A DNA stretch of 62,435 nucleotides, filler included, from Globobulimina sp. (taxonomy: Eukaryota), in assembly GCA_003354225.1 (NCBI GenBank). It is 11 parts of 11 records of this genome, joined end to end, with 100 filler letters (N's around TTAATTAATTAA, not from the genome) between each part and the next. Parts side by side here need not be neighbours in the genome. Positions count along the whole stretch, not along the records: positions 34,145 to 39,729 come from PIVH01000502.1; 10 more parts are not named here. One strand, written 5' to 3'. Made by a program: the position numbers and the translations under genes. This document shows, in pieces, positions 1 to 62,435 of the stretch (position 1 is the first letter of the stretch; every line of letters starts with the position of its first letter). The notes below the pieces were generated by a model. It did not search any database. It saw only the letters and a list, made by a program, of their open reading frames with translations, and had not been told where the DNA came from.

Positions 1-1717
1 ATTTCCTTCATCACAATCCAACATTACCAAAATTACATCTCCTTGCTTCCATTTACTTTTCTTATCTGCAGTTTCTTTATCCACACAATTCATTACAATC
101 CCTTCATTTCCATCATAATAAATTGAATTTTCCAATTCATGAATTGAGCAATCACAACAATTAATAAAATCTGTAGCAACCCCAACGGCATGACCTACAC
201 TGCCACTTTCCACAAGTCGCTCAGAGGCACAATCAATACATTGTAGTCTCCAGATATGTACACCATCACCATCCCGATAACCATGATCACTCGGATAACA
301 AATATCGACATTACCAACACCCACCGATTTAATCCTTGTTCCATTCTCCATCACTTGTGCGTGTTTGCTATGAATATTAGTAAATATTTGCCCAATAAAA
401 TAAAACAGTGTGCAAACGTGCACAATTTCATCTATTATGACCTCACTATCATCATTCAATGAATTCTGTAATCTGCGCATATATCCATTCACTAAATATT
501 CAATATGTGTATCCATAATTCTTTCATCCATCATATTAATTATATTTTGATTTTCTACCTCTTCTACATTAGAAACTGCACTTTCTTCGTCCTTTTCTTC
601 CTTTACCTCCTTTTCTGGCATATTTTGCTCTAATTCCGTTTTGCTATTTTCTTCTTCCACATCATCAAAGGTATCATTCTCCGCTGGTTTGCTTTTTATT
701 TGCAAACCGTCCATTTTCCCCATCAACTCTTTATTCCTTCTTTCCAATTCTTGATACATTTTTTTGTGATTTATAATTTCGTTTTCTTTCATACTCAATG
801 CCTGCTTCAACCGATTTATTTCAATCTGTGCTTCTGTATTATTATTATTTTGTGTTTGTGATTGAGATAATTTTTCAATTTCTACATCCTTTGCAACCAA
901 TAATTCCCTCAATCTTTTTAATCCATTTTGCATCATATTAATTAAATTGTTTTCGACATCATGGTCAGAAACGCGTTTTTGTGCATTATTTTTCTTTTTA
1001 TTTGCGGATATGCCATCATCTTCTTTTGTTTCTGGGATTTCTTTTTCTTTCCCATCATCCTCATCGTCTTTTGTCTCGTTCTTTGTTTTTTTTTTTCTTT
1101 GAACGTTTTGCATCCGTTGAATGTGTGTCTGCTTTTCCGGTGGTTTTAATTAATTTTTGTTGATTGGTAATAAAAGATTCAGCTTGCAAGAAAATGCCAA
1201 ATTTATTTTTACATTTGAAGTAATATCTATCTTTTACATATCCATTGTTTGAACCTTTCCGTTTTTCTAATTCAATGCCGTAAAAAATATCGTTTTTTTT
1301 AAGTGAATATGGAATTCCAATAAATTTTATGGTTCCTTTACATTTTTGTTTGATACATTGAACTTTATCACCGACGGTAACACGCGGTGCATTTTTGTTG
1401 TTTTTGGAGTTTGTTTTAATAATTTGTGGTTTTTTAACAAATAAACCTGTTCTGCCTTTACATTTAAAATAACATATTTTACCAACAGAACCATCATTTT
1501 GTCCTTTTTTTTTGAATTTATCATCTAATTCAACACCATAAAATATGCCTTGTTTGCCCTTTATTTCTCCAATAAAGCGTACTAATCCAACAACATTACC
1601 CTTCTTCAACTTGACCTATGTAGACACAATTAATTACCGTCCAAAATGAACATAAACTGTGTACAGTAATTGGGTATTTACACTCACTTTGTCGCCAACA
1701 GTTGTTAGTTCGGACAT
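1..1717 (-). CDS. Tandem CAP-Gly domain protein with coiled coil and SPRY-like C-terminus (3'-truncated; frameshift at an A-run near 1086-1096)
   Basis: ATG 1717 (MSELTTVGDK), GT-AG intron 1687-1616. Two CAP-Gly motifs (GVELD..GQNDGSV..YFKC; GIELE..GSNNGYV..YFKC). A second open frame runs from about 1090 to the contig start (LVNGYMR...VCTLFY; WKQGDVILVMLDCD). Confidence 0.75.
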
Positions 1718-1778
1718 GGTTTCTTCGCTGATATATTGCTAAAGTGTTTTCTATTAGTCGGAAGAGTGTCTTTTAACA

Positions 1779-4700
1779 ATGTATCGAATGTACCAACAGG
1801 GAGTAACGCGTCTCGTACTGCGTTATTTCCGCCAGTATATATCCAATATTGACACTGATGTTCAATTATCTTTATGGGGCGGTGATGTTGTCTTAAATGA
1901 TTTAGATTTACGACTAGAAATTTTAAATAAGAAAATGGGAATTGAAGCGCCATTTTGTATCACCCGTGGCTTTATAAAGGAATTAAAAATGCATATACCA
2001 TGGCAGTCTATCACCACCACGCCCGTTGAAATCATACTGTCCTCCGTCGAAATAACATTATCAAACAATCATCACACATCATTTAATAATCTCAACAATA
2101 ACAACTCAAACACACCATATCTTCCTTCCTATCATCATTCAGCCAAAAAAAACAAAAATGGTTCAGATGGAGCTAACTCTGTGTCTATGGACCATACTTC
2201 AATCAATAATGATCAGTTAATATTGAATGAGGAGAATGAGGAGGAAATAAAACTAGATGATAACCGCAACAGTAACGAATCACTGGCCACTGGCTATATA
2301 AACAACTTATTAATGCGTATCAGTGCTAATGCATCCATCACAATCAATGATTTAACGCTCAAATATATCGACCATAATTGCAAATGTGAAGCTACATTAA
2401 CTATCCAACAATTTACGACTGTTGCAACCACATTAAACTGGCAGCCCAAGCCAGAGGTTTCTGGCTATGACATATTCCTAACTCCATGGAAATTATGCCA
2501 TAGGAGCTCAAGCTTTAAAAATGTCTCTTTATTTTTAGGTTTGACAATCTTATGTTAATGTATTGGTTATCTTATCCTTGCACTACATTGCATATAATAT
2601 TGCTTTAACACTGACAGATGTTTGTAAGCCGCAGGTTAAAGAAGAAGCATTATTCATCAACTTATCCATCGACATACGCTTAAAAGCCTATTTGCATTGG
2701 TTATGGCACGGCGGTCAAGCTCCAAAAATCGAGCAAACTGCGAGCTCCCAACAGACAAATAATAAACGACAACTATTATATACAACGTCTGCAATGTCCA
2801 ACCATTCAGGTCCTCCAAAAAGCAATGCAGTGTTAGAACATATCAGTGGTTCCTCCATGCAATCGGGAGGTGGCAGGTCTATACGCTCTGTGCGGTCCAT
2901 GCAGTCTGATGGTGGCATCTCCGTTCACAGCGTAGCCAGTAATACCAGCACTAAATCACATCATAGCAATACATCGGACAATGATGGCGGTAAAGGTGAC
3001 TTAGGTCCGGTGCTGATGATTGATATATTGGTGAACAAACATATTGACTTTAAATTGAGCTGTTACCAGTTATCGATGGCTGCAAAGATGTTGAGTAATT
3101 ACAGTGTGATCAGGAAACAGAAGCATGATAAGAAAAGTTCCAACAATCGACGGAGGTCTATGAGCAAACAATCTTCATTCGATAATAAGAAAACACATAA
3201 ACGGACAGTGTCTGCGCCTGCTGCGTCGATACCAGTTGCTTCAATTGGCGCAGTGGTGGACAGTCCGGCGTCGCAGGGATGGTTTTCATGGGTTGGCTCA
3301 TTTTTTTATGATTCGAATGAAGAGGAGGAAGATTGTGTGAATATTATTGACAGTCCATCAGATTGTATGTTGATCAAATTCCAATGTCCTTCGGTTACTT
3401 TTACATTGACAAATTCGAGGGAGACTGCGACGAATACGATGATGAATCCGCATAGAATGTATAAAAGGTATGGCAATCAATCGAGTTTGTATGGATCATC
3501 CAATGGTGGGTCGTCTAGATATCATCAAAGATATCAGAGGAATATGAAAAACTCGCAGCATTCACAAAATATATTGCCGACCATTACGCAGCATTCGCAT
3601 TCATACAGATCGCCACAGTATAAATCTAGCAGAGGGAGCTCTGTCAGTTCGCATAGATCTGGGTATTATTCACATACTCACTCGCAATTAGGACCGCAGT
3701 CTGTTCGGTAATTTTATATTTTTATCTGTTATTTGTTATGCTGTCACAAATAAATAACTCACACAGAGCCAAGACGTATGCAGTGACTTGTTATACATTT
3801 TCAGAGATAAAAATAACAGATATCGACATGCATTTATGTCTACCAATGATCCCAAAACATTTAAAAATGAGCAAACGAAGGAAATCATTGACTGGCAATG
3901 AATTAAATGGCATTGCATCAACCACCGTCATTGAAGATAATTTGAGCGAGGAACATTTCCATAGATCATTTATTTTAACAATTGCCACATTCACAGTGAT
4001 GGATTTTGTAGATAACCAGCCATTGCCTGTAATAGTTTGGGGTCATGAAAAAATCGTCAATGAGTCCTTTCCCTTTGTCTCCAAACCCACAGATTTCAGA
4101 GCGACCAATAAATCGCAAACGTTGCAAATTGAACCAACTGCAAATGAATACCATCCCGGATTTTTTCATGATCGCATTAAAGTGAAAGAAAATATCAATA
4201 ATATACCACCGCAATATTCTGAATTTGGTGTTTCTTCATTGACACCCAACCAATCCCCAGCAAATATAAACACACCATTCAAATATGGAAACAGCAGCAG
4301 CAGTGATTCAGAACTGAATTTTAACATAAATATGGATCAAATCTCGAGTGCACATAGCCGACCCTTTCAATTCCAAACTTCGCATTCACATTCACCACAA
4401 TCAGATGCCTATGACAGTAATCCATATTTATTCCAAATTGATTGTTCCTCGAACGCCATTTCATTTTATGTCTCTACCGGTTACCAATTCGACCCTGACG
4501 ATAACAAATCTGCTGAAAAAGAAGAACAACACAACACATACGCCACACATTTGCAAACTCCACACTCCAAACAGCAAAAAAAAGAGACCCCATCAGCTGC
4601 AGACAAATCCAGCAATAAAATATTAACTATGTCGACCGAAATCTCCATCGGATATTTATCCACTTTTGCCGACTTCAAATCGTCCGGCATTTCCCGCTTT

Positions 4701-5594
4701 GTTTCTGAATTTTCGACTTTTTTATCGTTTGGATTAAGTCACTGGGACGAAATGCGGATATTCCGTCGCCGCACTGCCACCAAAAAACGGCATAATCGCA
4801 ATGCGCGCTACAAACATACACCACATAATCATGGCTTATCCTCGCCCCTTTCCACCAGCTTAGACGCAGAACGACAGTCTGTAATCTCAGACGAATCATT
4901 CGTATCTGGCAGTTATGTGTCCACCACTCCCTCGCAATATCATTGGGGACAAGCTACAAGTTTCAAAGATAACAATTTAAATGAAAAAAAACACGAAAAG
5001 CCAAAGGATGAAATACCACTCAAAAAGTTACGTATTAATATAGCGTCCATCTCTTTAGCTGTTCGTGTGTCAGACATTGAAGACTGGAAATTAGAAAGTT
5101 TATATTTAAATAATGTCAACACATTATTGCTAGAATTTGCTGGAGTTGACATTAAAATACATACTCGTTCCACACCGGTGGCATTAAATATATCCTGGAC
5201 ACAGACCCAGGATTATTCTATTTTGCTAAGTGGAGCTTGCGTACGCTTTCTAATGACGCAACCAAAGCGCATACATGGTTATAATTCCATATCCATTGAC
5301 AATAATACAGAGCTGGATGATGATGAAGTGTCGCCGACCAATGTAGAACACTATGAATCTTTTATATGGCGACAGGTGTTATTTGATGAGGAGACGATGA
5401 AGAAATTAGCTGCGGATTTCCTGCGCTTTGAAGATGTATTGTTTAAATATAAAATCTGTAAAAATATACGGACGGTACCCATTGTCCTGCCGCGTTCAGA
5501 GACGCGCGAATTTTCAACCAGTCCATTATCGGCTGGGATGAATGAAAAAAGTGACGTGAAATTGAATAAAAACGACAATGGTTTGGCAAAAATC
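1779..5594 (+). CDS. VPS13: VPS13-family (VPS13B-like) lipid-transfer protein, N-terminal part
   Basis: Chorein-N signature LSLWGGDVVLNDLDLRLEIL...GFIKELKMHIPW. Frame-preserving introns 2539-2617 and 3708-3766 join three ORFs. Runs into the contig end. Confidence 0.8.
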
Positions 5595-5694
5595 NNNNNN
5601 NNNNNNNNNNNNNNNNNNNNNNNNNNNNNNNNNNNNNNTTAATTAATTAANNNNNNNNNNNNNNNNNNNNNNNNNNNNNNNNNNNNNNNNNNNN
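5595..5694. other. Artificial contig linker N44-TTAATTAATTAA-N44 (also at 11289, 16980, 22671, 28360, 34045, 39730, 45409, 51087, 56763)
   Basis: Identical 100-bp spacer with stops in all six frames, recurring about every 5.69 kb. Confidence 0.99.
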
Positions 5695-5924
5695 AATGTT
5701 TGTTTCGCGTTGTCATTGTCTCTAAAATCATTTTGGATGGAGCCTGTCTCAAATAGCTCTTTGAAAGATGTTTCATAGATTAGTAGTTCTTTGTAGATGG
5801 TTATTTTATTATTGTTAATTGATACAGTTACATTGAGGTTGTCATTGCGTATTATTTCAGTGGCAAGGTTACAGTTAAATGCATACACAATCCAAAATAA
5901 AAAATATATGCGTATCGAATGCAT
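5695..5924 (-). CDS. N-terminus of a putative secreted protein (truncated)
   Basis: Signal-peptide-like start MHSIRIYFLFWIVYAFNC; frame open to the contig edge. Confidence 0.45.
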
Positions 5925-5976
5925 GTTTTCACTTGCAAGGAATTGAGTTTTTAGCCAGCTTCTAGATCTTCATATC

Positions 5977-7239
5977 ATGACCTCAAACATTAAAGTGGCT
6001 ACATTAAGCGCGGGGTTATCTGCATTACAATTGCATTTATACAAATCAATTGTGAGTCGGGATTTAGCGATCATAAACAATGAAGCAACAGTCAATGATT
6101 CAACATTATTAGGCACTATAATGCAATTAAAGCAGTGTTGTTGCCATCCATATTTGTTTGAAGGAATGGAACAAGAACAAAGAAAAAAAGAAAAAGCGCA
6201 ATCCTTACACCCAGAGAACCCCACCACACATCATTTAATTAAAAATTGTGGCAAATTATTTGTAATGGATAAATTATTAACAAAAATAATCTCAAATCAA
6301 CAAAAAGAAACTAAAACATTATTATGTTCACAAATTAATGGAATGTTTGAATGGTTTGAAGCATATTGCAATCACAGAGGAATAGCACATTATACCATAA
6401 CCAATGAATCTAATCAAAAAAATTTAAAGACGCAGAATATGCACGCTTCCGTTCTATTTTATCACACATCAAATCAACATCCATTCCATCAAACAATCAA
6501 AGCATTTTCGAATGTGAACACTGTGATATTTTATGACACTGATTGGACCGTACAGGATAAGCAAGAATGTATTGTTAAAACACTGCAGCAAAAATGTGAG
6601 GAAAAAGATGGATTTAATGCATATAATATTTGTACAAAGGATAGCTTGGAAGAGAAAATAATTAAAATGAAACAACAAAATGAATTAAATACAAAAGAAT
6701 TAAAATCATTGCTTAGATACAAAGCTACGAAGATATTAAATATTGCAACGGAATCAACATTGAATATGGAACAAAATATTGATGATATTTTAATGTGCCA
6801 TGAATATGATGGTTATGTGGTTGATGATGGCATGAAGGTAGAAAGAGAAAGGAAATATACTTTAAGTGATATTATAAATCATCCGGAGAATCAGGGAGTT
6901 ATTCGAGTATTTATAGCGTTTTTCATTGGAATGATAATAATCCCGTTAATTGTTGTCATTTGTTTGAAGAAATATGTCTGGAAATATTATTTATTGGATT
7001 GGTCGGATGAAGGAAAGGAAAATATAACCATTGTGGTTGGTGTTGGTGTTGCTCATATCATTGGTTTGATTTATGTTTGTTATGCATGGAGTGGTGAGGA
7101 TAGACAGCCCGCGCATATATTGGATGAAAAGAAGGAGGATCAAGTGGAGCATGGCGAGATTCCAAAGGAAAACACTCTGAGAGAAACTTGGCAAAATGTG
7201 CTAAGGCAAAGGAAAACAAACAAAACATCAAAGCTTTAA
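5977..7239 (+). CDS. Degenerate SNF2/ISWI helicase C-lobe fused to a VMA21-like two-TM domain
   Basis: MQLKQCCCHPYLFEG, CGKLFVMDKLL, NTVIFYDTDW and ICTKDSLEEKI resemble the SNF2 C-terminal motifs. FFIGMIIIPL...VAHIIGLIYVCYAW resembles VMA21. Confidence 0.6.
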   Translation: MTSNIKVATLSAGLSALQLHLYKSIVSRDLAIINNEATVNDSTLLGTIMQLKQCCCHPYLFEGMEQEQRKKEKAQSLHPENPTTHHLIKNCGKLFVMDKLLTKIISNQQKETKTLLCSQINGMFEWFEAYCNHRGIAHYTITNESNQKNLKTQNMHASVLFYHTSNQHPFHQTIKAFSNVNTVIFYDTDWTVQDKQECIVKTLQQKCEEKDGFNAYNICTKDSLEEKIIKMKQQNELNTKELKSLLRYKATKILNIATESTLNMEQNIDDILMCHEYDGYVVDDGMKVERERKYTLSDIINHPENQGVIRVFIAFFIGMIIIPLIVVICLKKYVWKYYLLDWSDEGKENITIVVGVGVAHIIGLIYVCYAWSGEDRQPAHILDEKKEDQVEHGEIPKENTLRETWQNVLRQRKTNKTSKL

Positions 7240-7324
7240 TATTTTTAACATTTGTTTTTTTTGTGTATTATAAATATTAAATATAACACCCTAACACAAA
7301 CAAAAATGATTTTATACGGATTTA

Positions 7325-8238
7325 TTAAAATGGTATCATTGGTTCAATCGGCCATACATGTTCTGATTCTAATTTCACATTAATTGGGCTAAAAAAATAA
7401 TCTGTAAATTGTTTTAAATCAAATAACAATTTACTTTCCATAAAAAATTCAATTTTATCTGGAGTTGGGAATCTATTCATTATTTCTCTTTGCGAGGATT
7501 TGAATAATTTCATCGCTGCGTCTTTATCTTGTTTCATACATAATTGCCTTCCAATCTTTTCATATAAAATATACATTTTGTTGTGTGCTCGAAAGAAATA
7601 TCAAGAAAAAAAGAAAATTACATATACCAAACTTCAATCATTCCTTTCATTGTCTCAAATAATACACTTTGTAGTGCCTCCCCATCTTCTTCTACCTGAT
7701 CGTCTTCCTCTTCGTTTGCATCCTTATTTTCTTTATTTTTCTCAGCGTCATCGTTGTTAGCACCGCCAGGCAAATTAACTTCTCTTACACTCCATATCGG
7801 AAATTCTCTCGTTATTTCCTCTGAAACACAACAAATTTTAACATTTAAATTTAATAATTCTGGATTGGTTTTGTTTTTATTATTATTGGATGGATCAATA
7901 TGTTGAAAGAAATTATTAGTTTCATCATACATCATTTCTTCAAATAATGGATGCAAAGATTCCAAAGACTGAATTTCTATCATGTGGTAAAATAAATTAT
8001 TAATGAACAATAATGCTCCAGTTATTTCTTGCACAGATTTTTGTGACTCAATGAATTTGGAATGAATATTTTCAATGATACGTTTTTGTTTTGATGTCAT
8101 ATGACCAATATACAACACTCGCGTACAGCGTAACTCTTCATTCACATCATATGATGTTCTTAAAGTGTCTAATAAAGATTCCCTATACGATTCAATTGGT
8201 TCCGTCTCTGCTTCCTCATTGTTTGGTGAGTGTTTCAT
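7325..8238 (-). CDS. TEX47: TEX47-like (BLUF-like) protein
   Basis: ITGALLF...HMIE, EEITREFPIW and the C-terminal PINVKLESEHVWP match the TEX47 pattern. Intron 7632-7556 joins two ORFs in frame. Confidence 0.65.
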
Positions 8239-8281
8239 TTTGAGTAAAGAAAAAAACTTCAAAAATCTTACTCTGTGTACC

Positions 8282-9259
8282 ATGTCAATTATAGCGTCAT
8301 CGGCAGTAAGCGGCTACAACCGACACAACCGAGACAATAAAAATAAGAAACAAAACCCACATGGAGTGAATCATGGATTTTTCTTTGCTTCCCGGCGTGG
8401 TCAACACATATTAAAAAACCCGGGAATTATCCGTGATATGATAGAAAAATCAGGAATAAAAGAAACCGATATTGTGTTAGAGATTGGTTCCGGAACTGGT
8501 AATTTAACCATGCAATTATTACAAAAATGCAAAACAGTAATTGTGGTCGAAATCGATGTTCGAATGATCAGTGAATTACGAAAACGTGTTTTAAATACGG
8601 AATTTGAACGAAAATTGCAAATAATCCATGGCGATGCCATTAAAATTAAACAGTATCCATTTTTTAATTTATGCATTGCCAATATCCCCTATCAGATATC
8701 CTCGCCATTAATATTTAAATTATTATCGCATCGCCCCTTATTTCGTTGTTGTATATTGATGGTTCAGGATGAATTTGCGAGGCGCTGTGTGTCCCGCGTT
8801 GGCGATTATTTTTGGAGTCGATTGTCGATAAATTGTCAGTTATTATCACGGGTGTCGTATTTAAAAAAAGTAAGCAGACTCAATTTTAGGCCACCACCAA
8901 AAGTGGAATCTGCATTGATTCGAATTGAACCCAGAATGCCTGTGCCCAAAATTAATTTCATTGAATGGGATGGTTTGATCAGGATTTGTTTTCAAAGGAG
9001 ACATCGGATGATACGGAAAATATTTCATAATAAAAATGTGATCAAACAATTACATAAAAATTATATAATATTTAACCAAATGAAAAAAAAACAGAAGCAG
9101 GAAAATGATGATGAGGATAATATTGAAAAAACCAAAAAAATGATACTTGATGTGATTCAGAAGTCTGGCTTAGCTGAGAAACGATCGAGACATTTGGATG
9201 TGACCGACTTCTTGAGATTATTAAAGTTGTTTAATGATAAAGGAATACATTTGAAGTAG
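8282..9259 (+). CDS. DIM1: 18S rRNA dimethyladenosine transferase
   Basis: GQHILKNPGI, VLEIGSGTGNLT, ANIPYQISSP, FRPPPKVES, FIEWDGLIRICF. Confidence 0.95.
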   Translation: MSIIASSAVSGYNRHNRDNKNKKQNPHGVNHGFFFASRRGQHILKNPGIIRDMIEKSGIKETDIVLEIGSGTGNLTMQLLQKCKTVIVVEIDVRMISELRKRVLNTEFERKLQIIHGDAIKIKQYPFFNLCIANIPYQISSPLIFKLLSHRPLFRCCILMVQDEFARRCVSRVGDYFWSRLSINCQLLSRVSYLKKVSRLNFRPPPKVESALIRIEPRMPVPKINFIEWDGLIRICFQRRHRMIRKIFHNKNVIKQLHKNYIIFNQMKKKQKQENDDEDNIEKTKKMILDVIQKSGLAEKRSRHLDVTDFLRLLKLFNDKGIHLK

Positions 9260-9373
9260 TTGTCATTGTGCGCGTTTTGTAAATTATAGAGACATTTGTG
9301 TGATTTATTTGCCTGATATTATGTCGCAATATCTTGAGTACTTTTTAGCTAAAAAAACTCTTCGCTTTGTAAA

Positions 9374-10117
9374 GTGATATTGATAATTATGGATCGGTTG
9401 GATAGTTTTGGTGATGATAATAATGATCCAATGGTTATCATAGGAATTGTTATTGGTTGCGTATTACTAATCATTTGTTGCGTTGTTTGTGTGGTATGTT
9501 GGAGGAAGAGAAAACGAAACAAGATATTAACTAAAATAGCAGATAATTTATCATATCAAACATTTGATGCAAATGAAAGTATGTCAACACACAATGCTGC
9601 CAATCACTTGGATAACGAACATGAAGCAGCGAGTATTGCAGCAAACACATTGGTTGATAATGTCAATGAGAGCGAAGAGAGTCATTCACGAAAACCTTTT
9701 AAAGAAGTGCGGCAATTTGAGATTAAACAATGGGAATTAAGAATCGATCCAACTTCCAAAATGAGATTATTATATAATCGGATTGAACACAAGAATTAAT
9801 GGGCATGGCAGTATCCGAAAGTAGCAAAAACGTTAGGAGTGGAAATCCCAAAAAAGAAAATATTTAAGAATGCAAATAGTGATGATCCAAATTTAGAAAT
9901 GGCAAATCCTGAAAATAAATTGATGCCTCCTCCACCTCCACCACCACCTCCAATGGATGCTATTGATGCTATTGATGCCATTCCATGTGCCCCAACAGAT
10001 GATAATATTGACGACAATGATGATGAATATGAATATTATTATGAGGAAGAAAATATTAATGATAATGTGGACAGAAACAAAGCGGTGCCGTGTAACCCAA
10101 CTGATGACAATAATTGA
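9374..10117 (+). CDS. Single-pass membrane protein with WW-like domain and polyproline, interrupted by an in-frame TAA at 9797-9799
   Basis: TM helix followed by RKRKR. WELRIDP..LLYN..HKN*WAWQYP continues in the same frame into ORF 9839-10117. Confidence 0.5.
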
Positions 10118-10309
10118 GTGTGTATAGTATTTTATTAATTAATTAATTATATTCCTTTTTTGAATTTAATTTGTTACATAGTGAATTACAATTTAATCGT
10201 TGTCTGAACCTTGTAATCAAAACGTTAACAGAGCACAGTATACAAATAGTTTGTGATCATCGAAACAGATTAACAACACTAAAAACAAGTATATATATGT
10301 TTGGAAACA

Positions 10310-11218
10310 CTAAGACCACCAACCGGTTGAAGCTGAACTGTTTTTGGATTTCTTTTTCTTATTACTTTTAACTGTATTCACAGTAATTGATCCAGAATAG
10401 GAACCATCGAAATCAGCCACATTATATTCATCCCAACTATGTATATTTGCTAACCTATAATCTGATTGTTGTAAATCTTGAAATTTCCTTACAATTAAAC
10501 GTGAATGTTCATCCACCAAACCATAGCATTGCGAATCAAAAATAAATTTATCAAATTCCCATTCAAATCTAAAAGTTAATTGTAACCAAACATAATGATG
10601 TCGGATCCCAATGGTTTTCTCCACTTTTGTACAAATTCCTTTCTTTTTGATGCAATTAACGTCAGAATAAAATCTGTTACATTCATCATTTTTACTTTCA
10701 ATCCTAAATGGAGTCCAACGATCAAATCGAGCAAATTTCACTGTTCGATATTTCTTATTATCTCCACTTAAATCATTATAATTTGTAATTATTAAAATAC
10801 CCTTCTCTTCGGCCAATAATCCAAATATCTCGAATTTGTCTAAAAATTCATAAAATTCATTTGTGTTTTCAAATTTCATTATAAACCAATGTTCATTATG
10901 GCGAATTTCAACCCGTTTAATATCTTCTTTTACTTCATATTTTTCATCTGTTTTATCAGTATCACCGTCTGTTTTATCTTTGGAATCTTGTTTGTTGTCA
11001 TTATTATCCTCGTTATCGTTTTGATTTATTATATTTAAATTCTTTATTGTTACGGTTGGTGATGGATTTGGTGGAACCTTTGCTTTTGGTTTTGCACCAA
11101 TAATAATTTCAATTCCTTCTTCTTGCATTCTCATTAATTGTGCACGATTATATTGCATATTATCCGCAGCATGATATCTCCTGTTTTTATTTTTCCCAAA
11201 AGAAAAGCTTGAAGACAT
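10310..11218 (-). CDS. Hypothetical protein with two internal repeats
   Basis: 302-aa ORF; the motif F....EF..F......GL..E...LI.....DL occurs twice. Confidence 0.6.
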   Translation of the reverse strand: MSSSFSFGKNKNRRYHAADNMQYNRAQLMRMQEEGIEIIIGAKPKAKVPPNPSPTVTIKNLNIINQNDNEDNNDNKQDSKDKTDGDTDKTDEKYEVKEDIKRVEIRHNEHWFIMKFENTNEFYEFLDKFEIFGLLAEEKGILIITNYNDLSGDNKKYRTVKFARFDRWTPFRIESKNDECNRFYSDVNCIKKKGICTKVEKTIGIRHHYVWLQLTFRFEWEFDKFIFDSQCYGLVDEHSRLIVRKFQDLQQSDYRLANIHSWDEYNVADFDGSYSGSITVNTVKSNKKKKSKNSSASTGWWS

Positions 11219-11388
11219 TTATAATACTTTTATTTTACAAAAACATCCAACTCGATCTGTATATACAAAGGAGGGAGGGGGGGTAAGGNNNNNNNNNNNN
11301 NNNNNNNNNNNNNNNNNNNNNNNNNNNNNNNNTTAATTAATTAANNNNNNNNNNNNNNNNNNNNNNNNNNNNNNNNNNNNNNNNNNNN

Positions 11389-14192
11389 ACCACCAACACC
11401 AAAATTCAAAGCATTAACACTATCAACAACACCGCCAACACCACAACCAACACCACCACCGCCACCATCACCGCCACCATCACTGCCACCAACACCACAA
11501 TTCAATGCATGCACACTAAGCCCGCCGCCACCAGTCCCACCACCGCCACCATCACGCATGCGACATATGAGTGTCTATGAGCAGTTTTCACCACATCCAT
11601 CGCCACAAACCGCTGCTGAGAATTGTAACGACTCAGAAACAGTCATCGATTTCAGTATTTTTGATAATAACGAAGCAAAATGCGATATCAATGGCGATGC
11701 GAATATAATCAATAATTGTTTGTGTCTTAAACGACTTATCAATGCTCTCCGATATTATCAATCATTAAATACGCGCACAAACAAAAAAGCGCAATCTGCA
11801 TTTATAGAGTTTATCACTTTAAAATACAAAGTTTATTTGGACGATATCATTCATCTCACAAGCATTCACGAGCAACATTTAGAATATATTAACAAAGCGT
11901 TGCTGCCCGAGGACTATTTTGGACACTGCGACATCAATAAATGTTCACTGGCTGCTCGCCATTGCAATATAAAGGAGGATATCTCTGAAAACAAGGCAGC
12001 AAATGACACAGAAATGGAGCCACTATTTTTATTCTACCAGGATACCTTCGATACTCTCCATTATTATTTACTTCATTTGTTTGAAACTGGTCTAAGAATC
12101 GCGCAGTTGCAGCCTGATGAGAATGTGATGCGAACGGAGTTAACTGACGAAAAAGAAACATGTGCACAATTTCTCAACAACAAGTTGATGATTAGCACTA
12201 AACGCAAAAAATTAGCTCAGTTTTTTGATAGGTTTTTGTCGAAGAATGAAGCCATAAATCTCAACAAACAACCCAGTAAATTTATCATTACATCGTTGTT
12301 TGATGTGGACGATGAAGGTTTGTATATATTTAATTTGTTTCTGTGGTTCTTGCTGTTGAATAAAAGTCGAATTCGTTTCTTGTGCAGCTACATTTATAGA
12401 TGGATTATATGAGGCGATGCAAATTGAGGATGTTGTATCCGATAATGAACAAATACATGCATTGAGCCACTATTTAAATGAGGAAGAGTTTGATACCGAA
12501 GCATTGGTGGCCGATGTTAGCAATGTGATTATGAGGCAAAAAGCATCCAATGTGCTAAACATATTAAACAGCAAAACCTATGTTAAAGCAGTTTATGCCT
12601 ACGTACAAGAAAAAAAATGTATGTTGTTTATGTTGTTTAATAAATATATACAAACTTTAAATATTAAATTATAAATAGTGAAAGGATCTGCATTTAATAC
12701 TGGTATTATATTCTGGTACTGGCCATATTATGCTACATTGGATGATAATAAACATAATTATTACGAACACCGCAACTATAATGATTTTGGTGGCTACACA
12801 GCATCACAACTGTACATTGCACGCGGTAAATATGGCAATTTAAAGCTAGAAGTACTGAATAACAATGACAACGAAGTGGGTATTCATGAATATAATGACA
12901 TGGTTTATTTGAAAGCTCGGCAATATATAGAGACCGAAAAGGTGAAAAGCATATTTGCAACAGGAACAGCAAAAGGTGTGTATCTTTATTATGGTATCGA
13001 TGAATACGCGCCATTGCATTTGGCTCATTTGATGGCATTGATCCTTTATTGCGACTTCAGCCGATTATGTTCTTCATTCAGCAAAACATTTCGCAAAACG
13101 AAGACGAATGAAACATTGGAATCGGTGCGATACAGAAACAAAAAATATTGGTGGATGAGCAAATTGTTGCGAGAGGCAGTGAACTATTACGGCATTAATG
13201 GTGTGGTGGATGATTACGCAGAATATGAGACTGGTCCTTTTTTTTGTGGCATGGACCGCGTTATGATTCTGCCATGTTTCGCGATGAGACTATGCGGCCC
13301 CACATCCACTACCAGACAACAACAAGTTGCGCTGAATTTTGCTGACGAAAAAGGAATGATATTACAATTAAATAATAAGTATGGCGGAGGAGGCAAATAT
13401 TTGCGATTCTTTGATGTTTCGTGGCTATCGAGGTATAAAGAGGAAGATGAGCGGATTTTCATTGGTGGCACACATTTAATTCAAGTCGAGTCCATAACGC
13501 TGATCTGCAGCATGGAGAATTTTCAAATATTTTTCAACTGTTTGTATTGGTTCAATGCAGCGATAGATGGCGCGGAGCTCTTTGGTATGAAGAAAAATTT
13601 CAATAAGAAAGCTCTTCAAATAATATCGTCATTATTTGCGCAAAATAACCGTGCAATCCATAGTTACATACTTGACACGTTCAATATGTTTATTTTCAAC
13701 AAGAAAACGATAGTTCTTAATATGGATTATTTGTCTCGGCAATGTCCGCAGTATGTAACAGCTTTGATATTTGATTCGTTTGTTGGTGGAGTAAGAGATA
13801 AAAATAAAAGGAAAGATGCGTATAAAGATGTAAATACTGATTCAAATTTATTGAGGCCGCAGTTGTTGAATACGTTTGCCGCAACGACAAATATTGTTAT
13901 ATATTGTACCAATGGCGAAGGAGATAGATCTTATATATTCTCATTGTGTGCTTTATTAAAAGTGTTATCATCATTCAAGACCAGGAAAATAAAATGTGTA
14001 TTGAATGGAGTGTGGAAGGAAACACCAACTCAGCATAATAATTATGACGAGAGGAGAAGTTGGTTATATTATACCTATAAAACAATGTCTTCATCACAGC
14101 GCCAACCAGATGTATTTTCTTCGTCTGTGACTGAAACAATTGACCTTTATTATGGCTATAAGCAGGATACATTGACGTTTCAAAGTTTATGA
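11389..14192 (+). CDS. Proline-rich protein with C-terminal ADP-ribosyltransferase-like domain (5'-truncated)
   Basis: Frame-preserving introns 12318-12399 and 12619-12678. Motifs LILYCDF, KLLREAVNYYG, PFFCGM, GPTSTT, SRYKEEDERIF. Confidence 0.65.
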
Positions 14193-14662
14193 TTTTTTGT
14201 TTTTTTGTTCAGGTTTTTGCTGCACCAAATTAAAGATTGAGTTTTTTTGTAATAATAATGCTCTCACCACCTGTCTTGTTGTCGTTGACACCTTCAAACT
14301 CAGCCAGGTCTCCAATAGCGTCAAGAACTCTAATCACACCAATCACGCCACTCACTTCAAACGTATGCATATTGTTTCAGCATTAGGCGAGTTTCGTAAA
14401 TAAATGTCAACAATGGGTGCACGTGTTGCATATCAATAATAAATTTTTGTATCGATATCCAAGAGCAACACTCATTCAAATACAAAATATGGACTTTGAA
14501 CATGTTTGTATGTAACCAACATTGCGGACATTTACTTATTAAACTTAACCACTATTATTATATATGTCAATAATATTAAATTAGGGGAGTTTTAACACTG
14601 TCGACCATGAACAATACAAACGACGTGTAATACAACGTCGCAGCTACAGGAAATGCTGTCCG

Positions 14663-16165
14663 TTGTCTGATATTCGTTTGTCATTAGTGAACAAATTTTG
14701 TCTATCACTGTTATTTTTAATTCATATGGCCTCAAACTATTGGATAATGGAACAATTATTGATAAATCATCATCACATAGAATTTTTCTTGCGAGTATTA
14801 TATATCTACTTTGGTTTATATATTGTATCCCTAAACTACTTAGAAAGAGCTATCGACGAAGGCCGGTTAAACAAAACATTGACACGTTTGTTATCCTGCA
14901 GCAGCAGATTTTATTACCGTGACACCTGCACGCAATGCATCCAAAGAACGAATTTTCTCATCATTTCACTGCCAATATTCATGCCCTTAGTCACCATCTT
15001 TATGCTATTTGACGATCACAACCGTAACTCCTTTCGATACTGGTACCAGATATATATGATTGTGGCAGAGTTGATATCAAATACTGTGACCCTCTGCATG
15101 TATAACGATGCGACCACTTTGTTTCCCATATTAGCACTGGTATCTATGTGTGCTGCTATTTTGTATCTGTCTCTTTTGAAAATAAAGCTGGATGAAATCA
15201 CGTGCAGTTACAAAGTGGTCAGCATCCACTTCCTATTCGAATGGATATTGTGTTTATATTATGTATTGATTATAAGTTTAATAATAACGCACGACAGCAT
15301 TGATGATAGATATTATATCTTTTCGTACAGTGCTGCCGTAAATTTCATTTTTCCGCACGTGCCATTTACGTTACATTACTGGTTCAAAAAGTATTTTACT
15401 GCATACTCAAACACGTACAATAAAGCAGAGATTGTCTGGATACTATCAGGCGATGCTACTGTTGATTGTGAGTTGGAAGATAGAATGATTAGAATATATT
15501 GTTTGTTGCATGAATATTACCATCAGGCGCATGATCATCAATGCAGTGCTGGGAATACAGCGGATTCCATCTCAAATGGAATATTGATACAAAAACACCA
15601 ACGTGGTGGCATGGAATGTTATGAGTATTACTTTGATTTTATAGCTATATCTCGTTTGAAGAAGAAGATGAAATATATCAATGAAGTGATCGGACATAAC
15701 TCAATTTGGGTGCAATCCTCGTGCGGTGCGTATGTTATGATCATAATCGGGTTATCCACTGTGTATTGTTACGTGTTCCCATTAATTTGGTTTTTTTATG
15801 TTTACATTTATGACAATGATGCGCATAGAATGCAGTTTGAAACGTTTGAAATTGCCTATAAATGGTTCACATCCAATTACAATAATTATGAACATTTATT
15901 TTTCTTAATCTTAACATTATTTTACTTTGTATTTTTGGTATTGTTGGTGCGGTTTAGTATTCTAACAAGGAATCGGCAGCCATTGTATTGGAATTATATT
16001 TCAAAAATAGTCCAAAATCGTGTCCAAAATGCGAATTTTCACAGTCCAAATATGAAAAAATTGAAAAAAGATTATCAGAGACTTTGTGTTGTCAAAGTAT
16101 TGATTGAATGCTATGATTTCATTCCTGTGTCAGTTGGTAGTGTTATACTTACTTATTTATATTAA
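14663..16165 (+). CDS. Multi-pass membrane protein, unknown function
   Basis: 500-aa ORF with many hydrophobic helices; start codon uncertain. Confidence 0.6.
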   Translation: MSDIRLSLVNKFCLSLLFLIHMASNYWIMEQLLINHHHIEFFLRVLYIYFGLYIVSLNYLERAIDEGRLNKTLTRLLSCSSRFYYRDTCTQCIQRTNFLIISLPIFMPLVTIFMLFDDHNRNSFRYWYQIYMIVAELISNTVTLCMYNDATTLFPILALVSMCAAILYLSLLKIKLDEITCSYKVVSIHFLFEWILCLYYVLIISLIITHDSIDDRYYIFSYSAAVNFIFPHVPFTLHYWFKKYFTAYSNTYNKAEIVWILSGDATVDCELEDRMIRIYCLLHEYYHQAHDHQCSAGNTADSISNGILIQKHQRGGMECYEYYFDFIAISRLKKKMKYINEVIGHNSIWVQSSCGAYVMIIIGLSTVYCYVFPLIWFFYVYIYDNDAHRMQFETFEIAYKWFTSNYNNYEHLFFLILTLFYFVFLVLLVRFSILTRNRQPLYWNYISKIVQNRVQNANFHSPNMKKLKKDYQRLCVVKVLIECYDFIPVSVGSVILTYLY

Positions 16166-16278
16166 TTGATTTATATTAATTTCCTGTTTGATTTATGGCA
16201 AAAATTAAATCAAAGCAACATAACAATTCTTTAACTAGATTTTCAAGAAAAACCCTAGCTTCAACTGAAAAAAATACC

Positions 16279-16979
16279 ATGTCGTTAGCAAGAGAGTTCA
16301 TTGCCTGTTGCAACTGTGAGGTTGAAAGAACAGAAGAGATGTTGTATAGGTGTATTAAACCAGATTGTTCTAAAATAGGTCAAATTTATTGTGAAGATTG
16401 TGGTCAGAGCGCACACAAAAGAAAAAATCATAAATTTGACATCCACAAAGATCATATTAAATTAGTAAAAAAACAACAAATTGATCATATCCAATCACAG
16501 ATATCTGTTAAATAATCTATTCATCCTTTCTGAAATAAATAAAACATGCGACATTGTTGATTGTAGGGAGGATTATCAGTGCTCAAAAAGACTGTGAACA
16601 CCCATAATGAGCAAACATATAGCATTGTAAGACAAGGATATTCCGCAGCACTGATTAGTGGAAGTGCCTCCTATATTATCGCTGAAGTTATTGGTATTGG
16701 TGATAATGTAGCCAGATTAAGTAGCGTAAGCAAATCTATTTTGAAAGGAGCTACAGATATTGGCAAACAAGGCCTGTTAATGGGTGCTGTGACAGATGTT
16801 GCAATGGAAGCTAGCAAGTTAGCGGCAGAGGGAGCTTTGGCTGGTGCCCGTATGTTTTCTCAATATATATACATTGACTCAATTCAAGCAAATTACTTGT
16901 GCTTTCTCTATAATTATACAGTGGTAATGGCAGGATTCGAGGTTGCTTTACAAACAGCGAGATTCATGAATGGAGAAAT
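16279..16979 (+). CDS. B-box-like zinc-finger protein (spliced, truncated)
   Basis: CCNC...C...C...YCEDCGQSAH...H; continues after a short intron into ORF 16579. Confidence 0.5.
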
Positions 16980-17079
16980 NNNNNNNNNNNNNNNNNNNNN
17001 NNNNNNNNNNNNNNNNNNNNNNNTTAATTAATTAANNNNNNNNNNNNNNNNNNNNNNNNNNNNNNNNNNNNNNNNNNNN

Positions 17080-17748
17080 AATTTTATCTTTGCAAACTGA
17101 AGTAAGTTGATTAAGAATTGGCGTATCACACCATCCGGGATGCACGCTATTACACCGGATGCCTTTCGCCATATATTCAAATCCGATCTGTTTTGTCAAG
17201 CCAAAAACAGCGTGTTTGGAGACCACATATGGTCCGATGCCAACCGCTGCTCTTTGCCCTGCAATGGAGGAGATATTAATAATGGAACCTTTTATATCTG
17301 CTGTTTTATGCAACATTGAGGGGATAAAATATTTACAGTTCCAGTATACGCCCATTACATTTATATCCATCAAATATTTGAATTCTTCATTTGTGATTTC
17401 GAACAATGGCCCAAAATAACCAGCAATGCCTGCATTGTTTACTAATATGTCAATTGAGTCATATTTATCAGTTATAACTTTTGTATACGATTTAATATCG
17501 TTTTCATTGCTCACGTCACCGTACATTGTTTCACATTTAAATTCGTTTTCTAATTTTGCCAAACCTGGTTTATCAATATCAATACCAATTACTTTTGCAC
17601 CATTTTCTGTAAATAATTTTGCAGTTTCTCGTCCAATGCCGCTCGCAGCTCCTGTTATAACAGCGATTTTATTTTGTAGCCTTTTTGATGTTGGTTTTGA
17701 ACAAAAATATCTTTTTGACAGCCTAAATGTGAGTGATGTCATTGACAT
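17080..17748 (-). CDS. Short-chain dehydrogenase/reductase (3'-truncated)
   Basis: TGAASGIG, LVNNAG, NISS, YVVSK; mitochondrial-targeting-like N-terminus. Confidence 0.92.
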
Positions 17749-17793
17749 GATTGTGACTGGTAACTTGAAAGTTTTTTTTCGAGCTGTACATAC

Positions 17794-20700
17794 ATGGCAT
17801 CCTTATCTTGTGGTTTCGCTATGCAGCCTAAAACAGTATATGCCGGTGTTTTAAATAAAAAAGGCCAAGTCAACAAATCGTGGAAGAAAAGATGGTTCGT
17901 ATTGTATGAAAACCGAAAATTAGCGTATTACGCATCGCAAAATGATGTCGTAAATTGCAAAGATCCAATAAACTCCATCGACCTATCCACCATAAACCAA
18001 GTCCGTATAGTGAATAAACCATCGTATAAAAAGCCCAAAAGACGCAAAACATTTTCCATCGCTTCAATGAGCTCAAAACAGCACAGCATTTCGACCCTAT
18101 TCACCCACTTAACTGCGTATACAACAAACCACAAAATAAAAAATGCCATCACGTCCCTAAACGACTGTAATTATAACACGCAGTTTTCATTTGAATTAGT
18201 TTCACCAAAACGAACGTACACTTTATGCTGTCACCACGCCGCGTCCTTCAACGAATGGGTCGACAATTTGGAATCGGCCGTATTTGGACAGAAATTGTAC
18301 AAAGGATGGATACGGAAACAAGGCGAAAAAAGAAAGACATGGAAGAGACGCTGGTTTATCATCTTCAACACCAACGAAATGAGATATTATTTGGACGACA
18401 AATTATCCAAACCCAAAGGCTCCATTTTGTTGACCGATTTGTTGAATATGCGCTTAATTGACGACGGCATCAAGTACAGTCAACCAAATATCTTAGAATT
18501 GCAAACAGCGCATCGGCTATGGGTCTTATCTGCGGATAGCAAACAAAACCGACTGTTGTGGTGGCAGCGCATCAGCCGTTTGATGAACGGCATCAATTTG
18601 GCGCCCATTTACGAGGATCACTTATTTAAATATGACTTGCAAGCAAAGTGTTGGATTTATAAATACTTCGCATTGGACACCAAAGCTTTGTTGCAGTTCG
18701 ACAAAATTGAGGATTGTGAGCGGTATAAAAATTCTACACATTTCACGCTGGATTTGTATCGGAATCACACCGCAAAATATGTGCAATCCACGATTGCTTT
18801 GAACAAACATCCGGTGATTAAGCGTTTGCATAATCAAAATATGGACGATTGTGATTTTAAGCAGTTTCAGAAAAACAATTTATTCAAAATCGAAACCAAT
18901 GCCGGTTCATATTATTTTGCTGCCGACCATGCCGTGCAAATTGAACGTTGGTTTGCAGCGTTTAAACAGTTAAAAAAACAGAGAGCGGACAGGAAAAAGC
19001 AGCAAAAATTCCAGCTGTTGAGGTGTCAAACTTATTCATTCACGCATCCGCTGCACAGAAATAATTATAACATATTGACTGACCACAAGGATGACAATGA
19101 CATCGCGCCGCGTTTGCATTATAAATCAAAGACAGTGGGCCATTTCGACGACATTCAATACCAATCGTTTGCCGCTGAGATAACTGAGATTGCCGCGGTC
19201 GCACAACATCGCAATATCCGACACCGAAGATACAACTCACAGTCACAAACCAGTAAGAAACTGAAACAAACCCAACACCAAAAACGTTATAGCCACAACA
19301 ATATCGGCTTAGAATTAGATATCTCGCAATTTACAAGAAACAAATTCAACCACAATGGACATTACTTATCCTGCGACACCAAAATACGTAGACGCAAAAC
19401 CACATTGCCTCGCACCCAGACACGGCGCACTTTGCTCGCAAAACGACCGAATATGAGCATTGTCTCCGCATTGATGGCGCTTGGCTTCCTCTCCGAGAAT
19501 GGCTGCAAACGCGCCGCCTTGACTGTGAATAACGCCTCGGCCGAGCTGGCAGCAAATTGGTTGTTTGATAATATGGAGAATCCCGCCGTGCATTTACCGT
19601 TAATATATTCAGACAGCGACGACGATATCGAGTACGATAATGAGTATATATTCTCAGATGGGGAGGTTGCGACTGATCAGGGCATGGATAGGAGATTAAG
19701 TGGTGTTGATTTGAAGGGAATTGAGGATATTCCAGAGTTTGGGCTGAAAGCTGACACGTATTACAAATATAGCTTGTGGGAGAGGGCGAAAATAAATTAT
19801 ACGAAGGCGATAAAGAAGGCGCTGCGACACGAAGATAACTTAATTTATAAAGAATGCAAAGATCGGGAACATGTGGATAAGATTTATAAATGGTATTGTT
19901 ATCGATCGGAGTGTTGCAGACATTTGAAGCAATATCCACAGGCGGTCAGCGATACAAATGCATGGATGGAGAGGGTGTGTACATTTGTTTGTATATACAG
20001 TGTATTTGCTGTATTTCATATGTTTGAAAATTCAAAAAGGTGTTATTTAATGATGATAGCTTTGATTTTATTGAAGGCTGCGAGATTGCATCGGGGATAT
20101 GGATGGATTTGAGGCGGTTCAATGCGTCGAAGGTGTTTATTGAGAAAGGGTTACAGATCGATGGCAGGAATATGTTATTACAGCAACGGCTGCAGAGAGT
20201 GGCTAGGAAAATTAAGCAAGAATTGGCAAAGTTGGCGGTGGAGATTGACATGAAACAGTTGGAGTTGACAGTGGACATTGAGGAGAAATGTGAGAGTGGT
20301 GCCAGTGATGTGGAGTGGGAGGATATTATTGGTGGATGGTTGGAGCTCATTGGTGGCAAAACAGCGCAGCAATTATTTACACAGTCAGCGGATACTGATA
20401 TTGTTTGGGCGGAGAAGCACGATATTTCTATGAATGAATGTGTGCAGCGATTGGTGTTTGTAATGAGAGTGTATGGGACGTGGAGCACCAAAGTGACGCA
20501 GACCGATGCCACAGAGTTCATGTCTATGTACGATATATTGTCAATGTTGAATGAGTACTCAGTGCCGCAATTAATTAATGATTACCTTCATGTTAAAGAG
20601 GTGTATATTGACATTGCTATTGATGGGGAACAGCATAAACAAAGGGAGATTATATGGAAATATTTGCAATTTAAAATTGGCGATTGCTTTGATACAAAAA

Positions 20701-22457
20701 TTGCAGGTTTGATTAAGAAGAGACAGTTTCGAGATAAATCGGCGGTGGATTGTGATGAAGAAATGCGGGCAGAATTATATTTTGGTTATGCTGAGTCGTC
20801 GGATATTGTTACTTTGCAGGTATTGGACACGATTTATTCATTTGTATTTTGTTCGCATGAGGTTGTATTTAATGAGGATTATAACCACACGAATGAATTA
20901 GTGGCATTTATTGGCAATCATCAGAGCTCAAATGAGTATGATTTCGACTATGAAGAGGTGTATTCTAAGTATATTACAAATGTGTCACAGAATGAGTTCT
21001 CAGAGTTTAATATTGGACATAACATAAATAATTTTATTGCGAACAAACAGTATAAAACATTGAAAGAGGAGCTATTTAACAATAAAGTTTATAAAATAAG
21101 CGAATTGGAATGGAGCGATGTATTATTTAAAGGGAAATTGTTCGCAAAAACATATAAAACGATGGATATAAATTGCTGTGCCGCAGACGAAGGATTTTTA
21201 AATGAAAAATATAAAATTAAAGCAAATCAACCAATATCTTTAACGCATTTAATTGTATTATTGCTATATACAAATAATAATAAATTGCGGCAAACGTTTT
21301 TAGATGAAAATACATCAAAGGAAGAGACTGCAAATTTTAGATTGATCCTGAAAGAATGTCTAATATTTTACAGCAAAGTTACGCCATTAAACACAAAGTT
21401 TTATCATTGCATATCGTGTGATAATTCATCACCGATTTTATTTAATGAATATGCGGTGAATATATTGAGTGTGACCTCATTAACAAAATATTGTTCCGTA
21501 GCAATGATGAATTACAATAATATGGAAGCAAATGATAATGAAAGATATCAACATTTAGTGTTAGAATTGAAACAAAGAGACAGCAGTCCTTTAAAACAAA
21601 TGGATATTTCATTTTTAAGTGATGCAGGATTTGAAGGTGAATATATTGTAAATAAATGTTCATTTTCTGTCTGTAATATGTATCATAAATATGTGAGTTA
21701 CGAGGTTTATATAAATTCATTATTATTGTTTAACAAAATTATAAATGGACAGTATTTACTGCATAGTGATTATCATAAACAATTATTATATCAAATGCAA
21801 ATTGTTGAATGTATGAAAGGTTTAATGATTGGCGAGAATAATAATAAAACACCGACATATATTCAATTGCTGTTCAATTGTTTAATCAGTAAAACCTCCC
21901 AATTATTTTTATTAAAATCTCAATATGAAAATTTATCTGACGGTATTTGGGATAATTTAATAATTATTGCGGAGAATGATGATAATAATATTAATAAATA
22001 TGAATTTGGAGATTTTTTGTCATTTTGGAAAGCCAAAAATTTAAAATGTGCCAAGTTTGTAAATGAATATAAATGGAATGAAAATGATTTAAAACAATTT
22101 TATAATTTAAAAAAAGACGAACAATTAATAGGTCCAGAATTAATTTATCCGTTAAAGAAAAAAAGAAATAAAGAACAAGAAGATATTATATTTGTTTTGC
22201 TTTGCAAACGATTAAACAGCAAAAAAAATAAAGATTTATCTGAATTAGCTATAAAATGTAAAAGATTTACACATCAAATAAAAAGTATTGAGTTGCGATG
22301 GAATGTGTTGCTCTATAAAGCACAATTTGCAATTTGTAAAAATATTTGTTTGACAAAGCAAAATAATTATCAATGTATTACATTTCCATCCAATTTAATC
22401 ACACAAATTGATACATTTCAATTCCAGATCGCTATAAGAGTTTTATCAATAAAATAG
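17794..22457 (+). CDS. Multidomain protein: 3 PH domains, UBA, TPR-like region and a degenerate ART-like domain
   Basis: KKGQVNKSWKKRWFVL and KQGEKRKTWKRRWF (PH); LMALGF...AANWL (UBA). Phase-0 intron 19975-20039 joins the two long ORFs. Confidence 0.8.
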
Positions 22458-22770
22458 TGTCGTCTTTTTTTTATTTTTTCCCCTTTTTTTTTTGTTGAGT
22501 ATGCTGTTTGTTTTTTTATTTCTGGATATTAATAATTATTATTTATTCAGGACGAATGAATTCTGATTTTGATTTTTGAATAATTGCGCTTTAATTTACA
22601 GAAAATTAAGCTTAAATAAATCTTACAAATCGAGAAACCTGGAATTAGCGTTGAGCCTCTTGGACCAAATNNNNNNNNNNNNNNNNNNNNNNNNNNNNNN
22701 NNNNNNNNNNNNNNTTAATTAATTAANNNNNNNNNNNNNNNNNNNNNNNNNNNNNNNNNNNNNNNNNNNN

Positions 22771-25700
22771 AATAAACAACAAAACAAACAACAACAACCA
22801 CAACAATATGAGACAGAGCGACCACAACAAGATTACAAAGAAAATTGGTATTATTTAGAAAATATGAATAATTGGACACCATTTAATAGATTTATATCAT
22901 TGATGTTATGCTATCGCTACAACGAGAGAATAAAAACAAAATTCGCATTGTTTTCATCATATCAAAATAGAGCAAATATGCGATATCTATTTAACTTCGA
23001 TTTTAGTAATAATAATAATGAAATATTTGAACCAATCAATAAATTAATTTGTTACGGACATTTATTGGATAATTTCATCGTAAAATGTGATATTCCATCA
23101 AATGATATAATCAATGAAGAAATTGAATTATTATATTTATTAAATGCAAATAATTATAAAGTAAATACCGAATCAGCGATAAATAATCATTTGAAATTAT
23201 TACCGCATCCATCCAATCCCTTTTTGTTTGGCACATTTATCGGTGAATTAATATATAATTTCAATTGGATGCTTAATCAAGAAATAAAATTAAAAAACTT
23301 CATCATCAAAAATAATATCAATTCAATAAAATTAAAGCAAAAATATCTAAAAAACAAGAAATTATTCAAACAAATTATGAAAGATAATTGTGGATTTTTT
23401 TTGGGTGTCACACATTTGTTATTTCTTTATTTAAACGAATTATTAAACAATAATATAATGATAAAGTCCTCCAATGATATCTACCAAGCCATTTCGCAAA
23501 AATTTATAAAACATTTGAAATATAAAAAAATTGTGCAAATCCAGTCCATTTTTGTGAAAAACAAAATTGATTCTACAGCATTTTATAATTTGTATTTGGA
23601 AAATAACAATTTTCACAGTGACCAATTATTAGCACACTTTTTAAAGAACATATTATCATTAAAAGCGTCTCAAATTCAACAATTAATGCCATTCATTAAA
23701 AGTGCCTTTCAAATCAATCCAAAACAAACAGAGCAAAGCACAAATATAAAAAAAGCCATTCCGACCATTATAAATCAGAAAAAAAAGAAAAAGAATAACA
23801 AACCGCTGGCGTCCATTACAACTTCGTTTAATATCTGGTTAGGAAGAAATATTTTGTATAACAAACAGCAACTAATTAAGCAGCAAAATGATGTCAAAAT
23901 ATACATTGAACGAAATAATTTGGGCTCCACACCGCTAAAAAAAATGGGTAAAAAAGAATTTGTCAAAGAATTGCATTTAAAATGTCAACTTCCCATTGGT
24001 CCATTAAACTTATTATATGATAATTTGCCCATTGATGTGCAGGATGAGTATGACTATGACGCTGCGACCGATCAGATGATAATTATTGAGTTTATATCAA
24101 ATTATTTATATCAATTAAGATTTAATAACATTGAAAGAATTCGAAATCGCTGTCTTGCCGCCAATATTAACGAGGAAACATTCATTGAAATACTCAAAGA
24201 CAATGACAAATTATTTGCGTTCTTAAACAATAAAATCAAAATCAAAAATAAATATAAAATCAATAAGTTAATCCCCAAAATACAACGATATGCACACAAT
24301 TTATACCCAGATATTAATATAATTAATGAAAAACAGACGAAAACACAAAATACTACGAATACATTCGGTACCTGGCTATCACAGATCTGTTATGAACGGA
24401 GGACATTGACCAAACAACAGGAGATTATTGAGCTTTATATCAAAAATAATAAAAATAACATAGACAGTATCTATGATTTAAATGAATGGGATTTAAGAAT
24501 GTTATCAAGAGAGTTATCCATCGATGCCACTGTTTTCATGGATAAGTTGTATATTTCTCACAAAATTAAAAAAGAAAACTTAACGTCAAAGGAGAAATTA
24601 ATCAAAATGATGAAAAAAATATTATATGATTTGCGAGTGGAAAACATAAATATAATTCTATTCAAATGCAAATATAATATGGATGGCATTGATGATGACT
24701 ATTTTTTGAATGATATTGTTATTAATGATGTAAAATTACACAAGTTTTTGCTGTATAACATAGGCTTTGAGCCCGTCGCTGAGATACCGACATTGATTGA
24801 AAATATCAGGAAATATCTGAAAGAACTGAATATCATCAAATATAATACGGATGAAAAAGACGAAGAGAAAGATATCGGTTCGCAGACCATTTATGGCAAT
24901 AAGATTGGACGGTGGATTGGTGAGGTTATTCACGATCGGTTGTCATTTTTAAATATAGCCAAAACTATCCATGCGTTTATTATCAGCAATCATTGGAACA
25001 GCGGCATATTGCCGCATATCGGCACTCTACTTTTTGTCAACAAATTAAAAACACATTTATTAGCAAATAATTGTGCTGAGAATATGTACAATTCTGACAA
25101 ATTATTGTCAGCCATTTGGGTGCGACTACAGTCGGTGTACGTAAATAATGCAAATGCGTTCCATGCCACACATTATGAAGTCGCTGCCGTTGTGTTTGAA
25201 TTTATTCGCGAGATAAGAAGAGCGAATATCTATCAGATTGGGGTCCAATGTAGCAACGATATGCAATGCATCGATGCGAAAACATTTTATACCAAAATTG
25301 GATCAAATAAAAATATTTTGCGAAAGTTTATCAATAAAATCTTAACCCGGACAAATCAGCAAATATTGGGCGTTCGGAAGGAATTAATCATTGAAAAAAT
25401 ATATTTCTTTTTGTCCGTTGATATATTGGATAATAATATTTTATTTGAACATTGGTTATCGAATTTAATTTACGATCCGGTCACGTTGTGGTTGAATACA
25501 GTGCAAATTAATAACTTTTTAGTGCAGCAAAAGATGAATGCGATACGTGCGCAAACCTGGGGAGAATACAATTTTATTAAAAAAGCAGCGAAGCAATGTA
25601 ATAACTTAAATGCAAAGCAATTGTTGCAACTATTTAATATGTCATTGAATGCGATGGATACAGGCAATGCCAAAGACATTGTTCAGTTAATTTCGCAAGA

Positions 25701-27816
25701 CTTGAAACAGGAACATCGCCGCAAACAGGACGACTGTTCTATGTTTATTCGGGACAAAAATATAAATAAATTGTCATTTTTAAATGTGACGGCGATAAAT
25801 GTCACCAAATTAATCGAATTTATTGATGAGGATTTGGGTATAAAACATAATCAAGAAACGGATTTCGTGAATAATATTATTGAAAAGTTGCGGTTGTGTT
25901 TGAAAATCCATACAGATTTATTTGATGATAAATTTAATGACGAATATGAGGATGCAAATGTTTTATTTGATGCCGGTATTAAACATGTGATGGTGGAGCA
26001 GTATGAGGATGAAAAAAAAGAAGAGAAAAAGGAAGATATTGCTGTTTGCGGTGAATGGGTAGTACCGAATATGATGGATGTGACAGATCTGAATGTGAGA
26101 CAATTAGCATTTGCTTTGTGTTATAAATTAATCGACGATGAACACATCGAATCGGGTATGCATAAAATGTATGATGATGTTTGTAATAATTGCAATAATA
26201 TATTAAATGGGGATTATTTATGTCAATATATTTTATTTGCTGAGAAACAGTTTAATATTGATCGGATAAACGAGAATAAAATGATTAAACAGCAAATAGA
26301 GAAACAAATGAAAACACCCTGGAAATACAAAGAGAAAGTGGATGAATTGGATGTAGATGAAATATCTGCGATGGTTAAAGAGTGTTTATTGCAAATTGCA
26401 TATTATTTTAATAAAATTGAGAACATTTCTGGCAAGATTATCGATACAAATATGACTGGAAATATATTTGTTTCTAATTTGAATATTAGTCAAAATGTAT
26501 TTATTCATCGAATGATGAATTGTTTTGGCGATAAGTACAGTAAAAGTAATCTGAAATTCATTCAAAATATTTATAATGATTTAAAAATGTCGGATCTAAC
26601 TCCAAATATTAGCATAGATGATATAAATAGTTATAATGCTGTGCAATTAGCAAATTATTTAAAAAGTTATGAAATGGTAAAAATACAATGTATGATTACG
26701 GAATGTAATATTGATGGAATAAGATTTACTAAATATAAAAGACACGAATTTGCTGCCGATATTAAACAAAATTGTGGCGTACCAATTGGAATTGCAACAA
26801 TGTTGCATAAAAAAATGAAAACATTTAAATTTATTAAGCCGATAATGCGAGAAAACAGTAACGAAAATAATAGAAATCCATTAAAAGGTAATCCAAACAT
26901 TGAATTTATTTCGTTGATTACAAAAACATTAAATATTAATGATAAGCGGCTATGTACTGAGATATGGAATAATTTGTTAGAAAAATATGATGACAAAGAA
27001 TTGGAAAAAATGAACGAAAAAGATGCGATGAGATATATTTATGGATATAAAATGAATGCATTTTATTTTGAGATTTTATCAAATTTATCCAACGAGAATA
27101 CAGATGAGAAATATACAAAGATTGAAAGATTAATGACAAAGTTTAAATGGTTGGGAGTGAATTATAAATATTTTGAAGATAGTTTTATAAAACATATTGG
27201 TGGATATTTTAAATCGCAACTTTTGTTAATTATTATTTATGAAAAAAAATATAATTTGTTAACTGCAGATGCTGTCAAATTTTTGTTAAAATTGGATTGT
27301 TTTGATATTACATTGCATAAATTGTACAATATTAAGGATAATGAGATTGATCGTATTATGTCTTTACATAAAAAAGGATATAATAAAAAAATGGTAAATG
27401 GCCTAATTCAACAAATTAAAGTATTTATTAAAAAGGAAAAAAGATTGCAACAAAAAACAAATGTTGCATCGTGGACATGCGATGACATCGGATTGTATTT
27501 AATAAAAAAGTTATGCGATCAAATGCAATTAATTCAAGATAATAAGGGTAAGCCACATAAATTATGTGTATTGGAGGTGTTATTTTGTATTAAATATTTA
27601 TCAATTTTTATTGAAGAAATTGTAAAGAATTCATCAAATAATATGAGAGAATTAATTAATAGAAAAGCAAAGAATCAATTATTATATGAAACTAATGAGG
27701 ATATTCCACAAATTGCAACGAATATTTTTGTGTCTTGGATTAAAGCAAAGGTTCCCAATAAATCAAATAAATCAAATACTCAAAATAAAGGATTTTTTAG
27801 TAAAATATTTTCATAG
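22771..27816 (+). CDS. Large hypothetical protein with ~180-aa internal repeats (5'-truncated)
   Basis: Intronless frame open from the contig start; recurring F..W(L/I)....Y motif. Confidence 0.75.
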   Translation, partial: NKQQNKQQQPQQYETERPQQDYKENWYYLENMNNWTPFNRFISLMLCYRYNERIKTKFALFSSYQNRANMRYLFNFDFSNNNNEIFEPINKLICYGHLLDNFIVKCDIPSNDIINEEIELLYLLNANNYKVNTESAINNHLKLLPHPSNPFLFGTFIGELIYNFNWMLNQEIKLKNFIIKNNINSIKLKQKYLKNKKLFKQIMKDNCGFFLGVTHLLFLYLNELLNNNIMIKSSNDIYQAISQKFIKHLKYKKIVQIQSIFVKNKIDSTAFYNLYLENNNFHSDQLLAHFLKNILSLKASQIQQLMPFIKSAFQINPKQTEQSTNIKKAIPTIINQKKKKKNNKPLASITTSFNIWLGRNILYNKQQLIKQQNDVKIYIERNNLGSTPLKKMGKKEFVKELHLKCQLPIGPLNLLYDNLPIDVQDEYDYDAATDQMIIIEFISNYLYQLRFNNIERIRNRCLAANINEETFIEILKDNDKLFAFLNNKIKIKNKYKINKLIPKIQRYAHNLYPDINIINEKQTKTQNTTNTFGTWLSQICYERRTLTKQQEIIELYIKNNKNNIDSIYDLNEWDLRMLSRELSIDATVFMDKLYISHKIKKENLTSKEKLIKMMKKILYDLRVENINIILFKCKYNMDGIDDDYFLNDIVINDVKLHKFLLYNIGFEPVAEIPTLIENIRKYLKELNIIKYNTDEKDEEKDIGSQTIYGNKIGRWIGEVIHDRLSFLNIAKTIHAFIISNHWNSGILPHIGTLLFVNKLKTHLLANNCAENMYNSDKLLSAIWVRLQSVYVNNANAFHATHYEVAAVVFEFIREIRRANIYQIGVQCSNDMQCIDAKTFYTKIGSNKNILRKFINKILTRTNQQILGVRKELIIEKIYFFLSVDILDNNILFEHWLSNLIYDPVTLWLNTVQINNFLVQQKMNAIRAQTWGEYNFIKKAAKQCNNLNAKQLLQLFNMSLNAMDTGNAKDIVQLISQDLKQEHRRKQDDCSMFIRDKNINKLSFLNVTAINVTKLIEFIDEDLGIKHNQETDFVNNIIEKLRLCLKIHTDLFDDKFNDEYEDANVLFDAGIKHVMVEQYEDEKKEEKKEDIAVCGEWVVPNMMDVTDLNVRQLAFALCYKLIDDEHIESGMHKMYDDVCNNCNNILNGDYLCQYILFAEKQFNIDRINENKMIKQQIEKQMKTPWKYKEKVDELDVDEISAMVKECLLQIAYYFNKIENISGKIIDTNMTGNIFVSNLNISQNVFIHRMMNCFGDKYSKSNLKFIQNIYNDLKMSDLTPNISIDDINSYNAVQLANYLKSYEMVKIQCMITECNIDGIRFTKYKRHEFAADIKQNCGVPIGIATMLHKKMKTFKFIKPIMRENSNENNRNPLKGNPNIEFISLITKTLNINDKRLCTEIWNNLLEKYDDKELEKMNEKDAMRYIYGYKMNAFYFEILSNLSNENTDEKYTKIERLMTKFKWLGVNYKYFEDSFIKHIGGYFKSQLLLIIIYEKKYNLLTADAVKFLLKLDCFDITLHKLYNIKDNEIDRIMSLHKKGYNKKMVNGLIQQIKVFIKKEKRLQQKTNVASWTCDDIGLYLIKKLCDQMQLIQDNKGKPHKLCVLEVLFCIKYLSIFIEEIVKNSSNNMRELINRKAKNQLLYETNEDIPQIATNIFVSWIKAKVPNKSNKSNTQNKGFFSKIFS

Positions 27817-28459
27817 CAATGATTATGTTTAATTGATGACAGTTGTATATTGTTTGTACAATGAAAAGAAAATCCTGTTTTCAGCGTCGGACCTTTGTCA
27901 GTCACCAGGAACGGTTTGTTTGCTGCTGCTACATTACCTCAATAAAAGGTTATTACAAACACAGAATAAATCCAAGACAAACCTATAGTAAACTGTTTCT
28001 GGATTTGCAAACCGTTTTAGTATAATTGAATAAAATGTAAACAAAATTCAATATAGATTCTAAATGTGTCTAACGACCCAATTACTTTGAACATTTTTTT
28101 GTTAAAATTACGCAGCTGTATTGCAGCTTGCAGTGACATCGCAGATTAAGCGGAATTATGATTAAGCGGAATTATGAATTCTTTTGTACATAAATCTATC
28201 CTCAATTAACAGCATGCTATCAGAAGGAAATACTAAGCGTCGATCGCGATACAATGGCTTTATCAAACGGCTTCATTTTGTTTGCTTGTCAACAAAGGAC
28301 AACTTAACAAAGATAGTACCCACTTGGTTGTTGAAGCTGTTATTGATATTTTATTTAATNNNNNNNNNNNNNNNNNNNNNNNNNNNNNNNNNNNNNNNNN
28401 NNNTTAATTAATTAANNNNNNNNNNNNNNNNNNNNNNNNNNNNNNNNNNNNNNNNNNNN

Positions 28460-29250
28460 AATTCAATTCAATCGTTTATTCAGGCATTTGGTACAATGCA
28501 TGGAACTAGATACATTATACATAAGAGTGGTGCAGTATGTGTGTATGTTTAGTGTAGAACTAGGTAGGAGTGGGAATGTCGAGGAACATCGAGGATCTTA
28601 CTTAGAAAAGAAACATCAGTGTATCTGATGGTAGAACTGTGCGAAGCCTTCATGAATAAATTTGGCAGTCTTTAACATAAGAGCACTGCTTTTAGAATTA
28701 AGCAACGATTCAAACTTATACATGTTCGGTCTTCTGTGATAATATTTAGGAATACATTTTTCTCGCAATGTTTGTAAAGCTGTACACTCAAGAAGAAAAT
28801 GGAACTCATCTCCTAATTTGTTTTCATTACACAGGTCACAATGACGAGTATGCCTTGGCAAATTAGTGTACCTACCCCTTTCTACGGGGAGTCTGTGATT
28901 GATCGTACGAAACTTACAGAGTGCTCGCCTGTATTTACATGGCAATTTTAACAAGTACGGCTCCAACTCGAGGTCAGTTTTAAACACCCGATAGTTGGTA
29001 CATTTACTTGTGTTATATACCGTACTTCTCCATTTCTGTATGAATTGGTCCTTAAGTTTCAGCCCAATTGACTGTTTTATCCATGCCTGAGCCTCAAAAT
29101 CTTGATAATTCCATATGTTACTCATCCCAACGTCATCAAAGATACTCCGTCACGTGCATGACCCATGGTAAATCAGATGGCATCATGAGTTTGTAACATA
29201 GACAACTATATTTATCCTGCTTACCATGTACCAGTCGCAGAAGAAATGCT
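28460..29250 (-). mobile_element. 5'-truncated non-LTR retrotransposon (LINE) 3' end
   Basis: KFRTINHRLPVERGRY...CDLC...DEFHFLLEC, typical of a LINE ORF2 C-terminus. 1-nt frameshift near 29150. AATAAA followed by a (TTGAA)n tail at the contig edge. Confidence 0.85.
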
Positions 29251-30702
29251 ATCATTCTTTGCTGTATAATTGCATAGACCTCATTGTTTAAAAAGCGTAT
29301 GGTCCCAGTTATAGTGCCATTGTCCGCGATAATGTTATGAGCTTCACCCACATCGCAGGTACCAATGGTAACGACACCCGATTGACAGGCAGATAAATTG
29401 CGTGATATAATGCTATGCAATGCAATATTCAATAAAGTGACAGCTAACACTGTGTCCGATGTATTTAATGGTTCTGCGCCATGTCCACCAATGCCATGCA
29501 CCACAATCTTAAAAGACTGCGCCCCGGCCATTAACGAGCCCGCTTTCAATATAATTTTGCCCAATTTGCAATAGGACCATACATGCAATCCATAGATCTC
29601 ATCAATGGACGGACAATTTAATTCTTTATCCGCCTGCAACACATTACTGTCATTAATCATATATTTTGCACCAGCACCACCTTCCTCACCCGGCTGGAAT
29701 ATAAATTTAATAATACCGTTGATGCGCTTTACATATTTTGGCTGTGATAGTATGCGTGCTACGGTGAGCAAGATGGCCATATGGCAATCATGTCCGCAGG
29801 CATGCATCACCCCCTTCTTCTGCGATTTATAGGCAATATTTATATTTTCTTCCTGGATGGGCAATGCGTCCATGTCGGCGCGCAAAGCAATGCATTTCGA
29901 TTTGGTATCGTTCGATATATTGCCACCATGTAACACCCCGACTACGCCGGTTTTACTTTTATCGCCAACGCCCGATTTGGTGGCCAACCCTAACGACTCG
30001 CAATAGTTTAGAATGTTTTTACTTGTTTCGTGTTCTTCAAATGATAATTCTGGATTTGCATGAAAATATCTTCGCAATTTAATTAAGTCGTTCTTTGTAT
30101 TGAATACATCTATTAATTATATTTATATTTATATTTATGGGATGGACAAATGTCAAATGACGCAAAAACGCAATACCTTGCGTGATGTTTATGGGATATG
30201 ACGTATGAAAATATTCCTCAATCTTTTGTTGAACATTCATTGGAGGTTTCTCGATCTCATAGTTACTTACAATAATCTCTTCTTCCTTCATTACTTCCTT
30301 TATCTCTTCTTTTATCACTTCCTTTGCCTCTTCTTTTATCTCTTCTTGTTTTGCTATTTCATGATCTGATGTGGTGGCAATTGCTTCAATTTTTGATTCA
30401 ATTTCCAATGTATCGGGTGGTAACGTGTCGGTTTGTGGTGTATTTGATTGTGATGCATTCGATTCGGATGCAGTAGATTGTGGTGCATTAGATTGTGCAG
30501 TGTTCGATGGCTCTGTTTGTGGTTGTTTTGATTCTATTGTTTCTTTGTTTTGTGGTGAACCATGGATATTAATTGGACCATTCGCTATATTTTGTTGTGT
30601 TGTGTCTTGTTTTGCGTCTTCACTGTCTTGTGGTATTGACGCTGTCTGTGACTGTGGGATTAACGGTTCTTGTTGTTGATGAGTTGACGCTTCGCTGCCC
30701 AT
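29251..30702 (-). pseudogene. M20D amidohydrolase with acidic N-terminal extension, truncated by the LINE
   Basis: HANPELSFEE, ALRADMDALP, MHACGHDCH, FQPGEEG, GGHGA. Intron 30176-30110 joins the MGSEAS exon in frame. C-terminal third replaced by LINE sequence. Confidence 0.8.
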
Positions 30703-30907
30703 TCTTAAACACACACAAAACTAGAGCTTTTTATAATTTTTATATAATACTAACTGCAACAAAGTTTATAGTTGTGATAGCGCTGAATCCATCAATCCAA
30801 GATAACGTTTAGTTATCTTGCTGAATCAGTTTAAATTAAGGATAAAAATTTGTGTTGAGAAGTGCAACAATGTAATAGTGTAAGTGTAACAGTGTAATAG
30901 TAACCCT

Positions 30908-31925
30908 TTAACTAATACGACGTCTTTGAGCATTTTGGCTTTGTTTATCACTAAATCCGTTTATTCCGTTATTATTATCATGCATTTCCCGAAAGGAACG
31001 CTTTCGTTTATTTTTTAAACATATATGCTCATTTAACTCCTTGTCAGTTTCAAATACTTTATAACAATCAACACATTCATTTACAGTTTCTTTGGCCATC
31101 GGTGTTGATGTTTCCTTTGCATTAAATCTATTTAAATTTGGTAATGTTAATACTCCATCGTCTGTAGTCTCTGTATGGTTCGACTTTGACCGATATCTCC
31201 ATTTAATAGCTACTTTATTTAAATCATTGTGTTTTTTTAAATCATCCATTATTTGTTGATATTCTTTTTTTTCATTCTCTCCTTTTTTTTGCCATTTTAT
31301 TTTATCAGATTTATTTAATGAATTCCATGATTTTGTATTTAATTTTGTTATTTGTTTTGAATTCAAATTATTTAATGAGGGACTCTTTTTTTTTAATTGC
31401 TGATTTTTGAATATATTATACAACATCCACGCTGTTTGCGGTCTGCGTATTTTATTTTCAATTCTTTCTTCATTAAATTCAATTGCATCATTATTTTCAT
31501 GGTCGTTTGCATCCAAAAAGCCATTGTCTGGATTAGTTGATTTACATTCTTTGCTTGTCCCAGTTTTTCGAAAGTGATTATATTGATTACATGAACAAGA
31601 ATGACTGCATCGATGGCGATAATTTTGCGTGCTACTTTTCTTACATTTTATTATTTCTTTCTTATTTCTTTCATTTGTACAACAATGAAAACATATAAAT
31701 GACTGTTATTTATAATGAACAATACTGTTAAAGGTCAATGCACGATACACAACACAGAATACATACACATCGCTGTATTGCCTTTTTGCCTTTTTTTGTT
31801 ATTTTAGTCTGAGATTGAACCCAAAATGAGACTAATACATCCATTTGTACTTGAAACCCAATGCTCTTTAAAAATCGTTGAAATCTGTCCAATTGAGACT
31901 GTATGTAGTGACCCACCTGGCTCAT
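30908..31925 (-). CDS. HMG-box protein with C2H2-like zinc finger (spliced; start inferred)
   Basis: RRPQTAWMLY...WNSLNKSDKIKW (HMG box) and CVDC...LNEH. The frame extends to an AG acceptor near 31703. Confidence 0.65.
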
Positions 31926-32377
31926 ACTGAGATTCACAGAGTACAAAAGTAGACAAAAAGTATGATGCTAGGGCAAACACTTTGCGAATTTGCGTCCAAA
32001 ATTTCAAAATCTTTTTGTGATGATTTTCACAAATCAAAAATATGTTATCCTTGCGCTTGTTTATGATATTTTTTTCAATAACTGAACTTTTTCAATAAAA
32101 AAAGTGATCTATTTATTCAGAAAAAAAATACAAATTGTTGAAAAGTTCACGTGCTTTATTAAAAACAGCTCAAATAAATCTTCGACTGTTTGTGATTATA
32201 ATTTTTATCCAACATCATCCTTCGACAAAAAGATTTATTTAAGCTTTTTTATAAATTTAAACGATATATTTCAAAAGATAACCTCCCCCCTGGTTCAGTT
32301 ATATTTTTGCTGTTTTCTAACGGAAAAAACTGATAAAGAAAGATTTTCACTGGAGCTGTTGCGACTGTGTTTCCACC

Positions 32378-34044
32378 ATGGAAGAGAGATTGAAAGTGGT
32401 TGGTACAGCCTACAGGAATTGTTTTGGTATATTACCAACATCTATTCGGGATAAAATAATCTCATCAGCAACTTCAACCTCATTGTCAGGTTCAATTGTA
32501 GTTAAATTAAAATGGTCATCACCCGTTGAGAAAATATCATTTATTGGTTGTCGTGGTGATAAAACATGTGAAGAGGGATATATTCAAATTCCAATTAATT
32601 TATTGCAATGTATTAATTTATCTGAAAATATACTCGTCACTGTCACTTTTGTATCAGCCACAACATCATATTCGACAACGCAATTATACGAAACCATATC
32701 TTTGAAACCTTCCAGTTACGAGGACTGGGAAATAATACAATATAATTCGCAATACGTTGCAGATAACCTATTGAGGCAAATAGATATCATCAATGACAAG
32801 GATAGCTTTCCAATTTACATCGGCGATATTAAAGTTCATTTACAATCAAATATGAACTTTCGATGGGGGTTCCTCAAATTAGGAAATGACACCACCATCG
32901 ATATTATGCCACTAAAACGGTCGGCCAAAAAAAATAAAAAAATAACAACAAACGTTTTTGATGATAGTGATGATATTAATAGTGTTCAATCAAAAGATGG
33001 TATGACTTGTTTTTTTAATTTATTAATATTTTATTTTGCTTTTGCTTTTGCTTTATGATGACACAGCAGATGATGCAGAGGACAAAGAACAGGAAATAGA
33101 ACACGAATTGTGTCGTATTTTTAGGATTGGATCATTCAATAAATATGTCAATGATATCTTGCCAATACCACCAAATAATGTTGTCATAGCACCCAATGAT
33201 GAATTCTATGATGGCGATAATGTCATTGTCACATTTCGTAATAATAAATCACCAGAAACACCAGAATCCAAAGAAGCGCAAGAATCGCAGGGATATACTC
33301 GAATTTTGATGAGATTGATAAGTTGTGATTATATTGAAAATAATGAGATTGTGCTGCTATCACAATATGATATTAATTGTTATGGGATATCAACTGGCGA
33401 TTTTTGTGTGATTGAATCAATGAAATTAAATGAAAATTATAAACATATTTCACTAGTTTCGCCCTTAAACGAGTTAGAATTTATTACAATACATTTACAA
33501 CAAATATTAATTGTTTCATCAAACATAATCACTTCTGCTTCAGCCTCGAATCAGTTCAATGAATTTAACAATTTATATTTAGATAATACATTTAAACTGA
33601 ATTTAATTCAATATTTAAAACAAAATAAATATAATGATAATATATGCAATAACTCCATTATAACTTATAATGATTTATATTTTCATGTTAATTTAACAAC
33701 AAATGGATCCCAACTTAAATTACAATTGGATGATAATGAAATATTATACTTGATTGCTGTGGAGAATATAAGTGATAATTATATAAATATAATGGATAAC
33801 ATCAAACATTTTGCAATAATAAATCATAATTTATTACCCCCCGTCGATAACGAATTAATACAACTGATCAGTTCACATATTATGAATTGCAATGACAATA
33901 ATCATGTAATAATGTATGGCAATGATGCACGGATTCGACTGCAATATGTGGATGAAATAATGAATAAAGTCAATGCAAATTGCAATTATCCGATTTCATT
34001 TATTAAGATTGATTGTAATTTATATATAAATTCGCGAATTGCAG
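32378..34044 (+). CDS. PEX1: Peroxin-1 AAA ATPase, N-terminal part
   Basis: LKPSSYEDWEIIQYN...NLLRQI matches the PEX1-N domain; intron starting near 33000; truncated at the contig end. Confidence 0.7.
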
Positions 34045-34215
34045 NNNNNNNNNNNNNNNNNNNNNNNNNNNNNNNNNNNNNNNNNNNNTTAATTAATTAA
34101 NNNNNNNNNNNNNNNNNNNNNNNNNNNNNNNNNNNNNNNNNNNNTGTATTAATAGGAATTGTGAATTTTAATTTAATTTTTTAAACTTTTAAGTAATAAA
34201 TTTTACTTTAATCAG

Positions 34216-35255
34216 ATGGAAATTTTAATTTATCAAATATATTAAAATTATATTCCCCTTCAAATTCCTCAAAAATAAAAACTATAATCACAAAAAATGA
34301 TAAATTTGCTGTCAAAGTTGAATTAATTCTATTTTTCAGTGGATATGTTTCTGATGAATTTAGTATTTATGATCTTTATTATAAAATATTTAAATATTTA
34401 AATCCGCAAATTAAAAATATTGATCATTTAACAGTTTCGAAAGAATTAAAATCATTATTTGTAAATAAATGGAATGCTGTTAATATCAATAAATATATTA
34501 TTTCATTTATCAAACAAATATCAGACAGTTTAAGCTTATTAATGCCAACTGATCAATGTCAATCTTTATTGTTTCGCACAATTCGAATCTTTTGTGCTTA
34601 TAAAATATTTGATTTAACAAAGTTTTCTGAATTATTAGTCCCATTGGTTAAAAATGACAGAATTTCACCAACAACTTTATTTTCATGGATTAATAAAGGA
34701 ATTAAACATGTTTTTGATAGAAATAATTCGTATTATATGACATTTTCAGCCAATTTTATGCAATCTCAATTAACAATGAATACAAATTCATCCTTAGATC
34801 AAATATTATCGGCCACATTTTTAAATTATGACCAATCTGAATTTCATGACAAATCAAATAATGTATTACAAGTATTAAAAGATGCGCTAATTTCGGATAA
34901 TTTAAAAACAGTCACTGATAAACCTCGCCATTTCCCAAATAATTTCAATAAACAACATAAAAAGCCATGGAATAATTATAATAATAAGAATTCTGCCAAT
35001 AATAAACCAATAATTAAAGATAAATCAAATGAGACTCCCGAAGAAAAGAAAAATCGTAATTTAAATCCATATGCGGCAGAAAAAGTAATTCAGAATTTTT
35101 TGGCGAAAACAGGCACTTCGTTTTCGTTAAAAAGTAAATATTGTTGCTTTTATAATGCATATAATTACTGTCGATTAGGCGATAAATGTCGAAGAGCACA
35201 TATTTGCGTATTAGATGATAAAAAGCATCCATTATTGAATTGTGATAAAATTTAA
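34216..35255 (+). CDS. Gag-like ORF with C-terminal Cys/His zinc finger
   Basis: CCFYN...C....C...HIC......H....C. The frame is open upstream of ATG 34542 back to an AG acceptor at 34214-34215. Confidence 0.7.
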
Positions 35256-35561
35256 TGAATTATATTATTTGTATGAATATTCACTAATATTTAGTTATCA
35301 TTTTTTAATATTTGAATTACATTCGTATTATCTATTAATGTACAGATTATTTTAAAGAATTATATATAAATATTAATATCTATTCAATTTTAATAAATTT
35401 TGTTAATTTTCCAACATTTTTCCAACATTTAAATTCTGTTTATTTAAATTTAAATTTTTTAAACTTTTTATTGATGTAATTTATTATTATTTAATTTACA
35501 TTTGTTTGTTGTAAACATTATACCTTTAACCATTAATATCTTTTGTTCACACTTTGTCCAG

Positions 35562-37366
35562 TAATCGACCCCGAGATCTCTAAAAAAGTAAAAAATTTAC
35601 AAACATTACACGCCGAAGGTTATAAAAACAAACATCATTTCAATATAAATGCTTTTAGAAAATATTTAAAAAGTAAACAAAATGGAAAATTAGAAATCCA
35701 TTTTATTGAAAATGGGTTTCCTTTATGGAAATCCTTTCATAACAAAGGCTGGGAACCTTCAAATCTTTCAACTAAAATTAATAACTTAGTGTGCTCAAAA
35801 AGTGATATTATTGCGTTTATTGACAAATTATCTGAGGAGTGTCAACAAGGACAAATTGAGCCTATTAATTACGATCCAAAATATGTTTTAATGATATTTG
35901 GAACGCCAAAAAAAGATAAATTTGGTTTGTATACTAAAACGAGAGTCATTCGTAACGGCTCATTCCACGCAAAAGGAAAAACAGCAATAAATCAATGGAT
36001 TCGCAAAGAAAAATGTAATATGCGAAACCTCCCTAATTTGAAAACGTATACAAAATTACTAATAAACAATGAATATATGTCCTTAAGAGACTTAGCTGAT
36101 TTTTTCAGACAATTAAAATTGCCCGAAAGTGACGCAGATTTTGTTGGTTACTCCATTTTTGGCCTCCGGTTTAGGGATCGGAGCCAACCATATGGCGTTT
36201 CTTCAGCACCCGGCAATTCTCAGTATTTCTCAATCATTTTAGTATGGATCCTTAATAATTGTATATTAAATAATAAACAGCAACATTTAATTAATTCAGT
36301 CCTCGTTCATATCGATGACTTTGTGATTGCAGCTAAAACAAAATCTGATTGCAATCTATTAACAAATCTGTTTGATAATTTATTACGCGAATTGAAAGTA
36401 AAAGTATCGGAGCATAAATCTGTAAACAATGTAAGAAAAGGCATAATTTATGGCATTTATTGGAATTTAGCAAATAAAACATTAAAAATACCTGATTTGG
36501 CTTTAAAACAATTAAAATATTTCATATCATTAGTCATAAAATATAGAATCGCCACCGGCAGAGCCTTAGAATCGTTAACTGGCAAAATAATGCATTGGAG
36601 CCAGTTAAACAAAGCCACAAAAGCCTTAGCATATAGATCGTTGGCCTATATTCATAAAAATATTCGAAATGGCAGAATATCAAAATCAGAATGCATAATT
36701 TTACCAATTTCAGTGATTAATGACTTGCGTTTCTGGTTAAAATGGATTGATAATATTAAAATTGTGTCAATGTATACAATTTTAAACAATCCGTCAATTA
36801 ATGTATTTGCAGCAACTGACGCCTGCGAAATTGGTGCAGGATATGTTATGAATTCCATATTTGCAAAATATAAATTCAATAAAAATGATTTAAATTTATC
36901 TATAAATCAAAAGGAAGCACATTGTGTCCTTACACTTATTGAGACACATAAACACTTTTTAACTGGCAAATCATTAAAATTGTATATCGATAATGCATCC
37001 TGTTATTATTCAATGGTTAGGAAATGGTCTTCGTCCTATAATATGATGATATTTGTGTATGAATTATGTTTATTGATGATAAAATATAAAATTTATGTTC
37101 ATTTTGTATGGCTACCATCGGCTTTTAATTTCTTACCAGATCGTCTATCACGCGCTAAAATGTCTGAATTTTATGAATTGTGTAATACTTTCAATTTAAA
37201 ATTAGCCGAAATTAAACCAGATTATTTTGGTAGATATCAATTTGCAAATAACCCATTAATGAATTATGAAAACGATATGAATGAATATGTAAAGTTCATT
37301 GAATGGTTAAAACAACCCTTAAATATCAGAGCAATATCACCTTATAAATGTTATATGAAAATATAA
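35562..37366 (+). CDS. Reverse transcriptase-RNase H of DIRS type
   Basis: DLADFFRQL, QPYGVSSAP, HIDDF; RNase H motifs ATDAC, INQKE, IDN, N..PDRLSR. Confidence 0.92.
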
Positions 37367-37989
37367 TAACTGTCCATTTTAAGCATTCCCTAAAATGCTT
37401 TTTGTTTTTTATATTTTCGGTTTTGAGTCATAAAACTCATTAAATTTGATCTATTTTGTAATAAAATGTCTTATTTGCATCAATCTATGGTTAATTTCTT
37501 GAATTCGTGAATAATTTCTTAATTTAATCAGTCCATTATAATGTAAATGATTATACCAATATTACTCAATTTAACTTTTGTTATATATATAAAATGTATT
37601 ATTTATGTTCTATAAATTCAATTGTCATATTTACAAATTCTGAATTTAAAATGTTATATTGGCCTCCTCAGACCGTTCTGAATTCTCTCTAATTTGAATT
37701 AAGAGCGAATCTCTTTCTGTTTCTATGCTCATGTCACGCTCCCCTGATTCAGGGAAGCGAAGTGACTAAAACGTACTGAGCTAAATTTAAATTTTAAAAA
37801 AACTTCGAAACTGTAACGAAACCCGTTAAGCTTTAAACAATTACATTTAATTTTGTCTCTTGTTAATCGTTCTGGGCATTACTTTTTATCATTTTTGTCT
37901 TTCTCTTTTTATTTGTATTTTTTCAAACAATCAAATTCTTTTACAAACATTCAAATTTTAATTTTGTATAAAATCTTTATATTGTTTAG

Positions 37990-39206
37990 AATATTTTCGT
38001 TCTCGTTTGGCAAACAATAGAATTGCCCCAAAAGACCTAAAAAATACAAAACATATTCAAAAAATTAGATGTAGAGATAAAGTCCATGGTACAAAAATTC
38101 ATTACATCTCAAATCTGAGAAATTGGTCAAAATATTGCGCCCATATTGATGAAGATCCATTTGCTATGCCCTTAGACCCATTAACTATAACTTATTGGTT
38201 TTCTGAAAGAGCCCTCCAATTAGGAAGTGTTCAGTCAATTTATTCTTGGCAATCAACATTAATTTGGTTATGTAAATTATGTGGAGGTAATTATGAATGG
38301 AAAACAAATATAGATTTTGATGATTTTAAAAAAGGATTAAAAATAGAATATTGGAAAGAGGCGGCAAGCCGACTCCCTTTTGAACTAAAACACATAATAA
38401 AATACACAAAATACTACAAAGCATATGGCCAACATTTAGCGTCTATTGATATTAATATATTGGCAAAAGTATTAATTGCACAGATTTATTTTTGCTCAAT
38501 GTCGAGGCCCTGTGAATTATTAGTATGCAAATCTAGTAAAACTAAATTCGGAGTTAAACTTAAAAATATATTTCATATAAAGACTGCGCCTAACAAAAGA
38601 GATTGGTATTTTATTTTATATGTAGTCTCATTTAAAAATCAAAAATTTAAAAGTGTAGTAAAGAAAGTAATTATTGGGGACTCAAGATGTGGTAATAAAT
38701 ATATTAACTTTACACAGAGACACTGTCCGTGTAATTATATAAATCCCTATCTATTATTAAGTATATACTTAGAAAGAACATATAAATATTCACTCCAAAA
38801 CAAATATTTTACAATTAATGAAGATATAAATATATTTAGATTTAAAAATAATACAAATGCATTAACTACGGATTTATGTGAAATTGCAAAGGAAATCACA
38901 ATCATTTGCAATTTATCAGAACCAGAAAGATACACTTCCTATGCCTTTAGAATTGGAGGTTCCTCCCTTGCCAATAATAACCAGATACCACATCCTAAAA
39001 TACTTAAATATGTTGGCTGGAAACCCGCCAATTTACCACATGTATCTTATAGATATATGTGTTATACAGAAATACAGTTAGCAACGTTTATAAAAGAACT
39101 TGTCCATGGATACAATTATAAAAATAACTATGTAATAAAACATTATAATAACATTGGCGAAATATTCGATCCCTGGGCAAATTGTGTTGATTATAAAAAC
39201 TGGTAA
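37990..39206 (+). CDS. Tyrosine recombinase
   Basis: SRPCEL (R), SFKNQ (K), YAFRIGG (HxxR position), VGW (W), YRY (Y). Confidence 0.88.
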
Positions 39207-39829
39207 TGTTTCTATATAAATATTTTGATATAACTCCACATAGTGATTAATTTCCAATGTGTTTGTTTATCTGATTTGTTAATTTTGTTTAAAGAGCAGG
39301 AGTTTGTCATTAATTTTAGTGACTTAACGTTTTGTGTTTGGTTTTTATTTCCCTCTCACAAATTTTTATCTCCTCTGCGTTCTTTTTTAAATTCCTTTAA
39401 TCGGCCACAGGTTTTAAAAAGTAAAAATTTTGTCCTACGGGAAACGGGGTTTTATTTATATTTTATGATTTATTGTATCATAAAATAATTATAATTGATT
39501 GGTTTATTCCACCAATCAATTTGTTAATATGTTTAAATTTAATTTTAATTTATTTCTCCCGTTTGTTCTAATATAAATCAAGTGGTCATCTTCTTGACAT
39601 CAACTTGAAATATATTATATTAACATTTCATTTTGATCTAATTATTTTAAGTTTGGTGTTGTGTGCATTTGTCTATTCAAAATGCGTGTGTCTTTTTGAA
39701 GTCTTTACTAAAACTTTACTTCAACTTTTNNNNNNNNNNNNNNNNNNNNNNNNNNNNNNNNNNNNNNNNNNNNTTAATTAATTAANNNNNNNNNNNNNNN
39801 NNNNNNNNNNNNNNNNNNNNNNNNNNNNN

Positions 39830-42275
39830 ACTGTTGGTTGTTGTTGGTTGAATTGCGGCTGCTGTTCCAACTGTTGTGGCTGTTGCTGAGTGAATTGTTG
39901 TGACTGTTGTCGCTCCAGTTGTTGTGGTTGCTGTTGAGTGAGCTGCTGTGGCTGGTTACCCAATTGAGACTGCTGATCAAATTGCTGTTTGACCAAACGA
40001 TGTCTTTCCGATCTCTCCCTATGTTTTTGCTTCATCAATTCAACTTCATTGAATAAATTGCGTATGCCATTGTCTTGTTCCTTTTGACTATAATAGTAAA
40101 AAATCAGAAGAAATAGTATAATTGATTATAATAGTAATTTGCTTACTGCGATGCTATGATTTCTAGAAGGCGCTGATGTTCTTTTATGGTCTTTTGATGA
40201 TCTTTAATGGCTTTTACGATGGCTTTCTTGAATGACATATCAGACGAGTCAGTGTCTTGAGTGTCTGTGGCACCATGCGCTGTTTCTGGCTGGCACTGTG
40301 TGGCTACTGATACTTTCTCAACATTGTTCGGCGTTTCAACTTGTATTTTCTCCTGCTCAGAGTCGGTAGTCTGAAAACATCCATCTGAAATCTGTAAATG
40401 GCTAAACAAAGCTTACTTTTTTCTTTTTCCTCGATGGCTGTTGCTCCATTGTTTCATTTTGAACATCTTTTTGTTGTTGTATGCAGTGCTCCTTAGGACT
40501 TGCCTCTTCATCTTTTGAACGCCTACGTTTCGAACTACTGCCCTCTTTTGAAGGGCTTGGCACCTGAAATCACGTTTTATATTTCTATAATTTTTTTTGT
40601 TGCAAAATTACCTCTTTTTTCGGAATTTTGAAGTCTTTCAGAGTATTTCTTATACCACCACCCTCCACAATTATAGGACGCCTCTAAATAAGCAGTGGAA
40701 TTCAGAGTAATATTTACCCGAGTTTTTGGGGGTTTACCTGTCTGCATTTCTGCACCAATTCAGGAATACTCATGCTTCTTTCTGTTTCGTGAACATTTGA
40801 GTCCTTGTTCAACAGATGCACTCTGCTAATATGACCCACCATCTCAACAGCATTTGGTTCTTCGTACACCTCATCTTTTGCCCTAGCGCAAATGAAGCAA
40901 ATGTACTGATATTCTGAAAACAGTAATACACAGTAAATGGTAAGAAAAGAGCATAAATACTACACTAACTGCATTCGTGCGTTTTGGTCCATTTTTGAAT
41001 TCTGAATGTATGTTTGCACCGTACACATGTATTCTTTCCATCCATGATCACCTTGGATATGCAGCAATACCATCACAATATATCAATTTCACTAACTACT
41101 GTAGGTATTTACAACTGGAGTTAACCAGTAAATATAGCACCAAAAGTCTCATGATTCTTTTTTTAGTTTAAATTTTATTCAATTTATACAAAGCTCAAGT
41201 CACCGTTTGGGGGTGTCCACTGTACAACACACCAAACTGCTGACTGGGTAGCATACAAAGCAACACTTATGCATACAGTGCATGGAAATGTCAATATAAT
41301 AAAACTTACAGTTGAGATGGTACCAAATAATGAAACTTATCCAAAGGGCCCTTTTCCATTTCCTCTCTTGTAATTTGCATTTGCATTTCCATACATCTGT
41401 TGTCGTTGGAAGGCTTTCATTGAATTTGCAGCTACTTCGATTTGTTCCATTTGAACTTGAAGCACCTAAAACTCTTACTTTTATCAATGCCAAACAAAAC
41501 TGACAAACTAACTAACCTTTGTTCGTTCTTGATCTTTAGCAACTACGTTGTAATATTGTTCAATTATCTCAGGGATATGTTCGCGAAAAGAACCAAAATC
41601 TGACAAAGTCAGGGAAATTCGTTTGCCAAAGTCAACCGGTTCGAATTCGATAGTTTCGTCTGGACACTGCACCTTTTTGAAATTCATAATTGAGAGATAT
41701 GACTTTTGTTTGTCACAATTACACCACCACCTGTAAAACAACAAGCTCAGTTATCTTAAGTTTTTATTGATTACTATTGTCGTACAGAACTGTGCTCAAT
41801 ATGGATAACTGTGATCATAGCAAATTTTCACAGTGATCATTTGCCATGCATTTGACCACTACTGAGCACTGTGTCAACCACTGATTACTAACTGTGTGTA
41901 TAATTAGTCACTACCAGCCACTGATCAGTAACTGCTATTCACTATTAACCAAAACCAGCCACTGATCAGTAACAGCTGTGCATAATGAGCCAGTGGCTGT
42001 CATAGATCGGTAAACATAATACCCTATTGTCTATTGTCAGTCAATATAGAAGAAGCTTACCGAGCACCCAATACATGGTTGTTGTAGTTGTTTTGATTCA
42101 GAACAATGACCTTTGAAATGGACCCATTAGCTATTTTCTGGAATTTGGTCACTCCTTCACTTGCTTGTTCAGCGGCTTGTTTCAGTTTGGCTTCTTCAGC
42201 AATCGCGATGTCAAGAGGGTCTTGGGGTGACTTACCTAGGTTCTGGCTGATAGCACCAAAGTTTGGAGTAGCCAT
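39830..42275 (-). CDS. Multi-exon Cys-rich / Gln-rich hypothetical gene; contig possibly of animal (nematode-like) origin
   Basis: A chain of short ORFs bounded by GTAA donors and TTTCAG/TTTAG acceptors. Includes C..C...H...H zinc-finger-like exons and a poly-Q end. Confidence 0.45.
41913..41998. repeat. Intronic 20-bp direct repeat plus inverted copy
   Basis: accagccactgatcagtaac at 41913 and 41954; cagtggct at 41991. Confidence 0.8.
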
Positions 42276-42474
42276 TCTATTAGAGAACTTATGAGAGAGG
42301 GAGAGGCAGGGATAATGGTAGAAAATAATAGAACACTGATTTTAGTAACTAAATCAACCCTCTTTTATAACGATATGGCAGAGCCTCAGGGGGGTACCTG
42401 AAACAAAGAATTTACCTGCACACGAAAAACAAATTCGCTTACACGAGTAATTGAGCAGTGAATAATGAATAACG

Positions 42475-42665
42475 GACCAATAAGTAACGTCGGAGCGATG
42501 TTCTACCGGAGAGAAACATGTAAAGTAAAGTAAATAGTGAGAATGAAGAATAGACCAATAAGTAAGTTCGGAGCGATGATCTACTGGAGAGAAACAACAA
42601 GTGAGTAAACTACAGATTGTTCAGTCAATAAGAAGAACCGGACCGATGTTCGAGCGTAACGAAAC
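42475..42665. repeat. 44-bp direct repeat x2 plus a degenerate third copy
   Basis: gaccaataagtaa..tcggagcgatg.tctac.ggagagaaaca at 42475 and 42553; weaker copy from 42624. Confidence 0.8.
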
Positions 42666-43219
42666 GAGAAGTTATCGACCAGGACAAGGAAATACAAAAA
42701 CAAGGCCGGAGCGGTTAACAGTCGGAACGAAAACAAATGAAAAACTTTCGTTTTTGTTGCCTTAAGTTTAAAGTTTCATTCGAATGATCAAATTAATCCG
42801 TTTTATGTTTCTAACTGTCAATTTTGACAACCCCGAAGAAAATATTGACACAATTTATTGCGTCCGCTCGATGCCGGAGAGAATCAATTTTACGCATCTG
42901 CACCCACCGAGTCACATAATAATTTTTTTGGAATCGGAACTTCAAAGTCAAAAATGCAGTCAGGTGGAACGCCGGATATTATATAAAATACAGGCCATTT
43001 GCTACACATACTCAGTTGCAGCGTTTGTCTTCCTATGTGCTCCTTGTTTTAAATCTCTCTGCTGACTGTAGCAGTCCTACTGTCTTCAGTAGGTTCTCTT
43101 CTTTCTACGTTGCTCCCCTTGTCTATCTAAAGACATATTGGTTGTGTCTTAACGACGCCGATGTAAGAAGTATGTCAATTTTCTTTAAATTTTCTTTCGT
43201 TTAACTTTAACAAGTTAGA

Positions 43220-44492
43220 CGATGGAGAAAACGAACTTTAAACTCTCTTCCTAGGCCTATAACAAGTTTTGACAAATTTTGACACTTAGAGAAAATGGAC
43301 ATAACATTTTTTCATAAGGTTATGTTGGGGCTAACTATTTTTTGACGCTTTCAACAATATTGATTGTTTTGGCGTTTTCAGCCATGTTAGATCAAATCAA
43401 TCAAAGAATATATGAGCTCAAACAAGCCATCAAAATATGGGGGTCAGATTTTGGTTATTTGAAACATACCAGTCGCTCAGTAAATCTTTTCGCCCTTGAT
43501 GCCAGTGTAAAGCAGAATCCATTGATGATAGAATGGTCCAAAGTTAGTGGTGAAATGAGCTGTAAGTAATAATAATGATGCTATATACAAATAGATGCAG
43601 TACATACATAAATATTATCCATTCCTCACCACTTAGGAGTGAATTGTAAAGAATTATTATTTGATATTTGCCCATTTTGTGAATATCATACCAAATTTTC
43701 ATAGTTACACAATTTAATTCTGTATTTCACTCTGATTCTCTTCTGCATAACTGACTGGCTGACAAACTGACTGACATATTTTGTAACTTTTTCAAAATAT
43801 TATTGTTCTTTTATGCAGAGGAATTTTTAGTATGAGAAAGTAGTAAAGTATCATTACTTTAACTTCATTTTTAGTCAAAGATTTTGGATATTTCCATGGT
43901 AATTGGCGAACAACTTCAGCTTTGTTTGCAGAATTGCAAGACCATATGTTTATTCGGCACATTGATTCCTACCTGGATGGAAATGGTTGGCATATGGAAG
44001 TGGCTACTGTGTCAGACAACAAACGATATCACTTTGATGCCACTTCAAAACAAGGTCTGATAGGAACATTTTTTGAGAGTCAAATTGGACATAAAGTTCT
44101 CTTTCAAGTTAGTTAACACTAATAGAAATAAACGTTTCCAAATACAGTTTATTTTATAGGACAATGTGTACAGAAATTCAATCAGTGTCGAAAATTATCC
44201 AGATATTGACATAATCAAAACCCTTGATAAAGCTGTCATCATGTTGAAAGATGCTGTACTTCCTCCAGTTCGCACAAATAAATTATTGGAGAAAATTGAC
44301 CGTTGTCTCGATGATATACCCGAACCACCAGATGATGATGATGATGATGATGGAATTTTCAATAACAGATGTGATGATGAAATGGACTGGAGCGATGAAA
44401 AATTCGATGATGGATACAACGATGAAATGGAATGGAGCGATTGGGAACAACCAGGTTTTGAGCACGAATGGTATCCAAATCCTGAATGTTGA
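43220..44492 (+). CDS. Probable multi-exon hypothetical gene with acidic C-terminus
   Basis: ORFs 43342, 43922 and 44166 are flanked by AG/GT sites; boundaries approximate. Confidence 0.35.
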
Positions 44493-45508
44493 CTTTTGCT
44501 GAGTTGCTATGTTGATTCGGTGCTGTGCAGTAACATTTGCTGCCATACTGATTAACTATGCATTGTGCATATTTTGCATGATCTGTACTATTGTTAATCA
44601 CTTTTCATGACTGACTGATTGCTAGGTCAATTCAGTAATTCGTGATGCCTAATTGAACTATGCTTTGTGTATGATGCTTTTTCTTGAAAATGCTTCTTGA
44701 TAGATTGAATACTATGCTGAATCAGTAATGACCAGTAATGTTTGCTGGCTTACTAATCTGCTACAAATGTCAGAAATCAATTTTTTGTAAAATGTACATA
44801 ATTTTTAGTCTATTAATTCAATATTGTGAGTTACAATTTTTGTAAATTAAATGTTACGAGAATATGTTTTTATATGGCTCTAATAAGAGTAATAAAAGAA
44901 TCACTTTCGGTTTGTAATGTCAATATTTAAATAATGCAACTAAAAGGGATTAAATTTAACATCATACGTAGAGGGTCCCCTAACTTCGTAAAAACAAAAC
45001 AAGTCTATTTGGTTGAATCGGGTTATAACATTAAAACATTGACCTTGTTTTACTTCTGCCGAATCGCGACTCATTTAATTTGTTCCATATCAAGGTAAGT
45101 CGCTATCCTAAGTATATTCACCACCATTAATTATTTAAATACCTAAACAAGAACAAGTTAAGCTGTATCATACTTCAACCGACTCATATTTTACTAAATG
45201 TTTTTCATTTTTTCAGATTGAATACCATCATCAATATCTGGATTTTACAATTTTTGGTCAACAAAAATATTGTTGTCAGCTGATGACAGCGAAATTTGCT
45301 GTCTCATACCGCGACTTTATTTTTTGAACATTGGATTTAACATTGGATTTTTATTTTTTGATTGCACCGGTAAGTGGTTTTTTATAAATAATAATATAAT
45401 TATATATCNNNNNNNNNNNNNNNNNNNNNNNNNNNNNNNNNNNNNNNNNNNNTTAATTAATTAANNNNNNNNNNNNNNNNNNNNNNNNNNNNNNNNNNNN
45501 NNNNNNNN

Positions 45509-47450
45509 GTTGGTTAATATGTAGTGCTTGTGATTGTTGGATTCGTTGTTGGTTTTGCTGTTGTTGGATGTACAGTTGTTGGAGTTGCTGTTGTTGGATT
45601 AGTTGTAGTTGGCGATACTGTCGGTGTCATACTTGGTTGCGTAGTGGGTGGCAATGTCGGTGGTTGTGTAGTGGGCGATGCTGTGGTAGTTTGCGCAATA
45701 AAATTAACAGCAAATGTATTTGTGCCAGTTGTTGTATGTTTCTCTAACATTAGCGATGAACCAATTGCTTCATTGAATTGTATAACATTTGTATGTTGAT
45801 CCCATATCGTTTCATCTAAATTCATTTCAAAAATAATTCGTAACCCATTTGAAGAAAAAATATCTAATATCACTGCTATTTGTAACCAGACTTTATTTGC
45901 CTGATAAACAACATTTGATAATGTTTTACCACTAATAAAATATGAATATAACGATGCTCTGCGATCATTATTTTTGCCCGTTGTAAATATAATTGCATCA
46001 CCAAACATTTCTGTATTAAATACCAAACCGAACCAATTATTAGTATACCCTTTGTATGTAACATCAAATGTGATTGTATTATCCATGCAATTTATAGTGG
46101 ATACAATATCTAAGTTGCCAGTATGTGCAGAACCTATTGATATATAACAATTTGCCGCAGTATTTGTAGTTGTATATGTTGTCGGAACGGGTGTAATTAA
46201 TGGTTGGTTTGTGGTTGTTGCGTGATAACAATTTGAATGTGTTTCTATACAGTTCCAAGCACCATCTACATGCGTAATATTGCATGCGCCCAGATCGCAA
46301 TACATGATGTTATGTCCACTTAATGCCATTCTGGGGGAATATTGTGTTAAATCAACATCATTCCAACTGTTTGCAGCGTGAATTGTCATCGATGTTTGCT
46401 CAGAAAATATATCCACTGAACTATCCACAATATTCCCTCTAATCACACAATTTTTGCTGTCACTATGTGGTGGACAAAATATTTCAAAATCTTGACACGA
46501 TTTTACACCGTCGCAGTGCATATGCAGTGCACTGGAATATGTCGCATAAATCTTTGTATTTTGACAAGTAAATACATCGTTACATAATACGTTGAGATTA
46601 TAACCAATGGGAGCAATAATATTTGCGTTGGTTAATGAATTGAGATTTACGCCATCAATTAAACAATGTGCATCGGAATAACATATCATCGTTGCGTTGT
46701 AACATGCTCTTTCCGATAAGCACTCAACAACACATGCTTCATTATTGTTTGGTATACAATCAATATTTTGTCCTATACATTGGTCTGCTGTGCATTGTAT
46801 GGTTCCATCATTGTTAGTAGTTTGTGTGGGGGCATATGTTGGTGTTTCGGTTGTAACCGGGCTCATTATGATAGAAGCTGATTTGTAGTAACTTTGGATG
46901 ATACAAATTAACAAAAACCAAAAAGAAAACCCAAACCTGAAGCTTTATTTGTTGACAAATGTGCAGCATTCCGAGCAATTTGAAAGTCTGCAGGTATTGA
47001 ACCAATTGCAGTTATTATGTTGATTATAAATGGTATGGATGGGAAGAGTGGAGGACTTGGAAACGCATATATTCCATCAATGGATCGCCTAATGGTGACA
47101 TTTCGTGTTTGACCATCATTAATATCCGATAACACCGTAATTTCAGGGGTTTTATATATATTGCCTGATCTGTGAGTTCCTAATGTAAATTCCCATACTA
47201 ATCCTTGTGATAAATCATTACGATTATATTCCATAATTATTGCATATGTTCCATCCATTATGGTATTGCTAAATCCAAAGCCATACCAACAACTTGATGA
47301 ACCAACTAATTTTAAAACCACTGTATTTGTATCATAATCAATGCTAATTGTCACTGCATTACTACCAATAACATTAGCTGAGCCGGTGTATGTTTGGCCG
47401 TTGACCGTAGTTAACACGAATACGAATGATAGTAAGTATTGTAGTGACAT
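45509..47450 (-). CDS. Secreted protein with two DOMON-like domains, a Cys-rich domain and PT-rich mucin repeats
   Basis: Signal peptide MSLQYLLSFVFVLTTVNG; WYGFGFS..MDG and WFGLVFN..MFG; intron 46936-46878. Confidence 0.7.
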
Positions 47451-47575
47451 TATCCCAGTGAGAAGACTAGAGGAGAAAAACAACAAAAAACAGAGATAAG
47501 TTTGCATCTTTTGCATCTTTCTTCTTTGAATAATAAAAAAGCGGGATTGGTGTATTGGGTTTATGAACGGTGCTG

Positions 47576-48577
47576 TTCAAGCATTATGAAGCATATCAAA
47601 CGGTTCAGCTGATTGCGAAAAACGTGAATATGCTATAGCTATCTTGCTGTTCAGCGTCAGAACAGTTTTGATCTGTTAATAATGTTTGTGAGGCAATGAG
47701 CATTTCAGAAACAAAACAGAGACACAATGCAAAAAATAAAAGGCGAGACAGAAAACGTTGGTGAAGCAGGTGGTATCTATCAAGTTGGGACAGGAAACGT
47801 TACTGCTGGACTGGTATAGAAAACGTTGGAACAAAAACGCTGATTCTAGAAAACGTTGGTATAGGAAAAGGTGGCGAAGTATGTGGTATAGAAAAGTGAA
47901 ACATATTGTACAGAATAAACAGTGTATATATTTGAGTAATTTCCTCTTCCCGCGTAATGTTCTGCAAAAATATCACATGTCCCATGATGGTGTTTGATAT
48001 TTGGATACATTTAGATTGTGGATTGATGTTAATCTTTAAATGTTTCTTGTGGAATATAACTAATTGTTTTACATATCTAATATTTCTTCTTTTAAATGAA
48101 ACATATTTGCTTTTTATAAATAAATCATTTAATTGAATATCCACCATAATCATTTCTAGATCATTGATATTATCAATGATCCACGACACTCGGAATAGAT
48201 CGCTACACCGTGCACAATGCACAGATAAATTACTTAATTGGTAATATTGATTGTTTACATTATTTCTTTTGAAAAACATATAGTTTTGCACAGTCCAGCA
48301 TCATGGCTTTCCGAATAAGCCACCTGACAACATTATTATCATGTTGTTCATACTATGGAATGTTGCACATCCGGATATACGGTGGATTTATTGGCAGGGA
48401 GACTTTACGTCGATCAACAACGACATTTCTATGAATCCGACTTATTATCTGGCGGATGGGGTAGAATTTAATGTGGTGAATTCAATATTTTATAAGCTCT
48501 GTGCCAATCGGAATGGAGGGGCTATTCATTGTTATGGTGGCTGTATTGGGTTTATGGACGGTGTCGTTGGAGATGTC
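47576..48577 (+). pseudogene. Tandem duplicate of the upstream region and an internally deleted copy of the 49230 gene
   Basis: Colinear similarity to 48578-49300 and 50805-51086. Confidence 0.85.
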
Positions 48578-49229
48578 GTTGAAGCATATATCAAATGGTT
48601 TAGCTGATTGCGGAAAACGTGAATATATCTAGCTATCTAAACTTGTTTCAACGTCAGAAAGGGTTTGATCTGTTTTTATTGAGAAAAACAAAAAAATATT
48701 TTTTCATTAATCACAACATTGCAAATCATCAAAGAATGTTTAATTAAAATGATTGTTTAATTAAAACAAAAAATAAAAGGTGAGACAGGAAACGTTACTG
48801 CTGGACTCATAGAAAACGTTGGTGTAGAAAAAGGTGGTGCCGCATGTGTGTATATTTCAGCACTCAAAAGAGTTATTTTGAGTAATTTCCTCTTCCTACG
48901 CAATGATCTGCAAATTAGTGCAAAAATATCCCATGGTGGTGTTTGATATTTTGATATTGTTAGATTGTGGATTGATGTTAATCTTTAAATGTTTCTTTGT
49001 GGAATATAACTAATTGTTTTACATATATTTTTTTTCTCTTCAATTTGATGAATTGAAAATCAGTTAAAAAAATGCTCTCTCCTTTATAATATGTAGATCA
49101 TTAATATTTTTAATGATCCACTACACTCACAATAGATCACTGCACAATGCACAAGATTTTTCGTATGTTTACATTTATTACGTTTGAAAGTTTTGCACAG
49201 CCAAGTGAGCCAACTACGATAAGAGCATC

Positions 49230-51086
49230 ATGGCTTTCCGAATAAGCCAACTAACAACATTATTATCATGTTGTTTCATTTCCAACTTTGTTGACTCAGC
49301 AACATACTATGTCGATTCAGAAGCATCACCTGGCGGTTCAGGTTCATCATGGAATGCTGCATATCAACGTTTAGAAACTGCATTCAGCATAGCCTCCACC
49401 AATGATTTCGTATATTTACGAGGAAACCGGACATATATCCCGCATACCTCCTCGCGCGATGACTGTTTTCTTGCACCCGAAGGTGTTGCCATTTATGGTG
49501 GATTTACCGGAACAGAAACATCCCACATTGAGAGACCAAATTCTCTCTCAGATTTTATCGACTACGAATCAATTCTATCCGGCAATATCGGTAACAAAGG
49601 TACAAATTTAGACAATTGTTACCATGTCCTAACGTACACCAACATAATCTCAATGGATCGGGTTGTAGTCACCGAAGGCAATGCAAATTATGAATATCGT
49701 GGCCCAGAAACACGTACAGAATTAAATGGTTTTGGCGCGGCATTGATCACAAATGATACCTTATCCTCACAAAATGTACTTATTTCCTTCAGCGTATTTC
49801 GTGACAATGAAGCCTTTGCTGGCGGTGCATTATGGTTTGGATCCTCTCAACCAAACTCCAATATTAATAATGATGTCACAGTTCGAATAAACGACTGTGC
49901 GTTCCAAGGAAACAAAGCATTCAACGGCCGATTTGAAGGTGGATATGGCGGTGCCATCTATGCTTATAACAGCGTATATTTATCTATTCGAAGCAGCGGC
50001 TTTTCTGAGAATTATGCGGCGTTTCGAGGTGGTGCAATATATCAAGATTATGGTGGAGATTTGCTGTGTAACAGCAATTGCGTATTTACCCTGAATTTAG
50101 CTGAAGCGTATGGTGCTGCCATATTCAGTCAAAATCGTTATTCTGTGCATGGTATGTTGTTTTTATTTGTATCTACAAATACTAAATTAATTTATTTAAT
50201 ATCCAGGAACGTTTCCGTTTATACAAAATACGGTTTTTGATGATAATACAGCTTTGGTATTTGGCGGAGCCACAGTAATGTTGAACAATGTGCTCGGCGG
50301 CCTGAAAGATTCCATCATTAGTAAAAACCGCGCCGTTTTTGGCGGTGGAACTGCCTTTTTTTGGAGTAATTTGACTATGGAAAATAATGTATTTACCAAT
50401 AATGTCGCCATGCAAGATCCTGATTCATTTTATGAAGCTGAATTTTTACACGCCGGCATTGATGATGCTGTACAGGTGGATTTAAATGAAATTATGTCTG
50501 AGATATGGGATTTATATCAAAATAAACCTGAACAGCTTGATATTTTCCCCGATGCACCAATTACAGCGACACAGTTATGTTATGTGGATATTACCAATAA
50601 CAATATTGTCCAAGATGGCAGTTCATGGCAGAATGCATATACTGACTTACAGAGCTGTTTGGATCAATTATCCGCCAACATTGCTGGTGGCGAAGTATGG
50701 GTGGTTGGTGCAGGCGAAAATAATCCATATCTACCAACTGTAGTACCTGCATTGAAACCGCGCAATCGAGATATTGACAAATCATTTTTACTGTATGATA
50801 ATATCCGAATATACGGCGGATTTATTGGCAGGGAAACGTTACGCCAACAGCGAAATTTCTATGGCAATCCGACGTATTTATCTGGCGATGTTGGGAACAA
50901 TCAATTAGTGAATAATATGATTATTGCTGCAGATAATACGTTAATTGACGGGTTTTTTCTCGTCAATGCCGGCTGTGCTTCAGACGCAGATGAAGGCAAT
51001 GTCGGTGGTGGTATCTATGCGGATGGGGTAGAATTTAATGTGGTGAATTCCATATTTTATAAGCTCTGTGCCAATCGGAATGGAGG
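49230..51086 (+). CDS. Secreted right-handed beta-helix protein, polymorphic-membrane-protein-like (truncated)
   Basis: Signal peptide; YVD...GSSW..AY motif twice; FxxN + GGA(I/L) repeats; intron 50152-50206 preserves frame. Confidence 0.85.
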
Positions 51087-51186
51087 NNNNNNNNNNNNNN
51101 NNNNNNNNNNNNNNNNNNNNNNNNNNNNNNTTAATTAATTAANNNNNNNNNNNNNNNNNNNNNNNNNNNNNNNNNNNNNNNNNNNN

Positions 51187-51959
51187 GCATCAGTTGGTGC
51201 ATTAGTTGATTTAGTTGGGGCATCCGTGGGAGCATCGGTCGGAGCATCAGTTGGAGCAGATGTAGGCTCATTAGTTGGAGCAGGCGTTGGGTTATTGGTT
51301 GGGTTATTGGTGGGTGAAGTTGTAGGATCGCCTACACATTGCATTTCTACATCATATACAACTGTATATTCACTTTTTCCGCTGTGTAATAAAGTAAATG
51401 AAAACAGGAATTGTGTGTTAGCTGTTGCTCTGCCAATGTAAATATCAGTTACAGTGTGATATTCCCAGTCATCTGTTGAACCACAACCAACAACATATGT
51501 TTGAGCATTGTTTACAAAAGTTCCATCAGATATATGTGGATTGCTGGCTGATCGTCCCAGGGAATCTTGTCGAGCATACTGACTGGGTGTACTACCGCCA
51601 GTTTGATCTTTTAACATTGATACTATATAATCGCCAGTTTCAGTCTCACAGAATGCAAACGAATATGATACATATATATCAGCATCATCTGAGCATTTAA
51701 AATATCTCTGCATCCAACATCTCGATTTGGTTTGCTCTGTAAGAGGGCCATGGTATTTTTTATCTGCTGCTCCGATGGTATATCGATTTGCTGGGGAATA
51801 ATATTCAGGATTATCTATAGGCTGATTGTAAATCGACCATCCATTTAGTTTGTTGGTATCAAATTGAAAATCATCGATCCAAATTTGGTTGACTGGTATT
51901 GTGGATTGAGAATGAGACGATTCATTGAATAGAAATACAATTAATAATAAAAGAAACAT
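51187..51959 (-). CDS. Secreted protein with PTxxPT repeats (truncated)
   Basis: Signal peptide; PTNN/PTDA tandem repeats. Confidence 0.75.
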
Positions 51960-52418
51960 TTTAATGATAACTCAAAAATGCCTTTTTCAAATTATTCAAG
52001 ATTGTATAGCACATTTCAAATCGACTACATATAATTATCTGCATTTGGTGTTGTGTAGCAATTTGAAATGTGCAGTATTTTGACTGTGCCAGTTTCAACT
52101 ATAGGAGGTAATTCACAGTACACTTTTGAGAGACTTTGTTATTGTGTTTGACAGTTTGACTGATCTGACAGATCTGTGTTGACTGTGCCATTCAGACAGG
52201 TTTTTTTTAGCACTGACTTTAGGTTTCTGTGTTGACTTTAGCACTGACTTTAGCTTAAATTAAATAAATATTTTTGAAACAGGAACAGAAATTCTCATCA
52301 ATATTGCAGTTATTTTGTCAGATATTACAATATCAACCGCAAATAATTGACATTCAAATTCGGATTTGTTTGAGCTGTTATTACCGATATTAAAAACAAA
52401 AATGAGTCAATATAAATG

Positions 52419-53288
52419 CTAAAGTATTGCATGTAATAGTGATTTTACGGTTTGTTGAGTGATATATTTTTCTTCATCAGTGCCGATTTCAGGATTATAT
52501 TCGACCAAATCAAGCCCTATTGATTTGTTTGAGAATTTCAAATAATACAAATAATCCAAAACGTCTTTTAAGTCTAATCCATGATTAGCGCGCGTACCTG
52601 TACTTGGTGCATATTTTGGATCCAATCCATCAATGTCTAAACTTGTATGCACATATTTATATTTGTCAATAACATCCATAACTTCCTCCTTATCCGAACA
52701 CACATTGATTCCATACTTGTCAATGATATCAATTTCAAAGTTATCCAGATCTCTTATACCCCAATAATACAAATGTTCAAAGTTTAATTTTAATCCAATG
52801 TTATTGACCCATTGCCATGTGTTGTCAATGCCGGTTATGAATGCTAAGGGCATTCCGTGCACGTTGCCCGAGGCACTGCTTTCCAGCGTATTTATGTCAG
52901 CATGCGCATCGATCCATATTACAGCCAAATTATTCAAATCATTCTGACTTTCATTCATTTTTTGATTTAACATGTTTACGCAATGCAATGTGCCCATCAC
53001 TGAGCCAACTGCGACACTGTGGTCTCCTCCAACTACCAAAGTGTTACTGTTTGATTCTATGCGTGCTTTATAGAGCTCATAATGGTACTTTTCATTGCTA
53101 CAAATATGAGACTGGTCCACTGGCATCACTTTGTAAGACGTCTGTGTTGGACTGGTAGATAATGATAGCGCTTCATTTATAATGTTCCTCACAATCGATG
53201 AGCCATTCTCAACGCCGACTATTGGTTGTCCGAATCTCCATGGTGCATATAAAATATTTGCTAGTTTATGCATTCTTGATGACGCCAT
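52419..53288 (-). CDS. Arginase
   Basis: GGDHS, WIDAHADIN, SGNVHGMP, SLDIDGLDP, VEYNP. Confidence 0.93.
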   Translation of the reverse strand: MASSRMHKLANILYAPWRFGQPIVGVENGSSIVRNIINEALSLSTSPTQTSYKVMPVDQSHICSNEKYHYELYKARIESNSNTLVVGGDHSVAVGSVMGTLHCVNMLNQKMNESQNDLNNLAVIWIDAHADINTLESSASGNVHGMPLAFITGIDNTWQWVNNIGLKLNFEHLYYWGIRDLDNFEIDIIDKYGINVCSDKEEVMDVIDKYKYVHTSLDIDGLDPKYAPSTGTRANHGLDLKDVLDYLYYLKFSNKSIGLDLVEYNPEIGTDEEKYITQQTVKSLLHAIL

Positions 53289-53440
53289 ATCAACTTACCA
53301 AGCAATACAATGAATATATGAGTTGATTGTTACTGATTATGAGTTACATAGAAACTGCGTAGCGCTGATCCAGCTGCATGCAATATATATATATAACATG
53401 ATAAATCCAAAAAAACTTTCTTGAGCTTTAACTTGCAATA

Positions 53441-55640
53441 ATGTCTCGTCAGCAATACGGTTTATCATCGTCAGGTGTAATAACCGAAGCAGTACGCAAA
53501 TTTTTGGTGCAATTCCGTGAGAATGTATCACGCGGAAACGCCAAATTATTATATTCATCGTACACAGCATTTAAATCGATAACAGAGAAAACCTACCAAG
53601 TCTCCACATGGCCATTAGACACCGATGTTATTCGCGATTTGCGCTTAAATATCTCAGAAGAGTCAACACGGATATTTTTATATTTATATCGTGAGTTATT
53701 TTATCGACATGCCTTTAATCGCTGTGATATATCATTCGAAACAATGCATGATTCATTCACAAATTACATGCGTTTATTTAATACGTTGCTCAAATTTTAT
53801 GACTCGAATAAGAAATTTTGTGAGATACCAAATGTGTGGTTATGGGATATGATCAATTCCTTCGTATCGCAGTTCCAATATTATCATCATTGGCGATCGG
53901 ATTCAAAGGAGAATTATAAAAATATGAATGAATTATTAAATTATGAAAGCGAAACACAACAAAAATCAATCCAACAAAAATGGAATGTACAGGTTGTGCT
54001 TCGCTATTTACATTATTTTGTGCATGCGGCCAAGATACCGATTCGGTATAATGAGCCACAACAAATTGACCCCGAACATGACGAGGAACAAAAACGCAAA
54101 GGCTCAGGCATTATGATGCAAATGTTGGGGTTTTTCAGTTTAATCGGATTGTGTCGCATTCATACAATTTTAGCAGATTATCGAACTGCGATTGATGTGA
54201 TGGCTGTGGTTGATTTAAAAGCAAAAGTTTAGTCATCATTTCTCACTGTTTTTGCTTCTCAGAAATGCATTGTATGAGTGCAAGGATGCAAATATTTTAG
54301 GCACACAAATAATTGTTTTATCTCATGATCAGAATAACGGAAATATGATATTGGAGCACTGCATGACGTTATTGTATGTATTCAAAAGTAATTAATAGTT
54401 TTGAATACATACAACAACGTGGATGCAGCGACAACATCGTATTTCTGTTTTGTAGCTAAGCTCAAGTGTCCATGTTCATGCCAGTAACTTAAAAAGTTTT
54501 TTCTTTACTTTACTTCAGAGCGCCATCACTCAGTTTGCGTCATGTTGTGTCAGTGCGCATTATTACTTATCATTTGCATATTGTATGACCCGCCGATTTC
54601 CCGACGCACACTCAATGCTATGTACATTATTACGAAATCCGCGTTATGCAGAAAAAGGTGGTAAACGCAGCAAACCACGCTTTTTATTGACCGATTCCGA
54701 CGAAAAAGATAAAAAATCGTCAAAATCCGAAGCTGTAGATCAAGAGTTAAGTGACAAGGACCGATATCATGGCGAATACTTAAGCATAGAGGCAATGTTG
54801 GACCGTTCGTGGGCAATGTTAGCAATCGCAAATACTCAATGTCCTACCAAATTGGATGAGGTGTTATTAGCGCCGTTACGGGATTATTTTGGCAATGATA
54901 TGGACGATATAAATGATAATAGTTCGAGTGTCGAACGGAGGAAACAAAGCTATGCCAAATTATTCCAAAGCTGTGCGCCAGATTTTATTAATGTATTTTC
55001 GCCCTTTCATCAAGAAACCGGTCAATTATCGCGATTAAGGTATTGTATACAATATGACTCAGAAACGAATTTAAATGCAAAAATCTGTCAGCAAACTATA
55101 ATACAATTTATGTACAACAGAAACATAAATTATATTATAGTTTGTGAGAGATTTTCGAGTTAAAATAAATGCTACAAATGAGATAAATTTTTATTATTTG
55201 TGGCATTTATACACTGATAATGATATACACTGAATTTGAATGTGTGATATTGTGATAAAAGAGCATCAGAATTATGTTTGAACCAATTTGGAGCGTTTAT
55301 GAGATTGACCAATAAGAGACATGATATGCTAAAATTGAAGAATGAGATTTGTTTATTTTGCGTGATTCCATTCAATAAGTTGGTGACAGCCATGAATTAC
55401 GAGGCCAATGAGACTGGCAAACTAAACCGGGAATTAATACGATTAAAATGGAGATTGAAGCAAAATAAGAAAGTTGATTCTTGGGGGAATACAAAAGACC
55501 AATTCACTTTTTATATTAAAGATGATTGTGTTTATATTCAGGAATTGCAAACTTCGCAATTATGGAAATATTCCGACTATTTTATAAGGAATACACAAAC
55601 TGTCACGGAGTGGCTTGAAAATTATCCATCGCATTTATAG
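53441..55640 (+). CDS. EIF3L: Translation initiation factor 3 subunit L
   Basis: LYRELFYRH, PNVWLWDMINSFVSQFQ, LGFFSLIGLCRIH, FYI, YSDYFIR. Frame-preserving introns 54227-54518 and 55040-55261. Confidence 0.88.
54336..54449. repeat. Imperfect inverted repeat (hairpin or MITE) inside eIF3L intron 1
   Basis: Arms acgttattgtatgtattcaaaa / ttttgaatacatacaacaacgt, extended by outer arms. Confidence 0.85.
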
Positions 55641-56012
55641 ACTTGTTCAGAATTTAAATGAGTAAAATGACTGCATCCATAATTTCTAATTTTGATTTTC
55701 CATTTTAGTTCACTGCATTTTTACAACTACGATATTTAAATGATGACTAGCTCACTTCAAGAAATCTTAATATCAGGGTTCTCTGAGAAACGCTTTGTAA
55801 ATCCAGAAACGGTTTGCTATAGATTCACATCCGTGCAAAACTGAATTTTGGTCCAAAAACAATGTCACAGATCTTGACAAACAATTCTTTGTGTAGCATG
55901 AGGTAAATATTGTTAAAAAATGAGGTAAATATTGTTTGTTTTTCAGAAAATCAACATTTAACATTTCCCAACTCCAACCAAATAACACACAGCTCCAACA
56001 CGCTGTACCCAA

Positions 56013-56177
56013 CGTATCAAAAAATTTTTGGGTCCCCATGTTTTGCCTAACAAAAAAAACAATATTCAACTACACTGTGTTTACATAAAAAGTAGTGGTT
56101 AAACAGTAAATATACTGTTTGTCTATTTGTTTTTTCAGATAGGCAAAACATGGGGTACCCAAAAATGTTTTGATACG
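56013..56177. mobile_element. MITE-like palindrome with ~37-bp terminal inverted repeats
   Basis: cgtatcaaaaaatttttgggtccccatgttttgccta ... taggcaaaacatggggtacccaaaaatgttttgatacg. Confidence 0.65.
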
Positions 56178-56862
56178 ATTACTTAGCAACTTGAAAAAGT
56201 TTACATTTCCAACTTTTCAAAGTTCAAATATTAACTTTTCAAAGTTTACAAAATATAAAGTTTACAAAATATTTGCTATTATATATTGAAAATTGAATTT
56301 ATCAATTCTCACCGCCCCGATTTCAAAATTTTTTTCAAATCTAAGTTTATGAAAATAATATGAAATATTTGTAACATTGCACATGACATTTACATGGCCA
56401 AATTTGAATACAACGATAATCTATGCATTCTCATGATTTTTTGCACAAAAATATGTTAAATTAAAACACAAAGTCAAAGTAACAATTTTAAATGGTGTGG
56501 AAGAGTTTTTGCAAGTGATGGTTGTACGGATTTAGTGGTTTTAAGTGTGTGAATAATATGAGACAGCTGCATGCAATCTATTGCAGACCGTTCCAGTTGA
56601 TATTCTCGCATTTTTTCCATATGCTGACTGATTTGTTTCTTTTTTTATCCCAAAAAACGCCTATAAAAAACTTTTATTTGACTACTATAAAAGTCACTTT
56701 ATTGCAAAAATACCTAATAAAATAGAAACGTTTTCTATTTTATTGCATAAATACCAAATAAANNNNNNNNNNNNNNNNNNNNNNNNNNNNNNNNNNNNNN
56801 NNNNNNTTAATTAATTAANNNNNNNNNNNNNNNNNNNNNNNNNNNNNNNNNNNNNNNNNNNN

Positions 56863-58016
56863 CCACGTCCATCAATATGAAATGCATACTGCTCAAGAGT
56901 GTGGCGCCGCTTGAATATAATTTTTTTAATACCTGGAATTTTAATTAAGGTGTTCTCGAGTTTCGCAGATAATAAACCGATCGCTCGATTGCTCAATCCA
57001 GTTCTATTTCCGTTTCGTGAAATGTGCTCCAATAATGTCATTTCTTCTTCAATCATATTTTGGGGGCTATTGAAAATGTGTCTCACTTTGTTTTTGTTTA
57101 CGGAAACAACATTAGCAATTTCATCAGTTCCGTTTGCAACATTATATCGTGGCCTAATTGTGTTAATATCCGTATTATGAGTTCTGTTTACAGCGGCTGA
57201 TTGTGCGCTAATTTGTGCCATAATTTGCTGCATATCAGCGATATCACTGGCGCTGAGGCCAGTTGGTGCCTGAGGTCGTGCTGGCCCAGTGGGTGCTACA
57301 ACTCCAGATGGGATTTGGACTTCTTCTAACGAAGCTTGTGCCCGTTCATCAGATTTATTTTGTAAGATACTCATGATTGCGCTTTTATTTGCGTTAAATA
57401 TTTTCTCGATTTGTGATTTATCTACTTTAAATACTTTAGATGAGTTGAAAGTCCATAATTTACGGGTATTTCGGCCTTCATTAACAGATTTAGTTGTTTC
57501 TTTAATGATGAAGCTCGAAGCTCGATGCGCAACAGGTCCCTTGAATACTTTTTCGACAATATAATTTCGCGTCTGTTTAGATATAAATAATGGAAAATCA
57601 ACACTAATTTTGTAAAATTCGGTTCGGGTTGAACCAACATACCCGAATGATGGGTGGTCTAATAAACCTTTGATTGAGTTTTTATCCATACAGTAAATAA
57701 ACTTACCCTTATGAATGATTCTAATAATATCTTTTGATGGAATATCTTTTGTATCTTCCATTGAGATATAATCGCGAGGGTTACTACATTCTTTATTATG
57801 AACAGATGGTGCGGCAACAGGTTTTGGTGTTTTCTTTTTTGCCGGTCTTGCAACAACTGCCGCAGTGACTCCTTTATATTTAGCCCAACGTTTTGTGCCA
57901 TTTTTATTGGTCTTAACAATATATTGACCTCCATCTCCACCAGTTCTAATAGTTCCTACACCATAATCTGTTGCTGATTCAGTTGGCGATTTTCTTGCTT
58001 TTCTTGCTTTTGGCAT
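56863..58016 (-). CDS. Hypothetical protein with a giant-virus-type N-terminal motif (truncated)
   Basis: RKSPTESATDYGVGTIRTGGDGGQYIVKTNKNGTKRW. Confidence 0.7.
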
Positions 58017-58295
58017 TTTTATATGTGTTATATACTTACAAATATAAAATAATTTTTATAAATTATCTATAATAGTATGTACCATCTTTTTTGCTTTCAC
58101 ATTTCAAACATATTGTGCGATTTATATTTCCATATATCTGTCTGCAACATCTACATCGGTGTCGTTTCGGGGTTTTTGGATTTTGTTTGAAATACTTAAT
58201 AATTTTTGAGAGCATTTTTAATATAAGTTATATAGGAACAAAAACTTATTTGATTTATTCCGTATTAAAATTTATATATTATATTATTATAGACT

Positions 58296-58592
58296 ATGAA
58301 TACATTAAACTTTTTACCAAAAGATATTGAGAATATAATTATTGATTATAAAAAACAGATGGAATATAAATTACAATTCGATAAAGTATTGAGTGATATT
58401 AAACATCTTAGATATATACGTGAATTTGAATATATCCGTAATAATGAAGATATTTGGGATGAAACTAATGTATATTATCATGAATATAATTGTTTTATAT
58501 CACGTAATCGTTGCAAAAAGATTATTATTGCTGAGCGAATTGGTGGTTATGTAATTGAGGAATTGTCACCAAACGAGATGTTTTTCTGCTAA
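58296..58592 (+). CDS. Small protein with an F-box-like N-terminus
   Basis: LPKDIENIIIDY. Confidence 0.6.
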   Translation: MNTLNFLPKDIENIIIDYKKQMEYKLQFDKVLSDIKHLRYIREFEYIRNNEDIWDETNVYYHEYNCFISRNRCKKIIIAERIGGYVIEELSPNEMFFC

Positions 58593-58603
58593 TTAAATCT
58601 AAA

Positions 58604-58636
58604 TTATAAGAAGATATTATTAATATCTTGTTATAA
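58604..58636. terminator. AT-rich palindrome between convergent genes (hairpin-type 3'-end signal)
   Basis: ttataagaagatatta-t-taatatcttgttataa, ~15-bp stem with one mismatch. Confidence 0.6.
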
Positions 58637-58653
58637 GCTATAAATTGTGTAAT

Positions 58654-59904
58654 TTATTCAATATTCATAATCCATTTTGTAAATTTGAAATCATCACATA
58701 ATTCGACGTTATTATCTTTAATTTCATTTAATAATTGGTCTAATGTTTGATATTCATTTTGCATATTTAATAAATATTCAACTTCAGCTTTATTTGCAAT
58801 TAATGGACAATTAACTTTATGTTCAAATGCATTTTCTAAGATTTTTTGGACTTTTTTGTAATGAGTTTCATAAATATGAAACGAATCAGCTTGGTGTGTA
58901 TAAACTCCAAGTTTAAGTTCTGGATATGCAGTATCTCTTAAATATACATAAACCATTTCTTGAAATATTGTGAATATGCTTACATCACACGCAGAAAATC
59001 CGAATAATGCATCATTAGAACGCATAGAAGCTGTCATATTTAATTTATTATTTCTGATATTAAATGATAATGCTTTTGTGCAACAATAATCTTGTGTTTC
59101 TGTATTTAAATTATCATTTGAGCCAATATAGATAATGGCTCTTCGCGAAAACATATCATTTTGCAATGTTTCGCATAATCTCATGAAATTTGGGATAACA
59201 TATTTTCCGTAATTTGAATTAATTGTGTTATCGGCATTTTTAATACGCTTCCATAATGATGCGTGATTTTCAATTGTGCAATCATATTTATTTTCTGGAT
59301 TTCCACCAAGTAAATACCATAAAAATTCTTTTTTGCAGTAATTAAGATTATTTTGTGGTTTTTTAGTTGGGTTTCTTCCTTCAAATACAAACCATCTATC
59401 AGTCGGGTCATCTAATACAACTTGATAATTTAATAATTCTTTTGTTTTTAATCCTCTTACGGTGACTTCAGGTGCATTCCATACATCTTTAAATGCTTTG
59501 AATTTTGGGTTTGAATCGATTTTTCTCGTAATTGGTTTCTTTTGCTCGTAATCGTTTAATGCAATTAAATATGCAACTTCATCTAAATAATTGTCGCCTT
59601 TATAAGAATATGAACTTCTTACTCTCTTTAAATTACACATAACTAAGAAACAATCCTCTGGAGTCACTTGGGTTTTTGTTCGACTCATTAATTTAGTTAA
59701 TTCTGCAATTTTTTCGAAGCTCTCCCCGATTGGTCCATATTTTCTATCACCTTCTTGTGTTCTATTATGAATAATATTATCGGCAATTACTCCAATTCGA
59801 GACATTTGGGTTTTATTTTCAATATTAGACATTGATAATGATTCGTTGTCATAAGTAAATGTAGTCATTTTAGTTGTCATGGTGTTTGTTTGTTGTTGAG
59901 TCAT
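58654..59904 (-). CDS. DUF6378-like domain fused to a dCMP hydroxymethylase-like (thymidylate synthase superfamily) domain
   Basis: N-term: R..GDRKYG...SFEKIA...M..LK.VR....K.DNYLD..AY. C-term: EFLWY, INSNYG, SRRA, DYCCT, MRSNDALFGFSACD, SFHIYETH. Confidence 0.85.
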   Translation of the reverse strand: MTQQQTNTMTTKMTTFTYDNESLSMSNIENKTQMSRIGVIADNIIHNRTQEGDRKYGPIGESFEKIAELTKLMSRTKTQVTPEDCFLVMCNLKRVRSSYSYKGDNYLDEVAYLIALNDYEQKKPITRKIDSNPKFKAFKDVWNAPEVTVRGLKTKELLNYQVVLDDPTDRWFVFEGRNPTKKPQNNLNYCKKEFLWYLLGGNPENKYDCTIENHASLWKRIKNADNTINSNYGKYVIPNFMRLCETLQNDMFSRRAIIYIGSNDNLNTETQDYCCTKALSFNIRNNKLNMTASMRSNDALFGFSACDVSIFTIFQEMVYVYLRDTAYPELKLGVYTHQADSFHIYETHYKKVQKILENAFEHKVNCPLIANKAEVEYLLNMQNEYQTLDQLLNEIKDNNVELCDDFKFTKWIMNIE

Positions 59905-59921
59905 TCTGTTATATTATAATA

Positions 59922-59938
59922 TACTATTTAAATTTTAA
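59922..59938 (-). promoter_or_regulatory. 17-bp upstream motif TTAAAATTTAAATAGTA (identical copy at 61751-61767, + strand)
   Basis: Exact match upstream of the two nucleotide-metabolism genes. Confidence 0.6.
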
Positions 59939-60015
59939 ATATATTTAGCAATTTAAATAGAAAAAACCTTATATTGACTCGTTTAATATTATAATTTTTT
60001 TTGATATGCATAAAT

Positions 60016-60369
60016 CTATTTGCGATAATTAAAGTAGTATATTAAAAATGCTATAATCGAGATGCGCATGTTAGTTTCATTATCATCATATTCTTCATCA
60101 CCCATAATTGTATTGAGATAATCAATTATATCACCTTTTGATACATATTCTTCTTCCTCATCATCGGTAAATATGATATCAATAGTCTTACCTACATCTT
60201 CTTTATATATTCTTTTTTTATCGCAATCGCAAACCTTACAACAACTTTGGGTATTTTTTAATGTCAATTCCTGGATTGAATATTTCTTATAAAAATCCGA
60301 AATGCTCATTATTTTTGAACACGTTGTACATGTTTTTTCAATTGTTGATTTTATTGATATGGCAGACAT
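60016..60369 (-). CDS. Small zinc-ribbon protein
   Basis: CTTC...DFY...CKVC. Confidence 0.6.
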   Translation of the reverse strand: MSAISIKSTIEKTCTTCSKIMSISDFYKKYSIQELTLKNTQSCCKVCDCDKKRIYKEDVGKTIDIIFTDDEEEEYVSKGDIIDYLNTIMGDEEYDDNETNMRISIIAFLIYYFNYRK

Positions 60370-60473
60370 TATTTTATATTATATATCAATAAATTAATCA
60401 CCGGATTATTGATATGTAATCAATAAAATTGACTTAATTAGCATTTTATATATATTATCATGAATATATCCAA

Positions 60474-60710
60474 TTAATCTTCACCATATATCTCAAAGAT
60501 TTCTCCATTAATTATTCGTGATATGCCATCATCCTCAGTAATTATTTCTATTTCCATTTCTTCTTCTATTTCTTCCTCGCATAATTCTTTGTATTCTCTA
60601 TATAAATCATCATATATTTCTTCTTCCGTATCATAATCTATATCATAATCCTCATCATAATCCTCATATATTTCTTCTATTTCTTCTTCTTCCGAATAAT
60701 AATAATTCAT
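60474..60710 (-). CDS. Highly acidic small protein
   Basis: E/D/Y-rich 78-aa ORF with the shared upstream motif. Confidence 0.55.
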   Translation of the reverse strand: MNYYYSEEEEIEEIYEDYDEDYDIDYDTEEEIYDDLYREYKELCEEEIEEEMEIEIITEDDGISRIINGEIFEIYGED

Positions 60711-60782
60711 GAGTGATATTGTTTTATATTATATATAATCATAAAAAATACTTTCATGGTTTCAAAACGAAATTATATTGAC

Positions 60783-61067
60783 TCATTGCTGATACGAATA
60801 TTTATTTAAAATATGTTGTATTTTATGTTTTTCAAGTCGTACTTCAATCCCATGATATCTGGCAGTTTCAGCATTTATTGCTTTATCAAGAATATTTCGA
60901 CGGGTGATAATTGTTGCTCTTACATCCGCAACGCTCATTAGATCGCGTAATTCTCGAAATAGTGGCGACTGTTTTGCATTAAAAAACGCTAAATCATTTT
61001 GCCTTTTCACTAAATCTAATCTGCTTCTTTCTAATTCTCTCTCTAATTTGGATAACTGTTGCGGCAT
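60783..61067 (-). CDS. Small coiled-coil protein
   Basis: 94-aa ORF with the shared upstream motif. Confidence 0.55.
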   Translation of the reverse strand: MPQQLSKLERELERSRLDLVKRQNDLAFFNAKQSPLFRELRDLMSVADVRATIITRRNILDKAINAETARYHGIEVRLEKHKIQHILNKYSYQQ

Positions 61068-61232
61068 TTGTGTTATATTATACTATACTATATTATTTCA
61101 TGCAATTATTTAATATTTAGTATCGTATATCAGCTTAATATCATTATAGATAATTTAATACGCAATACAAGTCAATTTAAAAAATTAATCACAATTATTT
61201 CAAAATTTATTTATTTATATATTATATAAAAG

Positions 61233-61676
61233 ATGGATCACTGTAATATTTGCGACAAAGATATTAAAAACTTAAACTCTCACAATAAATCTCAAAGACA
61301 TTTAAAATGGTGTCGAATACATGGTGATGCTAATAATTATAATTTAAGGAATAATGTCATAATTCCAAAATTATTTAGTGATATTAAAAAAATTGATAAT
61401 GATGTTAAAGAGTTTTTAATTGATAAAATTAAAGAAAAATATTTAATTAATATTATAGAAAGTTTTATTCCACCATTTGAGGTTGAAAAATATTCAAAAG
61501 TTCAAGGCTACAAACTAACACAAGTTTGTTGGTTCGTGGGCATATACCAATCTGGTGGTAAGCAAAATGTTATTGAACGATTAATGAAAAACAAAATATA
61601 TTTAAGTAAAGAGCAAATAGATTATTTATTTCATTTAAGATATGATACAAAAGCGAAATGTTTAAAAATGTATTAA
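61233..61676 (+). CDS. Zinc-finger plus SAP-like domain protein
   Basis: CNIC...H..SQRH; LTQVCWFVGIYQSGGKQNVIERL. Confidence 0.6.
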   Translation: MDHCNICDKDIKNLNSHNKSQRHLKWCRIHGDANNYNLRNNVIIPKLFSDIKKIDNDVKEFLIDKIKEKYLINIIESFIPPFEVEKYSKVQGYKLTQVCWFVGIYQSGGKQNVIERLMKNKIYLSKEQIDYLFHLRYDTKAKCLKMY

Positions 61677-61792
61677 ATGATATAGAAATGATACATAAAT
61701 ATAAAATATAATTGTATTAAGTCAATTATATTTTTTAATCGAAAACAATGTTAAAATTTAAATAGTAGATAATAATATATATAGAAATAACA

Positions 61793-62435
61793 ATGAAAAT
61801 CGTAATCTGGGACACGGAAACAAATGGTTTACCAAAAAAGAATCCAATCAACAAACAAAATGACTTCAGCGAAGTATATATGATTCAAATATCAATTGTA
61901 ATATATGATACCAAAGCTGAAAAAAATATTGTAGAGAGAGAATGGATTATTAAAGGTGATTTCGTTATTGAACCAATCATCACTGAAATTACCGGTATCA
62001 CAAAACAAATGACCGAAGAAAACGGTCAATCATTCATGCGTGTTTGGCGAAGTATCAACAATTTTATTGCAAAATATGATTGTAAATATTGCGTTGCCCA
62101 TAATGCAGAATTTGATATGGGTGTAATTAATCAAGAATATATGAGAATGAAACGAATCAAACAAGATTTTCCACAAACCCCATGGCCAATCATTAATGCA
62201 CTAAAAAAACAAGGTGTATTAAATGAAAGTATTATTATGCGGTTTAGATATAATAAAAAACTGTTAACAAAATTATTTATGCATTATAAAAAGAACAAAA
62301 CATATAAATCTAAAGATGTATTTGCAATATATCATAAATATTTATCATCAGATAAATCATTATATAAAGAACCATTTTTCAGAATGTTTCCAATTGATTC
62401 CATGAATGATATATTCAAAAGATTTAATTGGCGAA
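61793..62435 (+). CDS. DEDD 3'-5' exonuclease (DnaQ-like), truncated; absent from the ORF track
   Basis: MKIVIWDTETNGLP, EITGIT, VAHNAEFD. Confidence 0.88.
   Translation, partial: MKIVIWDTETNGLPKKNPINKQNDFSEVYMIQISIVIYDTKAEKNIVEREWIIKGDFVIEPIITEITGITKQMTEENGQSFMRVWRSINNFIAKYDCKYCVAHNAEFDMGVINQEYMRMKRIKQDFPQTPWPIINALKKQGVLNESIIMRFRYNKKLLTKLFMHYKKNKTYKSKDVFAIYHKYLSSDKSLYKEPFFRMFPIDSMNDIFKRFNWR

Follow-up and report, generated by a model that had tools for sequence, protein, structure and literature searches.

The window, a 62,435-nt stretch of Globobulimina sp. DNA (GenBank assembly GCA_003354225.1), is a string of contigs of about 5.6 kb with N spacers between them, one of which, G000:C502 (window positions 34145-39729), is filled by a retrotransposon. 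Three open frames lie on its plus strand, encoding a zinc-finger 'gag' (34212-35255, 347 aa), a reverse transcriptase (RT)-RNase H (35537-37366, 609 aa), and a tyrosine recombinase (YR; 37962-39206, 414 aa). The original prediction held that these frames do not overlap, lack an early ATG, and each open at a phase-1 AG, and this proved correct. The first in-frame ATGs are at codons 111, 119, and 69 (positions 34542, 35891, and 38166), and the AGs finish at 34215, 35561, and 37989, with the G as the first codon base in all three, so that each would need a phase-1 donor.

The contig opens with the 3' end of a predicted first intron (34145..34215), which closes with acceptor 1 (CAG, phase 1). The ORF1 exon (34216..35255), gag-like by position, has a helical domain, a disordered linker, and a C-terminal Cys/His zinc-finger region from 35142. 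It is followed by an AT-rich spacer (35256..35561) closing with acceptor 2 (CAG, phase 1), the RT-RNase H exon (35562..37366), a second spacer (37367..37989) closing with acceptor 3 (TAG, phase 1), and the YR exon (37990..39206), all on the plus strand. From stop to AG the spacers, put earlier at about 300 and 620 bp and AT-rich, measure 306 nt (16% G+C) and 623 nt (25% G+C). The pyrimidine richness once ascribed to all three AGs holds for the second site (79% C+T at -22..-4) but not for the other two, which at 58% are near the T-rich spacer background. Because the contig begins inside the first intron, a further gene, ORF0, and its donor lie outside the window, and G000:C502 holds the 3' three-quarters of a YR retrotransposon with the structure A1 - ORF0 - ORF1 - RT/RH - YR - B1 A2 B2.

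ORF1 matches the zf-CCCH family (E 1e-4, over the cut-off), and four Cys and two His residues of its finger are invariant in 32/32 sequences. Its predicted model has a pLDDT of 80.5, and fold searches gave generic helical matches only (best Z 6.2) and no informative fold. The RT exon carries RVT_1 and RT_RNaseH domains; RVT_1 was found in 34/34 relatives, while none of the 34 RT proteins matched a methyltransferase family. From acceptor to stop this exon has 601 codons here and 601-602 in nine of the closest intact copies. The recombinase has no significant Pfam or PDB sequence match, but its ESM Atlas feature scores are 0.97-0.98 to clusters in which 20-86% of members carry Phage_integrase, and R172, K215, Y317-x-x-R320, W343, and Y355 (numbered from 37992) are invariant in 16/16 copies. 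We take these residues to be catalytic, assigning them from the recombinase consensus. No integrase or protease family was detected in any ORF scanned; to our knowledge, DIRS-order elements have no protease like that of LTR elements. Rfam gave no matches in seven loci.

The terminal repeats were clarified by relatives. The tail of G000:C17 resolves split direct repeats, A (98 nt, 100% identity) and B (184 nt, 98.9%), and the tail of L105, with a 103-nt repeat, is consistent with the same arrangement. The window contig has only B1 (39450..39610, plus strand, its start placed by analogy with the C17 tail) and the start of A2 (39611..39729, plus strand), which ends at the contig end. Most other contigs have a single B-A joint, which we read as assembly collapse, and other contigs run from the B1 block into unrelated flanks. 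An earlier reading of these joints, as tandem or circular copies lacking terminal repeats, was overturned by the resolved C17 tail, although some of them may be true tandem copies. Self-comparisons of full-length copies and of the window contig revealed no long terminal inverted repeat. The 119 nt of A2 that close C502 also open the contig G000:C5943 (locus L041) with 100% identity, whereas other copies show 87-92% over the same length. C5943 carries ORF0 and a donor (AAA/GTTAAT, at L041:2389/2390), and from this assembly overlap it is probably the missing 5' part of the element.

Full-length relatives have, upstream of ORF1, an ATG-started ORF0 of 500-720 codons, which measures about 510-720 aa up to the donor. 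The element thus consists of four coding blocks, and ORF0 is the only one with a start codon. Full-length copies had been suggested at the outset as the way to find the donor and the terminal repeats; a phase-1 GT closes the ORF0 homology in 44/44 genome copies (21 + 23). In the first set it was present in 21/21 ORF0 ends, the next best column reaching 6/15; in the further set, where its position was predicted from match ends, it was present in 23/23 copies, of which 20 were previously unseen. The donor profile is AAG/GT, with a T at +6 in 90% of the first set and in 19/23 of the further set. The residue at the donor alternates between Gly and Ser across copies while the GT is constant, and GGT makes up just 86 of the 268 Gly codons in ORF0. 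When donors were scored leaving out one clade at a time, the site ranked first among phase-1 GTs in 15/21 copies; the weakest donor is that of the clade to which C502 belongs, with ranks of 10, 3, 1, and 3. In other assemblies the donor was present at all three loci with an ORF0 end. ORF0 itself had no credible family match, and its predicted model was poor (pLDDT 45.6).

The three AGs in the window appear, from comparison with relatives, to be conserved phase-1 acceptors. The copies compared have RT identities of 39-92% and fall into several well-supported clades in a quick tree, and their shared ancestry means that the counts overstate independence. Anchoring that was blind to AG recovered the same phase-1 AG in 16/17 gene-by-clade groups, bearing out the expected conservation among paralogues and superseding the earlier chance figure of 1 in 9, which concerned a single copy. 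In held-out YR copies, a phase-1 AG was found within one codon of the prediction in 23/23 scorable cases (18 exact), compared with one case in one of the other two phases and none in the remaining one. The 82 hand-picked acceptors comprise 42 CAG, 35 TAG, 5 AAG, and no GAG, whereas a comparison set of 1997 internal phase-1 AGs has 45% YAG and 14% GAG; AG density is 0.97% just upstream of the acceptors and 2.35% further up. In other assemblies, 29/31 acceptors, picked by eye, are YAG. These acceptor counts omit cut or broken ORF starts (RT at L054, L063, and L066; ORF1 at L054 and L065), one held-out YR near a contig end, and the distant locus L106, where the site was unplaceable. In a family-wide alignment the AG fell in a single column in only 13/24, 20/29, and 23/26 copies of the three genes, because N-termini differ between clades. 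A noisy test based on the onset of homology gave 29/81 for phase 1, against 1 and 3 for the other phases; its signal spread into non-coding DNA, and it gave nothing usable on the donor.

Taken together, these signals suggest, at a probability that we put at roughly 80%, that one donor is used with three alternative acceptors to fuse ORF0 to each downstream protein, the unspliced RNA being the copied template. The host spliceosome would cut at the single donor closing ORF0 and join it to one of the three in-frame acceptors, yielding ORF0-ORF1 (about 840-1070 aa), ORF0-RT/RH (1085-1320 aa), or ORF0-YR (930-1120 aa), and the unspliced RNA would give ORF0 alone and also serve as the template for reverse transcription. 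The original prediction of one upstream exon spliced to each ORF thus stands as far as the phase-1 donor upstream is concerned, but the exon is a whole coding gene rather than a short leader, so the products would be large fusions. We infer both the splicing and the use of the ORF0 donor by all three acceptors from the conserved signals and their matching phase. The first intron would be 220-518 nt in 19 fuller copies, while the RT join would need an intron of 1.6-2.0 kb and the YR join one of 3.5-4.3 kb, skipping one or two acceptors. GT-AG intron candidates are present in host chaperonin genes, which speaks for splicing, but the host candidates, which are not unique solutions, are about 57-100 nt, which speaks against the long RT and YR introns.

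At somewhat better than even odds, we would go further and propose that all working proteins of the element are fusions to the shared 500-720-aa ORF0 made by three-way alternative splicing. ORF0 would then be a putative assembly tag, carrying the enzymes into the particle in the manner of Gag in Gag-Pol, and the zinc-finger protein, RT, and recombinase would be packaged together with no frameshift, overlap, or protease involved. Choosing among the acceptors, across introns as long as 4 kb in a short-intron host, would set the protein ratio, and only unspliced RNA would be copied.

We weighed three other explanations. The ORF0 donor could serve the first intron only, giving one long gag, with RT and YR taking a different phase-1 piece with a start codon (a short leader exon, as in the original prediction, a mini-exon close by, or a leader added by trans-splicing). 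This scheme fits the first intron being shorter than the others, and a clade-specific early donor could be missed because ORF0 N-termini align poorly between copies; however, no second conserved phase-1 GT column was found in ORF0 (best 6/15), and a second donor would need phase 1 by coincidence. An ATG mini-exon with a phase-1 donor can be drawn 45-600 nt upstream in 9/28 RT and 9/26 YR copies, but such candidates are missing in about two thirds of copies and scattered at unrelated distances, and in three copies the YR spacer, at 58-78 nt, is too short to hold one. We therefore consider a separate 5' piece unlikely. Less probable still is sequential splicing, in which a donor before each stop would join ORF1 to RT to YR in one polyprotein. 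Conservation of both ORF1 and RT extends to the stop codon, and splicing of this kind would break up the zinc finger. Neither ORF1 nor RT ends with a conserved donor: within the final 75 nt, the strongest donor-like site shifts position and mostly scores below 5, compared with 5.1-12.3 for the ORF0 donor (on a matrix built from ORF0 donors), and 4/19 RT ends are without any GT. The scheme would explain the single phase common to all acceptors, and a phase-1 GT does occur near the ORF1 end in 74-81% of copies, but these GTs belong to TGT/TGC Cys codons and are not invariant.

The least probable explanation is that nothing is spliced and that translation of the downstream ORFs relies on re-initiation, non-ATG starts, or internal ATGs, the AGs being kept for protein reasons. 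All genomic copies examined retain the spacers, with no intron-less copy among the 44 ORF0 ends, and a Met lies two codons past the YR acceptor in 8/26 copies, so that lineages with it could start YR without ORF0. Against this, the first residue after the acceptor varies (D, E, A, V, G) while the AG is constant, the A sitting at a free third codon position; no acceptor is a GAG, and the sequence upstream is depleted of AGs; RT has its first ATG 65-128 codons inside conserved sequence in 29/29 copies; and the GT at all ORF0 ends is left unexplained.

One sequencing run (kind unrecorded, kept as contigs) covered all 30 bins, spacers included, and had no GT..AG ends among the joints listed (15 of 17). 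Fused proteins were absent among the eight profile matches to the ORF0 end, among long RT relatives (three distant matches, each with PF00665 and two of them with domain sets of the integrase type), and among 1695 candidates from long YR relatives (0/1695); these negatives are weak because the proteins in the collections seem to have been called from DNA.

The element has the RT and RNase H domains of the DIRS order and a tyrosine recombinase instead of a DDE integrase. The split direct repeats of one relative and the absence of a methyltransferase make it Ngaro-like, an assignment made from these characters; in our quick tree the family was distinct from the outgroups used. The original Ngaro paper is said to mention spliceosomal introns. 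The Ngaros of Cafeteria burkhardae, as described in the available text of PMC8547959, likewise have RT-RNase H without methyltransferase, the recombinase last, non-overlapping ORFs, and the arrangement A1-[ORFs]-B1A2B2. They differ in having three coding blocks rather than four and His-x-x-Arg where Tyr-x-x-Arg is found here (16/16), and the last three blocks here are without start codons and open at phase-matched acceptors. The view that overlapping ORFs are usual in DIRS/Ngaro elements was too broad, as Ngaro and VIPER elements usually lack ORF overlaps according to the portion of PMC3266345 consulted. The kinetoplastid YR retrotransposons VIPER/TATE (PMC6681497, PMC3266345) share the split direct repeats and lack of methyltransferase, the two characters compared; introns are not mentioned in the available text of PMC6681497. 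DIRS1-like and PAT-like elements (PMC3266345, in part) share RT-RNase H and tyrosine recombinase, and PAT also split direct repeats, but both have a methyltransferase domain after RNase H, and the DIRS1-like group has inverted terminal repeats and internal complementary regions, along with pol and YR frames that often overlap, none of which is seen here.

Spliced subgenomic RNAs are known from LTR retrotransposons such as gypsy (env) and Ogre. Foamy viruses, in the sections of PMC3705302 available, use one 5' splice site with alternative acceptors for the RT message and have unspliced RNA as genome, but Pol there is translated from a start codon of its own and contains nothing of Gag, whereas here a long coding exon would fuse to every product. 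In plant Ty1/Copia, host splicing to a short gag RNA determines the balance between structural and catalytic proteins (excerpt of PMC5580714); that integrase-type system has one intron and one alternative product, as against three acceptors fed by one coding exon. In the open literature searched, that is, outside subscription papers and Repbase, we found no match to the same layout.

Fusing a single coding exon to any of three alternative last exons would be a new solution to the Gag-Pol problem, and it raises the question of what lets unspliced RNA be exported and picked out as the template when all messages have the same 5' exon. Expression of RT and recombinase in DIRS-order elements is largely untested, and the present family offers exact, testable junctions. 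All eight database matches to the ORF0 end finish at E/Q-G/S plus a short intron-derived tail, indicating that gene callers cut ORF0 proteins wrongly, and similar elements may therefore be mis-annotated elsewhere.

The element copy takes up a single contig, G000:C502 (window 34145-39729), of an AT-rich, fragmented eukaryotic assembly, and because this contig is one link in an N-joined chain, the adjoining parts of the window are unrelated to it. Re-reading of the contig bore out the three frames, the spacers, the missing early ATGs and the three phase-1 AGs of the original prediction; the first in-frame ATGs come late, at codons 111, 119 and 69. A pyrimidine tract, which had been described before each AG, was found at the second acceptor only, the first and third being without a clear tract. 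A domain search identified a CCCH finger in ORF1, and RT and RNase H in ORF2. ORF3 (YR) had no match in Pfam but was similar to recombinase clusters by language-model features, and R172, K215, Y317-x-x-R320, W343 and Y355, which we take to be catalytic, were invariant in 16/16 copies. The Tyr-x-x-Arg (window 38940-38951) occupies, in all 16, the site where His-x-x-Arg is usual, so that the His of this motif is Tyr here. Right after acceptor 1, an out-of-frame ATG opens a 9-codon frame (window 34216-34245); just 7/27 copies have this ATG.

Relatives in the same genome gave at least 73 RT and 103 YR matches, and the fuller copies carry a fourth block, ORF0, 5' of ORF1, which is not on G000:C502. 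Complete ORF0s start with ATG and extend about 510-730 codons up to a donor. Their conservation ends at E/Q-G or E-S, followed by a short tail of variable length, and the final conserved codon is GGT or AGT in 21/21 copies, which creates a phase-1 GT. When a second phase-1 GT column was sought in the ORF0 alignment, none rose above 6/15. The donor profile is AAG/GT, with T at +6 in 90%. In a held-out test, the GT position was predicted from protein-match ends in 23 further copies, 20 of them unseen, and GT was present in every one. Leave-one-clade-out scoring ranked this donor top among the phase-1 GTs of ORF0 in 15/21 copies; the donor is weakest in the clade of the window copy. A profile search with the ORF0 end found eight proteins, each of which stops with this motif followed by a short tail; one is the ORF0 of locus L091 and hence not independent.

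The first 119 nt of contig G000:C5943 (locus L041) match the last 119 nt of G000:C502 at 100% identity, compared with 87-92% in other copies, and this assembly overlap suggests that the two contigs are likely one copy. G000:C5943 bears an ORF0 with the donor AAA/GTTAAT. The first intron runs for about 15 nt before a different repeat sets in (L041:2407-2567), which also occurs, at 78-83% identity, on several other contigs; the start of this repeat near the donor may be why the contigs are split.

By eye, 82 acceptors were chosen from alignments (27 ORF1, 29 RT, 26 YR): 42 CAG, 35 TAG, 5 AAG and no GAG, against 45% YAG and 14% GAG in a comparison set of 1997 internal phase-1 AGs. AG was rarer immediately 5' of the acceptors. 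To remove choice by eye, an AG-blind test took a conserved protein column as the anchor for each clade and scored, in a 79-nt window, AGs common to all, or all but one, clade members. The same phase-1 site was recovered in 16/17 gene-by-clade groups, two of the groups additionally yielding a phase-2 AG within coding sequence; one group, with indels, yielded no AG. Among 24 held-out YR copies, 23 of them scorable, a phase-1 AG lay within one codon of the prediction in 23/23 (exactly in 18), against 1 and 0 for the other two phases. A cruder and noisy homology-onset test gave 29/81 for phase 1 versus 1 and 3 for the other phases, and a family-wide column count of AG was lower (ORF1 13/24, RT 20/29, YR 23/26). 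The phase-1 acceptors are kept in paralogues, and the donor that the original prediction assigned to a lost leader exon was found in fuller copies, at the end of ORF0. RT identity to the window copy spans 92% down to 39%, from which we judge the copies to be old.

One scan of other assemblies gave 19 loci, some of which nested within clades of Globobulimina genome copies in a quick tree. The donor was present in 3/3 of these loci having an ORF0 end, and 31 by-eye acceptors in 17 loci comprised 29 YAG and 2 AAG; L100 contributes two further acceptors, and L106, whose site could not be placed, was left out of the counts. In L109 (1-1620), a distant GC-rich relative, the zinc finger ends a frame that stays open for 540 aa or more and may be an undivided ORF0 plus ORF1, and a phase-1 CAG still precedes RT.

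Layout, signals, phases, the lack of start codons and the retained introns are established by the sequence. We propose, with a probability of about 0.8, that the ORF0 donor on one pre-mRNA would be joined to any of three alternative acceptors, giving four proteins. Unspliced RNA would be the template for copying, because the first intron is retained in every copy examined. In eight full copies, the three joins were open in 23/24 cases, the remaining one being cut by a contig end; since the phases match, this test yields sizes only. The ORF0 fusions would measure 843-1066 aa (to ORF1), 1085-1319 aa (RT) and 928-1123 aa (YR), with implied introns of 220-518 nt, 1.6-2.0 kb and 3.5-4.3 kb, respectively. 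Counting against this mechanism, the RT and YR joins would be long skips in a host with short introns, and a Met lies two codons into YR in 8/26 copies. A sequential polyprotein is argued against by the ends of ORF1 and RT, where no conserved donor was found. Candidate local mini-exons with ATG occur in 9/28 RT and 9/26 YR copies, at scattered positions. The C-terminal part of ORF0 was predicted, with modest confidence, to be helical by a structure model; speculatively, delivery of RT and the recombinase to the particle might be the role of ORF0, and the most abundant product might come from the nearest acceptor.

Matches to host chaperonin genes come in pieces; at 8/8 gaps tried, candidate GT-AG introns of about 57-100 nt would restore the frame, with solutions that were not unique. 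On a neighbouring contig (window 32321-34044), two overlapping open frames look like parts of a single host gene, interrupted around 33000-33070 by a short GT-AG intron.

The original Ngaro paper reportedly described introns in some YR elements. The three-acceptor layout, which was not found in the literature searched, is a real feature and would be a variant on known splice-expressed elements. Retroviruses are known to splice one donor to several acceptors. Foamy virus Pol, which has its own start codon, is made in this way (PMC3705302), and plant Copia elements make a gag message by splicing (PMC5580714). Splicing is not mentioned in passages of PMC3783388, PMC3266345 and PMC8547959, and passages of PMC6681497 mention it once, as host trans-splicing.

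In most contigs the 3' block runs into the 5' block at a single joint. A relative also supplied terminal repeats: the tail of contig G000:C17 was resolved as B1-A2-B2, in which 98 nt of A match the 5' end without a difference and B recurs over 184 nt at 98.9%. A methyltransferase was sought in the RT proteins and was absent from 34/34. Split direct repeats without a methyltransferase are the structure of the Ngaro or VIPER type (passages of PMC8547959 and PMC3266345), and in structure the element is of this kind. In both resolved tails a short C-rich spacer runs from repeat A2 to B2 (oriented about 6654-6672 in L051 and about 3350-3385 in L105). In the 3' tail, a conserved 7-bp stem (window 39442-39449 and 39556-39564) closes a structured block that had no match in Rfam and is possibly a replication or recombination signal; across eight copies, both bases of one stem pair are changed, and several two-sided changes occur in an inner hairpin. 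Host sequence flanking one copy on its 5' side (L031, oriented about 225-245) is similar to the element's 3' end (window 39602-39611), and T follows the element end in 11/11 joints listed, the pattern expected if the recombinase inserts at look-alike sites.

Follow-up and report, generated by a model that had tools for sequence, protein, structure and literature searches.

The question raised by this locus is what enzyme is encoded by a gene in a Globobulimina assembly that joins a DUF6378 domain to a thymidylate-synthase (TS) fold, and to what kind of genome that gene belongs. The window (the whole stretch of 62,435 nucleotides that was analysed) is not one molecule but a series of 11 contigs, each 5573-5594 bp long, with N44-TTAATTAATTAA-N44 spacers between them. 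An initial annotation had described the gene as encoding a giant-virus dCMP hydroxymethylase-like enzyme whose N-terminal domain may be a dNTP pyrophosphohydrolase, a candidate one-gene system for cytosine modification. The layout of the gene and its contig is as follows:

56863..62435, no strand: contig with the fused gene, 5573 bp, 28% GC, nine ORFs, each end cut within an ORF
58604..58636, no strand: AT-rich inverted repeat, 16-nt arms, 94% complementary
58654..59904, minus strand: fused ORF, DUF6378 plus TS-fold domain, 416 aa and stop, ATG start
58657..59499, minus strand: TS-superfamily domain, residues 136-416, predicted dCMP 5-hydroxymethylase
59530..59805, minus strand: DUF6378 domain, residues ~34-125, modelled as a helical bundle
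59806..59904, minus strand: Thr/Gln/Asn-rich leader, residues 1-33, absent from the other fused proteins
59905..59925, minus strand: AT-rich TATAATATAA-type box, immediately upstream of the fused gene's ATG
59973..59979, minus strand: AGTCAAT motif, 69-75 nt upstream of the same ATG

The AGTCAAT motif occurs five times on the contig, each time within or at the edge of an intergenic spacer and co-oriented with the downstream gene, and AT-rich boxes similar to that of the fused gene were found upstream of the other ORFs. These promoter-like motifs were specific to the contig that carries the fused gene.

Both domains of the fused protein were recognised by Pfam. PF00303 (Thymidylat_synt) matched residues 186-363 (E 4.8e-12, 46 bits against a cut-off of 24.3), and PF19905 (DUF6378) matched residues 51-113 (E 1.4e-7, 32.1 bits against a cut-off of 27.1), rising to 35.6 bits when the domain was excised; the proposed N-terminal DUF6378 domain, helical in the model, was thereby confirmed. 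In the AF2 model the TS domain was well defined, with ten-residue block means of pLDDT between 74 and 98, mostly above 90, and residues 1-31 of the leader fell below 50. The motifs EFLWY, INSNYG, DYCCT and MRSNDALFGFSACD, quoted in the annotation, were all present in the translation.

The TS-fold domain was tested against solved structures by both sequence and fold. In the sequence ranking, the MilA CMP hydroxymethylase (1.7e-10) and the T4 dCMP hydroxymethylase (3.5e-10) came far ahead of the ThyA structures (0.027-0.3), in agreement with the earlier claim that the domain is nearer to T4 gp42 than to ThyA. Foldseek likewise placed MilA (1.2e-14) and the T4 enzyme (5.9e-11) ahead of ThyA. The flavin-dependent dCMP hydroxylases 9iqc and 9iqu were matched as well, with a sequence E of 1.1e-5 and fold ranks of 34 and 36. 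The diagnostic residues were located by alignment with the E. coli and T4 enzymes:

58984..58986, minus strand: Asp307 codon, position of E. coli N177 and T4 D179
59011..59019, minus strand: Ser296-Asn297-Asp298, where Ser296 is S167 and Asp298 is D169 in E. coli numbering
59080..59082, minus strand: Cys275 codon, catalytic nucleophile position, E. coli C146 and T4 C148
59089..59091, minus strand: Asp272 codon, position of E. coli L143, where T4 also has Asp

The Cys275 column was invariant in all 201 aligned sequences, and Glu193, at the position of the catalytic Glu (E. coli E58, T4 E60), was Glu in 199 of them. Arg254 occupies the position of E. coli R126. Read across positions R126, L143, S167, D169 and N177, the fused protein has R-D-S-D-D, identical to T4 gp42, whereas E. 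coli ThyA has R-L-S-D-N; this RDSDD signature was shared by 198 of the 201 sequences, and Asp at the D169 position by every one. An Asp at the specificity position, as had been proposed, is therefore present at residue 307. According to published rules, N177D brings specificity for dCMP (cytosine), and L143D or L143E leads to a hydroxymethyl product as the acidic residue admits water, whereas methyl-forming enzymes have a bulky hydrophobic residue at position 143. D169N marks the 5-hydroxy-dCMP synthases, Asn having been found in every such enzyme tested, and Ser167/Arg126 go with deoxyribose substrates whereas Ala/Lys go with ribose; the A176S/K133R double mutant of MilA wholly lost its activity on CMP. 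Judged by sequence, every published signature residue of a T4-type 5-hydroxymethyl-dCMP synthase is present in the C-terminal domain, and we infer 5-hydroxymethyl-dCMP as its product from signature residues that are correlative in nature.

The comparison with known systems was extended to whole proteins and their surroundings. T4 gp42 (PDB 1B5D, 1B49, 6A9A) has the same TS fold, shares the INSNYG and MRSND blocks, and has identical residues (E, R, D, C, S, D, D) at E. coli positions 58, 126, 143, 146, 167, 169 and 177, at an overall identity of ~24%. The fused protein differs from it in having a TS-like C-terminal subdomain (CP.I...EV, F.FT.W) and the N-terminal DUF6378, and in a contig that carries no genes for gp56, gp1 or a glucosyltransferase. 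The best named relative was gp36 of Xanthomonas phage Xp15, with 38.8% identity by tblastn, the first BFVD fold rank (E 1.4e-21) and the same ERDCSDD signature. That protein is standalone and belongs to a tailed phage; its gene adjoins one for a dCMP deaminase and lies two genes from a Nol-like carbamoyltransferase, neighbours that are both absent from the fused gene's contig. In extracts of Yang et al. (2021, eLife, PMC8670742), the pairing of TS with carbamoyltransferase is linked to 5-carbamoyloxymethylcytosine, and Asp177 TS genes are linked to cytosine-modified contigs.

The nearest standalone relatives (loci L001-L005) were phage-like. When 50 of their neighbour ORFs were scanned against PHROG families, genes for beta-glucosyltransferase (2 ORFs), thymidylate kinase (2), nucleotide-sugar epimerase (3) and Nol-like carbamoyltransferase (1) were found, and these would fit a hydroxymethyl acceptor. 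More widely, genes for DUF6378 and an Asp-type TS adjoin in many phage-like contigs. In 75 loci the DUF6378 and TS genes lay on one strand, in either gene order, and in 23 of them no more than 10 nt separated the two; most of these loci came from a metagenome scan that was seeded partly with the DUF6378 pattern; in an unbiased, TS-seeded scan, DUF6378 was nearby in only 3 of 80 loci. Of 80 loci, 45 carried a MazG-like gene and 24 a dUTPase gene. The fusion itself was confined to one exclusive clade of eight proteins (support 0.999), and a dUTPase gene directly adjoins four of the fused genes.

DUF6378 is a large family, with 2344 cluster representatives at E <= 0.001 when searched with a four-sequence profile, and ten of its residues are near-invariant (R48, E51, R54, Y56, G57, K93, R96, D104, D108 and Y112). 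It was found fused to dUTPase, UDG, PRA-PH/MazG, TS and an HTH domain. The standalone phage form is ~90-115 aa long, unlike the fused form seen here, and it too tends to have a TS-type gene as its neighbour. A related arrangement, described in an extract of PMC13432834, is that of Faecalibacterium (F.) prausnitzii phage vB_Fpr_FP01, in which ORF61 is a standalone DUF6378 (PF19905) beside ThyX. In the literature surveyed, no functional test of DUF6378 was found. Searching a word index for short relatives of the domain returned none. The term 'nucleotide-modification-associated domains' reportedly goes back to Iyer et al. in 2013; a link between DUF6378 and DUF1599 is conceivable.

Several other functions may be considered for the two domains. 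A canonical thymidylate synthase that makes dTMP from dUMP, or a MilA-like CMP hydroxymethylase serving a nucleoside antibiotic, would agree with the name 'thymidylate synthase' borne by the best PHROG and NCBIfam families and with MilA as the top structural match, and yet we find either hardly credible. The protein failed the ThyA signature and the equivalog cut-offs (its best NCBIfam ThyA equivalog reached 43.2 bits against 327), and it has Asp rather than Asn and Leu at positions 177 and 143. MilA (mildiomycin CMP 5-hydroxymethylase, PDB 5JNH and 5B6D; fold match over ~300 aligned columns) also has Asp at both positions, but its Ala176 and Lys133 permit ribose, whereas Ser296 and Arg254 of the fused protein resemble those of the deoxy-specific enzymes. 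A different C5 product from dCMP is a somewhat better prospect, although still quite improbable. Phage Xp12 makes 5-methyl-dCMP, and RB69 gp48, DLP3 gp80 and HY126 AfhB (PDB 9IQC, 9IQU) are 5-hydroxy-dCMP synthases with a TS fold and dCMP as substrate; the fold and the Asp at position 177 are common to all these enzymes, 9iqc and 9iqu appear among both the sequence and the fold matches, and the signature rules are correlations. The 5-hydroxy-dCMP synthases even share the acidic residue at position 143. Nevertheless, Asp272 at that position is unlike the methyl-forming enzymes, Asp298 is kept where the flavin- and O2-using 5-hydroxy-dCMP synthases have Asn, MilA and the T4 enzyme match five orders of magnitude better than 9iqc, and the glucosyltransferase and carbamoyltransferase neighbours of the relatives need a CH2OH acceptor. 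As for the N-terminal domain, it may be asked whether DUF6378 could be a divergent pyrophosphatase of the all-alpha, MazG-like kind that acts on dCTP/dUTP and hands dCMP directly to the hydroxymethylase to which it is fused, so that one chain would unite the roles of T4 gp56 and gp42, as the initial annotation had suggested. In a fold search of the 102-residue model against 48,161 chains, six all-alpha NTP pyrophosphatases were among the top 50 (2p06_B, Z 5.5; 7ody_A, 4.6; 1vmg_A, 4.5; 2yxh_B, 4.5; 4qgp_B, 4.5; 6j22_A, 4.3), covering about the first 90 residues of the model; these values of 4.3-5.5 tie with those of unrelated helical proteins and lie below what the tool itself states as noise for helical bundles. 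The conserved acidic and basic residues (E51, D104, D108, R48, R54, K93, R96) and the genomic association with nucleotide-pool enzymes also speak for such a role. It is nonetheless improbable in our view: the hhalign probability of the DUF6378 profile was 0.26% against T4 gp56 and 0.10% against the MazG-like family of the same loci, none of 69 members matched the MazG or PRA-PH Pfam models even at E 1, Foldseek gave no PDB match at E <= 0.001, and true MazG-like and dUTPase genes occur in the same loci. Moreover, fusions of DUF6378 to MazG-like and dUTPase domains exist, in which a pyrophosphatase role would be redundant. We infer instead that DUF6378 may serve pyrimidine-nucleotide enzymes as an accessory subunit that binds nucleotides or acts as a tether, rather than being a dCTPase.

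The one-gene system fared no better. The relatives, fused ones included, have dUTPase-family and MazG-like enzymes encoded by genes of their own close by, and a dNMP kinase was not seen; on the 5.6 kb contig itself, searches for a dNMP kinase, dCTPase, dUTPase, MazG or glycosyltransferase gave none. The reading that we consider somewhat probable is that of a T4-type dCMP hydroxymethylase with an accessory DUF6378, carried by a eukaryote-associated virus-like element. Residues 136-416 would then act as a folate-dependent pyrimidine C5-transferase that converts dCMP to 5-hydroxymethyl-dCMP, as T4 gp42 does. To go by the residues, Cys275 would attack C6 of the base, Asp307 would read N3 and N4 of cytosine, and methylene-tetrahydrofolate would be the carbon donor; Asp272, replacing the water-excluding Leu of ThyA, would let water hydrate the exocyclic methylene, and Ser296 with Arg254 would restrict the enzyme to 2'-deoxy substrates. 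DUF6378 (residues ~34-125) would be a small helical module, in phages usually encoded by a separate gene beside the TS-type enzyme, and the element would have acquired the DUF6378-TS module from phages. Formation of modified DNA would further require a dNMP kinase and the removal of dCTP.

The remaining issue is the source of the contig. The contig most probably represents a fragment of a DNA virus, or virus-like element, associated with eukaryotes; its origin is weakly constrained. A serious alternative, if an unlikely one, is a bacteriophage of a eukaryote-associated bacterium, in which case the gene would be an ordinary phage hydroxymethylcytosine gene that was incidentally fused. Both the TS family and DUF6378 occur overwhelmingly in phages, with 1294 phage records matching the fused protein and a phage large terminase in 14 related loci, and the exonuclease encoded on the contig matches phrog_192 at 1.7e-21. 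Nor does the contig hold a eukaryotic-virus hallmark: among its nine ORFs (5.6 kb), no Pfam match was obtained for NCLDV hallmark genes (major capsid protein, A32 ATPase, PolB, VLTF3 and others). The missing Shine-Dalgarno sites were considered as an argument for a eukaryotic virus and rejected, as the terminase-bearing phage loci of the same family are also without them (7 of 255 genes). On the other side, six of the eight neighbour ORFs on the contig have no PHROG family, both of the two tested gave no tblastn match in 50,697 phage records, and two IMG/VR scans recovered no fused form; a scan with the whole fused protein as the single query found no relative there. The other ten contigs of the window encode eukaryotic proteins, and the pattern of an AT-rich upstream box for each gene together with a shared motif also argues against a phage.

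The fused relatives point in the same direction. The closest of them with genomic context, L084, has a Pox_A32-type ATPase and a DUF5754 protein adjoining, and a DUF5906 gene is present in L085; the L084 ATPase had no phage match and no close relative in IMG/VR. For a 682-aa protein of L084, searches of PDB, PHROG and phage sequences gave no match by which it might be called a capsid protein. Phage loci share with L084 and L085, at ~40-50% identity, the dUTPase and methyltransferase that adjoin the fusion. On the contig itself, the two Atlas clusters nearest to the exonuclease are Nucleocytoviricota (score 0.92), which is a lead only, and no close relative of this exonuclease was found in IMG/VR. 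The largest neighbour ORF is an ORFan, and for the 384-aa neighbour neither a search of 5.8 billion proteins nor one of the Atlas gave a match. The Mimivirus-type motif AAAATTGA showed no enrichment, with 18 matches where 19.6 were expected. A search of nine long IMG/VR records of relatives (L001 left out) for the NCLDV capsid family PF04451 gave none, a result of little weight, as the control likewise gave no match in any of them. Of the giant-virus origin proposed initially, the evidence points to the eukaryote-associated, virus-like part, and a giant virus as such has no hallmark gene to its credit on the 5.6 kb contig.

The replacement of bases before replication has been studied extensively in phages. 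In giant viruses, the epigenome papers that were compared describe methyltransferase-type marks only, and a literature search for 'dCMP hydroxymethylase' together with 'giant virus' gave no paper. If the contig and the fused relatives belong to eukaryotic viruses, they would be the first candidates there for genomes substituted with hydroxymethylcytosine, which, if true, would bear on the evasion of host nucleases by viruses and on the behaviour of their DNA in sequencing and modification calling. A bolder and distinctly doubtful scenario is that a eukaryotic virus or polinton-like element adopted a phage module that replaces cytosine by 5-hydroxymethylcytosine before replication, with DUF6378, here joined to the hydroxymethylase, as a hitherto unrecognised common subunit that couples TS-like enzymes, ThyX, dUTPase, MazG and UDG to one another or to the replisome. 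Whatever the origin of the contig, DUF6378 gains a sharp context, being found with Asp-type TS genes and fused to TS, dUTPase, UDG and MazG-like domains. A minor observation concerns the 3' side of the fused gene, where the inverted repeat at 58604..58636 separates the convergent 3' ends of a 98-aa ORF and the fused ORF.

The ORF at 58654-59904 (minus strand, 416 aa, ATG start) was confirmed as called in the initial annotation, and all four motifs quoted there (EFLWY, INSNYG, DYCCT and MRSNDALFGFSACD) are present in its translation. Pfam places Thymidylat_synt at residues 186-363 (E 4.8e-12) and DUF6378, which had been proposed for the N-terminus, at residues 51-113 (E 1.4e-7), both above gathering score; residues 141-391 matched four PHROG "thymidylate synthase" families (best 5.8e-28), and residues 19-125 two PHROG families labelled "phosphofructokinase". 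The NCBIfam ThyA equivalogs were all far under their cut-offs (43 bits vs 327). By sequence, the nearest solved structures are those of the CMP hydroxymethylase MilA (1.7e-10) and T4 dCMP hydroxymethylase (3.5e-10), with ThyA entries trailing at 0.027 or worse. The same two enzymes were the first-ranked fold matches (1.2e-14 and 5.9e-11) of an AlphaFold model of the fusion protein (41-sequence input, mean pLDDT 80.8), in the C-terminal domain of which most ten-residue blocks exceed a pLDDT of 90.

The window protein was aligned with T4 gp42 and E. coli ThyA, and 201 family sequences (161 locus ORFs, including these three proteins, and 40 database proteins) were then aligned to a family HMM. 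At the positions of E. coli R126, L143, S167, D169 and N177 the window protein carries R-D-S-D-D, as does T4 gp42, whereas E. coli ThyA carries R-L-S-D-N; RDSDD was found in 198 of the 201 sequences. According to passages of Lee et al. 2026 (PMC13326640), Asp at N177 denotes dCMP, an acidic residue at L143 accompanies hydroxymethyl and not methyl, and the flavin-dependent 5-hydroxy-dCMP synthases are recognised by Asn at D169; a passage of Zhao et al. 2016 (PMC5175136) assigns Ser167 with Arg126 to deoxyribose, and Ala with Lys to ribose. Judged by these residues, the signature says dCMP, deoxyribose and a predicted hydroxymethyl product. ThyA is disfavoured, as are a 5-hydroxy-dCMP synthase (Asp is kept at D169) and a MilA-type CMP enzyme (Ser and Arg are present). 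The residues and the ranking of MilA and T4 dCMP hydroxymethylase above ThyA both bear out the earlier placement closer to gp42 than to ThyA, with an Asp favouring dCMP.

A word-index search returned 46 relatives of the fusion ORF, three of which share its two-domain build (50-52% identity), the rest being mostly standalone proteins of 254-290 aa. At least 561 relatives are present in IMG/VR, where neither scan found the fused form, and 1294 phage GenBank records contain a match to the fusion protein, the best being Ralstonia phage RsoM2USA (37.8%) and Xanthomonas phage Xp15 (38.8%). In a FastTree phylogeny of 183 distinct sequences over 256 columns (identical rows and rows with over 40% gaps dropped), the eight fused proteins group together exclusively (support 0.999) within a 54-member clade of standalone enzymes (0.961). 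T4 gp42 is nested within the wider family in this tree, which is rooted on E. coli ThyA as sole outgroup and is therefore not in itself a test of ThyA membership.

PHROG searches of the 50 ORFs flanking the five nearest standalone relatives identified beta-glucosyltransferase (2), thymidylate kinase (2), nucleotide-sugar epimerase (3) and a Nol-like carbamoyltransferase (1), along with phage DNA polymerases and other glycosyltransferases. In parts of Yang et al. 2021 (PMC8670742), TS, with Asp at 177, is the domain most associated with cytosine-modified contigs, and the TS-carbamoyltransferase pairing is shown to give 5-carbamoyloxymethylcytosine from 5hmC. The gene company of the relatives and these results fit a hydroxymethyl product in the family. 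In Xp15 (record 30076-33499), gp36 has the signature of the window protein, adjoins a dCMP deaminase and lies two genes from a Nol-like carbamoyltransferase; from this combination, Xp15 DNA may carry 5-carbamoyloxymethylcytosine, and we found no paper testing this. Among the phage-like loci L088-L162 (e.g. L099:1442-3240, L102:550-1491, L089:1530-2294), other genes recur alongside the Asp-type TS and DUF6378: a SAM methyltransferase in 19 loci, a 300-aa protein weakly resembling PALP in 20, a PDDEXK protein in 16 and two unknown proteins of ~300 aa in 21 and 22. It is possible that these travelling genes are further cytosine-hypermodification enzymes.

DUF6378 also occurs as a separate ORF of ~90 aa abutting the TS-like gene, in either order (L030, L056 and L059). 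Two seed patterns, one for DUF6378 and one for TS, yielded 80 further loci in a metagenome scan.

Arrangement of DUF6378 and TS in 163 sources (L090 duplicates L056)
Fused DUF6378-TS: 6 (window, L083-L087)
Separate genes, same strand: 75
TS only: 80
DUF6378 only: 2

The gap was 10 nt or less in 23 of the 75 separate pairs. The two-pattern scan favours DUF6378; among the TS-seeded IMG/VR loci, only 3 of 80 have DUF6378 in their flanks. A four-sequence DUF6378 profile matched 2344 cluster representatives (E <= 0.001) among 1.84 billion. The best 150 of these comprise 57 standalone proteins, 47 with an N-terminal and 45 with a C-terminal extension of at least 40 aa, and one with both; our own HMMs found TS in two, dUTPase in two and MazG-like domains in three of them. 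Pfam showed fusions to dUTPase (2), UDG, PRA-PH, TS and an HTH domain (1 each) among ten longer DUF6378 proteins. Part of a report on F. prausnitzii phage vB_Fpr_FP01 (PMC13432834) describes a DUF6378 ORF adjoining ThyX.

The suggestion that DUF6378 is a dNTP pyrophosphohydrolase did not gain support. Its model (69-sequence alignment, pLDDT 88.4) has four long helices and one short, and Foldseek returned no PDB match at E <= 0.001, nor did the profile find anything real among PDB sequences. In favor of catalysis, a wide fold search (top Z 5.8) placed six all-alpha NTP pyrophosphatases among its 50 best matches (Z 4.3-5.5), where unrelated helical chains score equally and the stated noise level for helical bundles is higher. 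Comparison by hhalign gave 0.26% with T4 gp56 and 0.10% with a 20-sequence alignment of MazG-like proteins from the same loci, and in Pfam none of 69 members matched MazG or PRA-PH, while all 69 matched DUF6378. Such enzymes are encoded separately: among 80 loci with a TS gene, 45 have a true MazG-like gene and 24 a dUTPase; a dUTPase-family gene directly adjoins the fusion in all four fused loci with sufficient flank (L084-L087), and in L084 a MazG-like ORF, called by eye, begins downstream of it. Given the lack of a profile or Foldseek link and these separate genes, we read DUF6378 as a probable accessory module rather than a dCTPase, and consider a pyrophosphatase role improbable.

The window consists of 11 contigs, ordered from longest to shortest (5573-5594 bp), with N runs every ~5.7 kb (N44-TTAATTAATTAA-N44 joints); ORFs seeming to span spacers, e.g. 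56811-58016, are artefacts. The fusion ORF lies on the last contig (56863-62435, 28% GC), so its context is 5.6 kb only. Other contigs encode VPS13_N, a Dim1-like rRNA adenine dimethylase, a PH+UBA protein, an M20 peptidase and a retroelement RT/RNase H, indicating a largely eukaryotic assembly.

Features bearing on the origin of the contigs
1779-2558, 8165-9259, 17794-20112, 29136-30077, 35543-37366: eukaryote-type proteins on other contigs
59973-59979, 60428-60434, 60777-60783, minus strand: RAGTCAATWT, contig-specific
61170-61176, 61720-61726, plus strand: RAGTCAATWT, contig-specific
L084:424-1215, L084:8407-8676, L085:3022-4683: Pox_A32-type ATPase, DUF5754, DUF5906 in the closest fused relatives with context

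We consider the fusion contig rather likely to be a eukaryote-associated virus-like element; that it comes from a phage appears doubtful. The motif AGTCAAT has five copies on it, whereas the other ten contigs have 0-2 copies apiece. All five fall within or border on its 755 nt of intergenic DNA, and each points the same way as the gene that follows, 57-77 nt before its ATG; we know of no described promoter matching RAGTCAATWT. An AT-rich TATAATATAA-type box directly precedes ATGs in four copies vs 0-1 elsewhere. Also in favor of such an element, two neighbours had no tblastn match in 50,697 phage records, six of the eight neighbours have no PHROG family, and the two Atlas clusters nearest to the exonuclease are Nucleocytoviricota at 0.92 (a lead only). 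L084 encodes a Pox_A32-type ATPase (6.9e-9) with no phage match, an SF1 helicase and a DUF5754 protein, a domain included in a giant algal virus gene list; L085 encodes a helicase-like DUF5906 protein and gave a weak match to integrase. On the other side, the exonuclease also matches phrog_192, and the 5.6 kb contig has no eukaryotic-virus hallmark gene; the giant-virus origin first proposed is conjectural. Phage loci share the dUTPase and methyltransferase that adjoin the L084 and L085 fusions; since this block stands beside the Pox_A32, DUF5754 and DUF5906 genes, the module has the look of cargo derived from phages and carried by another type of element. Shine-Dalgarno sites precede 7 of 255 genes in phage loci of the family, 0 of 7 on the window contig and 0 of 32 in fused loci; with the phage loci nearly devoid of them as well, their absence does not point to either origin.

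Both the kind of enzyme and DUF6378 are already known; what is new is their fusion, confined to one small clade in AT-rich contigs that seem unlike phages, and a sharp genomic context for DUF6378. A literature search on dCMP hydroxymethylase in giant viruses yielded nothing; in two studies of giant-virus epigenomes, 5hmC comes up solely as a base-call class or in general remarks. A Fadolivirus entry in BFVD named "thymidylate synthase/dCMP hydroxymethylase" has 21% identity, and its name is generic.

The partial ORF at 56863-58016 (minus strand, 384 aa, basic N-terminus) matched no family in Pfam or PHROG, and a search of 5.8 billion proteins gave no homologue. In L086 (351-1892) and L087 (562-2269), both very AT-rich (21% GC), near-identical stretches of 30-40 nt lie upstream of consecutive genes, which suggests a promoter for each gene. 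On the fusion contig, an AT-rich inverted repeat at 58604-58636 (16-nt arms, 94% complementary, 1 nt between) separates the convergent 3' ends of a 98-aa ORF and the fusion ORF, and may be a 3'-end hairpin.
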